Shown here: piece after piece, positions 1 to 64,000 of the stretch
How the letters are laid out: the number at the start of each line of letters is the position of its first letter
Position numbering within the stretch: the stretch's first letter is position 1
DNA from: Eledone cirrhosa
Lineage: Eukaryota
NCBI GenBank assembly: GCA_964016885.1
Contig: OZ024740.1
Location: 402,504,001-402,568,000, forward strand
DNA length: 64,000 nt
Direction: 5' to 3'
Notes under the pieces: generated by a model
The model's input: only the letters and a program-made list of their open reading frames with translations
What the model was told of the DNA's origin: nothing
Databases searched by the model: none
Translations under genes and position numbers: made by a program

Positions 1-649
1 TTCCGACATCTGCTTTCCTTCCCACTTAAAGGGCCAGTCTTTTAACACACTGAATGATATTTCCGTGGAAAGAAAAGTCCAAACAACAACACACAACAAA
101 TGGGATATTTATCACTTTAATAGCTGGCAATGTGATATAGTGATACACATGAGAAACGGTTTTATTTTTTCTTCCTTATTAGTCTTCTCTCGTTTACGTT
201 CTTCCTTAAACTTTTAATTTACATCGAGTGAAATAAGATGAGAACGGCTGTACAGTAATGTTTCCTTCTAGGTTTGCACACTTCGTCAGTCAATTGAAAG
301 ATGTCTGTCACCACACGTAAGATAACGCTATCGTGGCGTTATTTAGAAATTCAACAGAAACATCAGTATTACTTGCGCAGCCGATCAATGCTACGTCGGA
401 TTAAATTGGCAATTTAGAACCAGCTGAAATACCAGATTTCTTTAAAAGAACAAACAAACAAACAATCTAACCTCAACAGCCATTTATTTATATTTTTCAT
501 GATGCTTGAAATGGGTGGGATTTTGAAAATGAATGACACTATATAAATTAAACATAAACCAAAAACATTTATATAAAACATACATATAAACAAACTAAAC
601 AAATTAAAAAATAAACTACCAGAAAAACTAACATGTTTTCTCCTCCTCC

Positions 650-947
650 TCCTTCTTCTTCTTCTTTTTCTTCTTCTTCTTCTTCTTCTTCTTCTTCTTC
701 TTCTTCTTCTTCTTCTTCTTCTTCTTCTTCTTCTTCTTCTTCTTCTTCTTCTTCTTCTTCTTCTTCTTCTTCTTCTTCTTCTTCTCCTCCTCCTCCTCCT
801 GATCCCCCTTCTTCTTATTCTACTACTTCTTCTTCTCCTACGCCTGATCCCCCCTCTTCTTCTTCTTCTTCTTCTTCTTCTTCTTCTTCTTCTTCTTCTT
901 CTTCTTCTTCTTCTTCTTCTTCTTCTTCTTCTTCTTCTTCTTCTTCT
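650..947. repeat. (TTC)n microsatellite with a degenerate middle
   Basis: Direct reading; it explains the poly-R and poly-S ORFs at 414-983. Confidence 0.95.
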
Positions 948-1519
948 AATCGTAGTAGTAGTAAAACAAAACAACCAAGCTAGATACAGGAGATTAAAAG
1001 ACTAACAAGGCACGTGTCCCGTCTTTTATAAAAGGTATTTTAGTAGGAGGAGATAATAAATTAAATTAATTCTCGTAATTGGCCGAAATATCTTAAACAT
1101 GTGTTGCTCACGTGATTCAGCCTAAATCAAGGAAATAATATGAAATAAAAAAATTACAAAATCATTTACTGTATCCTTTATTCTGACTAGATCAGAGATC
1201 AACGTTTCAGGGAGGGAGTCATTATGCGGTTAAATCAGCATCAATATACCAATGCTACTTAGTCAAATCAATTATGCAGTCTCAATATTGTCACATTTTC
1301 TGCTGGAAATATTAAACTAATGATCTTCAAATCATACCATCCTGAAAATTGGTGAAAATATTGAAAAATGTGCTAATGGGCGGCTGGGTACATCTGGACA
1401 CATTTTATCATGCATAGGTGTGTGGGTGTGTATGTGTGTGTGTGTGTGGGTGTGTGTGTCTGTGTGTGTGTGTGAGTGTGTGCGTATGTAAGTAAGTATT
1501 ATGTATATATGTATGTATA

Positions 1520-1690
1520 TTGTATCCCAGTACAACCTGTCTCATGGTCGGGTCGTTGGCGACTAAACTGGCAACCCCACCAAGTTTACCTGCTGAAGAG
1601 GGTTATTTGGGACACCCTGCAAGACAAAAAACAAAACGTGACAAAGGGTGGAAAAACTCATAAAAGTCAACGGCCATCCAAAAATGTGTA
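1520..1690 (+). mobile_element. Short dispersed repeat, family X (SINE-like, about 200 bp)
   Basis: cccagtacaacctgt...ccccaccaagttt...caacggccatccaa recurs in reverse complement at 11440-11640 and 18525-18716. Strand is inferred from the TA-rich tail. Confidence 0.75.
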
Positions 1691-1746
1691 AATATATATA
1701 TGTATGTGTGCATGTGTATATATGTATATATGTGTATGTATATGCG

Positions 1747-2072
1747 CTGGAAAATAGAAATAGTCAGGCTGGATAGCCGATCGCGCGTTTAAACCACTGA
1801 GAGTGAAGGACCCCTAGCCTTTGTCGGGGCATTCTTCTAGGAGAAGACAACTCAGGAAACTGGGATAACTCAGACATAAAACCTGTGGCTCAGTAGTTAC
1901 CGATGATGTTGATCTTTTCTTCTTTTCGAGAGTGGGTTTCGCTCCGTGCACAGTCTTTCCTCACTTTAAAAAATATCTTCACGCACAGGCATTGCTTAAT
2001 AGCATTAATTAATAATTATTAATAATGGTATATCGTGCAACGACCATATTCGATAACGAGGTGGCAGCCATA
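1747..2072 (+). mobile_element. Non-autonomous RTE-like element, family Y
   Basis: Reverse-complement copies at 11105-11418 and, split, at 28970-29010 plus 32060-32358. The ctaggagaag..aactc motif and the 3' end ccatattcgataacgaggtggcagcc resemble RTE 5' and 3' terminal regions (recognised from memory). Confidence 0.65.
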
Positions 2073-2579
2073 TTATATATATATATTAAAATGAAGTGCA
2101 AGCCAACAGGTTATTATTCACTAGCTTAATCATAATCGCTGTTATATATATTTCGGTGATAACTTTCATGCATCAGTTATGACCTCATCTTACAGCTAGA
2201 AGCTGAACAGTAAAAATAGAAAAACATACAGAGGAAATGAAGCTTACCCTTGTTGTTTCGATTCATTAATAGTTTCTCAAAGCTCCGGTAATGATGATAT
2301 TTATAACCAGTTGACTTATACTTCATGTTTGTAAATATACTCCGGAGTAAACAGAACCACCTGTGTACTTCGACGCGTGCACTACGCTGCATACTAAGTG
2401 TTGGTGATAACAAACACATACTCTAATTAATGTTATATATATATATATATATATATATACCGGCGATGAATTAGTTTTGCGAGGTTTTTTATATGAAATC
2501 GTGTGTCGAAACAGATATTTTTATACTTGGGGAGGGTCATATTTGTGTAATATTGCCAGAATTAATAACAGAACACACT

Positions 2580-2791
2580 CAATAATAATAAATTTAAAGA
2601 CTAAAATCAAAAGAGGGCTCCATAAGTATAAATATATATCAAATATATAAGAACCGTAGAGAAAATATTTATTAAAATAACAGATTAAACTTTAAGCAAA
2701 GAATCGCTGCTTTCACCCTTTCAGAAAATCCCATTAAGGGTGAAAGCACCGATTCTTTGCTTAAACTTTAATCTGTTATTTTAATAAATAT
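2580..2791 (-). mobile_element. Fold-back element, family E (Penelope-like terminal repeat fragment)
   Basis: Inverted arms at about 2665-2720 and 2736-2790, centred on tttcaccctt..aagggtgaaa. The right end abuts a TA-rich tract. Related copies at 38060-38250 and 42545-42680. Confidence 0.7.
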
Positions 2792-2821
2792 CTATATCTA
2801 TATATATATATATATATATAT

Positions 2822-3025
2822 ATAGGAACAAGTAGGATCCCGACGGCTGAGCTCAAGCCGTTTCGACGGCTATTTCTGGACTAAATTAGTCCAGAATTAG
2901 CCGTCGAAACGGCTTGAGCTCAGCCGTAGGGGTCCTACTTGTTCCTATTACCCACTCTACTACCCTAAGTATTGAGTACTTTGGTGCGTTATGGTCCATC
3001 TGGTTCCTTACCACATTTCCTTCGT

Positions 3026-3026
<1 letters not shown>
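2822..3026 (+). mobile_element. Fold-back element, family A copy 1, carrying the 3' half of a hammerhead
   Basis: Near-perfect palindrome 2822-2948 plus a unique 3' tail of about 78 bp, flanked by (TA)n. GAAA at 2906 is followed by cggct-tgagctc-agccg-TA. Confidence 0.85.
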
Positions 3027-3059
<33 letters not shown>

Positions 3060-3060
<1 letters not shown>

Positions 3061-4200
3061 TCCATGTGACAAAAGAAAAATGGACCCATTTTTATTTTTC
3101 TCTATATTATTCAATTTTTGAGAAAAACTGATGAACGTCAGAAAAATATATATGAGAAAATTTCACTAGGTTTTGGTCTTTTTATGCAGAGTTACATAAA
3201 CATATTGCAGGAATCAATACATATTTTTGGTGCATGGTGACATTTAGTATAACGTCTTTCCAAACAGACGTAGGAATGAGTCTGATCTCTTCCCGGATGT
3301 TTTCTTTTAGTTCAATGGTGGTCCTGAGTTTGTTGACATAAACTCTATCCTTAAGATAGGCCCAAAGAAAGAAAGCTAGGGGGCTTACATGAGAGATGTG
3401 TGGGGCCACTCAAAATCAGTTTTCAAACTGATCTAACGATATCCAAAATTATTTTTTAGCCATTCTTGCAACTCATTCTGGCGAGCTGTGATGGCTTGCT
3501 CCAAATTGCTGGAATTATTCGTTAGAGATGGGTCCATGTACTGTAGATTCCATTTGAAGTATTCCATGGCCTCCATATAACTTTCTTTTGTGACTGTAAT
3601 AGTTACACCATTTTCTCCGAAGAAGAATGGGCTATTCAAACCTCCTCAACAATTCAGTGAGTTTCTTTGTTCTTAGAATTGTTCTTCCCATCTAAATCAA
3701 TATGAGCCTTATCAGAGGTCACAGCAGATTCAGAAAATATGGTTTGTTTTCAATATCCTCCAGCATTTTTACAGCCAAAGTCTTTCATTTGTTTGGTCTG
3801 TATTCTATAGGGACACTCATTAAAATCCTTCTACAAGATTCTGTGGAGAGACACGAGAACTAACATCTGCACTGCGATCGTTTTGTTCTCTGTTCAGCAG
3901 ACTCGTGGACGATGACAATAATTTTGTGTATACGTTCCCTGGGTCATCCAAAATGGGTAGAACGGCCCGTAGACATTGTATTGATGTTCACCACTGTTCC
4001 ATGGGTCTCAAATCTCTTCATCCAGTTTTGTTCCAAAAATGCATGAAATTTCTCCTGGATCTGCTTGTTCGCGCCACACTTATATCAGTGTTTCTCACTG
4101 AAAATACGTTACTATATTCCCAGGCAATGTATAGACTAGGTTCTGTAATTTAGATGAATATACAGCGACACAAAACATGCCCGGAATGACGATGTATATA
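3060..4200 (-). mobile_element. Decayed Tc1/mariner DNA transposon
   Basis: ORF 3182-3409 reads SPLAFFLWAYLKDRVYVNKLRTTIELKENIREEI and ORF 3433-3639 reads PFFFGENGVTITVT, both typical of the catalytic domain. Frameshifted and TA-flanked; ends approximate. Confidence 0.8.
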
Positions 4201-4511
4201 TATATATTTCTGCGTGATCTATGAAATCCCACTTGATGTGGATACAGCGCACAGTACGTCTACTTGGAATAAAACTTCTGAAGTGGAAGCAAGAATCTAC
4301 CTAATTAATTGCCATCTTGCTCCAACTTGGCCACAGATAATTAACAGTGATATTCGTGTGGTACAAGCGTGTGTTATTATACTCCAAGTGTATCTCTTTT
4401 ATAAGCTTTTACTGTCATAAGAAGGGAGTCTTGAGTTTGTCACGCAGTTGTACTGTACTGATGGTGATGGAATCGAAGGATCAAGAGGAGAGTGCAATGA
4501 TCACACTCAAA

Positions 4512-4748
<237 letters not shown>

Positions 4749-4799
4749 CAATAATCGCCAATATCTTTCAAATTTATTTATAAAAAAGAGTGGGTGAAG

Positions 4800-4897
4800 A
4801 CGCCATTAAAGTGGACTAAACATGGGTCAGTTGACGGATGAGAAGAGACTGTCCTGTGTTTCGTCCGCCATGTTTTCGTTGTCTTCTACCTCGTTTT
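4800..4897. repeat. Short dispersed repeat, family F
   Basis: gtcctgtgtttcgtccgccat..tt.cgttgtcttc.acctc; inverted copy at 5493-5589 and partial direct copy at 7962-8020; always abuts (TA)n. Confidence 0.75.
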
Positions 4898-4919
4898 ATA
4901 TATATATATATATATATAT

Positions 4920-5115
4920 ATAGGAACAAATAAGACCCCGACGGCTGAGCTCAAGCCGTTTCGACGGCTAATTCTGTACTGAATCAATTAGCCGTCGAAA
5001 CGGCTTGAGCTCAGCCGTCGGGGTCTTATTTGTTCCTATTACCCACTCTACTACCCTAAGTATTGAGTACTTTGGTGCGTTATGGTCCACCTGGTTCCTT
5101 ACCACATTTCCTTCG

Positions 5116-5116
<1 letters not shown>
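4920..5116 (+). mobile_element. Fold-back element, family A copy 2
   Basis: Palindrome 4920-5039; GAAA at 4997 then cggct-tgagctc-agccg-TC; same 3' tail as copy 1; (TA)n on both sides. Confidence 0.85.
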
Positions 5117-5171
<55 letters not shown>

Positions 5172-5182
5172 GTATATATATG

Positions 5183-5261
<79 letters not shown>

Positions 5262-5266
<5 letters not shown>

Positions 5267-5468
5267 AAAAAGTATGACCCCGACGGCAGAGCTCAAGCCG
5301 TTTCGACGGCTATTTCTGGACTATTTCCCTATTTCCAGAAATAGCCGTCGAAACGGCTTGAACTCTGCCGTCGGGGTCATACTTTTTCCTATTTCCCACT
5401 CTACTACCCTAAGTATTGAGTACTCTGGTGCGTATGATCCATCTGGTTCCTTACCACAATTCCTTTGT
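5262..5468 (+). mobile_element. Fold-back element, family A copy 3
   Basis: Palindrome 5262-5392 with a different spacer, same tail, (TA)n on both sides. Confidence 0.85.
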
Positions 5469-5492
5469 TATATATATATATATATATATATA

Positions 5493-5589
5493 CTCAAAGA
5501 GGAGGTCGATGACAACGGAAAAATGGCGGACGAAGCACAGGACAGTCTCTTCTCATCCGTCACTGTCCCATGTTTAGTCCATTTTAATG
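5493..5589. repeat. Family F copy, inverted relative to 4800-4897
   Basis: Reverse-complement match over about 95 bp. Confidence 0.75.
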
Positions 5590-5703
5590 TACATGTATAC
5601 ATATATGTATGTACGTATACATACATACTTACATTTAAGTATCAGCCGTACTAAGACGAAGAAATGAAATTTCGTTTCATTCTTTTCCACACACACACAC
5701 ACA

Positions 5704-5764
<61 letters not shown>

Positions 5765-7140
5765 CTGAAAAATGTTTATTTAATCAAAATAGTGTGACCT
5801 ATACCATATAGTACAAACTTATATTTAACTGAAGAGGAAACAACATATATATGTACGATGTCTGATATACAATTATATTTAATTATTCATATTTTCTATC
5901 ACACACAACCATTTATTTCTATATGAAAATGATAGATCCAGCGATATAACACGGTTATGGTCTCCTCTTCTTGTGAAGTGAATTTAAACATTTATCGGTA
6001 TTGCATATGTTTTTCTATGCTTGTTTTGTTTCTTATTTTTTTATAAATTTTATTTGCAAATTTCTTTGTGTAACTTTCCTTCGAGTTATTGGTAAAATAT
6101 TAACAAAATTATCAAATTGAAAATTTCGACAAAGAAATTTAAAAAAATATATAGAGAGAGAATATTTGAAATTTGACAGCTTCAAATAAAAGAAAAATGA
6201 AAAACAGAATTACCGTCGTGTTTCCAATCAGATTTTGAGAAAGGACTAGCATAATTCTGACTAAAATGACAGATTCCACTTCACTCGTCATTGTAAATGT
6301 GTTAGGTGGTGGGTTTCAGTGCTGCTCACGTGTTAATTGGTTTTGGATGGAGAAAAGGATAAACCCCTATGATGTTTAGTTTTTTTGCAATTGTTATTTT
6401 TTTTTTTTGAGAATTTCAGATATTAGAAACAAACAAATTAAAAAATAAAGAAACGCAAAAAATAAATTGAAAAAATATGACAACTTTTACAAGAATGAAA
6501 TACTGTTAAAATTCGAATTAAACTTTGAATAATTAATTTAGACTGTGTGCGAGGTAATATTACAAAATCAAATCAGAACATTGCACTAATGCAAAGTATC
6601 TTATAAAATAATAACCAGTGAACACAGAAATCAAAAATTATAGGTGAGAAATATAATTTGCATCTTAGATGATTATAAGGGCTATTCTCTAAAATATCTT
6701 GCAACATCAACATGTTGATCCGATTGGTATCGTGTGTGTGATGTCAGTGCTAACAATAGCTTTATTATCACGTTACTATTTGAATAAATAAATATATAAA
6801 TGCATAAATGAGATATAAAAGGTAGAATAAATGAAATAATGGTGTAAATTATTTTCTATTCGAGAATAAAAATTAGAATTTTCAGAGGAAATCAATTTTT
6901 TAAATCACATTTATGTGATTAAACTTAAAGGAATCAGGAACGGCGACAACAATATCGTCATGTTTTTAAAAGGAAAAATATGAAAAACAGCATTTTAAAG
7001 GTTGAAAGTCCACATTAACTCGTATCATGTGGTAGTATCTCTGTAATAAATAATTGAGATAAAAAAGGCAAAATATGACATGTTTAAGAAAGATCTGTCA
7101 TTCTTTGAAAAAGTAAATGTGATTGTGCACACACACACAA

Positions 7141-7213
<73 letters not shown>

Positions 7214-7216
7214 ATT

Positions 7217-7278
<62 letters not shown>

Positions 7279-7610
7279 GTATATATATATATATATATAT
7301 ATAAACGGAAAAAATGAAACGAAATTTCTGGTGAAGGGCTCTGTCTCAATATCCAGTTCCGGCTTAATACGGGATGTTTGTTTACAAACACACCGAGCAT
7401 TATAATAAATGTTCGGTGAATCCATACGTACATATATATATATGTGTGCATGTATGTATATATATATATACATACGACTGTACGTCTCTATACATATACA
7501 TACTTATATTTATATATATATATAAACATATATGCACAAGAAACATAAAGATGAATAATTAAATATATATACATGTACGTGTAAGCACTCATACACACAC
7601 ATATATATAT

Positions 7611-7708
<98 letters not shown>

Positions 7709-7807
7709 TTTTTTTTTTATTAAAGTGAAATTTTGCAATGAATGAGAAATATGGTCGTTACCACCGCTTACACTTCGGAAATTAATATTTAACATAGTAA
7801 AGTTAAA

Positions 7808-7955
7808 TCTTCTTCTTCTTCTCCTTCTTCTTCTTCTTCTTCTTCTTCTCCACCTCCTCCTCTTCCTCCTCCACCACCTCTTCTTCTTCTTCTTCTTCTT
7901 CTTCTTCTTCTTCTTCTTCTTCTTCTTCTTCTTCTTCTTCTTCTTCTTCTTCTTC
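7808..7955. repeat. (TTC)n microsatellite
   Basis: Direct reading. Confidence 0.95.
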
Positions 7956-8908
7956 TCTGTGGAGACAGAGTCCTGTGTTTCGTCCGCCATTTTTCCGTTG
8001 TCTTCGACCTCCTTTTTGATATATATATATATATGACTGAGATAGACAGATAGATAGATATACGAGCACACACACAGACACAAATACACACGTATAATTT
8101 CAAACGCCTAAATCCCACTAAATGCAACATACTCCGTCTAATTGAGGCATTTTATTCATGACAATTCTCCATAACCAATTAGAAATTTGAAGCTTATATT
8201 CTAACAAGATCTAACGACATATTCAAACCAATTAGAAAATTCAATCTACAAAAGTTTTAAAGAGCCTCGTATTTCGTGGGAAATGTTAAAAATATTTCCT
8301 ATATTGACTAACACAATAATAAATTAGAAGCTATCGAATTCACTTTACATCATTCCCTCTGCAAGGTTAAAGAACGTGTGGTATCATAGTGCCATATGGT
8401 TCAAATTCTCCTTTGTATTCAATGTTAAATATAGACTTAAAACAGAAATACGTTTCTACCATTATAGCAAATATATTAAGAGGAACGATAGTAAAAGCTA
8501 CAGATGTACACGTATTATGAAATATAAAATATTACGCCCACTCACCAACAACACGGATGTCATATACTCTTTTAAGTAATAGAAATACAGGTCTTTAAGA
8601 TCAATATTGCAACACAGATATCGATGATGTATCTATAACTGTGTCCGTACATAAATTTACTATATCAGCCCATACACTCAACCACTTGACCTCAGCTTCT
8701 CCTGAATCTCGTTGATTATATGCAAGATTACAAGACAGTAGATTACGGAGTAATTCAGCTTTCCTTGTCGATGTCATTACTGTATTGAAACAGGTGTTAG
8801 AGACTCTATAGTATAATACATATTCTCCAAACATCAACGGATGTTGCCTAGTTTTTCCTGATATATTTATATTATATTATATCATAGTATATTTAATATA
8901 ATACACAC

Positions 8909-9025
<117 letters not shown>

Positions 9026-9051
9026 TTACTTATATATATTTATATATATAT

Positions 9052-9104
<53 letters not shown>

Positions 9105-9108
<4 letters not shown>

Positions 9109-9555
9109 CATAAGAAACGGAGAATCAGTGGTGCGACGAATAACATGTATTAGATATATTACAATCGTTTCTCTGGCGACCAGCTCGAGCCACGATCGAT
9201 GCAATGATCGAACCTGACTCCGAAATCGCAAGATCCTCAGATACGTCTCGATTCTTCGAAGCAGAGTTTCCAAATGTACAGTTACTGTCCAGTTACTGGA
9301 TAATTGGAAACTCTGCTTCGAAGAATCGAGACGTATCTGAGGATCTTGCGATTTCAGAGTCAGGTTCGATCATTGCATCGATCGTGGCTCGAGCTGGTCG
9401 CCAGAGAAACGATTGTAATATATCTAATACATGTTATTCGTCGCACCACTGACTCTCCGTTTCTTATGTGATATTATACTCTGCTCTGTAAGAGCATCGA
9501 GTCCTCAAACGGCCTACCGCATACGGACGCTTTAAGCATCCCAAACAAAATATAA
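9105..9555 (+). mobile_element. Fold-back element, family B (169-bp arms plus 3' tail)
   Basis: Arms 9105-9273 and 9304-9472 with only two differences seen by eye, a 30-bp spacer and a unique tail to about 9555. (TA)n-flanked; contains CTGAGGA..GAAA. Confidence 0.85.
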
Positions 9556-10003
9556 ATATATATATATGTGTGTGTGTCTGGGTGTTTGTGTATTCTAAAA
9601 GATTTACTTCATCACACTCCGAGTTGTAAGAGTGAAACTATCACCAGCGATAAAATGAATCAAGGGTTTCAAATGAATACATTAACTCTATTTTACGTAT
9701 TATGTAATTTTCTATTCTAATAGGATCCAAATCGTACACACACAAGCACATTCACACACACATACGCACGCGCATAGACACACACAAACACATAAATCAA
9801 CATGCACACATAATTATATAGTATATTAAAATTGTGAAATACTGTGTGACTGAAATCTCTGAAAGTAATAAATGTTAAGCAATTTCATTTACGTAGTGTA
9901 ACTGTGAGAATGTGTCGATTACAGAAGGAAATATATATGTGAGTGTGCGTGTGTATGTGTGTGTGTATGTATATACATATACATACACACACACATACAC
10001 ACG

Positions 10004-10061
<58 letters not shown>

Positions 10062-10082
10062 CATATATATGTACATACATAT

Positions 10083-10128
<46 letters not shown>

Positions 10129-10267
10129 ATATATATGTATATATATGTATATATATATATGTGTGTGTATGTATGTGTGTGTATGTGTGCGTGTGTATGT
10201 GTGTGTGTGTATATATGTATATACATACACACAAACACACATATATATTATATATATATATTATGTA

Positions 10268-10301
<34 letters not shown>

Positions 10302-10398
10302 CACAAACATATATATATAATATATATATAATATATATATATATAATATATATATATATAGACAAACATATATATATAATATATATATAATATATATA

Positions 10399-10483
<85 letters not shown>

Positions 10484-11104
10484 AGTGTGTGTATGCGTGT
10501 GTGTGTGTGTGTGTGTGTATCAAAGAGATATAATAAAATGAAGAAGGAAAAGAAAATCGGAAATGATTCAGCGAAACCAAGTATAAAACAAAAGAATAAT
10601 TAACACACAAGAATAAAAGACTCCAGAAGAAAAAAGCATATACATATTGGACAAATCAAAATGGCAGCGAGTAATATGAAGACACAAAATTCAATTTCCG
10701 GTACTGGTCCTTCATACAATCCATTGTCGAAATACTCTCCTTTCAAAAGCAAATATCTCTTTAATCTCTTAATCCTGTTAATCTCTGTTGAAATTACTTG
10801 TTTGACAATTGCGAAAAGGTTAAATAATTCTGATGCAAGGCAATAAACTCTACTTTATTGTTTGTAATCCATGTTAGTGCGTTTTTGTTATATTATTTTT
10901 CTTTTTATTCTTGTTAATACTGTTTTTGTTTTCTCCTGTTTTGTTATCGTTGCTAATACTGTTGAAGCTTTCGGTTCTTTGGGTATTTTACTTCTTTTTT
11001 ACTTCTTATTTACGGACCCTTTCACGTACGAGTTACATCTTACAACTTACATATTAAACCTTCCAAAAGTCATACATAAATTATGTAGAATTGTGGTTGT
11101 ATAT

Positions 11105-11418
11105 ATGATGGCTTGCCCCTCGTTATCGAGTATGGCCATTGCACGATATACCATTATTAATAATTATTAATTAATTCTATCGTGCAATGCCTGTGCGTGA
11201 AGATATTTTTTAAAGTGAGGAGAGAATGTGCACTGAGCCAATCTCACTCTCTGAGCGACAGTAGCTATAACCCGAAAAGAAGAAAAGAACAACATCATCG
11301 GTAACTACTGAGCCGTGGGTTTTATATCGGAGTTATCCCAGTTTCCTGAGTTACCTTCTCCTAGAAGAATGCCCTGACAAAGGCTAGGGGTCCTTCACTC
11401 CCAGTGGTTTAACCGCGC
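11105..11418 (-). mobile_element. Family Y copy
   Basis: Reverse complement of about 1775-2072. Confidence 0.75.
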
Positions 11419-11439
11419 AGTACATATGTATATACATAT

Positions 11440-11640
11440 TTACACACTTTTTGATGGTCGTTGACTATTATGAGTTTTTCCACCCTTTTTCAAGTTCTGT
11501 TTTTTTTTCCTGCAGGGTGTCCAATATCACCCTCCTCACCAAGTAAACTTGGTGGGGTTGCCGGTTTAGTCTCCGACGACCCGACTATATGACAGGTTGT
11601 ACTGGGTTACATCTTACCAGTAGCACTCCAGAGTGACCCG
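11440..11640 (-). mobile_element. Family X copy
   Basis: Reverse complement of 1520-1690 with a 5' extension. Confidence 0.75.
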
Positions 11641-12919
11641 ATATATGTATACATACATACATATATACATACATTCACACACACACACACACATACATAT
11701 ATCTTCATACATTTGTATATATGTGTGTGTGTGTATGGAGTCTGTATATATGTATATATACAAATATATATATAATATTTTTATTACACCCCCCCCCCCC
11801 CCCGCGCCACAAAGTACACAGACACAGGTATATATATATACATATAGAAAGAGTGAGGCGGGGAGGGAAAATAGCTTGATACATAGACAGATAAATAGTT
11901 CAGAGTTGCGCACATTACACTGGAAAATATACTCTGATTGATGACCAATGCATACACTGAAGGGTATCGCACTATTCTACTCTAATGTAACATAACAATG
12001 AAGTATCCTCTGCTTACCCGAAGAATGTCCACACATATATGAATATATCATAGACATCTATCTCAGAATGCCAGCCACTATTATCTATCTCTAAGCGGTA
12101 TATATAGAAGCCTAAACAATACAGAATGCAATTCGTTGAGATGAGGAATAATACAACTGTTACAGTGCTGTAAAATTCATATCTAGTACAGGGTACACTG
12201 GTAGAATTTCCCCGTCAAAATTTCTTAGACACATGGATGCAACAGTTAGACATAATAATTGAGGACAAAACCTAAATTGATCACAGACGTCCAGATGTTT
12301 AAACAGTGTTAAAATTGTAAAAAATAAAAAGATACCTGTTAGACACACAGTGACTAACAACAGAATTTTTTAAGTATGCATGTTGTCTGACAATATATGC
12401 GTAGCTTGTAAATAAAAGATTCAAGGGGTATCGCTGGCCGTGGCGATTCCTTCCAAACATGTTTTGTAATGTATCGTCTTATTGGTTAATTTTACCGTTT
12501 TATTGGCTAATCAACCAACGAGAGTAATTGTTGCTCAAAAGCGTTTTGTTTGCACGTTTATTTATCGTTTCGCTTTCGAGTCTCTCTCCTGTATTTTGTC
12601 GTTTTATCATCAAAATATTTTTCTCGTTTTGATAAGTTATATTGTTAATTTATATATGATTTTTAAAATTTATATTCGTTATAACATGCTTAGAATATTG
12701 GGTGTATCATATTTACACGTATGTCCATATTATTGTTTGTTTTATATTAGATTATTTTATTATTATTATGTTAGACTATTTGTATGTAATATTTAATTTT
12801 TATTAATTCAACCATAACAATTATGTAAAATATATTTATTTAATATCTTTGTATCTTGTTCCTCTTTATATAGTGTAATGGAATATAGGTAGGGTTCGGA
12901 TTGTGATACAAACTGCACT

Positions 12920-13290
12920 TTCTTTGTAAAAATTTGTAAGAATAATTTTTCTAAAAACTTTGTAAAAATTTGTAAAAATAATTTTTTTTTTATTTTGTTT
13001 GTAAAAGCTGGTACAAATATTTTTAAAACTATCGTTTTTACAAAAGTTTGTAAATTTTTGTTTGTAAAAAATTTTAAAACACTCCAAGATAGCATATATT
13101 CAATAATAAATTGATAATTTATAGTGATCTGGCAGTCATATTATGATTGTAAACTTTGTAATTTTGATGAAAAAAGAACTTTGTAATTGTAAAATTTTGT
13201 AATTTTGATCTAAAATAACTTTGTAATTGTAAATTTGTATTCTAAAATAACCTTGTAATTCTAAAATTTCATATTTTTGAAATTTGTGCG
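12920..13290. repeat. Degenerate AT-rich tandem repeat (tttgtaaaaa / tttgtaatt units)
   Basis: Recurrent tttgtaa motif at short irregular spacing. Confidence 0.6.
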
Positions 13291-13493
13291 CAAAAATATC
13301 AATTTTTAATTTAATGTACCTAGTTTACTATGATAGTCAATTACAGTTGTCACGTGCGTTTAACATTTTTTGATATTATTAATATATTCGATCTCAAATT
13401 GGCGTATTTATATCTGAACATAAGTATGACAAATGTTATTCCCTCTTATTTTGTATTTATTTAAGGTACTAATAAGTATTTATTTGCAGGTTC

Positions 13494-14022
13494 GTGATGT
13501 ATCCCGCAAGTGAATCGGGACCCGTCACCGATTTTGGTGTCCCCACTGCCGGTGTGAATGAGCAGTGCCGGACTTGTGAATTGGGTCTTGATGTTGCGGG
13601 CAGTTCATCCTCTTACAATCATGCGGTCCCACAAGCTTGTTCGCATTGCTGTGCCAATAATCTGCCAGATAGGCGTATTAAATTGGATGCGAAAGCAGCT
13701 TACCGGATGCGGAATCGGGAGAAGTTGAGACAAAAAGAGGCCGATTATAGAGCTGCGAATTCGGCTAAAATAAAACAAAAACAGGCCGATCATAGATCTT
13801 CAAAACGGCATGAGTTGGCAAACAAGCAGGCCGAGTATAGATCTGCAAATGCAGTCGTTATATCTAAAAAAACAAGCCGAGCGTAGTGTTAGGAAACGTA
13901 CCGAGTTGGCTAAAAAGCAGGCCGAGTACAGATCTGCGAAGCGAGATAAAGTATTGCAAAGAAAGGCTGTGTATAGAATTGTCAATAAAGATAATGTAGT
14001 CTTATCAGAAAGCTTACTATAA
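13494..14022 (+). pseudogene. Frameshifted coding remnant with a 15-aa charged repeat (KQAEYRSA), probably transposon-derived
   Basis: ORFs 13494-13886 and 13810-14022 join across an A-run frameshift near 13870. About six repeats at a 45-bp period; GC-richer than the flanks; ttgcag acceptor-like site just upstream. Confidence 0.55.
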
Positions 14023-14308
14023 AAACAAAAATGTTCTTCGCAAGCGGTCTTTGCATCGAATAAGGAAATTTTAAAAAATGCTTGACTTCCGGATGCAACA
14101 TCAGATCTTGGTGCACATATTTGTTAAGTCGTATAAAAAGACGATAATCGACACCAATCTTCGCAAGGAGGCACATATTCACGTGCAGAGTGTGTTCTCC
14201 AGATCCGTTGGTAGCGCAATTTTCTGTGTGCTCTTACAACGATAATGTATTATTAATATATATCATGTTTAACTAGAGTTATTACAAGCTTTGCCTTAAA
14301 AAATATTA

Positions 14309-15310
14309 AACTAGACCTGAAAAATGCGCAAGATCAAAAGAGACACAGAATGTTATAATAAACCTTCAAAAGTGTGGGACTAGAGTTGTTGCTCAAAAAT
14401 ATTGTAATCATTATCTATCGTACATTCTGTGGCATCCTTTATAAAAATATCACAATAAATACATGTATGTTTAATGTAATAACAGCTATAAATAATTACA
14501 TAATATTATTATCATATATTCATAGTAACAAAATAATTGTGTTGAAAATTAATATGATGCTTATATGAACGATCAAATCTATAATGATCATTTTATAAAT
14601 ATACTAATATGAAAATAATTTAGTTATATATTGTTACATTTTCATCGAACTATAACATTAACAATCGTATTGTGCCATCAAATTTTTATCACTGCAAACT
14701 TTTATATTGGCATTACCTTAAGCCACTTATCATTACTTCGCTTTCGTACTTTTACAGATGTAGATATTCTGCTGTATCTTATATCTAATATCATGATCTC
14801 ATGGTAATTTGCATGCAGTGTAAAATAGGTTTATTAATAACTTTAATATGAAATGTATTATACAGGGCAGCGGAGTCGGCCAAAAATTGACTGGATCCGA
14901 TACTCTATTATTTCCTAAATTTCAACTCCGCAGCCCTGTTATTATAATAATTTATTTATTTTATAATTGTAAATCATATTTTTATATGTTACGCTCTAAC
15001 AATGAACTAAGTGAAATAGTGTAAAAAGAAAGGCATGGTTGGTTTAAGCTAATGTTCAATATCTCATATTAGATGTTTAGTAATGATTAATACGAAATGC
15101 ACTTAAACCGAATTCTATATTATACATTCATTTAATAATTATCGTTTGGTCTTGAGTTCTTTATGAGTCTTTTTTATAAAAGGATGCCACAGAATGTACG
15201 ATAGATAATTATTACAATATTTTTGGGCAACAACTCTAGTCCCACACTTTTGAAGGTTTATTATAACATTCTGTGGCTCTTTTGATCTTGCGCATTATTC
15301 AGGTCTAGTT
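14309..15310. mobile_element. MITE-like element with terminal inverted repeats of about 140 bp
   Basis: aactagacctgaa...ggcatcctttataaaaa (14309-14448) matches the reverse complement of about 15171-15310. Confidence 0.85.
14863..14938. mobile_element. 76-bp hAT-type MITE
   Basis: Termini cagggcagcggagt / actccgcagccctg; 8-bp flanks gtattata / ttattata (7 of 8 match), consistent with a hAT target-site duplication (TSD). Confidence 0.75.
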
Positions 15311-15711
15311 ATCTATGTCTAATTAATGAAAAATGTCTAGATACTTCATTCGAACTCTAATTATAATTGTCCAATTAGATTATTGCTAATTTGAAAATTG
15401 CAAGCGAAACCCATTAATGGATTTGTAAAAGTATGAAAAGTATTCCAAACATTTATCATTACAGAAGCCAGACATGCAATGATATGGACATAAACACATA
15501 AGTACCCGAAAACATTCATATGTTAGCAGGAAATGATATGTATTCATACAAGCAAGTCTACTTAGCTAATGTTGTCGAAATACTCAGACACACACTTACA
15601 CATACATACACACACAAACGCACACACACACATACACACACACGCACACACACACACGTATGTATGTACATATATGTATATAAACACACACATATATATA
15701 TATATATACAT

Positions 15712-15772
<61 letters not shown>

Positions 15773-15789
15773 AACATATATATCCTCCC

Positions 15790-16900
15790 CAAGATCCACA
15801 AATCCAACCCCGCTCCCCTGCTTATTTCTACTAAATGTGAATACTTTCTCCATTATTCGCCGGCTTTCTGTCTCAAATTCACTATATTAGCGATGTCCTC
15901 TGACTTCCATTCTTTCTCCATATATCCTGGCTTTTTTTTTGCCTTCTCTTCAGCATGGACATAATTTCTCTCCATGCAATTCCACACTTCCTCGACTTTC
16001 GCACCACACTCTAGTCTAGGGCGTCTACTTTCCACCATCTTTCTGAACTCGTTCTTGTACTCAATCTTTCGTTTTTGGAGAGGTATACCGGCAGGCAACT
16101 GAGATAGCGATGGGAACAGAAGTGGCTTCCAAACATATTTAGCTAGGCTCCATTGATGCTTATATATTTGCCTAATACACTGAATCCAAACGCGATATAC
16201 GCTAATCTCTCGTGAACATCTTGAATGTTTCGTATTCTTTGTCTAAATTTCCTTCTGCCTTTTGAATTAAATTTCTCTGTCTCTGTTTTTTCAATCTAAT
16301 TTCTGGATCTATGTATCTATATATTGACCACTTTCATCCCGTTCACTGAAATACCCCCTAGTTTCAACCTAAATACTTCCACTCCTATCTTGATTTCACC
16401 TTCTCCCACATGAAACACTCATTACCTAATTCCTCCCCGTTCGTCGTCTCTACAGTGAAGACCGCGATTTTTAGACCTAGTCACAACACACAAGCCTCAC
16501 ACGTCATCCCATATGGATATCCTCAACGGTGATACAAGCCGACTCCTCCCTTGCTTGTGAAGTCTACAGTATCTAAGCCCTGTACCTACTACCATTCACT
16601 CCCTAACACTCATACAACACTGTATTCTTCCAAATTCTCCTATTTGACCCTTTCACTTCACACGTTTTCCCAACACATCCACACCCGTATTTAAACACGC
16701 TCCCAATTTCCGTGATCTCCATGTCTATTATTCTTACCCTTCCTCGCTTAGGATTTCATCTGGCTCTTTACCCTGGTCTAGTTCCCGTTACCATACCTGA
16801 CCATTCCTCGCCAACACAACCACTCTCACCGGCTCGAACCCTCATTCCTTAAAAGACCCAGAACTCAATTGCACCTTCACTAACATCTTCAATGCCCCAT
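15790..16900 (-). mobile_element. Heavily decayed LINE fragment (APE endonuclease region)
   Basis: Minus-strand translation near 16620-16710 gives LNTGV..LGKR..KGQIGEFG, resembling the GDFNA.VG...IG.FG segment; many stops. Confidence 0.45.
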
Positions 16901-18524
16901 GTGTGTTTGTTGTGTGGATCCATATAAAATAAACAATTAACTGCCGAGCAAGTTCACATAATCACCCACACACGCACACAGAGATACACACAATAGTATT
17001 TTATTCATTGGTACCAATGTTTTCTCGCTTATCTCTTCTTCGAAGATTCACATTCATTCCAATTTCCTTTTCTAAGGTTTTTCTGTTGACTATATTTTAT
17101 TTTAAACAGTGGACAACCCCATTTCCGAGAACAAGGGAGGTAATGCCGGAGTCCTTGTTTTCTCAGTCATAATTTATAAACTAATCTGTGTGAAAAATGT
17201 CTGTGATTTCAGTTCTGTGCTAATTATCTAAAACACTTAACCCAATTTAATGAAGTCGTTACTAACGTAGATGGTAGAATGTTACTCATGAGGGACCAAG
17301 GCAAGGAACGTTTGGGATATAGCTAAATATGTATGTTTGTAATACGGAGTGTAATTTATATTGCAAGTATTTGTGTATCTTCGAACATCTTCCCAGTAAT
17401 TAAAATCTGAATAAAGAAAAAAAATGTAATTATTAAGCATGGGGGAGCCTATCTACACTCCACCAGGACTGAGTACAGTTGATTTCTTCCAGAGACGAAC
17501 AGAAGGTGAGATACAGGAAGTAAGAATAGACATTGATATAGACACTGACGTAGCTTCGTCTATCAGGGTTTACTCGGTTATCCATTCCTCTTTACGTCTA
17601 TGTATAATATATTTCGTCTTTACATATTTATAAAGCTGTAAATACCTCAGATCAGAATCAAATTTTAAAATGATAAAGTGATAAGTCAGGTTAATATTCA
17701 AATTATCTCTTTAAAAACGCTGCTGTCTCTTTTGGGATATATTTAGTTTTGAGTGGATGTCATTGTAGATTCTTGTCAGAAAATGTGTATGTATTTGTGT
17801 ATGTGATTGTGTGTTTGTGTGTGTCTGTGTGTCTGCGTGTATATGTGTGTGTGTGATATTTATCAAAGACTGGGTGTTTGCAGTGATATGTTTCTGCGTG
17901 TATGTGAAGGAACGTATTTTACCAAATCACATCGTGATGAGTCAGATCTCTATGATTTTACAATTGTCGCCCAAATGTGTCACAAAGTGATTAAATGTTT
18001 ACTTGTTACCCGTTATTTAGGTTGAGGTGCTTTGGCACAAGATTATCATTTGGCTTTAGACAGGTAAGGTTAGAGAGAATTAATACACATTTTGTTCAGA
18101 AACTAAAGTGATGATCGTCTGTTGAGAAACCGGACAGAAAATCAAATGATTGCAACTGGCATCTCATTGACATCATGACGTGGTGGTTATACATATATGA
18201 CAGAGTAGTTAACAATTTTGCTTAGCAACAATGAAGCCAAGAATTCGATGTCACTGTGGGACCATCCCGGCTTTGTGAAGGAAATTGTGTTAGCGGACAC
18301 TACATGGAAGCCACAGGTCGGAACTTCACTTGATAAAATAAAACAATGATTATCGTCGAAAACAACAGAGTGTTTATTATTCAATAAGATGTTCTATCTC
18401 AGATTTCATATGGTATCGAAAGCTATCGTACATATATATTTTACCATTTAGAGTTCTGTATTAATAGTAGTGGTAGACCGTTGGATAAATTACCATTATA
18501 TATATATATATGTATATATATATT

Positions 18525-18716
18525 ATTGGATGGCCGTTGTCTCCCTTGATTGTCTCAGTCCTTTGACGGGCTTTGTTGTTTCATCACGCAGGGTTTCCCA
18601 ATTCACCCTCCTCACGAAGCAAGCTTGGTGAGGTCACCGGTTTGATCACCGACAACGCGACCATGCACATGTTGTACTGAGTTACATTTTACCAGTAGAG
18701 CTGAACGGCGACCTGA
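18525..18716 (-). mobile_element. Family X copy (more diverged)
   Basis: Shares gttgtactg.gttacat.ttaccagtag with 11596-11622. Confidence 0.7.
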
Positions 18717-18744
18717 CATGATACATACATACGTACATACATAC

Positions 18745-20846
18745 ATAGACGAAATCCGAGCAGTTGATGTTGGAACTCAAAAAATACTAAACAACACCGG
18801 AAAATTCCACATCAACAGTGACATAGACCGCCTTTACTTCAAACGTAAGCAGGGAGCCAGAGGCCTAACATCAGTCCAGACAACCTTTGAATGTCGCATC
18901 ATATCTCTCCGACAACATCTACGAACCTCGAAGCGTAGGAGCCCGTTTCTCGAGCAAGTCTATCTGCATGAAACAGATAAGATCCTGAGAGTTGGGAAGG
19001 AACTCCTCGAGAGATATTCCGTGTGATAATCAAAAACTCACACCCAGGGAAGTCGCTCAGCAGTATCGCAGTGAATCAATGGATGCAAAACTGCATGCTT
19101 CTCAGCAAAAAATCATGTATGGATATGTTGCCAGGAAGCTCCAGAGTGAGAGTAATATAGATTAGGAAACAACTGCTATATCGGCTCCCACTTTGAAGTA
19201 TAGGCTTTTGCAATCCAAGAACAGGAGATTAACACGAAATAACCGATTCACAAAAGAGATAGGGATGCAGGCAAAACACCTAGTTGTGATAACAAGTGCA
19301 GACTCTGCAGAATTAACATCGAGGATATCACCCATGTCATCAGCAGGTGTCCAAAGATGTCATCGCGGTACTATCTACCTATGAGGCATGATGTAGTGGT
19401 CAAAACACTATATAAAGCAGTTCGTAATAAAGATAGCCCCGATAATAAACACATTAAAAGCTACAGCAATGTGGAAGACATCCATGTTCATAATATGTGT
19501 TCAGAGAACGTGAGGCCGCCTGTGAGACGTAGGACCGGCTGGGACTTCGCCCAGTAGACGTCCCTCCTCCTTCTTCCCCTGTTGACGTCAAGTCCCCCCA
19601 ACCCACTTGGGATGCCATCCAGTGCAGCTTGGCCTCAGACAGGCTCACGCGCCAGCTTGACCAGCACCGCCTTGCTTGGTTTCGTGCGACCTCCAAACCC
19701 CACAGTGGTGCCTGGCTCCATGTTCTGCCCTCCTTCTCCACTGGCACGCAGCTAGACAACCATAGCCTGCGAATCGGCGTTTCCCTGAGTCTCGGCCTCC
19801 GGATCTGCCAGCCACACCAATGTCGCTGCGGTTCCATCGTGGACTCTTTCGGCCTCCACCCGCTTTCCTGTCGCCATTCCACGCGATACTGCCCTCAACG
19901 AGGTCATTAAGCATGGCCTGGACGCTGCGGGCTTCCATTCCCAGCTCGAGCCGGTGGGGATGGATCGAGGGGACGGCAAAAGGCCAGATGGCATGACCCT
20001 CTTCCCATTCCGCGGTGGCAAACCCCTCGTCTGGGATGCCACTTGCACCGACACTTTCTGCAGCCGCAACCTGGTGCAGTCTGTGACTGACCCAGGTTCT
20101 GCTTCACGTCGGGCTGAGGGGGCCAAACTCCTCAAATACCGGTCGCTCTCCGACAGGTTTGCGGTCGTTCCCCTGGCAGTGGAAACTTCTGGTGTCCTCG
20201 GCCCCAGAGCTACCTCCTTACTCACCACCATAGGCGCTGAGCTGGCCAGCCGCAGGTGTGGGCCCCGCGAGTTGGAGTGGCTTTTCCAGCGCGTCTCCCT
20301 TGCCGTCCTCCGGGGAAACATCTTCTCCATTCTGTCCGCCGAGGTTGTGCGTGAGCCCCATCGCGTACCAATACATTAGTTAAATACCATTCTTTCATCG
20401 TTACAACTTATATCCACAATAATGACGTATTATCTTTGTTGTCACAGTATATGAAAGAGTACTGGTGGAATGTTCCAGTAAAAACCCCAATAAAATGCAG
20501 GCATAACAGTCCAGATATTATGATATGGGACAGGGAGAAGAAATCATGCACAATAGTGGAAATTAGCTGCCCAGAAGATGCCAATATAATATCAAAGATT
20601 AGCGAAAAGGAGAATATTTATGCAGAACTGATGAGAAATCTGCAGATACTCAACCCTGATTACACCTTCAGATGTATGCCTGTGGTTATTGGGGCACTGG
20701 GGTATGTTAGTAACTGCCTCAATACAAATCTTGAGAAGCTAGGCTTCACAGGAACAGAAAGAACACAACTAGTTAGGAAATTACAAGTACAATCCATTAA
20801 TGGAACAGTAAAAATATGTAAAACATTCCAAAAATTGTGCATCTAA
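18745..20846 (+). mobile_element. 5'-truncated R4/Dong-like non-LTR retrotransposon (restriction-like endonuclease), interrupted at 19498-20448
   Basis: SDIDRLYFKRKQGARGL (thumb), CRLC..EDITHVISRC (CCHC), RHD, PDIMIWD..IVEISCP, KENIY and PVVIGALG; stops and frameshifts present. Confidence 0.85.
19498..20448 (+). mobile_element. CRE-like non-LTR retrotransposon 3' fragment, copy 1
   Basis: GAWLHVLP, CRCG..D..GLHPLSC, KRPDGMTLFPFRGGKPLVWDATCTDT, PLAVETSG, WLFQRVSLAVLRGN; GC-rich; flanked by ATATG repeats. Confidence 0.85.
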
Positions 20847-21913
20847 TAACTGCATATACACATGTACAGATACAAAGCATATACACATGCACACAATAAC
20901 ATCCATATCTACACATGCAGACATGCATATATAATCTACCTATTTGAAACCAACTCTCTCTCTATTGGTAAAATTTTGTGAGATTATAAAACCAGAAGGC
21001 ATACATACACACACACATATGTACATAAATACGATATTCCCACACTTTCCGTCTAACAAATTCCGTCCTCATTCTCCGTCGGAGAATTTGCTCAAAGTAT
21101 CACACATTATGGTTGAATCTAGAATTCAGTTGGCTACGACGTGATCATTCTTCCAAATTGCATTTGATTATAGTCTTATTCGCACCTTCTATTGATATAC
21201 ACATATACACAAATATATATACATATGTGTCTATATGTTTGTATGTGTATTTGAATGTGTATTTGAATGTATATATTGAATCCTCTGTCGTATATTATTG
21301 AGGCTGAAAATAATTTGGTTATAATGAATTCAATTGGAGAACTTCGAAATCTTTCGTGATACATTGTTGAGTGATTTTTGTTATTTATTTATTTATTTGT
21401 TGATTGATTTTCTTATTTAAGTTGCATTACGGCGACAGGGCTTTCTACATTGATTTCACTTTCTGTAAACAATCTACATTTTGTGAGATTTAAGAGCGAC
21501 AGGTTAAAAAGAGTCAAGGAGAAGGTGAGTGAGAGGAAGGAGAGAAAAGCACGAGTAATTTGATTGACTGATGGTAGAATCGGTGATATATAGACAGATA
21601 AACAGAGGTATATACAAACACATAGAAATCTTTCTATGTGTCTGACTATCTAGCTAGCTATTAGTCTTTCAGCCTCTCTCTCTCCCGCTCTCTCTCTCTC
21701 TCTTTCTCTCTCTCTATCTGTATATCTATCTGTATATATATATATATATATATATATGAATATATATTTATATATACATATATATATACATATATATATA
21801 TATATAATATATATATATATATATGTATAAATATATATATGTGTGTATAAATATATATGTGTGTGTATATATATATATGTGTATATATATGAATATATAT
21901 GTGTGTATACATA

Positions 21914-21955
<42 letters not shown>

Positions 21956-22099
21956 GAGAGAAACATACAAATACACACAAACACATGCACACATATGTAT
22001 AGAGAGAGATGGGGGAGGGTTGAAAGAAAGAAGGAGTGAGAGGGTGATAGATAGGGTGATAGATAGATGTATAGATAACAAGTGAAAGTATTTGGGTGA

Positions 22100-22177
<78 letters not shown>

Positions 22178-22356
22178 GGTAACAGAAGGAGTTTGATGCG
22201 TAATCAATCGTCGAAGGTCGTCAGCTGAAGGAGACATATATGGATGATACCGAAAGACAAACTGTATAATACTCATTAAGAAATATTACATCGATAATCG
22301 ATGGGGTTAGTTGTGATAGTGATAGTGACGACAACATCGATAATAATAGTAATAAT

Positions 22357-22539
22357 GGTTTCTACTTTTGGCACAAGGCCAACAATTACCCAGTGTATTA
22401 CTGGTACTTTATTTTATCGACCCCGTAAGGATGAAAAGTAAAGTTAACCTCGGCAGGATTTGAACTCAGATCATAAAGGGCCGTAACTCTATGTTGCAAA
22501 GCATGGCGTCCGACCCTCTACCGATACTGCCAATCCACC
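22357..22539 (-). mobile_element. tRNA-derived SINE
   Basis: Minus strand has an A-box-like TGGCAGTATCGG, a B-box GAGTTCAAATCC and the core ttcatcc..cggggtcgataaaataaagtacc. Confidence 0.85.
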
Positions 22540-22545
22540 AATAAT

Positions 22546-22748
22546 GGTTTCTTATATAGGCACAAGAGAGCAATTTTGTGGGAGGGGAAAGTCAATTAAA
22601 TCGACCTCAGTGCGTGACTGGTACTTTATTTTATCGACCCCGCAAGGATGAAAGGCGAAGTTAACCCCGGCGGGATTTCAGCCCAGAACGTAAAGGGCCA
22701 TAACTATATGCTACAAAGTATGGTGTCTGACCCTCTACCGATACTGCC

Positions 22749-22750
<2 letters not shown>
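22546..22750 (-). mobile_element. tRNA-derived SINE, tandem second copy
   Basis: Same core as 22357-22539. Confidence 0.85.
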
Positions 22751-22781
<31 letters not shown>

Positions 22782-22802
22782 TGTAGTATTAATAATAGTA
22801 GC

Positions 22803-22860
<58 letters not shown>

Positions 22861-22899
22861 GTGAAAGTTATTATTCGATGGGTACAGGTGACAGAAGCC

Positions 22900-23310
22900 T
22901 TGTGTAGAACAAAGTACCATTTCCACATCTACGGACTACAGGAGGCCTGTAGTAGCTGATTGAAAGAAAGGATATGTTTGATCTTTGGCAACATTTTCCC
23001 GAATTGTTTGCTGAAAGAAAGACACATTAGAGTTGGTAGAATTCGAGGCTGACCTTGGCAGTTTCCCGAGAATGCGCACTGAAGACACATAATAAGAAGA
23101 ATGAGTTAAATTGCGACCATGTATGATGTGCAAATCCATAGTAATGGATGATCTACGAACATGTCAAAACATGTTTTCTTCAGGTCTTCAGAAGGTCTTC
23201 AGAAACGGCTACAAACTGAAGGCATTTACAATTATCAGAGATAAGGGTGACGCTGCTGATAAGAAATGATTAAAACAACAAGAGCATGAAAGGTAACATC
23301 AGGTCTATAA
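22900..23310 (-). mobile_element. Possible CR1/L2-type LINE 3' remnant
   Basis: SYYVSSVRILGKLPRS..NVSFFQQTI weakly resembles the SFF..T.RLWNSLP...FK C-terminal motif. Confidence 0.35.
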
Positions 23311-25349
23311 CACAGGCCAAAACCAAGAAGTTGTGGTTTATCTTTGTTAGTATAATCGATGACGGACAAACGTGTGTGTCTCCCAATAAATTTACTCCAG
23401 TTAATACGATATTGATTTAACTTCGGTGGAGCTCTGATCGAACAACGGACCTAACCGTAGTCAGTTTCATTTCTATCCTCAAAAGCTGGATAGTTAGTGT
23501 GCAGTGTAATTAAATAGCTGCCCATTGAAAAGTTTTCGCAGATTACCCTCACTCTACTATGAATTCTCCTTCTTACTCCTCTATTCTTTGTATCTTAAGA
23601 TATTGCAACGTAGATCTAAAAATATGACCGACTAAATTGCTGTGCTTTATTCAATTCAATAGACACTTTCGTTCTAGATGAGCAAGGAACGTCACAAAGA
23701 AAATGAAATGTTTACCCACCCCCCACCCGCTTCTTTAAAAAAAAAGCTTTTAGTTAATATGAAGAACAACGATATTTTAGCAAGGACAAATTTTAATTTA
23801 TTCGACAGAAAGCAAATCATTAACAACAAAACTCTTTCCTTACGTTACTGTCCAAAGGAAATTACATTGCTCAGATGCCCGAGGAAAAAGACAACGTGCC
23901 TCAGCATATAAAGAATATATTTCGGGTGGGAGGTCTAATTACCTTCTCAATAACATTGACAATGGAGGTAGATTCTTGTTCATGTTCCTTTTCTTCATAT
24001 TTCTTCACATGATCTGCGCTTATGGAAATATGTCAGAACTTCAGATCTGAGGGCGAGGCAAAACAAAAAAAAAAGAACATAGGGAGAATACATACGTTAC
24101 ACATTTGCATGTGAGACTAATACATAGGGTATTGGGGTCACTGTAAAAAACTATTTGTAGAAACGTTGATATATGAAAACTTACAGAGAGGTACGTGACA
24201 CAAAATAGCATGTGTTCGAGAGGGATGTATGTGACAATGCGAGACAAATACTTATGCTAAGGTTTCATCCACATTTTTCTCGTACACTTAAAGATAATAA
24301 AGATAAAGAGACGGTATTATTTTTACAGAAATATATTTGCTAATGTACTGAAAAAGAACACAGACAACTAACGTTGGTGGTTTGTTAGTGATAGTGATTG
24401 TATTAGGTGATAGCTATGATAATGATGCTGCCGTTGATGTGACAGTTGTAGTTGTGGTGATGGTGGGGGTGAAGGTGGAGATGGTGCGAGGGGGGTAGTG
24501 TTGGATCATGGTGATGTTATTGTTGTTATCAGAAGTGACACAAGATAATGTCAATCCTTGTGGTGGAAGAACTATCTGATTAGTGATGAAGCTGGTTTAT
24601 TATAGTTCGGATAGTGGTGATTGTTATGGAGTAGGTCATGGATGTGATTGTTGTTGTTGGGGTGGAGTAGGTGGTGATGTAGTAGTGGTGTAGTAGTTGT
24701 GGTGGTCGTGGTGATGAACATGTTATTTGGTGACAGTCGTTTTTGCGATGATGGTGCGTGTAGTGGTAATATTAGTGGTAGTGGTGAAGGATGTTGACGG
24801 TGAGGTGATAGTGAGGGCGCTGTAGGCTTGATAATCAATAGAAGTGCAATAAATCTCTTTCAATTATATTCGTTAATAATCCCACAGCTTCCCCTCATTT
24901 AATCCTCGAGATACGTCTAGGAAATGCTGGGAATTGATCACTATGTTGACCGGTGTTGTCCGAATGATGCCCCTTATACAAATCTTGGGCCAGATTAATT
25001 TAACCCTGTACGTTACATCATCCCTATACAACCAACCAATAAACAAGCGACATTCAGATTGGTTTTATTTTGTTTCGATTTGAAATAAAAACATCTTCAA
25101 TTTCTTTTGTTCGTTTTTTTTTTATTCATTAGTTATTATTTCTACTTTTTTTCTTTCCCGCTTTCATTGCCTTATTAGTGTTTCTCTACGTTCCGCAGTC
25201 ACTAACCTCTGCCATAGAGGTTAGTGAAACATGCCTCTATATTATCTGCTCGGATTTTTTCATTTACTCTCATTTCAATATCCTCTTTCTCTTTCTCCCA
25301 ATCTCATTCTTCCTCTCAACATCTCTGCTTCTTACTAACGTACATGCAC

Positions 25350-25417
<68 letters not shown>

Positions 25418-26439
25418 ATGGTGGGGGCAGCATTCCTCACGATCGAACTATATTTCTCCATAAACATATATTTCTCCATACCTCATACTTTAATCCTTGT
25501 CAATGTCTGCCCTTCTCTTTCACTTACTGTCTCTCTCTCTCTCTATCTTGCATCTGTGTATGTGTGTATGAGTGAGGGTGTGTGTGTGAAAGTCAGTTCG
25601 TCTTGATACATTCAATTTTAATTAATTATTTGCTCTTGCATTTGCGCTCTCACTTACCTTATTTACTTTTCTCCCTCCCATCTTCTCTCTCTCCCCTCAA
25701 ATGCTGTTCCTTCTTACACATTTTTTCATTTAAATGTTTTGAATAAAAACCAAATAAAATATATTAAACGGCATAAAACAAAGATATCTCTCATCCGATA
25801 AGATTCTTATTTTTGATGGTTTCTTCGAATCATATAGACTCTCTATGTACAGATACTCATCTTTATACTCTATGTGACTAAGGTTATCCAGCTTAATGAC
25901 AAAGTGTCCATTAATATATGCCGCATTTTATGAGGAGTAAACCTGTGTTATTTACCATATTAGACCTCCACAAATAAATGTTTACGTTCGTTCTCTTCTA
26001 ACCCAAAATATAATTATTAAGAGAACCAAAAGTGTGGAGATTTGGATACAAATCATATTTAGTGGCAAATAGGTGGCTTCAAAAAATATACTGTTAAACA
26101 TTTACGATTAAATTGTCTATGAAACTTAATGTGAAAAATATCCATCTGCTGGCTGATGTTTGTAAGTCGTGAAATTTACCCTAGGAATTGAATGATATAC
26201 CCCACACATTCAGTGATCTGAACATTAGCACGTGTCTGATAGTGACACTGGGCTGGAATCGCATCTTATTATATTTCTTACTACCTTTGTAACAGCAACA
26301 ATGGGAAAAGAACTCCGTTCTGCAAATTTATAAATTATTATTTTTATGTATAACAAGATAAAGAAAGAAGGATATATAGCAAGGTAGTGTGTTCCAACTT
26401 TTTCAGAATACTGTTGCTGTTGTTTGTGTTGTTTTGAAG

Positions 26440-27045
26440 CATGTCAGCCCAAATGAGCAGATGTATAAATTCAGTTGTCTAAAGGAGACCAAGGACTGAG
26501 AAATGTAGGGAAGTTTGACCTAGGGAACGGAAATGAGCGACGAGAGCAACCATACCGAGTCGTATGTTACTCAAATGTTCAGCAAAAACAGTCCGCCAAA
26601 CGGTGTCCTGTTATAGGATGTTATAAGGATCTGTAAAGGAACAAGTGGGTGTAGGTGCAGATGAAAGAGTGGCAGATACAGAATGAACTATTGGTGCATG
26701 TGAGAGTGGGAGCGTAGAAATAAAGGGACAGGTGTTATAGCGGGGACGAGAACAGGGATGAGAGCCGGGTGGAGTCATAGAAGAGGAGTGTAAGGAACTC
26801 CATACGAGGGGCTCATGGAGATTACCGAAGGGCTTAAACGCGGTGGTTGGTGGGTTTGGAGAAAAGCGGGAAGTGACGGGTCAGAAGAGATGGTGCGAAA
26901 GCAAAGGAGAAAATGTCATCGGAGAGGTGGTAGAGGAGAGGGAAAGGAAGGCTCGTATTGGGAGGGTGGTAGTGGAGTGAGAGGTCTGTGATACGGTCGG
27001 TTTCACGGGCCCAGGTGAGGGCAACATGGATCAGGGTGGGGAAAT
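26440..27045 (-). mobile_element. Penelope-like element coding remnant (thumb, Cys linker, GIY-YIG C-terminal part)
   Basis: Minus-strand translation across frameshifts: FPTLIHVAL, FKPFGNLHEPLVWSSL, PGSHPCSRPRYNTCPFI, GHRLADC..EHLSNIR, VAHFRSLG. Confidence 0.7.
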
Positions 27046-27800
27046 ATACATATATATATATATACATATATATATAGAGAGAGAGAGTATATATATAGAG
27101 AGAGAGATAGGGAGGAGAAAGAAAGAGCGAGAAACAGTGAGAGAGTGAGGGAAAGAAACAGACCGACAGGGAGAAATACGTAATTATATTGATTTGATAG
27201 GTGGTCATGCAAATAATCACATGGGTAGATACATAGAGAGTGAAGATACATAGATATATGTACACACGTGAGTGTAATATGAATAGTTGTTCAAACAGAC
27301 TAGATATTCTACTCAAATAACCTTGAATAAACCTTGAATTGTCTCTGGCTAATCAGAATCAACTGTAAAACCTCAGATCACTTTGAAATAACAAGGTAAC
27401 TTTGGCTAATACATCTCCCTAATATAAGCAGCAATCTCAATAGTATACTTAAATTATTCTAAATTAACACAATATGTTTGAAGAAGTAATCCGATATCCA
27501 AAATTGGATACGGTAGTTATTATAACTGTTGCTAATCACAATTGTCAAAGGATCTCTCGGACTACGCCCAGGATACATTGATATTTCAAAACTTTTTCCC
27601 CTTGGAGTAAACGATTGTGGTAGTGGGTGCTTTTGCCATCTTATTCTAAATAGTAATCATATAATTTATTTCTTCGTTATTGCCGTGATCCCAAAGTAGT
27701 TTTGAAATATATATAGAAAATGCCAAGTAAACCCTACAAGTAATGGGATATGTGACTCATTAATCAATGTACTTGTGGTAAATAAAACAGATTTATTATT

Positions 27801-28006
27801 GGTTTCTAGATTAGATATAAGGCCAGCTTTTGGGAGTAGAGGAAAGATAATTAAATTGACTCTAATATTTCGAGTGGTACTATATTTACCCGACTTATGA
27901 AGGATGACGGGTAAAGCTGACGTCGTTCAGATTTGAACTTAGAATGAGAAGAGTCGGTAGAAATACAACTATGCATTTATTCTATCCCGTAACAATTCTG
28001 CCAATC
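27801..28006 (-). mobile_element. tRNA-derived SINE, diverged
   Basis: ggtactatattt..aggatga..gatttgaact..ttctgccaatc. Confidence 0.65.
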
Positions 28007-28832
28007 GAAGAAACTGGCTAGTTTTATTAATATAGCTTCAATTACAGGTATAGGTATCTTTAAGAAATAGGCGTGTTTATCAATTAATATTGCATAGTGT
28101 TTCTACTTTTGTTCGTGTAATGTAATATAATATGTTGTAAAATCTCAATATTGTGGATGCATTCAAAGTCGGCAAGAATACATAACACTTTTTTGTCCAA
28201 TGTACCAATTAGAGTCCTAAAGTTTACAATTTTATGTTTCCATTAGAATATGTTATTAAATATATACAATACAAATGCATACAATATAATATATTATATA
28301 TTATTCAGCAGGTTACAGCCTTGAGCTTTCTTGATGATGAGATGTTGAATTCTTTGTTTAGTTGTAATAAATAATTAACGCTGTTTTATGGGTGCAATAC
28401 ATATTTTATTCTATTTAATGAGTTTTGTGAATACATGTTCATCTCCTATATAGCTAGGGTTTATATGTTAATATAATACAATTTAATATGTGCTTTGATT
28501 ACTGTCTTTGTTGCATTTATTATGCTCAATTTGTTTATCTATTCTTTTTAATTTGCACTACATATTCATTCGTATATCACTTATCAACTTGCAAATGTTT
28601 TATTCTTTTGATTAATGTTTATAATGATCATGGAAGGGCGACTGAAACCTCTTATAAGTAGGCATTTTATATACATTTCGGGATTCACTATTTCCATAAA
28701 GGTATATGAGGTTATTGTTATTATAAATAAATGCAGGTGTAATACAATCTTACATACATGTATACATACATACATATATATGTATATACATATATATATA
28801 TACATACATAAATGCATACATACATACATACA

Positions 28833-28863
<31 letters not shown>

Positions 28864-28969
28864 GTACATACATATACACATATATATATATATATACATA
28901 CATACATGCATACATACATACATTCATACATACATACATACATATATACATACAGACATACATACATAC

Positions 28970-29010
28970 ATGATGGCTGCCCCTCGTTATCGAGTATTGC
29001 TATTACACGA
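28970..29010 (-). mobile_element. Family Y 3' end, separated from its body at 32060-32358
   Basis: tgatggctgcccctcgttatcgagtat matches 11106-11135. Confidence 0.7.
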
Positions 29011-29075
29011 GAAAAAAAAAATATATTAATAACAATAATAACAACAATAATAATAACGACGACAACAACAATAAT

Positions 29076-29144
<69 letters not shown>

Positions 29145-29189
29145 GACGCACACACATATACATATCTATACACATACACACACGATAGC

Positions 29190-32002
29190 AACTAACAGCG
29201 CTGCGATCGAATGTGGCTTTTTAGCCCAGCCAATGATCTAAAATGTCTTGCACAGAGTCGGCAACCAAAACATTCACTGGGAATAGCCGGCTGTGGTTGG
29301 AGTTCATGTACTTTTGCATGTCACTTGAGCCCTCCTGCTGATTTACATTCTGTACCACATGCTTGGCAAGCATGATGAGTAGCATCTCCAACAGCAGCCT
29401 GGTAGTCAACCACTGGTCTTACTTTATGACTGCGAAGATGACTTTCGAGTCCAGCTTTGCTTAGGCAGAGTCTCGCACAGACGCTGCATGTCAGCACCAT
29501 AGGAGGACCCTAGCCGTCTGGACGTGCAACAGCAATGCCCTTCCTCACATCCCGCTTTACTTGACAACGATTTTCTTGAGACTGACAGTCAATCCTAGGG
29601 CAGTGCAAGCGTCAGAAAATGCATTGAAAATGTGCTGCATATCAATCTCTGTGCGCTACAAGATCACAATCATCTGCATACAAGAGGTCTCTTATGATTG
29701 ATGTAAATACTTTTGTCTTTGCAGCAAAGCGCCTGATGTTAAATATGCTGCCTGAGGTTCGATATCGGATGTAAACGCCATGCTCGGAATTCCTGAATGC
29801 AATACAGAAAACCATTGCAAAGTATATGGCAAACAGGGTCGGTGCTGGAATATCCCCCTGTTTCACTCCATTTTTTTTACTGAGATAGGCTCCGACATGT
29901 CACCTCCGACATTAACCCAAGCCTTCATGTCGTCATGGAAAGACCTAACTAAAGCAAGGAACTTCTCAGGGCAACCAAGTTTCTGGAGAACCTTCAACAA
30001 TTCATTTCTCTTAACAGTATCGAAAGCTTTTGTCAGATCGACAAAAACCTGATACAGATCCAAACCTTGTTCCCTGCATTTCTCCTGGGGTTGTCTAGCT
30101 GAGAAGATCATATCAGTAGTGCCACGTCCAGCACGAAAACCAGATTGACTTTCAGGAAGAACACAATCTGCAATATGTGTCAGCAGACGGTCCAGAAGCA
30201 CCCTACATAAAACTTTCCCTACGACAGAAAGCAATGATATACCTCTGTAGTTCCCACAATCATTCCTATTACCCTTTCCCTTGTACAAGACCACCATTAC
30301 TGCATCTCTCCAGTCCTCAGGTACGGATCCATTAGCCATATCCTGCCAAACAAAGAGTGAAGATGTTGCAGGAATCTCTCACCACCATATTGTGGAGACC
30401 TTCAACTGTTCAGCTTCGAGATAGCCAATGCAACCTCCACAAGTGTCGGAGGTTCTGCGAGAACTACTTTCACAGGACTTTCTGTTATTTAACGACAGAC
30501 GACTGATTCAAAAGATCATCAAAGTGCTCTCGCCACCTTCGTAGAATTCCTTGTGTGTCACGAAGAAGTTATTTGCCATCCTTGCTGCGAACCGGTGTCA
30601 CCAGAGAAGAAGACGGTCCATAAACCTCACGCAAGAAACTGTACAACAGCTTTGTGTTATTGGAATCTGACGCAGTTAGTATGTCATCAGCATTCTCACT
30701 CCACCACTGATCCTTCATCTGAGAAAGACTCCGCCTAACACGTGATTTTACATCCTTGAGTTCCTCATGCAACGTGTTCCTCTCCTGTGGTTTTGCCGTC
30801 AAGTAGCGTGACAGATCACGCCTATTATCAGCCAACAAGTCTTCTTAATGAGAATGTACATCATTCTCAGTAAACCAGTCCTGACGTTTTCTCTGCACCA
30901 ATCCCAGAACACGCCTGCCTTCATCATAAACCGGCTTTTTAAGGGTCGGCCAATCCTCACCAAGATCTGCAACCTGCATCTCTTCTTGCAATGACCTCTT
31001 CACATTTTCATCCTTAAGACGAGCAGCATTCACTCTTTTGTGCAGGGCAACACCAGGAGCCCGGATTTTACGTTTAGTGATTAGTTTCACTTTTGCGCGT
31101 ACCAGGCGGTGGTCCGTCCAGCACTCAGCTCCACGAAGAGCACGAACACACTTCACATCCTGTCTGTCACGCATCCTGACTAGGACGTAGTCCAAAAGAT
31201 GCCATTCCCTAGTTGCAGGATGCATCCATGTGGTCTTGAATTTGTTCTTTTGTTGGAACATGGTGTTGGTAACACACAGATCCAGCTCCTCACACATCTG
31301 CAGCAGGAGCATACCATTGTTGTTACACTTTCCCACCCATGCCTTCCAATTACATTCCATGTGTTAAAATCCCTACCCACTCTAGCATTAAAGTCACCAT
31401 GCACGATGACTTTGTCTGCCTGAGGGATATTTCTTAAAACATCTTTCAAGGCACGGTAAAAGGACATTTTTTATTCATCGACAGAATTCATAGTTGGAGC
31501 ATACACACTCACCAGGGTCGCATATCTTCCTTTGTCCAGCGGAATTCTCATGGACATAAGACGCTCACTAATCCCTACTTGGAAATCTAATTTATTCACA
31601 AGAACAGTCTTAACAGCAAATGCAACCCCAGCCTCTCTTCTGGTTCCTTCATCTCTTCCTTTCCAGAAGAAAGTATATTCTCCACAAAATTCTGTAAGAT
31701 GACCATCTCCAGCTAACCTCGTCTCAGATAAAGCCACGATGTCAAGATCGTAACGTCGAAGCTCCTTTGCAACAAGAGCGGTCCTTCGTTCAGGACGCTC
31801 GCTCCAAGGAATCCCTGTCAAGCAGCGTCCGTACGTTCCAGCAGCCAAGACTAAATGCCGTGTTTCGTTCTATTACAATGGCACGATGACGAGTGGGCTC
31901 AGGCTGTGATAACCTGGGGCCCCTGCCCTTATTGCCAATTATCTTTTTTGTTCCAGAACCTAAATTGCCAATTATCTCTTTTATATTATTCTGGAACATC
32001 AT
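29190..32002 (-). mobile_element. RTE-clade LINE, decayed and internally deleted
   Basis: APE: LGCWNVRTLLD, RRTALVAKELRRYDLDIVALSETRL, GDFNARVG, TDH. RT: NYRGISLL, ESQSGFRAGRGT, FVDLTKAFD, KQGD.PAPTLF, LLYADD. C-terminal zinc fingers; multiple frameshifts. Confidence 0.93.
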
Positions 32003-32059
32003 TGAATTGGGAAAAAAAAAAGTAATAATAATAGTAACAATAATAAAAATAATAATAAT

Positions 32060-32358
32060 TCACTATTAATAATTATTAATTAATGCAATCGTGCAATGCC
32101 TGTGCGTGAAGAATATTTTTAAAGTGAAGAAAGACTGTGCACTGAGCCAATCCCACTCTCTGAGCGACAGTAGCTATAACCCGAAAAGAAGAAAAGATCA
32201 ACATCATCGGTAACTACTGAGCCGCAGCTTTTATGTCGGAGTTAACCCAGTTTCCTGAGATGCCTTCTCCTAGAAGAATGCTTTGACAAGGGCTAGGGGT
32301 GTTCAATCCCAGTGGTTTAACTGTGCGATCGGGCATCCCGCCCGATTATTTCTATATT
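32060..32358 (-). mobile_element. Family Y body
   Basis: High similarity to 11150-11418. Confidence 0.75.
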
Positions 32359-32360
32359 AA

Positions 32361-32710
32361 ATGTGTTCTGTTGTGGAGATCAGCTGCCTACTTGATGTAA
32401 ACGTAGTCAGAAAAATACAGGACAAGGAGGACATCTACGGACCATTGATGAGGAGTTTACAAATCCAGTATCCAAGATACACCTTTAGCTTCATACCCAT
32501 CATTATTGGAGCTACGGGTTATATACCAACCCGCTTGGACCAAAGTATGACTGAACTTGGATTTGCGGACAAAAAGCGCAGCTCCCTAATTCATAGTCTA
32601 CAAATGGCTGCGATAGCTGGCACCTTCAAAATTTGCAAAACATTCTTGCGATTCAAGGGATGACAATTTCTTTTCTTTTACCACCTTGCCACCAGCAAGG
32701 TGGCCGGTCA
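32361..32710 (+). mobile_element. R4/Dong-like element, extreme 3' fragment
   Basis: CSVVEISCLLD..KEDIY..FIPIIIGATG..GTFKICKTF is homologous to 20436-20846 but clearly divergent. Confidence 0.8.
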
Positions 32711-33381
32711 AAAAAATATACTCGAAATTAAGAGAAAGAGATAACAAATACATACATGCATACTCATGCGCATGTGTACTCGTGTTTATTATTATAGGCA
32801 ATTGGGAATATGCAGAAAAAAAATTCATCGCTCCTTAAATACTCATACCTAACAATAGAACATGTAATATTTGTTATAAGTTGCGCGTCTACAAAAATCT
32901 ATGAGGTGTATATAGGGCTCCCGGAAAACTGGGAACACATTCTCAGTAAAAAGATGCTTTCCTATAAAGATGTTCTTAGAATTATAAACCCTTACACCCA
33001 AACGAAACTTGTCAATATAAACAGAGTAATAAACACAATTCTTACAATAATAAGCTTAACTACACACTGTATGCACGGAATAAGAAGGATATGAGGACAG
33101 CAAATGTCCGATTTGAGAAAGAATAAAAAAACAACTGCGTGGAATGTTTGTTCCTTAATTTGTAATATCTGACGTCTCACTGGAATGCAACATCTCATCT
33201 TTGGAAAATGCAACTAGAAATTCAATTACGAGAATAGAGATTTATAATAAATAAGAAAACACATATATATATATATATGTATATATATTTCGTATCTCCA
33301 AAGACATACGGTTTTAGGAAGCCGTAGCTATGCAAACACCTGGGGTCTAACGCCCTCTGGTGATGTTCAGCAAAGGGGACA

Positions 33382-33425
33382 ACCGTCTATGCATTTCAGG
33401 CTTAACTGGCCTTCATCAGGACGGC
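33382..33425 (-). ncRNA. Minimal type I hammerhead ribozyme
   Basis: Minus strand reads gccgtc CTGATGA aggc-cagttaa-gcct GAAA tgca TA gacggt: intact core, stems I and II, palindromic stem III. Confidence 0.9.
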
Positions 33426-34506
33426 CCCTCCCACCGCTTGCGACTGCTGGACTAGAAGACAGGCGAGAATATATACTTTTCTCGTCTGTGTAAATGAGGT
33501 GATTAATCTCATTTGTATATAAAGCTGCATAAGTTGGCTCAACTTATAATAAAAAAAAAAATAGGATTTCGCTTCAAGCATAGCTTTATACAATATGTAT
33601 AAACATGTTGTATCTCCAAAGAAATATTAGAATATATAAGAACAAGATATTTGCAAGAATTTATAGTGATGTGAATGAATAGAAATGGTGGTACTGCATC
33701 TACGTAATATAAAAATGTGCTATTAATCAACATATAGTCGGTATGTAACTTTCATTTGTTACAAGTGTTGCACATTTGAGTTTTAAGATCGTTTCGAGTG
33801 TGGATGTAAGTTTTGAGATAGCAATTTCAATGCAGAAATAAATATCCTCGAAGGACCACATTACAAATTCTGTTGTAATCTGTTTGTTTTTAGACAATTA
33901 TAAAATCCTGAATATAAAGAGATTCAAGGTAATCAGAATTAGTCGTTTAATATTTCATTTGAAAGAGAAAGCTACGCAATATCATTTCTATATATAATTT
34001 CATAATCGAATGATCTATCGCGTCCGCTAACACATCGGTGATCTGTTGCCCCAGGGGCTGGACAGCAACATTGCCAAATGCTTTATAGTAGGGAGAATGA
34101 TCTTTACACCACAGGTCACATTTTCGTGTGAGTTGACACGATCACAGATATTTTCTTCGGTCGGTACCTCATCGGGCTAGGATCCACCTACGATAGAGCT
34201 CTCGAAAGAAAAGGCCATTGATGCCAGTGCTTATTACTACTGAACACATAGGGTATAGGTAGAGGTAGTCAGAGAAAAGTTTTATCAAAGCTGTTGTTAC
34301 AAGGATAGTTGAATTGGCGGGTAAAGCGTCATTTTCTTCATAATTAGAACATCGAATAGGTTTGGTAATCGTGTGTTGCATTCCTTTTCTGGGTAGCGAA
34401 GCAAAATAAAAAAGAAGGTACGTATTAGCGAATGCTTCTATTTCATTCAGCAGATGTATGATCACATATCTCAAGCCAAGACCATTCCTTATTTTAGATG
34501 TATCAA

Positions 34507-34621
34507 GGAAGAAGAAGAAGAAGAAGAAGAAGAAGAAGAAGAAGAAGAAGAAGAAGAAGAAGAAGAAGAAGAAGAAGAAGAAGAAGAAGAAGAAGAAGAA
34601 GAAGAAGAAGAAGAAGAAGAA
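34507..34621. repeat. (GAA)n microsatellite
   Basis: Direct reading. Confidence 0.95.
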
Positions 34622-35534
34622 TGCTGATAGCTAAATATGACAACAATCATAGTGGCGGTGGTGTTGATGACAAAAATTATGTTAGTGGCAATGATGATCC
34701 GATGATGTGAATGAATATGAAGATGCCCACGACACTGTAAAGCAGACCCCCCGACACCAGTTAGGAAACTGCGTGATCGTTCAAATGAAGATGCATTTTA
34801 TAACAATAAAAGTAACTATATTTTTAAAATAAACGGGAAATATAGAAAGTATTAAAGGAATAGAGAAGGTAAAAGATAATATGGGAGCATCAATGAACAC
34901 GGACATAAATTAAATAAAAGAATAGCGAGAATAAAATAAGATGCAAAGATAATTATATACTAGCAAATGAATTGCTAATGAAATACGATGTCTTACTATT
35001 TATACTTGAGATTAAAATGAAGGCTGGAAAAACAAGGAAAAAGAATTTAGACCATCCCTGCCCCGCCGAAAAAAACTGTGACGGAAGGAAAAGGAAAAGA
35101 TTGTAGAGCGCCAACGAAAATCAGGAAGTAATAAGAAGGAAGAATTGACAGATAATGCTTCTGAATGATATTTGAGATTGTCTACAGCGGAACCTACGAC
35201 GCCAAATAGCACTGCTCCCGTTCGTTTTGGTGAGAGTATTTGACGCCGGTGAAGTTCTGTAGCATCCTATGTTTGAACGACATTACATGACAGTAATGGG
35301 CAGGTTGCCAACAGCGACAGTTATAATGTTTGGGTTCATTCCTCGTCAGTCATAGTTTTAAGACAACAAGCAAAGATCAGGCTGTGGTGGGGTGGAGTGG
35401 AATGAGGTGAGCGGCGATTTTGATAGTGAAAATGGTCCAATCTTGCTATCATATACTTATGTACACACACAGGCTTGCGTGCGCCCGCACACTCACACAC
35501 ACACAAATATATAAACGTATACATAAATACATAC

Positions 35535-35687
<153 letters not shown>

Positions 35688-35892
35688 AATATATATATAT
35701 AAATATATATATATAGAATATATAAATATTACATATATATAAATATTACACATACAAACATCTATATATATAACTATCTATATATCTCTCTCTTTATATA
35801 TATATATAGATAGATATATAGATGTCTGTATGTGTAATATTTATATATATGTACATATATGAAGAGAGAGAGAGAGAGAGGGATGGGGAGAG

Positions 35893-35959
<67 letters not shown>

Positions 35960-36580
35960 GTTCAAATGTATTTAGAGAATTATATATGCTAGTGTATAAT
36001 TGCTATGTTGTTTCAGAATTAGCCCACTGCAGTTAAATATTATATTGTTCTGAAAAAAAGGTAGATTTAGGGAGAAAAAGTTGGAAGGACAGACATAAAG
36101 AAAGAGGAAATATAACCGAATATATAAATGGAAAAATTAGGTTTCAAACCATTTAAAAGGTAATTCATCCAGCTATATATATATATAATTGGATGCTTAG
36201 TAAAATCGAATCTTTGGCGGTGTGCAAGCAAATTCGACCTACTATATGAAGAGTTAGCAAAGCACTCGCAAGGTAGGTCCTTAGAGTAATAACATACGTT
36301 TAAATAGCTTGACAAATTGAACATTGTGGTAGGCAAAATCTAAAACACAATACCAAAGTAACGAAAGAACTAACAGGTAGAGAAAAAATACACCTGGACA
36401 AATCAAACGTTATGCGTTTAAAGTGTTTCTATAAAATCCCAAATCAAATATCAAACATACGTAACTGGCAAGCTCGTGGTATTCAAGATCGAACAGAGGA
36501 TATATTTCATCAATAGGATGTCGTTCTACCAAAGAACACGGAGACATACTAAAAGCAAATCGGATTTTTAGTTGTCACTC

Positions 36581-36740
<160 letters not shown>

Positions 36741-36868
36741 ATGTAGGAGGTGAGTTTTATTGTAGTACAATAAAGCAATGCAGATATCGGATAAAAAGCA
36801 CTCTACAGTTTGTAGGACTGGAGTATACATAATATATAAGATCGAAAGATGATTAAAAGAGTTCCATG

Positions 36869-36939
36869 TATTTTATTATGCGCATTTCAAAAACAAATAT
36901 CATCATGCAATAGCATTTGTGTTTTCATCAGATAAAATA
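36869..36939 (-). ncRNA. Type I hammerhead ribozyme
   Basis: Minus strand reads tattttat CTGATGA [36-nt stem-loop II] GAAA tgcgca TA ataaaata. Confidence 0.85.
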
Positions 36940-37042
36940 GGAAGACATGATATGAAGGATAAAAACACTTGTGGATAAAAACATATGTTCATTTAAAACT
37001 GCACTATCCACAAGTGTTTTTAACCTTCATGTCATGTCTTCC

Positions 37043-37113
37043 TATTTTATCTGATGAAAACACAAATGTTATTGCATGATGATATTTGTTTTTGAAACGC
37101 GCATAATAAAATA
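37043..37113 (+). ncRNA. Type I hammerhead ribozyme (mirror copy, one stem III mismatch)
   Basis: tattttat CTGATGA (37051) [stem II] GAAA (37094) cgcgca TA ataaaata. Confidence 0.75.
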
Positions 37114-37214
37114 CATGGAACTCTTTTAACCATCTTTTGATCTTATATATTATATGTATATATATACATATATGTATATGTATACATATATATATAAATG
37201 TATATATATATACA

Positions 37215-37414
<200 letters not shown>

Positions 37415-37441
37415 TGGTTATACAACAGTTAGTTCACCATA

Positions 37442-37481
37442 CCGAGAACAATTGTTTCACCTTCGCGGATCTTCAGCTCGG
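37442..37481 (-). ncRNA. Minimal type I hammerhead ribozyme in a 92-bp island
   Basis: Minus strand reads ccgag CTGAAGA tcc-gcgaa-ggt GAAA caattg TT ctcgg. The first stem II pair is a U-U mismatch. Confidence 0.8.
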
Positions 37482-37503
37482 GATGTGTATAGTGTTCCAC
37501 CAC

Positions 37504-37795
<292 letters not shown>

Positions 37796-37994
37796 GTGGG
37801 TGTATGGCTGCACAAGTGCGTGTGTGTATATATGTACCTGTATGCCTCTTCTCTTATGTGAGGTTGAATGTGAAAAACTGTCGTAATTTAGTGGTAAGGG
37901 AATATATTGAAGAATTATCAAGAGGAAAACTATTATTCCATGTGTCGAGTAGTCTATTGAATAATGGTGGTACTAATTTAATACTAGTTTAAAC

Positions 37995-38059
<65 letters not shown>

Positions 38060-38061
<2 letters not shown>

Positions 38062-38250
38062 ATAATAATAAATGTGAAGACTAAAATCCGAAGAGGGCTC
38101 GATAAGGATAATATATAAAACCGTATAAAATATATAAAGCCATAGAGCATATGTTTATTAAAATAACAGATTAAAGTTTAAGCAAAGATATGAAGATCCT
38201 GTTAAGGGAGAAAGAAGAGATTCTTTGCTTAAACTTTAAACTGTTATTTA
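38060..38250 (-). mobile_element. Family E copy 2, with a further fragment at 38271-38312
   Basis: Matches 2580-2791. Confidence 0.75.
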
Positions 38251-38448
38251 AATATATATATATATATATATTAAAATTACAGATTAAAGTTTAAACAAAG
38301 AATCGCTGCTTCTGAAATTAAAAAAATCAATCTGTGAACGCAGAAGTAAATATTTCAAAAAACGTTGCAACCGAAGGAAGACAGGAAGCCGATATTTTGG
38401 TTCGTAGAAATGTTCCCTGGCAAATAACAGATAAAGACAAAGATAATT

Positions 38449-38629
38449 GTTTCTACTTTTGGCACAAGGCCAGCAAATACCTAGTAAATTACTGGTACTT
38501 TATTTTATCGACCCCGTAAGGATGAAAGGCAAAGTTGACCTCGGCGGGATTTGAACTCAGAATGTAAAGGGCCGTAACTCTATGCGTCAAAGCATGGTGT
38601 CTGACCCTCTACTGATACTGCCAATCCAC
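38449..38629 (-). mobile_element. tRNA-derived SINE
   Basis: Same family as 22357-22539; B-box GAGTTCAAATCC. Confidence 0.85.
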
Positions 38630-40590
38630 TGTATTAAGACAAAGATAATACGTCATAATTTGGAGCGGTGAAAACAATTACACGCAAAGACAAAACCACA
38701 TGTATGGCATAAAGATGTCGTAGACTAATGTTCTATTAGGTGGTTCGTGGAGACGTTCTCTGGCAATGAACCAAACAAAAACGAAGATAATACGTCATTA
38801 TGTGGAGCAGTGAGAACAATTACACGCACAGATAAAACCATGTATATGTCGTAGACTAAATTTCTATAAGGAAACCGAATGATTCTCGGCTTCAGAGTTA
38901 AGAATAAAGTAAATAAATTACAGAGGTAATTGAAATTAAATATATACATGCACGCAACCATATACGTACATACACAAGCATACGCGAAAACACCCGCAAT
39001 GGGTATGCCAATACAAGCACGTAGAACAAAAACAAAAACAAAAAACACGCACATACAGACCCCACGCAACGCCTGCACCCGCACGCATACGAACGTATAC
39101 AATAAATACACATAAAAATATACATTAAAAAAAATATATATAAATGCGTGTGTGAGTGTGCGTGTATACATATAGTTATATAAACATATAGAAATATACA
39201 CACATAAATACGTATAAACGCGCTCACACACATACTACCTGTAAAACACATATGTACGCAGACGTACGTCAACCAAAACGCAAAGTACACATATACACAC
39301 ACCCTAGATACGTACGAACCCGCATACTCACACAGACACAAAACTCACGTATACGCATAACCATATGCACATGTACTAGTATATATAATATATACATCAT
39401 AACATATACAAGCAAATATACGTACGAGAAAGTATACGTACCTTCACAAAATATACAGGTAAAATATACTTACCTATACAAATAAGTAATCGTATAAACT
39501 TAACATATACTTAGCTATCTGCGTATAGTTCGTACTATCCGTTAGGGTATAATGTGGGGCTGTAATACAGGAATGTTTTGCGCAATTTATGTTTACAAGC
39601 CGAAATTGCCTCAGATTTTTTGTTTAAGTTGTAGTATTTGGCGTAATGTGTATTTGGTGTATACGTTCGTACAGGCGTTGCGTGGGTCTGAATGGGCGTG
39701 CGTGTTTTTTTTGGGGGGGTTGTACGTGCTTGTATTGGCATACCCATTGCGGGTGTTTTCGCGTATGCTTGTGTATGTACGTATATGGTTGCGTGCATGT
39801 ATATATTTAATTTCAATTACCTCTGTAATTTATTTACTTTATTCTTAACTCTGAAGCGGAGAATCATTCGGTTTCCTAGTTAGAATTTTAGTCTATGACT
39901 TCAGGTATTTTTTTTTTTTTTTTTTTTATCGATCGACTTTCGTCAAATCGGACCGAGGAAACAATGTTTCCGTTGGTCTTTCCAGTTGCTAGTACTATCT
40001 ATCGGTCACAACTCCAGGTATACCATGGTAATACAGTCTCAATGTTGACCATTCCAATATTCTGTATGTATGATAGTGTCTTGTATCAGATGAAAGAATG
40101 GTATTTAACTAATGTATTGGTACGCGATGGGGCCCACCCACAGCCCCAGCAGACAGAACGGAGAAGGCGTTTCCCCGGAGGATGGCAAGGGAGACGCGCT
40201 GGAAAAGCCACTCCAACTCGCGGGGCTCACACCTGCGGCTGGCCAGCTCAGCGCCTATGGTGGTGAGTAAGGAGGTAGCCCTGGGGCCGAGGACACCAGA
40301 AGTTTCCACTGCCAGGAGAACGACCGCAACCTGTCGGAGAGCGACCGGTATTTGAGGAGTTTGGCTGCCTCAGCCCGACGTGCAGCAGAACCTGGGTCAG
40401 TCGCAGCCTGCTCCAGGTTGCGGCTGCAGAAAGTGTCGGTGCAAGTGGCATCCCAGACGGGGGATATACCATATACGTGGTTTTGTCTTTGCGTGTAATT
40501 GTTCTTACCGGTCCACATAATGACGTATTATCTTCGTTTTTTTCCTTTCATTGCCAGAGAACGTCCCCCACGAACGAAGTACCTAATAGA
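38630..40590. mobile_element. Large inverted-repeat element whose right arm is split by a CRE insertion
   Basis: About 38845-39100 matches the reverse complement of 39650-39899, and about 38728-38845 matches that of 40470-40592. 38641-38728 duplicates 38783-38858. Confidence 0.75.
39908..40462 (-). mobile_element. CRE-like retrotransposon copy 2, 5'-truncated, with 3' UTR and poly(A)
   Basis: VWDATCTDTFCSRNL and ETSGVLGPRATSLL..WLFQRVSLAILRGN, very similar to copy 1. The T-run at 39908-39927 is the poly(A) tail. Confidence 0.88.
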
Positions 40591-40716
40591 ATATTGAGCA
40601 CTCTATTGACTTACAATCATCATGTAGAACTTTTACTCTCTCTATACTGGGAGATAGGCAAAGAGAGAGAGATAGAGAGATTGAGAGAGAGAGAGAGAGG
40701 AGGAGAGAGAGAGAGA

Positions 40717-40781
<65 letters not shown>

Positions 40782-41128
40782 CTAAATAAGGCTAAAACAA
40801 ACAGACACTGCATAGATAATGAAAATAACTTTTGGTCAATTTCCCCCGAAATACACGATGGAACTAGATCCCACCTTGCATGTTAGATGATGTATCTTAT
40901 CTCTCGACTTTGCGTTTTTAGAAATGGATTTAAATGTAAGAATGAATGGTCAAGTAGGTAAGTAGAAAATGTGAAGAGTGTGAGGGAGATTACGGAGAAT
41001 TGCTTGAGTGGCAGTTTGATATCGATACGAATACGTAGCAATAAATGGAGATTATACCATTTATCTATCTAATTCTGTCTCTAGCTTTTTCTTTCTATGT
41101 CTTTCTCTCTCTCTCTCTCGCACACAGA

Positions 41129-41334
<206 letters not shown>

Positions 41335-42111
41335 AGAGTATTGCCAGAAATAATACTAAAACACACTCACTGTTTGGTTTGGATTGATTTTCGCTTCTAT
41401 ATATGTTACATCGCTATACTTAATTTAGCTAGAAATCAATATTTATCATTGATTGACCAACGGTTAAAAATATAGATATAAATATGTATATATTGTCTAT
41501 CAAGGTGACATGATCAGTGGGCTGCTTCAGGCAGAGCAGCTACTTCTTCGAATTCAGACTTCACAGCTCTGATTTTACTGACATGTCGTTAGAATGTCTC
41601 AGGAAATAAATTTATGGGCAAAATAAATTCGCAGGAGACCCTGGGATAGAAACCGAATAATATTGTTGAATAATATCTATGAGCTCGGCTTCTTTCGCCT
41701 GGGGGTCAATTGGAGACAAGATCTACTGGAACGACCCTGTCGGCGTGACCCTCCCAGAAAGAAGAAGAAGAAGAAGAAGAAGAGGAAGAGGAAGAGGAAG
41801 GAGAAGAAATATACAGTTACACCCACACATATATCATTTAAATATATATATATATATATATATCTTTGATTTTATACCTGATTGTGTATGGTTGACGATA
41901 TATTTAACCGATTTCCACGTGCTGTTAGAAATGGTGGGTAAATATTCGATAGCTGTTGATCGCGGATAGATAACTGTCGTTTATTTATCTATTATTTCTT
42001 CATAGGTGCCTTTTAATTCCTTGTTTAATTGTTTTTGTGTGTGGTTGATTACGATGGTTGGGAGAGGAGATAATGTATATATTTTATCAAATGATTCTAT
42101 GGACATACTTT

Positions 42112-42155
<44 letters not shown>

Positions 42156-42161
<6 letters not shown>

Positions 42162-42528
42162 ACGAGTGAAGAATATCATAGTCGGCTGTACAAAAAGGGT
42201 TTTATTTATAGTATTGACAATTGTTTCATTGATCAGGTGAATCTAAAGGCCGCCGATCACTCAAAATTGCATCACTCGACTTGATCAATGAAATAATACA
42301 ATTGTTAATACTGTAAATAAAACCCTTTTTGTACAGTCGACCATGTTATTCTTCACTCTTTCACTATTATTTCTCCAAGATTAACCTATTTGGGAATTCT
42401 CGCAAACTCGCTACCTAACTAAGGAGGCCTGTTGTTGAGTCAAACAACGCCGTACGTTAAAACTATCCATAGTACAGACTACTCACAACCTCTAAGTGGA
42501 TTACCTAAAACGATAACTTGTTATCCTA
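42156..42528 (+). mobile_element. Fold-back element, family D
   Basis: Arms 42156-42235 and 42282-42366 with a tail to 42528, (TA)n-flanked. The left arm read on the minus strand gives GAAA caattg TC aatact. Confidence 0.8.
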
Positions 42529-42544
42529 TATATATATAATAGTA

Positions 42545-42680
42545 ATAATAATAAATTTGAAGACTAAAATCCAAAGAGGGCTCGATAAGGATAAATATAT
42601 ATCAAATATATAAGAACCGTAGAGCAAAAGGGTGAAAGCAGCGATTCTTTGCTTAAAGTTTAATCTGTTATTTTAATATA
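42545..42680 (-). mobile_element. Family E copy 3 (one arm deleted)
   Basis: Matches the tail and right arm of 2580-2791. Confidence 0.7.
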
Positions 42681-43720
42681 TATATATAATATATATAGTA
42701 GAATAATCGAGAATCGGAATATCAGCCCACGAAATCACGATAAACAATATCCGACATGTGTGGCAGAGGGCTCAATAATTTGGATAAATCAGAGCTATAA
42801 CTATCGTTAAAATACCAACACATAGAGATCATGCCTAAAATCACCCGTGCAGCCAAAAAAGAACGACCAGGAATATTCGGGTCACTCAAATAAAATATCA
42901 ATAAATTAATAAATTAAATGAATGTAAATATATATAGGATAACAAGTTATATATATATAATTTGTTCGTGAGTGTATGGAGGAGGTCAACTAATGTCCAT
43001 ACATTACTACTAGAGACACGCGCATAAAATAAGTGAAGTTGTGATCCAAATCATGTGTAGGGAATGGAATTGCAATATGATCTCGAAGAAGTTGGTATAA
43101 TTCTAAACCCTATCATGATGTCATGGCAACGCCTCTTCCTTCTGGTTACCTTGGATATGAAAATAAAATGCTAGTTTGTTGTGTTGGCGCTATTTTTGTT
43201 AGACAATATAAAGTAGGCATTTGGAAGGAAGACCCTAAAATATGAAGACTATTGGGATTCACGTGATGCTCGAAGATAAAGGTTAAGACAAGATATTCTA
43301 TCAGAGATTGGTTATCTGGTTAGTGGAGCACAGAATGTGTATTCAAGGGTATAGTAGACCTAAAACCACAGCCGAGGGTAAAGAATATAACCTCAGATAG
43401 GAGTAAAAGAAGTAGTTACATCAACACTCGATTGACTATTAAGGCTGCCACAATAAAAGGAGGAACAATCCTGCTACAGACTGATATAGCTATACCTGGC
43501 TATTCTTTCTTAGTACCAATGATACTTGGTACACCTAGAGAGAGGCATACTCCGGAATTGTAAAAATTATTGTGATCTCCAGTAAACAGAAAATGAAGAT
43601 CGTGTATAAGAGTGCAAGGTGTATATAAAACAAAATATAAAATATAATATAATATAATAGAATATTATATTATTTTGCATTATATATATAAAATTATAAA
43701 TACATATTAGACACATACAC

Positions 43721-43777
<57 letters not shown>

Positions 43778-44535
43778 CTCGTGTGTGCGTTTGTTTGTTT
43801 GTGTGCTTGTGTGTTTGTGTGTTTGTTTGTTTGTGTGCTTGTGTGTGTCTGTGTGTTTGGGTGTGTGTTTGCATACATATATGTATATATAATAATAAAA
43901 ATTCTGAGAACTCAAATCTTAGACAACAAAACAATAGCACACAACAGCAAAGGTACATTGATAATAACAACAATAACAATAAAAGAAACCAACAGCAACA
44001 GTACAATCAGCATCAACCACGAAAAACATGGCAAAACAATCAAGAAAACTTGTATGAAAGATACTTCTGTGAAAGATTCCTGGAGCCGTTTAGTGTTTGG
44101 CCTATAGAATTAGCTTGCGTATTTATGTCAAGTCTAATATGAGATGTTTGTATCATGATGGAAATAGAGGAAAGTAGAGAGAAAGCAAGGAAAGAAAATA
44201 AACTAACAAAAACGAACAAAGATATAAAGTATAAAGAAGAAACTGAATAATCGATATGTGTGATTATTTTGAAAAAAATGGTGGTGTGGTGTGATGCTGT
44301 TTCGTGGTTCTGTTGTTTTCACTGACGATTTTGTTTCTAACTGATGTTTGACGGTAATAGGGGGTGGTAGACATATCATGAAGACTGAAATGGTTGCTCT
44401 AAAGACGGAATATCCGGATAAAGTTATCCTGTCAAAGAAGGAGAAGCGCAATGTCAATGAAGCAGGTTAATAAGCCGAAGGCGACGTTAGTATTTTTCTT
44501 CAATGCCACCAATTAACTGGGTGGTCTTCAACGAG

Positions 44536-44663
<128 letters not shown>

Positions 44664-44718
44664 TATATATATACTGTATATATTACTATATATTACTATA
44701 TATTACTATATATACTGT

Positions 44719-44775
<57 letters not shown>

Positions 44776-44829
44776 CACACATATATATATATATACACAT
44801 ATATATATTATTTTTATACACATACACAC

Positions 44830-44916
<87 letters not shown>

Positions 44917-45249
44917 TACACATCATAGCAAATATATATATGTATGTATGTGTATAAATAAATATAAATATGTGTATATATATGTAAATATATATGTGTA
45001 TGTATATATAAATATATATATATATGGGAGAGAGAGAGAGACAGATTACAAACATTTTTCTTATACTTCTTTTTACTTCTTCTTCTTCATCTTTCCTTCT
45101 TTTCCGTCGTCGTCGTCGTCTTTCTTCTACACTATCTTCTTCCAAATTAGTCTGTCAATTAGACAGACAGAATAGGGGAATGACAGAAAAAGTAGCAGGG
45201 AAAGATCTATTATTATTACAATAAATTATCATTCTTGTTATACTTCAAT

Positions 45250-48200
45250 GTCATCATCATCATCCCAACAACATATTCACCATCACCATCACCATCATCC
45301 CAACAACACATCACCATCACCATCATCATCATCCCAACAACACATTCACCATCACCATCACCATCATCCCAACAATACATTCACCATCACCATCATCATC
45401 ATCCCAAAAACACATTCACCATCACCATCACCATCATCCCAACAACACATTCACCATCACCATCAACATCATCCCAACAACGCATTCACCATCACCATCA
45501 CCATCATCCCAACAACATATTCACCATCACCATCATCGTCATCCGAACAACACATTCACCATCACCATCATCCGAACAACATATTCACCATCGCCATCAT
45601 CATCATCCCAACAACATATTCACCATCACCATCCTCATCATCCAAACAACATATTCACCATCACGATCACCATCATCCCAACAACACATTCACCATCACC
45701 ATCATCATCATCCCAACAACACATTCACCATCACCATCAACATCCTCCCAACAACATATCCACCATCACCATCATCATCATCGCAACAACATATTCACCA
45801 TCACCATCATCCGAACAACATATTCACCATCACCATCGTCCGAACAACATATTCACCATCACCATCATCCCAACAACACATTCACCATCACCATCACCAT
45901 CACCATCATCCCAACAACATATTCACCATCACCCTCACCATCACCATCATCCCAACAACATATTCACCATCACCATCACCATCACCTTCATCCCAACAAA
46001 ACATTCACCATCACCATCATCCCAACAACATATCCACCATCACCATCACCATCATCCCAACAGCACTTTCACCATCATCATCACCATCATCCCAACAACA
46101 TATTCACCATCACTATCATCATCATCCCAACAAAATATTCACCATCACCATCATCATCATCCCAACAACGCATTCACCATCACCATCACCATCATCCCAA
46201 CAACATATTCACCATCACCATCACCGTCATCCGAACAACACATTCACCATCACCATCATCCGAACAACATATTCACCATCGCCATCATCATCATCCCAAC
46301 AACATATTCACCATCACCATCCTCATCATCCCAACAACACATTCACCATCACCATCACCATCATCCCAACAACATATTCACCATCACCATCATCATCATC
46401 CCAACAACATATTCACCAGCACCATCACCATCATCCCAACAACATATTCACCATCACTATCATCATTATCCCAACAACATATTCACCATCAACATCATCA
46501 TCATCCCAACAACATATTCACCATCACCATCATCATCATACAAAAACAACATATTCACCATCACCATCATCATCATCCCAACAGCATATTCACCATCATC
46601 ATCATCATCATCATCATCATCACAACAACACATTCACCATCACCATCACCATCATCCCAACAACACATTCACCATCACCATCACAATCATCCCAACAACA
46701 TATCCACTATCACCATCACCATCATACGAACAACACATTCACATTCACCATCACCATCATCCGAACAACATATTCACCATCACCATCATCATCATCCCAA
46801 CAACATATTCACCATCACCATCATCCCAACAACATCATCATCATCCCAACAACAAATTCACCATCACCATCACCATCATCCCAACAACATATTCACCATC
46901 ACCCTCACCATCATCCCAACAACACATTCATCATCACCATCACCATCACCATCATCCCAACAACACATTCACCATCACCATCACCATCATCCCAACAACA
47001 CATTCACCATCACCATCACAATCATCCCAACAACATATCCACTATCACCATCACCATCATACGAACAACACATTCACATTCACCATCACCATCATCCGAA
47101 CAACATATTCACCATCACGATCATCATCATCCCAACAACATATTCACCATCACCATCATCCCAACAACATCATCATCATCCCAACAACATATTCACCATC
47201 ACCATCACCATCATCCCAACAACATATTCACCATCACCACCACCATCATCCCAACAACACATTCACCATCACCATCATCATCATCCCAACAACATATCCA
47301 CCATCACCATCATCATCATCCCAACAACATATTCACCATCACCATCATCATCATCCCAACAACATATTCAACATCACCATCATCATTATCCCAACAACAT
47401 ATTCACCATCACCATCATCATCATCCCAACAACAAATACACCATCACCATCATCATCATCCCAACAACATATTTACCATCACCATCACCATCATCCCAAC
47501 AACATATTCAACATCATCATCATCATCATCATCATCACAACAACACATTCACCATCACCATCATCATCATCCCAACAACATATTCACCATCACCATCACC
47601 ATCATCCGAACAACATATTCACCATCACCATCATCATCATCCCAACAACATATTCACCATCACCATCATCATCATCCCAACAACACATTCAACATCACCA
47701 TCATCCCAACAACATATTCACCATCACCATCACCATCATCAGCATCTCAACAACATATTCACCATCACCATCATCATCATCCCAACAACATATTCACCAT
47801 CACCATCATCATCATCATCATCCCAACAACACATTCACCATCACCATCAACATCATCCCAACAACACATTCACCATCACCATCATCATCATCCCAACAAC
47901 ATATCCACCATGACCATCATCATCATCATCATCCCAACAACATATTCACCATCACCATCATCATCATCCCAACAACATATTCACCATCACCATTACCATC
48001 ATCCCGACAACATATTCACCATCACGATCACCATCATCCCAACAACACATTCACCATCACCATCACCATCATCCGAACAACACATTCACCATCACTATCA
48101 TCATCATCTCAACAACACATTCAGCATCACCATCACCATCATCCGAACAACACATTCACCATCACCATCATCCGAACAACATATTCACCATCACCATCAT

Positions 48201-51200
48201 CATCATCATCCCAACAACATATTCACCATCACCATCATCATCATCCCAACAACACATTCACCATCACCATCACCATCATCCCAACAACATATTCACCATC
48301 ACCATCACCATCATCCCAACAACACATTCACCATCACCATCATCATCATCCCAACAACATATCCACCATCACCATCATCATCATCATCCCAACAACACAT
48401 TCACCATCATCATCATCCCAACAACATATTCACGATCACCATCATCATCATCCCAACAACATATTCACCATCACCGTCCTCATCATCCCAACAACATATT
48501 CACCATCACCATCATCCCAACAACATATTCACCATCAGCATCACCATCATCATCATCCCAACAACACATTCACCATCACCATCACCATCACCATCCTCCC
48601 AACAACATATTCACCATCACCATCATCATCATCCCAACAACATATTCACCATCACCATCACCATCATCCCAACAACACATTCACCATCACTATGATCATG
48701 ACCATCACCATCATCCCAACAACATATTCACCATCACCATCACCATCATACCAACAATATATTCACCATCACCATCACCATCATCCCAACAACATATTCA
48801 CCATCACCATCATCATCATCCCAACAACATATTCACCATCAGCATCACCATCATCATCATCCCAACAACATATCCACCATCACCAGCATCATCATTATCA
48901 TCCCAACAACATATTCACTATCACCATCATCATCATCCCAACAACATATTCACCATCACCATCACCATCATCCCAACAACATATTGACCATCACGATCAC
49001 CATCATCCCAACAACATATTCACCATCACATCACCATAATCATCATCCCAACAAAATATTCACCATCACCATCATCATCATCCCAACAACACATTCACCC
49101 TCACCATCAAAATCATCCCAACAACATAGCCACCATCACCATCATCATCATCCCAACAACATATTCACCATCATCATCATCATCATCATCCCAACAACAC
49201 ATTCACCATCACCATCACCATCATCCCAACAACATATTCACCATGACCATCATCATCATCCCAACAACATATTCACCATGACCATCATCACCATCATCCC
49301 AACAACACATTCACCATCACCATCACAATCATCCCAACAACCCATTCACCATCACCATCACCATCATCCCAACAACACATTCACCATCACCATCACCATC
49401 ATCCGAACAACATATTCACCATCACCATCATCATCATCCCAACAACATATTCACCATCACCATCATCATCATCCCAACGACACATTCACCTATCACCATC
49501 ACCATCATCCAAACAACACATTCACCATCACCATCATCCGAACAACATATTCACCATCACCATCATCATCATCCCAACAACATATTCACCATCACCATCA
49601 TTATCATCCCAACAACACATTCACCATCACCATCATCCCAACAACATATTCACCATTACCATCACCATCATCCCAACAACACATTCACCATCACCATTAT
49701 CATCATCCCAACAACACATTCACCATCACCATCAGCATCATCCCAACAACATATACACCATCACCATCACCGTCATCCGAACAACATATTCACCATCACC
49801 ATCATCATCAGCCCAACAACACATTCACCATCACCATCACCATCATCCGAACAACACATTCACCATCACCATCATCCCAACAACACATTCACTATCACCA
49901 TCATCATCATCCCAACAACATATTCACCATCACCATCATCATCATCCCAACAACATATTCACCATCACCATCACCATCACAATCATCCCAACAACATATT
50001 CACCATCACCATTAACATCACCACCATCATCATCCCAACAACATATTCACCATCACCATCATCATCATCCCAACAACATATTCACCATCACGATCACCAT
50101 CATCCCAAAAACATATTCACCATCTCATCACCATCAACATCATCCCAACAACACAATCACTATCACCATCATCATCATCCCAACAACATATTCACCATCA
50201 CCATCACCATCATCCCAACAGCACATTCACCATCACCATCACCATCATCATTAAACCAACAACACATTCACCATCACCATCATCATCATCCCAACAACAT
50301 ATTCACCATCACCATCATCATCATCCCAACAACATATTCAACATCACCATCACCATCATCCCAACAAAATATTCACCATCACCATCACCATCATCTCAAC
50401 AATATATTCGCCATCACCATCACCATCATCATCATCCAAACAACACATTCACCATCACCATCACCATCATCCCAACAACACATTCACCATCACCATCATC
50501 ATCATCCCAACAACATATCCACCATCACCATCACCATCATCCCAACAACACATTCACCATCACCATCATCATCATCCCAACAACATATTCACCATCACCA
50601 TCACCATCATCCCAACAACATATCCACCATCACCATCACCATCACCATCACCCCAACAACATATCTACCATCACCATCACCTTCATCCCAACAACATATT
50701 CACCATCACCATCACCATCATCCCAACAACATATTCACCATCACCATCATCCAAACAACACATTCACCATCACCACCATCATCCCAACAACATATTCACC
50801 ATCACCATCCTCATCATCCCAACAACATATTCACCATCACCATCATCATCATCGTCATCCCAACAACATATTCACTATCACCTTCATCATCATCCCAACT
50901 ACATATTCACCATCACCATCACCATCACCATCATCCCAACAACATATTCACCATCACCATCACCATCATCCCAACAGCACATTCACCATCACCATCTCCA
51001 TCATCATTAAACCAACAACACATTCACCATCACCATCATCATCATCCTAACAACATATTCACCATCACCATCATCATCATCCCAACAACATATTCAACAT
51101 CACCATCACCATCATCCCAACAAAATATTCACCATCACCATCATCGTCATCCCAACAACACATTCACCATCACCATCATCATCATCCCAACAACATATCC

Positions 51201-54200
51201 ACCATCACCATCACCATCATCCCAACAACACATTCACCATCACCATCATCCCAACAACATATCCACCATCACCATCACCATCATCCCAACAACACATTCA
51301 CCATCACCATCATCCCAACAACATATCCACCATCACCATCACCATCACCATCACCCCAACAACATATGTACCATCACCATCACCATCATCCCAACAACAT
51401 ATTCACCATCACCATCACCATCATCCCAACAACACATTCACCATCACCATCACCTTCATCCCAACAACATATTCACCATGACCATCACCATCATCCCAAC
51501 AACACATTCAGCATCACCATCATCATCATCATCCCAACAACATATTCACCATCACCATCAGCATCATCCCAACAACATATTCACCATCACCATCACCTTC
51601 ATCCCAACAACATATTCACCATCACCATCACCATCATCCCAACAACATATTCACCATCACCATCATCCCAACAACACATTCACCATCACCATCATCATCA
51701 TCCCAACAACATATTCACCATCACCATCACCATCATCCCAACAACATATCCACCATCACCATCACCATCACCATCACCCCAACAACATATCTACCATCAC
51801 CATCATCATCATCCCAACAACATATCCACCATCACCATCACCATCATCCCAACAACACATTCACCATCACCATCATCCCAACAACATATCCACCATCACC
51901 ATCACCATCATCCCAACAACACATTCACCATCACCATCATCCCAACAACATATCCACCATCACCATCACCATCACCATCACCCCAACAACATATGTACCA
52001 TCACCATCACCATCATCCCAACAACATATTCACCATCACCATCACCATCATGCAAACAACACACTCACCATCACTACCATCATCCCAACAACACATTCAC
52101 CATCTCCATCATCATCATCCCAACAACACATTCAGCATCACCATCATCATCATCATCCCAACAACATATTCACCATCACCATCAGCATCATCCCAACAAC
52201 ATATTCACCATCACCATCATCATCATCCCAACAACATATTCACCATCACCATCCTCATCATCCCAACAACACATTCACCATCACCATCACCTTCATCCCA
52301 ACAACATATTCACCATGACCATCACCATCATCCCAACAACACATTCACCATCACCATCATCATCATCCCAACAACATGTCCACCATCACCATCATCATTA
52401 TCCCAACAACATATTCACCATCACCATCATCATCATCCCAACAACATATTCACCATCACCATCATCATTATCCCAACAACATATTCACCATCACCATCAT
52501 CATCATCATCATCCGAACAACACGTTCACCATCACCATCATCATCATCCCAACAGCATATTCACCATCACCATCATCATTATCCCAACAACATATTCACC
52601 ATCACCATCATCCCAACAACATATTCACCATCAGCATTACCATCATCATTATCCCAACAACAAATTCACCATCACCATCACCATCACCATCCTCCCAACA
52701 ACATATTCACCATCAGCATTACCATCATCATCATCCCAACAACAAATTCACCATCACCATCACCATCACCATCATCCCAACAACACATTCACCATCACTA
52801 TGATCATGACCATCACCATCATCCCAACAACATATTCACAATCACCACCACCATCATCCCAACAACATATTCACCATCAATATCATCATCATCCCAACAA
52901 CATATTCACCATCACCATCATCATCATCCCAACAACATATTCACCATCACCATCATCAACATCCCAACAACATATTCACCATCACCATCACCATCATCAT
53001 CGTCCCAACAACATATCCACCATCAGTATCATCATCATCATCATCCCAACAACACATTCACCATCACCATCATTATCATCCCAACAGCATATTCACCATC
53101 ACCATCATCATCATCCCAACAACATATTCACCATCACCATCACCATCATCCCAACAACATATTCACCATCACGATCACCATCATCCCAACAACATATTCA
53201 CAATCACATCACCATCATCATCATCCCAACAAAATATTCACCATCACCATCATCATCATCCCAACAACACATTCACCCTCACCATCAAAATCATCCCAAC
53301 AACATATCCACCATCACCATCATCATCATCCCAACAACATATTCACCATCATCATCATCATCATCCCAACAAAATATTCACCATCACCATCATCATCATC
53401 CCAACAACACATTCATCATCACCATCACCATCATCCCAACAACATATTCACCATCACCATCATCATCATCCCAACAACATATTCACCATGACCATCATCA
53501 TCATCATCCCAACAACACATTCACCATCACCATCAACATCATCCCAACAACACATTCACCATCACCATCACCATCATCCCAACAACACATTCACCATCAC
53601 CATCACCATCATCCTAACAACATATCCACCATCACCATCATCCGAACAACATATTCACCATCACCATCACCATCATCCGAACAACACATTCACCATCACC
53701 ATCATCATCATCCCAACAACATATTCACCATCACCATCATCATCATCCCAACGACACATTCACCATCACCATCACCATCATCCAAACAACACATTCACCA
53801 TCACCATCATCCGAACAACATATTCACCATCACCATCATCCCAACAACATATACACCATCACCATCACCATCATCCGAACAACACATTCACCATCACCAT
53901 CATCCCAACAAGATATACACCATCACCATCACCATCATCCGAACAACACACTCACCATCACCATCACCATCATCCGAACAACATATTCACCATCACCATC
54001 ATCATCATCCCAACAACATTTTCACCATCACCATCATCATCATCCCAACAACACATTCACCATCACCATCATCCGAACAACACATTCACCATCACCATCA
54101 TCCGAACAAGATATTCACCATCACCATCATCATCATCCCAACAACATATTCACCATCACCATCATCATCATCATCCCAACAACATATTCACCATCACCAT

Positions 54201-54540
54201 TATCATCATCCCAACAACATATTCACCATCACCATCACCATCACAATGAACCCAACAACATATTCACCATCACCATTACCATCACCACCATCATCATCCC
54301 AACAACATATTCACCATCACCATCATCATCATCCCAACAACATATTCACCATCACGATCACCATCATCCCAACAACATATTCACCATCACCATCACCATC
54401 ACAATGAACCCAACAACACATTCACCATCACCATTACCATCACCACCATCATCATCCCAACAACACATTCACCATCACCATCACCATCATCCCAACAGCA
54501 CATTCACCATCACCATCACCATCAACATCCTCACCATCAT
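45250..54540. repeat. 9.3-kb minisatellite/satellite, unit CCCAACAACA(T/C)ATT + (CAC/CAT)n, mostly about 26-38 bp
   Basis: Direct reading; roughly 290 units estimated from length; the plus strand is almost G-free. Confidence 0.95.
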
Positions 54541-54618
54541 TGACGCAGTTTGTGGTTATCTTCTCGTTCAATGTTTAGAATGTATATGTTATGTTGATGC
54601 TGTTATATTTGAAGACAT

Positions 54619-54718
54619 TGCCGAAGTTAACTTTGCCTTACGTCCTTACGGGTTCGATAAAATAAAGTACCAGTAATACACTGAGATAATTTCTGGCCTT
54701 GTGCCAAAAGTAGAAACA
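54619..54718 (+). mobile_element. SINE 3' half
   Basis: ctttgcctt..tccttacgggttcgataaaataaagtacc..ggccttgtgccaaaagtagaaac. Confidence 0.75.
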
Positions 54719-54824
54719 ATTATTATTATTATTAATATTATTGTTGTTCTTGCTTTTCCATTCATATATAGGATGTTATATGATGTTATGGAAATAACAC
54801 CAGTAGTTGACAGGTACTTTATTT

Positions 54825-55950
54825 TAAGGACACAAATGCGGCACCATCTCGGTGATGTTTAAGTCAGAAGACATCGCTATAAAACACTGAGTGAGCCCTT
54901 GAAACAACAGAATGGTCATTATATACCCATCCCTCATGGGATAAATAACTGTTAAAGTCCGCATTCCCAGGTTCCACCACAACCAATATGTGGTGGCTAC
55001 TGGGAAGCTTGATTGTGGAGGAATCAGATGCCATCCCGATCGAGGCAACCTGAACAACATGGGAGGACGGGTCGGTGTTGGTCTGGAAATACTTCTCCAG
55101 ATGAGTCCTGAGGAACTGAGAAAAGTCCCGGACCACACCCGTGTTCAAAACGTGACGTCTCTGCAAGTAATGACCGAGAGCAAAAGGCCGCAGCTTCATC
55201 TGCGGCGAAACAATTCACTTGCAAGCCTTAGTTAAAAAATGCAAGGGGGCGAAACCATTCACCGCTGTCGATGCCGGGGTGGGGACCATTACCAACACCA
55301 GCACCGTCAACACCATCAGCAGCAACACCAGCGGAAACACCACCACCAACTTTGACCACCCACAGGGAAGACGAGGACAGCTCTCCCATTTCCCCTCCCA
55401 TAAATACACACATTGACACAAACACAAAACCAAACATACACAGAGACACAGACACAGACACCTAGTCTTCCATCAGCGAAGATGAGGTAAATCCTAATTC
55501 AAAAATCAAAAAAGACTCACGAAAAATAACTGCACACATACAAAAACACCAAAATCTGAAAATGTAGACACCACCCACACAACGACCTCAAACACTTCCA
55601 CAACAACAACACAACCACAGGCACCGCCCCCATAACCCCCCAAACGCAAACAACCACAACAAACGCAAGAACTAAAGAACACAAAAAACAACTGAAATCG
55701 CAAACTCCACAGCAACAACAAAACACACAAAACTTGGTGCTTCTAAGAAACGCCAACGAGGAATTGATGGCCCTCATAGCACAAAGTCAAGAAACCGAGA
55801 AAGAAGGGGAGATTTTTGGAACGAGCCCATTTCGCGGGCCAGAAGATTTAATTGCGGTACGAATATCGATCGACATCCACAAAGGAATTATGGAGAGGTT
55901 TCCTCGTGATGGGGGAATCCAGAATATAAGAGCATCAAGCAGATTGCTTT
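54825..55950 (+). mobile_element. Possible LINE ORF1 (gag-like) remnant
   Basis: GC-richer block. Across a frameshift, QVMTESKRP runs into FICGETIHLQA, resembling a degenerate zinc knuckle, followed by a low-complexity Pro/Thr/Lys region. Confidence 0.4.
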
Positions 55951-57113
55951 AGGACTTCCCAAAAGAAACTCTATTAAATATGGAGGCCCAACCACAAGGC
56001 CTCGGAAGGTTAGTAACCTTTCCCGTTCTTCTGTACCCTTCCAGCATCGCCATCCATGTGATTATGAATTGCAGTTTAAAGTGCTGGATTTTACCCCGTA
56101 CAATTACATACAGGAATAACGTGGATAAGTTCACGGATTTCTGGCTATAAAGTCCTTTGCTTTAAGACCAATAATTATTTTTCTTTTCCTTTGTCTACAT
56201 ATGTACACATAATCCCTCTGAAAAATTGAAGCAACACCTTGTGAAACCTAAACAATCAATGAAGACAACCACATAAAGAAACAAACATGATATTCAGCAA
56301 GGCAAATAGTTGGATGCAAAAATAAACTAATGACATTTTTAAACCAATGGCATTACTATCGAGAATTCTAGTGATTTGTGCTTTGGTGGGATATAAAAAT
56401 TCCAAAACAGTCGCACATTCACACACATGCGCAATATAAACATACAGCATTTAGACAAGAGAGAATCTCCATGAAACTGTATCTCACAAAAAGAACTGAC
56501 ACTTGAAATAGAAAAATGGTATCCTATCTTTACATTGTCCGCACTGCAAATCCTTCTTTGTGCCACCCAAATAAAATTTAGCTACAGCTAATACGTAAAG
56601 TGATATTTCTTACCTCCAATGCTTCTGTATATACGTTGTTTTCAACACTGATGATGGACCAAAATTCAAACCCCTGTCCATACATTATTTCCACGGTCCT
56701 TGGTAGGATCGTAAAGGCTGGTCACACTAAGCTACTTTAATGGCATCAACCTTTAGACTGTAATGAATTTCATAACACAGAATAGGACCACTTGTTCAAT
56801 ACTGACGTGATATGCAATCAGGTGGAGTCCCTATAAAGATAACGGTTCTCATAACCCAAACCATAAAACAATTCTGGAGTGGTATTCTGTAATGAAAAGC
56901 GTTTCATCTAATCATTCAGAAGAAAAATCCCATCTGCTAAACATGTGGAGTAAAGGTAATTTAAGAGTATTATGTCGGGTAAAGTTGAAAATCTAAAAGA
57001 AAACAAGAAGAGTAGTCAGCTGAAACTACTATCCCTAGTACGCTGCCACACACTGTTCTGAAAACGCCGAGTTAGATTCTTTCGTCCTTGTTTCTGGGAG
57101 CTGGGAAATTTAC

Positions 57114-57219
57114 CTTCCCCACACCATAAGCATTAGCAAAAGCTTCGTCGTCTTGAAAATGTCGAGGTAATGGGCTTAATCCTCCGACATGTGACTTTCT
57201 AGGATTAGTCTGTGAAGAA
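57114..57219 (-). CDS. Candidate internal exon of an unidentified host gene
   Basis: Acceptor ttgatttcctctttcag, donor AAG|gtaaat; only one frame is open: SSQTNPRKSHVGGLSPLPRHFQDDEAFANAYGVGK. Confidence 0.35.
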
Positions 57220-57499
57220 CTGAAAGAGGAAATCAACACATGTAGGTGTGTGTTAGAATGGTTCGCACATAGATTTCCCTTTTCCATATAAATGACTCAC
57301 TACAAAAGCGCTACCGTTACAGACACATTATTAATATTATATTTGTCTGACATACTGTATATCAATCATTATTCAAATTAATAGCGTTAAGTAATTTTCT
57401 CCCGGACTATATGATTTTATTCTTCATGTTACATCTTGTAATTTGCTATTTTCATTTGTTGTTTATATACAACACGTGGTAATACTGGTTTATGTATAA

Positions 57500-57710
57500 G
57501 TGGGTTGTAGATTGGCAGAATTGGTAGAGAGTCGGATAAAACACCTTTACGTTATTTGTAATGGCTCTTTACATTCTGAATTCAAATCCCGTTAATGCCG
57601 AGTTTGGATTTCATCCTTCGGGGTTCAATAAAATAAAGAAAGAAATGGTGTGATTTATTCAACTTTGCCCTTCTCTCAAACATGTTGGCTTTGTGCCTAA
57701 ATTAGAAATC
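57500..57710 (+). mobile_element. tRNA-derived SINE, diverged
   Basis: tggcagaattggtagag..gaattcaaatccc..ttcatccttcggggttcaataaaataaag..tgtgcctaaattagaaa. Confidence 0.75.
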
Positions 57711-60700
57711 AATATAGGTTTGTTCTATAGAGATTGAAAAGGGAGTGTTCACAATATTTACAATGAAGCGTTTCTACAAAGTCGTGTTTCACTTTTATTC
57801 AGTTTAACTTATAGATATTCTTTTAATCGGTTCCAGGGAAAATTTGGATGCAGATATGACTGAAGGCTTAAGAAGTTAGCTTCACAATACTTCTGAGAGA
57901 TTGTGTAACAACTGAATTATTTCTTCGGTACTCTTACTGGCTTTGAAACATCTCTTGTTTGTCGTTTGAAAGGTATGTTATGCAGAGACTCTTAACTAAT
58001 TCGTTCGGAAGAGCGCCAGTGAAACCAATGTCATCTAGGTGAAAATAGTATCGTGGAGTCTGAAACCTGAAATTTCGATTTATCTAGATTATGTAGTAAA
58101 TAGGGTCAGCTACGTGGAAAAAGATAAATGCCGAGATACGAGCCACAGGCCTATCTACTGGTTGTCCAGTCTTCTACACGTATAGCAGTCTTGTTCTAGA
58201 TTGTTAGATCGAAGAATAGAAAGTGATTAACGTTTGCATAGAGAAAGCATTGTCATTGGAAATAATTTGAGTTAGAAATATTCGCACATTTCAGATATAT
58301 ATGTAACAAGTAGACCAATATTAAATAATGGTATGAAACAATTTGTGAATAAAACTATATTATACATGATGTATGCACCATCGACTTCGCGAATGAACAT
58401 TCAGTTATGTAATGGTTGACCGTCTAAATGGTTAATTATTTTGAAAATTACTCAATGCGCAGTTAACATAATGCTCAGGGGAAACAAGTGCAACACAATG
58501 TGACAAGGAAAGATATGTGAATACGCTCTCAGTTTTCTGTTATCTAATTTCAGTCACAGAATTATGTTTATACGATTCGGCTCAAGATGTCCCACAGAGG
58601 GATCGAACCAAGAATCTCATAATAGCGAAGCAAACATTCGCCTTACTAAAAACTTGTTAGTTTATGCCTGGTATCCTTCACAATTTATATCACTGGCATA
58701 TAACGTAGAAGGTATATATAACAAATATAAACTTTCCATTTCTGACAATCTGCAGAACTCGAACCACCGTCACATTGCCGCATTACATTACAATACATCC
58801 GCTCAATAACCAATTCTTCATTTTGGACATAAACGGACTGACATCCTCGCATTCAAACTAACCTTGTATTCATTCTTACCATACCTAACCTCAAATATTA
58901 GGAGAGAAATGTAGCTTGTTATTATTATTGAATCCATTCCAGACTGCTACGTATGTAATAACAACCCGGTAAGCAAGAAGGTCTACATCTATCCCATGTA
59001 GAACTTGGACTGAAAACGTAAAGTGATAAAATTAAATAAAGCAAGATAGTTCAGACTGTGAGTTTAAAAAGTTTCTTTCTCTATAATCAGTCTACTCCTG
59101 ATAATAGTGATCTCTATCTGTAGTGTGTAACATTAACACGAGGTAATATATTTGGGAGGAGAGTACAGTCGAATGTATTGGGCCAGTACTTAACTTGCAC
59201 ATAATTTCCTGACTTGGAATGATGCAGGGAAAATGATATTTCGATGGTATTTTAAATCTAAATGTAAACACCCTACAGATTATCTTAACCAGCCGAACTT
59301 ACTGCTGCCCTAATAATTTCAATAGTATTTTCACACATTTTATCCCATAAAATCTATACAACCCCCTACTTAAATATATATATATATATATATAAAATCA
59401 ATTAATTACTTAGGGCAATCATTTTATAATTTTGAACTGATAGAGAATTTCACAATATTTGAAACAAAATCCAACATTAATTTTCATGGCCTCATTCACA
59501 ACATAACCTATCACACTTTTCTTCTATCATCGCCCGCTACAAACTCTGCACTTAATTCTTTCTTCTTATTGTTATATTATCCTCTGCTTCTAGTTCATTG
59601 TTTAATTTAGATCCCGTTTTGTTTTCCTTAACTCTGGGGTTTCCAACAAATAAATGTATTTAAAATAAACTTTCTTGCACATCTGGGTTTTCGTCAACAA
59701 CGTTGACCCTATTATCGTCAAAATGCCCTAATATTCTTTTTCTTCTTCTTTGTTACCTCTCTTTCAAATAAATCCTATTATGCTTTTTTCCTCCTTAGAT
59801 ACAAGGCCAACTGGTGCATGGGAGATGATAGATATATCAACCATTCTTCCACATGAAGATGTTCCCTTTCATAATATTTATAATTCCGTCTCATCTAAGT
59901 TTTCTTGAATTCTCTCTTAATATTTTCATTTTCATTTTTATTTTCTTCCCTTTTACACTAACATCACTATTTCATTAATTTATCCTGCAATTTTTGGCCT
60001 TATATTTGATCCGCAACCAGTTACTTTCTTAATTTTAGCTCTTCTAGCGCTCGCACTTTATCTACTCTTCTTAATGTTTATATCCTACATTGTTTCCTAC
60101 TTCCTTTCAGAGTTTAAACTTGCACGCCCTACATCATAATCCAAATTGCACAAAGTATTCATCTTTCTCATTGCTGTATTCCCGTCGTCGTTTTCTTACT
60201 CTGTCTGATTCTATTTTCGTACACTTCTCTACTTTCTTCTTTTTCTTCACTATTTACAAATTGTTTCATGGATTTCTTTGTTTATTTTACTGTGTCTTCT
60301 TCCCCTTAACTTCCCTTTATTAACACTGTATCACTTTCCCGTCCGCCTACGACTCAATCCATCTCAATTGTCTTACACCTCCTTTACGTCTATTGTACTT
60401 ACCTTAACTACTTATTAAACACCTTATTTAACGGTTTCCTCCCTCAATCTCCCGACCCTCACTCTTCTACCATCTCCTGCCTATTACAATCAATGTTCCT
60501 GTGATTGATTTTTTAGGTTCCTTTCTTTTCAGGCACTGTGTTGCTTTCAATTATTTACCAAAGTTTAATGAAATTAAATTCTTCCTGTTAAAAATTAATT
60601 TTATATTTAATTACTTAACGGAGCCCTGCAAATTGATGCTCGGTCATTTAAGTAAAAGAGAATATTATCAATCTCCTTAGCTTTCTATACTTTTCGCTTT

Positions 60701-61595
60701 TGATTTTCTCAGTTTATTTATTTATTTATTTATCAATCAATTACAAACAAACAAACTACATCTTCACAATCACATTTGTCTTCTCTCTTTTTCTCTTCTT
60801 TATTTCTCCCTCCTTCCCCGTCTCTCTCACTCTATCTCACACACACAAAACACACATTTCTGGAAATTTCTTGTCTTTTCTAATTATTTCATTCACTGTA
60901 TTTATTTCTCTTTTGCGTTTTACTTCTTTTTCTCCCTTTCTTTCATTCATCACATTTTTCCCTTTCGTATTTTCTTTCGTTTTACCGTTTCCTTCTTTGT
61001 GGGTTTACTGTTTTTCTTTTTTTTTCTTTCTTTATTTTTCTCTTTTCCTATGTCTTTCATTCTTTCTCTTTTCCTTTTATTTTTTGTCATTCTAATTCAA
61101 CATCTTTAAGCCATTCTTTCAAACGATTCATTTGTTATACATTTCCATTCATTTCTTTCTTTCTTCAATGTTCGTTCATTTTCCCATCATTTTTCATTTT
61201 GTCTTCTTTACTCAATGAAATAATTTATCCAATAAAGTTTTGCCTTTTGTTTTCTATCTAAACACACTGACTTAATTTCCTGCAAGTTTTCTTTATATAT
61301 TCTGTTTTCCTTCCACTGCTTTCGTGGTTTCCCTTCATTTTAATTTTCTATACTTTTTTTTTTTTTACGAGAAAAAGTTGATTAAAATATATCTTTGTTT
61401 TTAAACCATTCTTTTAACTTCTATATTTATTTCCATTATAAAGTGTGTTTCTCACTAAAAAATGATTAGAGATTAACATTACTTTTTTTCCACTCATGGT
61501 TATATAATTTCAATCTTTGCAACCCTATCTTGTTTTCCTGTTGCTTTCCCTCTCTGATTATGTATACAAAAACAGAAACACACACACACACACAC

Positions 61596-61666
<71 letters not shown>

Positions 61667-61773
61667 AATTTATATATATATATAAAATTGTGTGCGTGTC
61701 TGTGTGTGTGTACATGAATTTGTGTGTGTGTCTTTATGTATATATATATATATATACATATATACATATATAC

Positions 61774-61917
<144 letters not shown>

Positions 61918-62771
61918 TCCTCTTACATTAATAATGATGAATCAAGTAACAAGTTTTGATTCAAGTTTAGGTACTTCTTTTTTCCTTTTCTATTCTTCTT
62001 CTTGTCGGTATTTTCCTTTATCGTTTGTCTAAATTATTTGCTCGATTTCTCTTCGCATCTGCATCTAACTCCGTATTTCGTTTTACTCTTTATATATTTC
62101 TTTCAACTTATTTTTGTTGTTTGTAAATGTGTGTTTCTTTCTCTTTGAATGCCAGTGCATAAATGTATGTGAATGTTTTAGTGTTGTTAAAACAATCCTG
62201 AAAACTATTTTCATTTGTTAGTACATTCTAAGACCAAGCTTAATCTGATGTTTGTCAAGTAATTAATGAAACAGTTTGTGTTTGTTTGACTTAAATATAT
62301 TCATTTCTTTTATTTATCTATTTCCGTCAGAATTTTATAGGTGTCAGCCATTCCCATCTGACATAATTTATTTTTCATGTTAGTTTTTGTTTCATTTCCC
62401 TCTCCACCCTATTATTTACCTACTTAAATCACAATAGCTCCTCTCCAGAATAGTTGATGCAATTTCTTATCTTCGTTTAAAATCATAGCATCGATAGGCA
62501 TGCTCCTACTTTTATAAGGTTTCTTGTTTTCCTAATCAAAATTTAATGCGTTTTCTTAAATTCCATAAGTATTTATACGTATCTTTTCTTTTTTCAGTTT
62601 CAAATTAATGATCTTTTACGAGTTTATCTTTCAGTGTGTTCATCATGCACGTTTGTTAAAATGATATATTTTCATTTATATATTCTGTGAAAAGGTCATT
62701 ACGTATGTATGTATAGATTTCAACGCTTTTACAACTCATATACATCACATGTACATGTATTGGAGACACTG

Positions 62772-62832
<61 letters not shown>

Positions 62833-62910
62833 CACAAGTAAAAAATAGCTATAATGTTGTATCAATGTATCAAATACGTGCAAACACACATGTACCTGTA
62901 ATTTTAAAGC

Positions 62911-62986
<76 letters not shown>

Positions 62987-63223
62987 GTTCTTACATATAT
63001 TTAAATAATAATATATAAGTTAAAGATTGAATCAATTGTAGAGAAACTTCGAGTGAGAACATTTCAGCTCAAATTTCTTTTTATACAGATAGAAATATAC
63101 AGGAATGAGAATTTAAAGGTAAAATGAACGTTTTAACACAGAGCATATGAAATAAATTAAGATGACAGAAAGCCATTTTTGAATCACATAATCCTTACTT
63201 GTATATAATGAGTCTAGATGTAA

Positions 63224-63299
<76 letters not shown>

Positions 63300-63931
63300 A
63301 AAGAGAGTGAGAGAGAGAGCAGAAGAGAGAGAGAGTCTGTGGTACCGTGGAGACCACTAATCAGGGGAGTACTCAATGCATGGGGAGATGTAAAATCCCT
63401 TGGCGCTGAGGGCAGGATTTTACACAGCTCTCTCTCTCTAGTTCTCCCTCTTACTCTCTCTCTATCTCTCTCTCTATATATATATATATAGAGAGAGAGA
63501 GTGAGAGAGAGAGAGTGAGAGAGAAGAGAGAGAGAAAGAAAGAGAGAGAGAGTAAGATTATTTGGCTGAGGCCATGAGATGTATAAATCATGACTTTAAA
63601 ATTAAGTGCTCAGAGCAAAGAAGATGGGAAAAAAAAAATTACTCCAACACTTACTTTTGAATCTTTAATTTTTAGATTTTAATTCTTATTAATTCTTTTT
63701 AATTGTAATACTCAACATTTGATAAGATTAATTTTAACAATACACCGAAACCGGTAATACTTTATATACTTTATATATATTATATACTTTATAAAAGTAT
63801 TTTTTAAAAAGAATTGTCTCTCTCACTTTTTCAATAATGTCATCTTTTCAATAAGGTCACTTTGAGGCATCAAAGAAAGGAAAAAATGAAAAACAGACCT
63901 TAAAATATATTTTCCATGTTATTTCCAACTT

Positions 63932-63937
<6 letters not shown>

Positions 63938-64000
<63 letters not shown>
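63938..64000. repeat. (TC)n microsatellite running off the window
   Basis: Direct reading. Confidence 0.95.

What the first reader, a model, noticed from the sequence alone, without database searches (positions are those of the whole stretch)
33292..33622. Intact hammerhead within a 318-bp unit bounded by a 13-bp direct repeat: retrozyme-like monomer
Seen: a perfect core at 33382-33425 (-). Stem I extends across a 4-nt bulge (agggg/cccct), extra hairpins lie at about 33459-33520, and gtatctccaaaga occurs at both 33292 and 33610. Established: non-LTR retrozyme monomers are a few hundred nt, HHR-delimited and can form circular RNAs; loop II-stem I bulge contacts speed cleavage. Inference: the best candidate here for an active ribozyme. 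The direct repeat may be terminal redundancy or a TSD.
Basis: partly seen in the sequence, partly recalled or inferred. Interest (0 to 1): 0.75.

Follow-up and report, generated by a model that had tools for sequence, protein, structure and literature searches.

The report
Ordinary hammerhead retrozyme retrocopy
This is one 352-base copy of a short non-coding mobile repeat that carries a hammerhead self-cutting RNA motif and is present at least hundreds of times in this genome; it was likely pasted into a TA repeat by the enzymes of Penelope-like retrotransposons, and as a lone copy with a single cut site it would probably not give an RNA circle.

Summary
A type I hammerhead (HHR) with all invariant core bases lies on the minus strand at 33425-33382, and the 13-mer occurs at 33292 and 33610. 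The 13-mer is the core of a 34-nt repeat: the start of the unit copied again at the 3' end. It is not a target-site duplication.

The element (33626-33275, minus) is 1.1 units of an abundant dispersed family. The own genome holds 453 exact copies of the 35-nt HHR and 2256 first-look candidates.

In 93 insertion arms from 60 loci:
- 5' ends are scattered. 3' ends pile at unit position 34 or 71-75.
- 63 of 93 arms abut (TA)n.
- 34 pairs lie head-to-head and none tail-to-tail.
- 19 of 20 scorable pairs have one short and one long end, 39 nt apart.

This is the insertion signature published for Penelope-like elements (PLEs), which are very abundant here. The family therefore fits animal non-LTR retrozymes.

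Copies decay neutrally, so the intact core is expected by chance. This copy has one cut site and a one-base-pair helix III, so weak cleavage and no 318-nt circle are predicted. No RNA data could be obtained. Verdict: new member of a known kind, low to moderate interest.

The parts
33275..33626 (-). Whole insertion arm: unit positions 1-318 plus a 34-nt repeat of unit 1-34 (1.1 units), single arm with a 'short' 3' end
   Evidence: Other genomic copies match from 33626 down to 33280.
33309..33626 (-). One 318-nt unit (unit 1 = 33626). It differs from the family majority at 12 of 318 positions and has 41.5% G+C.
33275..33308 (-).
   Evidence: It is 29/34 identical to 33626-33593 and 32/34 to the family majority. 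26 arms end exactly at unit 34.
33372..33431 (-). Type I hammerhead: helix I (6 bp, 4-nt bulge, 5-6 bp), CUGAUGA, helix II (4 bp, 7-nt loop), GAAA, helix III reduced to A-U around UGCA
33387..33388 (-). Predicted cleavage site, after A17 (33388) and before G1.1 (33387). Cleavage is predicted, not shown.
   Evidence: Direct reading of the motif
33389..33394 (-). AUGCAU palindrome (A15.1, tetraloop UGCA, U16.1). It would allow two hammerheads to pair into a double hammerhead.
   Evidence: Published behaviour of the same architecture is in PMC7229834, section 15.
33459..33514 (-). Two hairpins of the unit body (33514-33492 and 33489-33459)
   Evidence: Circular MFE -80.4 kcal/mol, z -2.43 against 200 dinucleotide shuffles
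33549..33563 (-). T-run and TA-rich stretch (unit 64-78), where the family's alternative 'long' 3' ends lie (unit 71-75)
33263..33274 (.). (TA)6 directly 3' of the arm. 'ttatatat' lies 5 nt before its 5' end. This is the likely TA-microsatellite target.
   Evidence: In the family, 63 of 93 arms have (TA)4+ within 24 nt downstream, against 9% background.

Best explanation
The stretch 33626-33275 (minus strand) is one retrocopy of an abundant, non-coding, hammerhead-bearing repeat of the animal 'non-LTR retrozyme' kind, likely inserted into a (TA)n microsatellite by Penelope-like-element (PLE) reverse transcriptase/endonuclease. 

Shown here:
- The hammerhead motif is present.
- The unit is 318 nt and wraps from position 318 to 1 in other copies.
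- 5' ends are scattered and 3' ends are fixed at unit 34 or about 73, next to (TA)n.
- Head-to-head inverted arms are frequent.
- Copies decay neutrally.
- PLE endonuclease genes are abundant in the same genome.

Inferred life cycle:
1. Source copies with two or more tandem units are transcribed.
2. The hammerheads, probably paired through the AUGCAU palindrome, cut after A239 of the unit.
3. A host ligase circularises the unit-length RNA.
4. A PLE enzyme nicks a TA repeat, and the TA-rich DNA end primes at one of two UA-rich sites of the RNA (unit 26-34, or about 73-80).
5. Reverse transcription runs through the cleavage site and around the unit junction, then stops at a random point.
6. A second, inverted arm usually starts from the other site.

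The window copy is a single arm with a short end. It has one hammerhead and no partner, so it is predicted to be a decaying by-product that cleaves poorly and cannot release a circle.
For: Family and copy number:
- The 361-nt query gives 2256 first-look candidates. 40 were scored, giving 124 matches, and full-length ones are 90-93% identical.
- The 35-nt HHR with N7 free has 453 exact hits (224 + 229), and 0 for the reversed control.

Sample: 60 loci. These are the window, the 29 best full-length matches (biased toward one unit or more), and the first 30 perfect-HHR sites on contig C1. Duplicates were removed by coordinate (227 HSPs reduced to 201). They contain 93 same-strand arms.

Architecture:
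- 3' ends fall at unit 28-36 in 34 arms (26 exactly at 34), at 60-86 in 40, at 37-59 in 6, and elsewhere in 13.
- (TA)4+ lies within 24 nt downstream in 63 of 93 arms, against 9% of random 24-nt windows of the same loci.
- (TA)n lies at both outer ends of 16 of 34 inverted pairs, and on both sides of 6 of 25 single arms.
- 5' ends are spread over the unit.
- 46 of 93 arms are longer than 318 nt and cross the 318-to-1 junction.
- There are 34 head-to-head pairs within 40 nt and 0 tail-to-tail.
- Of the 20 pairs with two canonical ends, 19 are short+long, 1 is long+long and 0 are short+short (binomial p 2e-5).

These features match the passages of Craig et al. 2021 (PMC8557442, passages read): 5' truncation, partial tandems, an inverted 5'-truncated copy at the 5' end, a 30-40-bp tail often at only one end, and (TA)n targets.

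PLEs in the same genome:
- A GIY-YIG domain scores E 1.7e-8.
- That query gives 18462 first-look candidates, and 150 of 150 scored reach E<=5e-72.
- A PLE 3' region with its own minimal HHR has two alternative 3' ends, each abutting (TA)n. It lies beside retrozyme arms in several loci.

Independence from a coding body:
- No ORF of 130 aa or more lies between 31361 and 37136.
- None of the 18 ORFs of >=190 aa in the 60 loci that were scanned with Pfam is a PLE ORF contiguous with an arm.
- The 300 nt upstream of the 25 single arms share no common sequence apart from unit pieces and one unrelated pair.

Neutral decay:
- Divergence from the majority is 2.9% overall, 3.2% in the HHR against 2.5% elsewhere (non-CpG sites), and 1.7% in the 12 core bases (11 of 634).

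The window's three HHR changes are tolerated: N7 C>T, A-U>G.U, G-C>G.U.

Literature:
- PMC7229834 (sections 13, 14, 15, 17 read) defines such elements and the one-pair helix III type.
- bioRxiv 10.64898/2026.07.22.740005 (Results and Discussion read) derives them from PLEs.
Against: - No RNA evidence could be obtained, so transcription, cleavage and circles are untested here.
- Rfam's hammerhead models report neither this copy, nor other copies, nor the PLE's own HHR at E<=10.
- The motif's folding energy is not better than shuffles (z -0.81). In the whole-unit circular MFE the HHR helices are replaced by other pairings.
- Helix II closes with A-U, not the usual G-C. From my recollection, G10.1 helps bind a metal ion, so this may lower activity.
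- Within the family there is almost no covariation. One C-G>T-A change sits in the two arms of a single insertion and one A-T>G-C occurs elsewhere. All other changes are one-sided.
- No PLE with sequence homology to the unit was found. In 30 of 30 PLE loci the best BLAST E-value was 0.09, on the T-run only. An alignment with the HHR-bearing PLE 3' region shows only the core and TA-rich ends. The partner is therefore unidentified.
- A circular template cannot be told from a multimeric linear one.
- 14 of 34 inverted pairs have a non-canonical end.
- In the Xenopus preprint only 1 of 9 dimer elements cleaved in vitro.
Confidence: 0.85

Rival explanations
1. The window copy is itself a working ribozyme locus that yields a circular RNA of about 318 nt.
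For: All invariant core bases and helices I and II are intact. The unit folds into a branched structure somewhat better than shuffles (z -2.43). Retrozyme circles are documented in other animals (PMC7229834, sections read).
Against: There is one hammerhead and one cut site in 1.1 units, so no unit-length fragment can be released. Helix III is one pair, and the comparable axolotl monomer cleaved 6% in 1 h (PMC7229834, section 15). The copy carries 12 private changes and has no inverted or tandem partner. Intactness is the neutral expectation at 2.9% divergence.
Confidence: 0.05
2. The unit is only the terminal repeat (pLTR) of an autonomous Penelope-like element, and the copies are ordinary 5'-truncated PLE tails. 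An earlier follow-up in another genome (e1-7908855) reached this verdict for a similar finding.
For: PLE pLTRs carry type I hammerheads and give the same tandem/inverted/tail pattern (PMC8557442 passages; PMC7229834). PLEs are very abundant here. Heavy 5' truncation could hide a rare long parent. Arms reach only 740 nt.
Against: 46 of 93 arms pass from unit 318 straight into unit 1, and arms reach 2.3 units without any other sequence. None of the 18 ORFs of >=190 aa in the 60 loci that were scanned with Pfam is a PLE ORF contiguous with an arm. There is no shared upstream body in 25 single arms. There is no unit homology within 1.5 kb of the endonuclease in 30 of 30 PLE loci.
Confidence: 0.07
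3. It is a SINE-like element mobilised by LINEs, not PLEs.
For: LINE-type domains exist in the genome: Exo_endo_phos in L034 and an RVT_1 fragment at window 29863-30339. LINEs also give 5' truncation and twin-priming inversions.
Against: 3' ends carry no A-tail. They end at two internal positions next to (TA)n. No tRNA, 7SL or 5S head appears at E<=10. The 39-nt short/long asymmetry and the tandem wrap-around are PLE traits (PMC8557442 passages).
Confidence: 0.03
4. It is satellite DNA spread by unequal crossing-over or segmental duplication, and the hammerhead is a passenger.
For: The first animal hammerheads were described in newt 'satellite' repeats of about 330 bp (as cited in PMC7229834). 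Units are joined head to tail.
Against: Copies are dispersed over many contigs. The 48 perfect tandem HHR pairs are all at separate places, and none is contiguous with another, so no array of 3 or more with perfect sites was seen. Only 1 of 93 arms reaches two units. Ends are fixed and flanks unrelated.
Confidence: 0.02

Closest known systems
Amphibian-type non-LTR retrozymes / newt 'satellite 2' repeats (HHR_Amex1, about 330-nt units; Cervera & de la Pena 2020, PMC7229834)
   Same: A type I hammerhead sits inside a unit of about 320-330 nt with G+C under 50%. Helix III is a single pair capped by a palindromic tetraloop, so dimeric action is expected. There are no LTRs or ORF, and PLEs coexist in the genome.
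   Different: Here most insertions are 0.3-1.5 units and none of the sampled ones exceeds 2.3 units, whereas axolotl arrays reach 180 units (preprint 10.64898/2026.07.22.740005). Helix II closes with A-U. Expression and circles were not shown for this genome. The unit sequences were not compared, because the published sequences were not on hand.
Penelope-like elements and their pLTR hammerheads (Craig et al. 2021, PMC8557442; Cervera & de la Pena 2014, as cited there)
   Same: The insertion anatomy matches: 5' truncation, partial tandems, an inverted 5'-truncated copy at the 5' end, an extension of about 39 nt at one end only, and TA-microsatellite targets. Both carry a hammerhead with a minimal helix III.
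   Different: This element has no RT/GIY-YIG ORF, the whole element is one 318-nt period, and there is no detectable homology to the two PLE families examined here. It works like a passenger of PLEs and is not a PLE.
Plant LTR retrozymes (Cervera et al. 2016, PMC4918200; search listing and abstract only)
   Same: Both are non-autonomous retroelements whose RNA is cut by hammerheads and circularised.
   Different: Plant elements have type III hammerheads in LTRs, PBS/PPT, 4-bp TSDs and 600-1000-nt circles, and are mobilised by Gypsy. None of these applies here.
Schistosome Sm-alpha SINE-like hammerhead repeats (recalled, no paper read here)
   Same: A dispersed short non-coding retroelement with a type I hammerhead and a short helix III.
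   Different: This is recalled only. Its ends and target sites were not compared.

Membership tests
Type I hammerhead ribozyme (motif) | Invariant core: C3-U4-G5-A6-N7-G8-A9, G12-A13-A14, an A15.1-U16.1 pair, and H17 not G | tested here: met
   CTGATGA is at 33419-33413, GAAA at 33397-33394, A33394/T33389 pair, and A17 is at 33388.
Type I hammerhead ribozyme (motif) | Three helices around the core, with helix I open and helices II and III closed by loops | tested here: met
   Helix I is 6 bp, a 4-nt bulge, then 5-6 bp. Helix II is 4 bp with a 7-nt loop. Helix III is 1 bp with a tetraloop. The descriptor finds 1 hit in the window and 0 in 200 simulations.
Type I hammerhead ribozyme (motif) | Match to Rfam hammerhead covariance models (an operational test, not a defining feature) | tested here: not met
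   There is no hammerhead hit at gathering score in 64 kb, nor at E<=10 in 1001 nt or 91 nt. Other family copies and the PLE's own HHR are missed too. The models evidently do not cover one-pair helix III variants, which are described in print (PMC7229834, section 15).
Type I hammerhead ribozyme (motif) | Site-specific self-cleavage | not testable with these tools
   This needs in vitro transcription with Mg2+.
Animal non-LTR retrozyme (Cervera & de la Pena 2020) | Units of 150-450 bp joined head to tail, each with a type I hammerhead | tested here: met
   At family level, 46 of 93 arms cross the 318-to-1 junction. 6 arms hold two complete HHRs 323-332 nt apart. There are 48 perfect tandem pairs genome-wide. 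The window copy itself holds only 1.1 units and one HHR.
Animal non-LTR retrozyme (Cervera & de la Pena 2020) | No LTRs and no coding capacity; G+C under 50% | tested here: met
   The only terminal repeat is the 34-nt redundancy. No ORF of 130 aa or more lies between 31361 and 37136. G+C is 41.5%. PBS/PPT motifs were not searched for.
Animal non-LTR retrozyme (Cervera & de la Pena 2020) | Expressed as linear and circular unit-length RNA | not testable with these tools
   No RNA holder was listed. The three runs laid are DNA contigs.
Animal non-LTR retrozyme (Cervera & de la Pena 2020) | Coexistence with Penelope-like elements | tested here: met
   GIY-YIG scores E 1.7e-8. There are 18462 first-look candidates, and 150 of 150 scored reach E<=5e-72.
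PLE-type insertion signature (Craig et al. 2021) | Frequent 5' truncation with a constant 3' end, and partial tandems | tested here: met
   5' ends are spread over the unit. 74 of 93 arms have 3' ends at unit 28-36 or 60-86.
PLE-type insertion signature (Craig et al. 2021) | An inverted 5'-truncated copy adjacent to the 5' end | tested here: met
   There are 34 head-to-head pairs and 0 tail-to-tail. The window copy has no inverted partner.
PLE-type insertion signature (Craig et al. 2021) | A 30-40-bp extension ('tail'), often at only one end | tested here: met
   The two end classes are 39 nt apart (34 against 73). 19 of 20 scorable pairs carry one of each (p 2e-5).
PLE-type insertion signature (Craig et al. 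2021) | Microsatellite target, (TA)n | tested here: met
   63 of 93 arms have (TA)n downstream, against 9% background. Both outer ends carry it in 16 of 34 pairs. In the window, (TA)6 lies at 33274-33263.
Penelope-like element proper | Encodes RT plus GIY-YIG endonuclease | tested here: not met
   There is no ORF in or contiguous with the unit. The element is therefore filed as a passenger, not a PLE.
LINE-dependent SINE | Pol III-type head (tRNA/7SL/5S) and an A-rich or LINE-like tail with target-site duplications | tested here: not met
   No such RNA family appears at E<=10 in 33000-34000. 3' ends are internal unit positions followed by (TA)n, with no A-tail. TSDs cannot be read inside TA repeats.

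The most novel reading that the evidence does not exclude
The family's scars record how Penelope-like enzymes copy a ribozyme RNA. Priming occurs at two fixed UA-rich sites 39 nt apart, inside TA microsatellites. The template runs through the hammerhead cut site and around the unit junction, so it is circular or uncut multimeric. The two arms of an inverted insertion almost always use different sites. If general, this gives a concrete two-nick, two-primer model of PLE integration and direct genomic evidence that animal retrozymes are moved in trans by PLEs.
Probability: 0.4. Interest if true: 0.55.

Novelty: new member of a known kind. Interest (0 to 1): 0.3.

Why it matters
The locus itself is ordinary: it is one decaying copy among hundreds to thousands. 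The family is a clean natural data set on an open question, namely which machinery moves animal retrozymes and from what template.

All 93 alignments that cover unit 230-250 (the cleavage site, 239|240) run through it without a break, and 5' ends show no pile-up there (3 of 93 within 236-246, against about 3 expected). Linear cleaved monomers were therefore not the templates.

The fixed short and long ends, used one each in inverted pairs, match the unexplained 'tail' of PLE insertions and give numbers a mechanism must explain.

There is also a practical point. Rfam's hammerhead models miss this whole class, so scans that rely on them will under-count such ribozymes.

Tried and rejected
- RNA evidence: the look-up of sequencing runs (kind rna) listed no RNA holder. 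The three coded runs are DNA-type contigs of one sample. Unique flanks have depth about 3.5 and the element has a summed depth of 2e4-2e5, which the tool says is not a copy number. The joints 'goes back 318' and 'opposite strands' only repeat what the genome shows.
- Rfam: there was no hammerhead hit in any of 4 searches.
- Thermodynamics of the motif alone were not informative.
- Covariation within the family was too young to be informative.
- PLE partner: BLAST of the unit against 30 PLE endonuclease loci found nothing beyond the T-run. Aligning the HHR-to-3'-end stretch with the HHR-bearing PLE 3' region showed no colinear homology. A resemblance between '...GATACGAAATAT' (unit 13-24) and the PLE's '...GAAACGAAATAT' 3' end is too short to count.
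- Trimer arrays: the three-site pattern was not accepted because of its length. The two-site pattern was run instead.
- A 5'-end hot spot at unit 1, where the window copy starts: several apparent cases continue upstream or have deletions, so it was not kept.
- TSD: one cannot be read inside TA repeats. The 13-mer as a TSD is rejected.
- Earlier notes of this scan: nothing near the window or by sequence.
- Supplements of the bioRxiv preprint are closed, and those of PMC7229834 were not opened. They may list families or models (for example Supplementary Figures S7 and S9) that bear on novelty.
Full report
**1. What is in the sequence**

On the minus strand the stretch 33431-33372 reads as follows:
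- helix I 5' strand GGAGGGGCCGTC
- CTGATGA (33419-33413)
- AGGC-cagttaa-GCCT (33412-33398)
- GAAA (33397-33394)
- ATGCAT (33394-33389)
- A (33388)
- GACGGT-tgt/ttgt-CCCCT...

This is a type I hammerhead. Helix I is open, with six pairs, a 4-nt bulge and five or six more pairs. Helix II has four pairs and a 7-nt loop. Helix III is reduced to the A15.1-U16.1 pair around the palindromic tetraloop UGCA.

The 13-mer is exact at 33292 and 33610. It is the core of a 34-nt repeat at a spacing of 318, with 29 of 34 positions identical.

*Is it more than chance?*
- The bare core pattern is not significant: 4 matches against 2.5 expected.
- A descriptor that also demands helices I and II and the U-H step finds only this site in the window and none in 200 first-order Markov simulations.

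*Results against the reading:*
- No Rfam hammerhead model reports the site: gathering scan of 64 kb, E<=10 on 1001 nt and on 91 nt.
- The 67-nt motif folds no better than shuffles (z -0.81).
- Helix II closes with A-U instead of the usual G-C. This point is recalled from memory and its effect is untested.

**2. It is one copy of an abundant family**

- The own genome is 3.0 Gb, and the window lies on contig C1. The 361-nt query gives 2256 first-look candidates. Only 40 were scored, yielding 124 matches, and full-length copies are 90-93% identical to the window copy.
- The 35-nt hammerhead with N7 free occurs exactly 453 times (224 + 229). The reversed control gives 0.
- Most copies read CTGACGA. 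The window's CTGATGA is a CpG-to-TpG change at the free position N7.
- The window unit differs from the family majority at 12 of 318 positions.
- Its other two hammerhead changes turn an A-U pair and a G-C pair of helix I into G.U.

**3. Anatomy of the insertions**

I mapped the unit (unit 1 = 33626, unit 318 = 33309) on 60 loci:
- the window;
- the 29 best full-length matches, a set biased toward one unit or more;
- the first 30 perfect-hammerhead sites on C1, five of which are the same places seen twice.

Duplicates were removed by coordinate (227 alignments reduced to 201). Chaining gave 93 same-strand arms.

*3' ends:*

| Unit position of 3' end | Arms |
|---|---|
| 28-36 (26 exactly at 34) | 34 |
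| 60-86 (27 at 71-75) | 40 |
| 37-59 | 6 |
| elsewhere | 13 |

*Other features:*
- The 24 nt beyond the 3' end hold (TA)4 or more in 63 of 93 arms, against 9% of random windows of the same loci.
- TA repeats lie at both outer ends of 16 of 34 inverted pairs, and on both sides of 6 of 25 single arms. The TA repeat is therefore the target, not an added tail.
- 5' ends are spread over the whole unit.
- 46 of 93 arms exceed 318 nt and run from unit 318 straight into unit 1. Only one reaches two units.
- 34 arm pairs lie head to head within 40 nt, and none tail to tail.
- Of the 20 pairs in which both arms have canonical ends, 19 combine one short (about 34) and one long (about 73) end. One is long+long and none is short+short (p 2e-5). 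The other 14 pairs have at least one odd end.

*The window copy.* It is a single arm: unit 1-318 plus 1-34, followed by (TA)6, with 'ttatatat' 5 nt before its 5' end. The second copy of the 34-mer matches the family majority at 32 of 34 positions, and arms at 34 other places end there too. It is therefore terminal redundancy of a template longer than one unit, not a target-site duplication.

**4. What moves it**

Craig et al. 2021 (PMC8557442, passages read) list the marks of Penelope-like element (PLE) insertions:
- strong 5' truncation;
- partial tandems;
- an inverted 5'-truncated copy at the 5' end;
- a 30-40-bp extension often present at only one end;
- for some clades, (TA)n targets.

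Every one of these is met by this family. The short and long ends differ by 39 nt.

PLEs are very abundant here:
- A GIY-YIG domain scores E 1.7e-8.
- It gives 18462 first-look candidates, and all 150 scored reach E<=5e-72.
- One PLE 3' region lies about 210 nt after a GIY-YIG-bearing ORF in L026 (Pfam E 2e-4, 22.0 bits against a cut-off of 22.6; not recovered when the longer ORF was scanned).
- That region carries its own minimal hammerhead and has two alternative 3' ends, each abutting (TA)n.
- It lies beside retrozyme arms in several loci.

I found no sequence homology between the unit and either PLE family, so the partner is not identified.

*The unit is not a PLE tail:*
- No arm continues into an ORF.
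- The upstream flanks of the 25 single arms share nothing consistent.
- The period is 318 through 2.3 units.

*A LINE-driven SINE is unlikely:*
- There is no A-tail.
- There is no tRNA, 7SL or 5S head.

*A satellite is unlikely:*
- Copies are dispersed.
- The 48 perfect tandem hammerhead pairs are all at separate places, with none contiguous.

**5. Template and ribozyme**

*Template.* All 93 alignments that cover unit 230-250 cross the cleavage site, and only 3 of 93 5' ends fall within 236-246, about the uniform expectation. The template was therefore uncut or religated: a circle or a multimer. Which of the two cannot be told from DNA.

*Decay.* Copies decay neutrally:
- 2.9% divergence from the majority overall;
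- CpG sites 5.4%;
- hammerhead 3.2% against 2.5% elsewhere (non-CpG);
- 12 core bases 1.7%.

Of the 47 copies sampled without regard to the hammerhead, 31 are as intact as the window's. The intact core here is therefore the neutral expectation, not a sign of selection at this locus.

*Predicted activity.*
- Only 6 of 93 arms carry two complete hammerheads, 323-332 nt apart. These, and not the window copy, could release unit-length RNA.
- For the same helix III architecture, Cervera & de la Pena 2020 (PMC7229834, section 15 read) measured 6% cleavage in 1 h for a monomer and efficient cleavage for dimers.
- Li, Clavereau & Pollet 2026 (bioRxiv 10.64898/2026.07.22.740005, Results read) saw cleavage in only 1 of 9 Xenopus dimers.

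**6. Comparison and verdict**

The family fits animal non-LTR retrozymes on every criterion that could be tested:
- type I hammerhead;
- head-to-tail units of 150-450 bp;
- no LTR or ORF;
- G+C of 41.5%;
- PLEs in the same genome.

Its hammerhead is of the amphibian or 'satellite 2' type.

Expression and circles could not be tested. No RNA holder was listed, and the runs laid are DNA contigs.

Earlier AI notes from other genomes describe the same TA-microsatellite and PLE pattern (e1-7810660, e1-7881736), and one PLE-tail verdict (e1-7908855). I took these as leads, and I tested the PLE-tail rival here.

Verdict: a new member of a known kind. The locus is ordinary. The family-level end asymmetry is the one point worth a specialist's attention.

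Noticed in passing
window 36824-36977 and 37005-37158: A second head-to-head inverted pair: 154-nt arms, 95% complementary, 27 nt apart, flanked by long TA/TG microsatellites. Each arm carries a hammerhead-like motif (CTGATGA...GAAA at 36885-36931 minus and 37051-37097 plus) with a 7-bp helix I. It has the same insertion style but is a different family. It did not pass my strict descriptor.
   Followed up: partly
L026:705-1200 (also L008, L015, L030, L038, L065, L082): The 3' region of a PLE, about 210 nt after a GIY-YIG-bearing ORF, has its own minimal hammerhead (CTGAAGAGGTCACAG...GAAA). It has two alternative 3' ends about 60 nt apart, each abutting (TA)n. It often lies within a few hundred bases of retrozyme arms.
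   Followed up: partly
own genome: A 138-aa PLE endonuclease query gives 18462 first-look candidates, and all 150 scored are 82-100% identical. PLEs appear to be a dominant repeat class in this genome.
   Followed up: no
window 44000-56000: GC skew is extreme (-0.63 to -0.96). The region holds very long open frames on the plus strand (45248-49039, 1263 aa; 51366-54407, 1013 aa) with only a weak, partial Pfam hit. It is probably a strand-biased simple repeat.
   Followed up: no
window 29863-30339 (minus): An ORF fragment with an RVT_1 reverse-transcriptase domain (E 1.6e-17), about 3 kb from the finding. Its element type was not determined.
   Followed up: no
window 35450-35970: A TA microsatellite of about 500 bp, 2 kb from the finding. 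It is the kind of target these elements use, and it holds no copy of this family.
   Followed up: no
family copies listed: A poly-C tract downstream of the hammerhead (unit about 281-286) varies from about 5 to about 20 C among copies. Most copies also carry about 6 more bases after helix I than the window copy, so typical units are 323-332 nt rather than 318.
   Followed up: no
Rfam searches: Rfam 15 hammerhead models miss both the retrozyme hammerhead and the PLE hammerhead even at E<=10 on short inputs. Scans based on them will not see this class.
   Followed up: partly
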